A stretch of DNA of 9,270 bases from Fonticula alba ATCC 38817 (GCA_000388065.2 KB932205.1), one strand, 5' to 3'; shown: positions 1 through 9,270, counted from the stretch's first letter. Notes: generated by a model not told the origin, from the letters alone. Program-made: numbers and translations.

Positions 1-175
1 CCCCCCCCCCCCCCCGCCCCCGCTCCCTGGGCTTTGGCGCAGTCCCTTGGCCCTCCTGCCTGGGGCGCTTTGCACCTGCACGCGGTCCGCTCATGTGCCC
101 GATAGCTGACATGTCCCCGGCGCGTGTGGCCCGGTCTCTCGACCGTGGCGTTGCCCGGCGCGATGGCCTGGCTAG

Positions 176-289
176 GAACGAGTGGTGGATCCGACGATCG
201 GCCTTCCGCAAGGCGCGCGAGATCCAGCTGGTCAACCAGAAATCCGAGCTCCTCCTGGAGATGCTACTGCCGAAGTACATCCGTCGCAA
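176..289 (+). CDS. Cyclase exon: helical/coiled-coil domain preceding the catalytic domain
   Basis: Acceptor TAG at 173-175, branch-like CTGAC at 106-110, donor GTGCGT at 290. Encodes NEWWIRRSAFRKAREIQLVNQKSELLLEMLLPKYIRRK, resembling the 'LL.N.LP..V' helical domain of transmembrane cyclases. Confidence 0.8.
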
Positions 290-3200
290 GTGCGTGCCGA
301 CATTGGGGGACCGCCCTCGCCCCGGCCGCCCGGCCCTCCGGCCCTCCCACTGACCGTGATCCGGCCCCCGCCCTTGCGCCGGCCTCCCCCGACGGCCGGA
401 TGCATGCACGCAGGATCAGCGAGACACCCAACCTGCGAAGCATCGCCGAGTCCTTTCCCCATGTGGCGGTCATCTTCCTCAGTGTCACAAGTGCGTGGGC
501 TTCGGCGCCGCCTGGCCCTCCTGAGACACGCCCGCTCGCGGCACCCGCGCACGACGCAAGCAGCACACCGCCCCTCCGCCCCCGTGCCCCGCCATGCATG
601 GAGTCCACCCGCGGCCGGGCCGCGGCCCGGCTGCTCCGGGACCCTTTCACCCCGACGCTCACACATCCGCCCCCGCCCCCGCCGCCCCCGTGCCAGACTT
701 CCGGCACTCCAGCATGGAGAGCGCCAACTGGATCGAGATGCTCAACGAGCTGGCCGTCGTCTTCGACGAGGTCATGAGCATGTACGGCGCGCTGAAGATC
801 AAGTTCGGCGGGGCCACCTGGCTGGCCATCGCCGGTGGCCCGGCCGACCTGGACCCCAAGCTGGAGTACCCGCCGCTGCCGCTGGCCCTCTACTCCAGCG
901 GCATCGGCCGCGGCGGGACCAGCATCAATGTTCGCCGGCGCATTGCCGATCTCTTTGCCCAGTGCGACGATGACTTCGAGGATTTGGACTGGGCCCTGGC
1001 CGCGGCGGCGGCCATGGCCCGCGAGACGGCCGCCTCGAGCAAGCATCGCCAGGCCGGGCTGGCCGAGGGCCCGGCTCCGGAGGGGCTGCTGCTCGAGGCG
1101 GCCGGCACCGGCGGCCGCCAGACCCCCGGGGCTTCCAACGGCCTGACCGTCCTGTCGCCCAATGGCCTGGCCGGCCAGGCGGTCACCTTCCCCGGGGCGG
1201 CCCGGGCCAGCCAGGCCGGGGACGTGGCCCCGCGAGTGGCCCGCGACACCGACCAACTGGCGCAGGCCCTCCAACGGGCCGGGTCGGCCATCCTGGAGAC
1301 CGTCAGCCTCAGCCCGACGCACTCGGCCGACCTGGAGTGGGCGCGCCAATCGGCGCACTCCTTCGGCGCCGGGGGCATGGGCCACCACGGCGCGGGCCCC
1401 GGGGCGGCCGGGGCGCTGGCCGGCCGGATGGACCGGCCGGCCGGGCCGGCCGGCGCCAGCAGCGCCGGGCGCCGGCTCCTGTCGGCCGGGCTCGGCCTCG
1501 ACCTCGGCCCGCCCTCGGACTTGTCTCTGGCCACCAGCCACCCGGACAGCCTCCGGGCCGTGGTGTCCGACACCGAGCTCGATGTCCTGCTGCACCGGCG
1601 GCACATGCCGCCCGGGGGGGCTTTGGACCAGCCGGCCGCCGGCCTGGCCGCCGGGGGGGCCTACCCTCGCCAGCGCCAGTCGTCCCTCTGGCCCGGGGGC
1701 GAGCTGCAGGACGGCCTGCCCAGCCCGGAGGCACGGGCGACCGGCCCCTTGAAGCGCCGGCTGCCCCGGCGCCTCCTCCGGCGCAGCAACTCCTCCCTGC
1801 ACCAGCGCCCGGCGGCCGAGAACGGGGCACTCAGCCGCTTCAGCTCGGCCTCCAGCCTCGGCCATGCGGCCGACAACATCTACCAGCAAATATACTCCCG
1901 GCAGATGCTGTCCACCACCGGCGGCCTGGTGGGGGGCTCGGCCGCGCGAGGCCGGCCCAGCGGCCAGGCCCGGGCCGCCCTGGCCCTGCGCCGGTACCAG
2001 CAGCACGCCGGCGGGCTGGACCCCGAGTCGCTGGAGGCGGCGGCCGTGGCGGCCGAGGTGGCGGCCGATGCCGCCGTCGCCGCCGCCGGCCACGGCCTCG
2101 GCCCCGACCCGGGCCCCGGCCGCAAGCGCCCCAACCCCCTGCACCAACGTAGCCGCCTGCGAAATATGATCCCCCTGAAGCCGGCGCGCCGGGGGTCGGC
2201 CGGCGCGCCGGCCGGCGACCCGCCGCCCCGCTGGCATCGGCGCCGGTCGCTCGACCGATCGGCCTCCGGCCCCATGGGCCCGGACCGGCAGTCCGATGGC
2301 GGTCCCAGCCCCGGCCGCAGTGGCAGCCGCAGCCGCAGCCGCAGTCGCCATTCGAGCCCGGACCGCGCGCGCCAGCCTGGCCGCCGGGCCTCGCCATCCC
2401 GGTACGATGGGGCGCTGGAGGGACACCTGGCCGGGCAGGCGGGCCACCGGCCGGGCCATGATGCCGAGGCCCGGCACGCCGAGAAGCCCACCTGGCTGCG
2501 GCGCCTGAAGCGCCAGCTGGTCCTGGAGCGGCGGTTCCCGGCCACCCTGGAGCCGATCGCCCTGGCGGCGCTGATGTCCTCGCCGCCGGGGCCTGGGGCC
2601 GGCGGGGCCCGCGCCACGGCGGCCAGCGGCCGCCGCGCCTCCCCGATGGCGGCCAACCCGTCGGACTGCCTGCTGGGCCTGCCCGGCGCCGGGCGCCTGT
2701 CCAAGCGGAATTCCCTGCTGGTGGAGGCCGGGCGCTTGGCCACCGGGCCGATGGCCGAGCCCGGCATGGCAGGCCGCTTCCCCGCCGCCGGGGGGGGGAC
2801 CCCCCGCCGGGGCAGCGCCGCCATGGGCCCGGCCGCCGGCGACCCGGCGCACGACTACCCGGTCCCCCCCTCGGACCAGGGCCCGGGCTTCGATGCGGTT
2901 CTCCAGGCGGCCGCCGACAGCCAGCGCCAGGTCCCGGACCTGGAGGCCGACCTGGAGGCAGGGCTGGACCACCAGGCCGATGACGCCGGCGGCCCCGGGG
3001 CCGCCGGCGGCAACATCGCCCAGTTCTCGTGGGCCAACTTTTGGCACGCACAGCGCCGGGCCTCCTCCTCCACGAGCAACATCTCCGGTGACAGCCCGCC
3101 CGAGCAGGCGGAGTCCTCCTCCGGCGGCGGGTCAAACTCCGAAACCGACCTCTTCACCCGGGTCCGCACGACCCAGCAGCAGGCGGCCCAGGCGGCGGCC

Positions 3201-5205
3201 GTGGCCGCGCGCCCGGAGGGCAGCACATCGCCCGGCCCCGGGTCATCCGGCCTCCTCGCCGGGCCGGGCCTCTCGCGTCCGGAGTCCACACTGCTGACCG
3301 GCGAGCGGTCGGGCAACATGGCCCACGGGCGCCGGCGATCCCTCCGCCCGGGGGCCGGACCCGGCGGCGCTTCAGCCACCACCAGTGGCGCCGGATCCTC
3401 CGGTCAAGCAAGCGGCGACTCGGCCGACAGTACGGCCGAGGGGGCCCCGCCGGGCCCGGCCATCGGCGGCGGCGGCGGCGGCGGCGGCGGCATCCTAACC
3501 AGGCTCGGCCTCAGCCGCCGGCCATCGCAAAACATCAATCTCTCGGCCCTGGACGGCGCGCAGGGCAAGGGCCCGGCCCCGGGCACCGCCCCCGGGGGGG
3601 GGCCCCTGTGCAGCGCCCACCTGGAGGAGCGTGAGGATCCGGCCGACCCCCCGGCCGAGGGGCTGGATGAGGCGGAGCAACAGGCGGAAAGCGCGCACGA
3701 GCTCTTCCTGCGGGAGCTTCGGATGCCGGTCAGCCGCCTGCTGCTGATGGCCATCCACCTGCAGAATACCATCGTCAACTTCGGGTCCAAGCACCGGCGC
3801 GACTTCCAGGTGAAGGCTGGCTTGCACGGTACGCGCGCAGCTGTCCGATGCCGGGGGCGTCGCCTTCCCCCCTCCCCCCCTCTCTCTCCCTCTCTCGCTC
3901 TCTTTGTTTCGCTCCTTTCCAAGCCGCCACGCGGCCCATGATCCGTGGGCTGGGTCGCGTGCTGCCACGGGCACCGCCCTCCCCGCCGCCATCTGCTCGG
4001 CCATGTGCTCGCGCAATGTGCCTGCCACTGTGTCGACCCATGCGTGTACCTGCACCTGATCTCACACATGCACCACCCATCCACACGCCCGCATGCCGCT
4101 CTCGACCCCTCCTCCCCCNNNNNNNNNNNNNNNNNNNNNNNNNNNNNNNNNNNNCCCCCCCCCCCCCCCCATCCCCCGGCCCCCGGGCCCGCCCGCTTGG
4201 TGGCCACACAGTCGGCCCACTCATTGCCGGGGTCATCGGCACGGACAAGTTCGCCTACGACGTGTGGGGCGACACGGTCAATGTGGCCTCACGTATGGAG
4301 TCCACCAGCCACGAGGGCCGGGTGCAGGTCACCCGCGCGGTCATCGAGGCCGCGCCTAGCATGTTCAACTTCGAGCTGCGCGGCAACATCCAACTCAAGG
4401 GCAAGGGCCGCATGCGGACATACTTCCTGCGGGATGTCATCGCCGACCGCAAGCAGTATTGGGTGCGTGACCAGCTGGCCGGAGCCACGATGGGCCCCCG
4501 GCCGCGGCTTCTCCTCCAACCCTTGGCGGGCGGTGGCACTCCCAGGGGGCAGCATGGCAAAGCATCTCCCGCCTTCCCCTCGCCCTTGCATTTGCCGGAC
4601 ACACCCACTAACTCCAAGGGGGGCGGGAAACCCAGCTCACCGACATGCCGGCCCTCAGCCACTCGCTGTCGGCCCCGACCGACCTCTTTGGCGAGGAGGC
4701 CGCCAGGCCGCCGGCCGGGGCCGACCTCTCGACCCCGCGCTTCACCACGGTCCCCTACACGGGGTGGCGGTCGCGGTACACCGCCCCCCCGGGCCGCGAG
4801 GCCCAGGCCAAGGTGGAGCCGGCTTCGCGCGACCAGCCGCCCGACCGGGACCCGGAGGTGCCGCCCTACCACGGGGCCAGCCCGCTGGAGGGCCGCCGCT
4901 TGCAACCGAACATCCCGCCCGGGACCGGCGTCAACCCCGGGACCCCCCTGCTGGAGGTCTTCCCCCTGGCGGACACGCGCAAAGATGCCGTTCTGCTGAA
5001 TGCCCAAACTATACCCCCGGGCCAGGCCACCGGCACTCTGCCGCCCAAGCGCATGTATTACCCCCGTGCCCTGGGGCTGGAGGGGGTGCAATTCCGCGAC
5101 GGCGGCGCGGCGTCCATCGCCCTGCGCGCGTGGGCCACCCAGCCGCTGCTGGCCATGGTCACCCTGCAGGAGACCTTGGAGAAGATCGAGAAGTGCGGAC
5201 CATGA
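176..5205 (+). CDS. Class III nucleotide cyclase, probably adenylyl cyclase (C-terminal part, 5'-partial, spliced; about 1380 aa in the window), with a giant insertion in the catalytic domain
   Basis: Joining 176-289, 414-490, 697-3828, 4212-4462 and 4636-5205 at GT..AG sites keeps one frame. It yields a helical-domain motif (SELLLEMLLPKYI), then IAESFPHVAVIFLSVTNF, LNELAVVFDEVM, LKIKFGGATWLAIAG, VKAGLHVGPLIAGVIG and KFAYDVWGDTVNVASRMES...RGNIQLKGKGRMRTYFL, the class III cyclase signature. Lys (801-803) and Asp (4259-4261) are the ATP-selecting residues. Confidence 0.9.
414..490 (+). CDS. Cyclase exon: start of catalytic domain (beta1)
   Basis: Acceptor CAG 411-413 and donor GTGCGT at 491; phases match both neighbours. 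Encodes ISETPNLRSIAESFPHVAVIFLSVT. Confidence 0.85.
697..3828 (+). CDS. Cyclase exon, 3132 nt: N-half of catalytic domain, ~960-aa insertion, then alpha3-beta4
   Basis: Acceptor CAG 694-696 and donor GTACGC at 3829. Uninterrupted frame with mostly G/C third positions and cyclase motifs at both ends. Confidence 0.82.
3465..3491 (+). repeat. Coding (GGC)9, poly-Gly in the cyclase insertion
   Basis: Read directly; in frame with exon 697-3828. Confidence 0.9.
4119..4153. other. Assembly gap (35 N) inside a cyclase intron, flanked by C-runs
   Basis: N run followed by 17 C. Confidence 0.99.
4212..4462 (+). CDS. Cyclase exon: C-half of catalytic domain
   Basis: Acceptor CAG 4209-4211 and donor GTGCGT at 4463. 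Encodes VGPLIAGVIGTDKFAYDVWGDTVNVASRMESTSHEGRVQVT...KGKGRMRTYFLRDVIADRKQYW. Confidence 0.93.
4636..5205 (+). CDS. Cyclase exon: C-terminal extension of unknown function (ends at TGA 5203-5205 or splices out at 5192)
   Basis: Branch point CACTAAC 4606-4612 and in-phase acceptor CAG 4633-4635. This frame has strong G/C third-position bias. No recognisable domain. Confidence 0.68.
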   Translation, partial: LTDMPALSHSLSAPTDLFGEEAARPPAGADLSTPRFTTVPYTGWRSRYTAPPGREAQAKVEPASRDQPPDRDPEVPPYHGASPLEGRRLQPNIPPGTGVNPGTPLLEVFPLADTRKDAVLLNAQTIPPGQATGTLPPKRMYYPRALGLEGVQFRDGGAASIALRAWATQPLLAMVTLQETLEKIEKCGP

Positions 5206-5288
5206 GACCAGCCGGCCAAGCCGCCGGGCGGCATCTTCCCCCGGGGACGCAAAGAGGGCGGGGCCCTCCTTTGGTGGCATCGTCCGTG

Positions 5289-5302
5289 CGCGCGCGCGCG
5301 CG
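5289..5302. repeat. (CG)7 tract
   Basis: Read directly from the sequence. Confidence 0.9.
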
Positions 5303-5321
5303 GCCCTCACCCCCATTCGCC

Positions 5322-5342
5322 CACACACACGCACACACGCAC

Positions 5343-5391
<49 letters not shown>

Positions 5392-5423
5392 CACACAGAC
5401 AGACAGACAGACAGACAGACAGA
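5322..5423. repeat. Compound microsatellite: imperfect (CA)n followed by (CAGA)7
   Basis: Read directly; CAGA copies at 5396-5423. Confidence 0.95.
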
Positions 5424-5469
5424 CCCCCATCAATGTACATGTATCCCTTGTCTTTGTGCGCCGGAGTAG

Positions 5470-5530
5470 GAGCTGTCCGACAGAGACAGGCCACGAGGCA
5501 GGGAGTGCGACGCAGGCGGATGCCCAGTGA
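5470..5530 (+). CDS. Possible alternative terminal exon of the cyclase (K-SCPTETGHEAGSATQADAQ*)
   Basis: Donor-like GTGCGG at 5193 (phase 2), an intervening (CA)n tract like other introns here, and TAG at 5467-5469 preceded by a pyrimidine-rich stretch; the join is in frame. No homology support. Confidence 0.35.
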
Positions 5531-5690
5531 GGACGCACGGTGGGAGGGGTTTTCTATTTTTTGGACTCGCGAAAAGGACGCAGGAAGGACAGAGGAGGGA
5601 AGGGCCGAGGAGGACGGCGGCCGACGGAGGGCAAAGAGGATGGAAAACACGTCGCCCCCATTACCCAGGGAGGGAGAAAGAGAGGGAGAA

Positions 5691-7277
<1,587 letters not shown>

Positions 7278-7412
7278 GGTTGTGCTGGGTGGGTGCGTGC
7301 GAGCGGGTGCGCGCGGGCGTGCGAAGGGACGTGTGTTTGCGCTTAGCAGGAGCCGGCAAGGGGCGTGGAAAGCGACAGGGCAAGCGGACAGGGGGGGGGG
7401 GGGGGGGGGGGG

Positions 7413-7520
7413 NNNNNNNNNNNNNNNNNNNNNNNNNNNNNNNNNNNNNNNNNNNNNNNNNNNNNNNNNNNNNNNNNNNNNNNNNNNNNNNNNNNNNNNN
7501 NNNNNNNNNNNNNNNNNNNN
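7413..7520. other. Assembly gap (108 N) between the head-to-head CCDC137-like and COMMD2-like genes
   Basis: N run preceded by 22 G. Confidence 0.99.
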
Positions 7521-7655
7521 GTGACCCGGCCCGGCAGAGGGCGCACCCGCCGAGGAGGCCCTTAGGCGAGGCCGGCCGACAGATTGCGCGCGCACGCGGC
7601 CGATCGCCGCACACGCACCGCCTCCGCGGTTCCCCGGCCCCCCCCCCCCCGTCAG

Positions 7656-7684
7656 GCTGTGCTGCACATGGTCGAGCTCTCCGG
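7656..7684 (+). CDS. Probable small upstream exon of the COMMD2-like gene (AVLHMVELSG in the best-biased frame)
   Basis: Flanked by a 13-nt poly-C tract plus GTCAG acceptor and a GTGCGT donor at 7685. Frame and linkage to the next exon are uncertain. Confidence 0.45.
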
Positions 7685-7911
7685 GTGCGTTGGCAGCAAG
7701 CCCTGTGTTTTGGTCTGGCGAATGTTTATTCCTCCCCCTCCCCACGAAGGGGCCCCGCAGGCGCGGAGAACGAAGGCCGGAGGGCGGAGGCGACGCGCCC
7801 CACACCGCCGGGCCCCATGCCAAGAGGCGCCGGCTGGCCGGCTGGCTGGCTTGAGAGACTGCGCCAGCGCTCCTACCCTCCTCTCGCCTCCCCCCCCCCA
7901 CCCCCCTCCCT

Positions 7912-7927
7912 GCACACACGCACACGC

Positions 7928-7985
<58 letters not shown>

Positions 7986-7986
7986 A
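7912..7986. repeat. (CA)n microsatellite with a few CG/TA variants, in a probable COMMD2 intron
   Basis: Read directly from the sequence. Confidence 0.95.
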
Positions 7987-8034
7987 TCCCCCCCTCTCCC
8001 CTCTCCCCGACACGCCGCCCCGATGGAGATCCAG

Positions 8035-8412
8035 AGCTCCGCCTCGCTCCCCTCCTACCAGGACCTCTCCTGGCGACTGGATATCAAGACTGCCTCGCGC
8101 TCCATCCGCGGGCAGATGACCCCGGTCTTTGTGTTGATGTTTGTCCTGGACAAGCCGGACGGCAGTGCGCAATCCATCTGGCGGCCAGCCGGCCGGCCTT
8201 TTCGCCTCGCGTCGCCCCGCCTCGCGCCCTCGCTCCCCTTCCATGCTGCCTGCTTGCGATTGACCCCATGCACGCCGCCCCGCTCAGCCACCGAAACCCG
8301 GGTTGTCGAGGCCGATCCCAACACCATCGGCCACCTGGCCCAGACCCTGGAGCTGGCCCTGCGGGAGTCCTCCTCGGCCCACTCGCGCCGTGTCACCCGC
8401 AACATCCACTAG
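8035..8412 (+). CDS. COMMD2: COMM-domain protein, COMMD2-like (5'-partial; exons ~8035-8164 and 8288-8412)
   Basis: SLPSYQDLSWRLDIKTASRSIRGQMTPVFVLMFVLDKPDGTTETRVVEADPNTIGHLAQTLELALRESSSAHSRRVTRNIH* matches recalled human COMMD2 (SLPSYHNLEWRLDVQLASRSLRQQIKP...TDPATLLHLVQQLEQALEEMKTNHCRRVVRNIK). Donor GTGCGC at 8165, acceptor CAG 8285-8287. The 5' boundary is ambiguous (AG ending at 8028, 8034 or 8036, or ATG at 8023). Confidence 0.88.
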   Translation, partial: SSASLPSYQDLSWRLDIKTASRSIRGQMTPVFVLMFVLDKPDGSAQSIWRPAGRPFRLASPRLAPSLPFHAACLRLTPCTPPRSATETRVVEADPNTIGHLAQTLELALRESSSAHSRRVTRNIH

Positions 8413-8515
8413 AGCGATCCTCCTCCGGTGGCGGAGAGGCCCGACGCGTCGCGCCGACCACGCCCGGCCCCTCCTCTCCCACTGCCGGCATCCCTCGCCC
8501 CACAAAACATGCCAC

Positions 8516-8521
8516 AATAAA
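8516..8521 (+). terminator. Candidate polyadenylation signal AATAAA for the COMMD2-like gene
   Basis: Canonical hexamer about 100 nt after TAG (8410-8412), in a locally A-rich patch. Confidence 0.5.
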
Positions 8522-8666
8522 TCACACAAAAGCTCCGACGCACATGCCCCTGGCAGGGGCGGAGGCCCGGGGGAGGGGGGGGGAGATGCAGGAGCGAGCA
8601 GGGCATCCTGCTCGATTGCAGGCGGCATCCGGGCATGCCCCTCCCGGCTTCGCACCACCACCGCCT

Positions 8667-8696
<30 letters not shown>
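8667..8696. repeat. (CCG)10 trinucleotide repeat
   Basis: Read directly from the sequence. Confidence 0.92.
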
Positions 8697-8698
<2 letters not shown>

Positions 8699-8900
8699 CC
8701 CCTTCGTGCGCACATACTTTTATCCTCGCCCCGTCGTCCCCCGACGCGCCGCGGTTCAAACAACGAGCAGGGGCCGGGGCACATCGGCAAGAGCCCGTCC
8801 CGAACGAACGGCCTGTCATGTGTATTTCCATATCACGTGTCCCCTCTGAAAATGGCTGGCGCTCCAACGGGAAATTGGCCGCCGGCCAACCCTACCGGGA

Positions 8901-8920
8901 GGCGGCGGCGGCGGCGGCGG
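8901..8920. repeat. (GGC)6GG trinucleotide repeat
   Basis: Read directly from the sequence. Confidence 0.9.
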
Positions 8921-9270
8921 TGCGCGCGGCCTCACACCGACGGCAGTGCTGCGACACAGCGCACGGGCTATGGTCGCCATCGGACATTTGTTTTCCCCAA
9001 GGGTAAGGTCGTGTGGCTCGAGACCGGGAGAAAGCACGGGGGGGTGCGTGTGTGGCGTGTGCGAGGCAGGTGCCCCGGGGTCTGCTCGGTGCTGGCGCAA
9101 GTGAGCGCGAGCTGGAGACGCCGAGGGACCATGGTGTGACTGGCGCGGCGCCCCCGCCCGTCCCCCCCCCCCCGTGCCTGGGCCAGGGCCTCGGCGCGGC
9201 TGGCCAGCCGGGCGCGCGCCCCAGTCTGGCGGACTCGGTGCCGGTCTCTTCTCGCCTGTGGGGGGGGGGG

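Follow-up and report, generated by a model that had tools for sequence, protein, structure and literature searches.

The analysed window, a stretch of 9,270 nucleotides from scaffold KB932205.1 of Fonticula alba, carries on its plus strand the gene H696_03556, whose product of 1402 aa bears the public label "adenylate cyclase". Fonticula is a slime-mould-like relative of the fungi in which aggregation evolved independently, and its ways of making and regulating cAMP are of interest when it is compared with Dictyostelium. The exon model 111-289, 414-490, 697-3828, 4212-4462 and 4636-5205 (+) gives a translation that matches the public protein (P0001) exactly; the public gene model may itself derive from prediction alone. 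A scaffold gap of 3774 N ends at window base 0, and the window contains no Rfam matches. The gene is laid out as follows:

1-110, plus strand: sequence following the gap; frame open from base 3, a poly-C tract, CAG at 39-41
111-289, plus strand: exon 1 of the public model; helical linker before the catalytic domain, with an LLEMLLP motif; AlphaFold helix with pLDDT 81-94
414-490, plus strand: exon 2, 77 nt; strand beta1, with Ser83 at the first metal-binding Asp position (FLSVTNF)
697-3828, plus strand: exon 3 of 3132 nt, open over its whole length as one exon; carries alpha1 to beta3, then the insert, then alpha3 to beta4
697-842, plus strand: N-terminal piece of the catalytic domain, ending with beta3; Lys121 (adenine contact), Ala125 replacing the second metal Asp
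3666-3828, plus strand: helix alpha3 with an N-terminal extension (residues 1076-1117) and the start of beta4, as placed by Pfam and AlphaFold
3829-4211, plus strand: intron GTACGC...CACAG, C-rich, with a gap of 36 N at 4119-4154
4212-4462, plus strand: exon 4, 251 nt; beta4/beta5, alpha4 and beta7-8, with Asp1146, Asn1153, Arg1157 and Lys1192
4636-5205, plus strand: exon 5; C-terminal tail of 190 aa in which no domain is recognised, ending at the stop codon

Position and coding character of the insert

The Pfam profile PF00211 of class III nucleotidyl cyclases matches the protein in two pieces, the first (28.2 bits) pairing profile positions 3-68 with residues 71-134 and the second (103.4 bits; the Pfam cut-off is 21.9 bits) pairing positions 74-182 with residues 1096-1203, so that 961 residues stand where five would be expected. 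The initial annotation had described 837-3722 as an insertion of about 960 aa between strand beta3 and helix alpha3 of a cyclase fold, and both its extent and its site hold up: the interval corresponds to residues 133-1094, i.e. 962 in-frame codons with 0 stops, it lies between these two elements, and the exon that contains it (697-3828, 3132 nt) dwarfs its neighbours of 77 and 251 nt. In a MAFFT alignment the ASGL of relatives is set beside residues 1072-1077 instead of 129-134, which moves the apparent boundary by no more than a few residues. The insert exceeds its host domain about five-fold in size and is as compositionally biased as had been claimed (Ala 16.6, Gly 14.4, Ser 10.0, Leu 9.7, Arg 9.7 and Pro 9.3 %). 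Its parts are:

843-3725, plus strand: the insert as delimited by Pfam; 961 aa (residues 135-1095), no Pfam domain inside
837-965, plus strand: proximal stretch of the insert (residues 133-175), which shows conservation in the paralogue H696_02815 (GGP..PPLP..YSSG)
855-3635, plus strand: predicted disordered part; residues about 139-1065, pLDDT mostly below 50, few weak helices
2187-3527, plus strand: eight RRxS sites and one KRxS site, clustered at residues 583-1029, their serines at 586, 603, 651, 734, 758, 792, 875, 967 and 1029
2487-2537, plus strand: basic amphipathic stretch; residues 683-699, WLRRLKRQLVLERRF, with a weak helix prediction

Could unrecognised introns remove part or all of 843-3725, the real loop being much shorter and its present size an artefact of annotation? 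The paralogue introduced below lends this idea some substance, in that its same loop holds a probable intron missed by the public annotation, but the coding pattern of exon 3, which runs without a break over 51 windows, makes it very unlikely. GC1/GC2/GC3 here amount to 0.78/0.64/0.92, and in 49 of the 51 windows (120 nt each) the third position reaches 0.8 or more and exceeds the other two; period-3 power is 105 times the mean. The frame of this exon stays open for 1043 codons, although about nine stops would be expected from position-specific composition (P(none) ~1e-4), a stop-free frame arose in 0/2000 shuffles, and the other five frames contain 4-9 stops each. The gene's four introns, by contrast, are C-rich, with C well above G, and display no three-base pattern. 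The initial annotation had further noted that the insert lacks the marks of introns in this window, and the same picture emerges here: a GTRCGY donor opens all four introns (4/4) and is absent from the plus strand of 497-3828, the exon interior included, while the insert has short microsatellites only and no long repeat array. Judged by these compositional features, 843-3725 is real coding sequence, and the insert is presumably translated in vivo. An antisense open frame of 927 aa (264-3047) was rejected as a gene, having no Pfam match; a frame of this kind is expected because of the G/C at sense third positions.

A C2-type half-domain and its predicted fold

In the AlphaFold model, which was built from an input alignment of 27 rows only, both flanks of the insert reach pLDDT 81-98 and are assembled into one canonical cyclase domain, the complete fold being predicted to be built by the two pieces together. 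When compared with the C2 domain of rat AC2 (1azs_B), the model gives a Z of 21.5 and an rmsd of 1.6 Å with 179/189 residues aligned, in an alignment that crosses the insert (model residues 42-1175); against 5o5l_A, the Z of the predicted model is 25.1. The earlier proposal that the domain folds around a disordered loop several times its own size is thereby upheld as a prediction, with a canonical fold on the one hand and about 840 insert residues below pLDDT 50 on the other. If the insert is translated, this would mean that a cyclase half-domain tolerates within its fold an insert five times as large as itself, and that the C2 beta3-alpha3 loop is a very permissive site, with possible uses in the engineering of sensors or tags into cyclases.

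The identity of the half-domain emerges from its scores and its active-site residues. Against the two-domain cyclases (about 50 proteins), the C-terminal piece scores 70-98 bits with C2 and 30-45 with C1 domains, the respective values being 82.7 and 28.9 bits for human AC5 and 76.2 and 32.5 bits for AC9. The C2 pattern sought was the lack of any metal Asp together with the adenine Lys and Asp, the ribose Asn, the transition-state Arg and the phosphate Lys; the metal-binding Asp positions are occupied by Ser83 and Ala125 instead, and Lys121, Asp1146, Asn1153, Arg1157 and Lys1192 are all kept. The domain is preceded by a helical linker, at which the alignment to solved cyclases begins and for which AlphaFold predicts helices (model residues 2-34). 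On this sequence evidence, the domain is the C2-type half of a membrane adenylyl cyclase of the animal AC1-9 / Dictyostelium ACA type. The C2 domains of animal membrane cyclases (1AZS for rat AC2; 8SL3 for AC5; 6R3Q/7PDE for AC9; 8BUZ for AC8) have the same fold (Z 20.5-22.7) and share the residue pattern and the linker, that of rat AC2 being 36 % identical to the Fonticula domain, but their beta3-alpha3 loop measures 13-20 residues as opposed to 961 in H696_03556. Since both metal aspartates are absent, the domain is no stand-alone cyclase and must pair with a C1-type half. Thus, the earlier reading of a cyclase stands as far as the fold is concerned, but it missed that this is a C2-type half, that the gene is cut at its 5' side by the gap, and that loop inserts recur in this organism.

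The same absence of both aspartates, along with the mere 28 bits of the N-terminal piece against Pfam, might be taken as a sign of a decaying or non-catalytic pseudo-cyclase, in which case the giant insert would be a symptom of relaxed constraint. We consider this very unlikely. Missing aspartates are the normal pattern of membrane-cyclase C2 halves (FASIxNF and GSTYMA in relatives), the C2 contribution to the active site is intact (5/5 residues), the fold is predicted with high confidence, and the open frame and the codon bias have been maintained.

Relatives, the paralogue and the 5' end

That this loop is normally short, as originally asserted, is readily seen among its relatives, in which its median length is 7 residues (13-20 in C2-type domains). 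In about 98 % of ~395 related domains it does not exceed 30 residues, and the largest real case is about 124, so that none of these known relatives has an equally long insert. Apparent loops of 512-725 residues proved to be pairing artefacts, in which the N-terminal piece of a C1 domain had been joined to the C-terminal piece of a C2 domain because the N-terminal piece of the latter went undetected. An exhaustive search of 1.84 billion representatives returned no homologue of the insert outside Fonticula, sequence searches found no orthologue from another species, and the literature searched described neither Fonticula cyclases nor an insertion at the beta3-alpha3 loop.

Does any paralogue carry an insert at the same loop, as the initial annotation had wondered? 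One does, namely H696_02815 + H696_02814 (P0214, P0134; KB932204.1), which has the same C2 pattern as H696_03556 and is 42 % identical to it from the linker through the N-terminal piece to about the 40th insert residue (alignment to residue 173) and 60 % over the C-terminal piece; its insert, however, spans about 240 residues as against 961 and has no RRxS site. This paralogue displays the full layout, membrane 1 - C1 - membrane 2 - C2, in one protein. The public annotation divides it into two genes, with the break inside the insert, and the two would be reunited by a probable in-frame intron at L002 9631-10080. Loop inserts therefore recur in Fonticula cyclases, and the one described here is an extreme form of a habit of the lineage and not a one-off.

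The paralogue also bears on what the scaffold gap conceals. Its last membrane helix directly precedes the helix homologous to the exon 1 linker of H696_03556; the model of the latter gene is cut at its 5' end by the gap, and its true start is probably not the annotated codon at 111. The two six-helix membrane bundles and the C1 domain that a membrane cyclase of this type would have are out of view because of this gap, and the C1-type partner most likely lies on the far side of the 3774 N, in an upstream part of the same gene. In the upstream piece (L001:1-375), Pfam gave no cyclase match and BLAST against the C1 tail of the paralogue was not significant; a search with the open frame L001:327-3884 returned no match, and the upstream gene product has no Pfam hit on record. 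Two likely annotation errors, a gap-cut gene and a split paralogue, are flagged in the only Fonticula genome.

Origin of the loop and its possible regulation

The explanation that we favour, with reasonable though far from full confidence, combines a coding, disordered beta3-alpha3 loop of ~960 residues in a C2 half, a C1 partner upstream, an origin by expansion and a possible regulation via RRxS sites. According to it, the loop would have been enlarged already before the two Fonticula paralogues diverged, and would later have grown by the low-complexity, GC-driven expansion that is typical of this genome. The flanks would fold into one half-domain that keeps every C2 contribution to the shared active site and pairs with a C1-type half, most likely the one upstream in the same gene. 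Whereas the bulk of the loop would probably be tolerated surface filler, the RRxS cluster in its distal half could be used by a basophilic (PKA-like) kinase to regulate the enzyme. Low-complexity inserts inside conserved domains are known from Plasmodium, Dictyostelium and Chlamydomonas, whose genomes are of extreme base composition, and these are likewise long, fast-evolving and biased surface loops on conserved folds; in Fonticula, by contrast, the bias is towards Ala/Gly/Ser/Pro/Arg and is driven by 78 % GC.

What speaks, if indirectly, for regulation is the RRxS motif, of which the insert holds eight copies where 1.2 are expected, a level reached in 0/2000 shuffles; the excess survives shuffling in 50-residue blocks (1.4 expected), and xS comes directly after eight of the 20 RR pairs (P = 4e-4), although this test is not independent because the pattern was first spotted by eye on the same sequence. 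Serine occupies all nine sites of the cluster and threonine none, and neither other RR-Ser offsets nor the reverse order are enriched in the insert. A role of the loop as a regulatory or scaffolding hub, as initially suggested, is plausible on this basis, and the loop may be a hub for phosphorylation.

Alternatively, the insert could be neutral filler throughout, i.e. translated and disordered, with no function of its own and tolerated on a surface loop, the RRxS excess being a by-product of CGG/CGC-rich DNA or of having looked before testing. Several observations fit: insert length differs about four-fold between the paralogues, conservation is limited to the first ~40 insert residues, the ~240-residue insert of the paralogue has no [RK][RK]x[ST] site, no Pfam domain occurs in the insert, and RR dipeptides are themselves twice as frequent as expected (20 vs 9), which suggests a bias at the level of DNA. 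It is less easily reconciled with an enrichment that is offset-specific, affecting only Ser in the third place after the RR pair, that persists under block shuffling and that involves Ser and never Thr at 9/9 sites. Hence, we regard this alternative as possible but rather unlikely.

A bolder proposal, which we consider improbable, would have the loop provide cAMP feedback from within the enzyme itself. The stimulatory G protein of animal cyclases docks into a groove to which alpha3 contributes, and a disordered tether of ~930 residues at the N-terminal end of alpha3 in the C2 half might cover this groove or the active site to an extent that would change once a PKA-type kinase had phosphorylated the eight RRxS sites. 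If true, regulation would reside inside the catalytic fold and not in a flanking C1b or C2b segment. Mammalian membrane cyclases possess a regulatory N-terminus, C1b and C2b; AC5/6 are subject to feedback phosphorylation by PKA and AC9 is autoinhibited by its own C2b tail. These segments are likewise disordered, phosphorylatable and attached to the catalytic core, whose activity they tune, but they lie between or after the domains, whereas the Fonticula loop lies inside the catalytic fold and its sites are candidates only. If the loop is translated, the locus also offers a natural experiment on whether low-complexity sequence expanded under a GC bias can come to serve regulation. Finally, the basic amphipathic stretch at residues 683-699 might, tentatively, be considered a candidate docking helix.

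Coding character of the insert

The translated sequence of exon 3 (window 699-3827) has a public match, at 100 % identity and with full coverage, in H696_03556 (P0001), a Fonticula alba protein of 1402 aa that carries the UniRef name adenylate cyclase and is located on scaffold KB932205.1 of assembly GCA_000388065.2. This protein is reproduced exactly by a five-exon model, whose introns begin with GTGCGTG or GTACGCG and end with CAG; GC content across the window is 65-82 %.

Exons of the H696_03556 model and neighbouring features (window coordinates)
111-289, plus strand, exon 1
414-490, plus strand, exon 2
697-3828, plus strand, exon 3
4119-4154, short N gap with poly-C or poly-G flanks, in the intron that separates exon 3 from exon 4
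4212-4462, plus strand, exon 4
4636-5205, plus strand, exon 5
5290-5400, 6000-6300 and 7880-7990, long CA/GT and GA microsatellites, intergenic or intronic, downstream of the cyclase gene
5691-7277, minus strand, neighbour gene with a 356-aa product, weak CCDC137 match
7413-7520, short N gap with poly-C or poly-G flanks
8023-8412, plus strand, called neighbour gene with an 88-aa COMM-domain product

Window 837-3722, which the initial annotation described as some 960 in-frame, stop-free codons inside a cyclase catalytic domain, corresponds to residues 133-1094. Both elements of that description hold: the Pfam profile PF00211 is split into an N-terminal piece (profile positions 3-68 on residues 71-134, 28.2 bits) and a C-terminal piece (74-182 on residues 1096-1203, 103.4 bits), with 961 residues (window 843-3725) standing in place of five expected positions. 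Because an open frame is by itself weak evidence at 78 % GC, further coding tests were applied. The 962 codons of the insert contain no stop, as against about nine expected from its own codon-position base frequencies; none of 2000 shuffles yielded a stop-free frame, and the other five frames of the region contain 4-9 stops each. GC at codon positions 1, 2 and 3 is 0.78, 0.64 and 0.92, respectively. Along 51 windows of 120 nt, third-position GC reaches 0.8 or more and exceeds that of the other two positions in 49, the remaining two covering Gly/Ala/Pro-rich stretches; period-3 power is 105 times the mean. All four introns of the gene lack a three-base pattern, are far richer in C than in G and start with GTRCGY. 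The plus strand at 497-3828 contains no such donor, and the microsatellites of the insert, (CGG)9 and (CAGCCG)7 among them, are all short. Ala, Gly, Ser, Leu, Arg and Pro together make up 70 % of the insert, in which a Pfam search found no domain. In all respects visible in sequence, the giant insert is confirmed as real.

Over the 3.1-kb exon (697-3828), the plus-strand count of GTRCGY is zero where about three would be expected, which could reflect selection against cryptic donors, or chance. Opposite the insert, on the minus strand, runs a 927-aa open frame (window 264-3047) without a Pfam match, its openness being explained by G or C at sense third positions.

Rarity and family history of the long loop

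How unusual is a loop of this size? Among the 119 nearest relatives retrieved by word search, the beta3-alpha3 loop has a median length of 7 residues and a maximum of 124, and in their C2 domains (the second catalytic half of membrane cyclases) it measures 13-20 residues. Because the claim rests on a lack of relatives, an exhaustive search with no restriction on length was run over the full set of 1.84 billion representatives, and outside Fonticula it returned nothing homologous to the insert. The loop has 30 residues or fewer in 98 % of ~395 domains from 263 proteins, the largest real ones (pairing artefacts left out) being 124, 106 and 70 residues, which bears out the earlier statement that it normally spans a few to a few tens of residues. 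The insert is thus extreme in size; it is already contained in the public protein record, and a literature search found no paper describing it.

The exhaustive search also retrieved a Fonticula paralogue, annotated as two adjacent genes, H696_02815 (P0214, 1781 aa) and H696_02814 (P0134, 289 aa). P0214 comprises a membrane region, C1 (the first catalytic half, with both aspartates present), a long linker, a second membrane region, a linker helix and a C2-type N-terminal piece; the latter is 42 % identical to that of H696_03556, and the likeness reaches ~40 residues into the insert (GGP..PPLP..YSSG). P0134 begins at helix alpha3 and shares 60 % identity with the C-terminal piece. The annotation split falls inside the beta3-alpha3 loop, and the two C2 pieces share one reading frame. 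Within 8879-10400 of the paralogue DNA (L002, scaffold KB932204.1 in reverse orientation), positions 9631-10080 (GTGCGG...CACAG) are purine-rich, contain a GA microsatellite and lack a coding pattern; we infer that they form an intron that would join the two genes in frame as one. Joined in this way, the paralogue has a loop of ~240 residues, so that the paralogue comparison proposed initially does recover an insert at the same loop. The site was therefore enlarged before the two Fonticula genes diverged, and loop length has drifted about four-fold since. Loop expansion recurs in the cyclase gene family of Fonticula alba, and the insert exemplifies a known phenomenon, the expansion of low-complexity loops in genomes of extreme base composition. 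The C1 domain of P0214 has ~85 extra residues of its own (about 446-535), in a different loop, between helix alpha3 and strand beta4.

The public model of H696_03556 is very probably truncated at the 5' side, because a 3774-N scaffold gap (6117-9890 of L001, which includes the upstream DNA) ends exactly at base 0, where the window begins, no stop interrupts the frame between base 3 and the annotated Met at 111, and the annotated N-terminus lacks a membrane helix, unlike the paralogue, whose last membrane helix directly precedes a linker homologous to that of H696_03556. The gene and its upstream neighbour (1772 aa) may belong together. Between the gap and the annotated Met lies a poly-C tract with CAG at 39-41.

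Predicted fold and type of the cyclase domain

AlphaFold, given residues 30-1229 and a shallow alignment of 26 C2-type relatives, placed the flanks at pLDDT 81-94 (residues 30-138) and 88-98 (about 1074-1219) and 843 residues below 50. The insert has a few weak helices (pLDDT 45-65), one of them covering the basic stretch 683-699, and helix alpha3 reaches further towards the N-terminus, to residue 1076. Complete cyclase domains align with the model across the insert; against rat AC2 C2 (1azs_B), Z is 21.5 and rmsd 1.6 A (179 of 189 residues, 36 % identity, model residues 42-1175). The flanks are thus predicted to fold as one cyclase domain around the insert, in line with the disordered loop that the initial annotation had envisaged.

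The C-terminal piece finds its best matches in animal and chytrid membrane adenylyl cyclases. Its scores across ~50 two-domain cyclases are 70-98 bits with C2 and 30-45 bits with C1, the corresponding values being 82.7 and 28.9 bits for the human AC5 structure and 76.2 and 32.5 bits for that of AC9. Both metal-binding aspartates are replaced, one by Ser83 (FLSVTNF) and the other by Ala125 (KIKFGGATW), where the C2 domains of relatives read FASIxNF and KIKTIGSTYMA. All five residues with which a C2 half contributes to the joint active site, Lys121, Asp1146, Asn1153, Arg1157 and Lys1192, are kept. Judged by these residues, whose pattern agrees with the bit scores, the domain is a C2-type half; from what is established for class III cyclases, such a half, lacking the metal aspartates, cannot catalyse alone.

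RRxS sites and possible regulation

The insert contains eight RRxS (PKA-type) sites where 1.2 are expected, a count reached in none of 2000 shuffles (expectation 1.4 when shuffled in 50-residue blocks), and xS follows 8 of its 20 RR dipeptides (binomial P = 4e-4). The sites span residues 583-1029, with Ser in every one. In the insert, RRS, RRxxS, SxRR, SRR and SxxRR occur at background level, and SP and PxxP are not enriched. A regulatory role is graded as no more than plausible, because the pattern had been noticed before it was tested, RR dipeptides are themselves twice as frequent as expected, and the paralogue insert has no RRxS-type site.

The basic stretch at residues 683-699 (window 2487-2537), WLRRLKRQLVLERRF, is amphipathic and coincides with a weak AlphaFold helix; known calmodulin-binding helices have a similar hydrophobic spacing.
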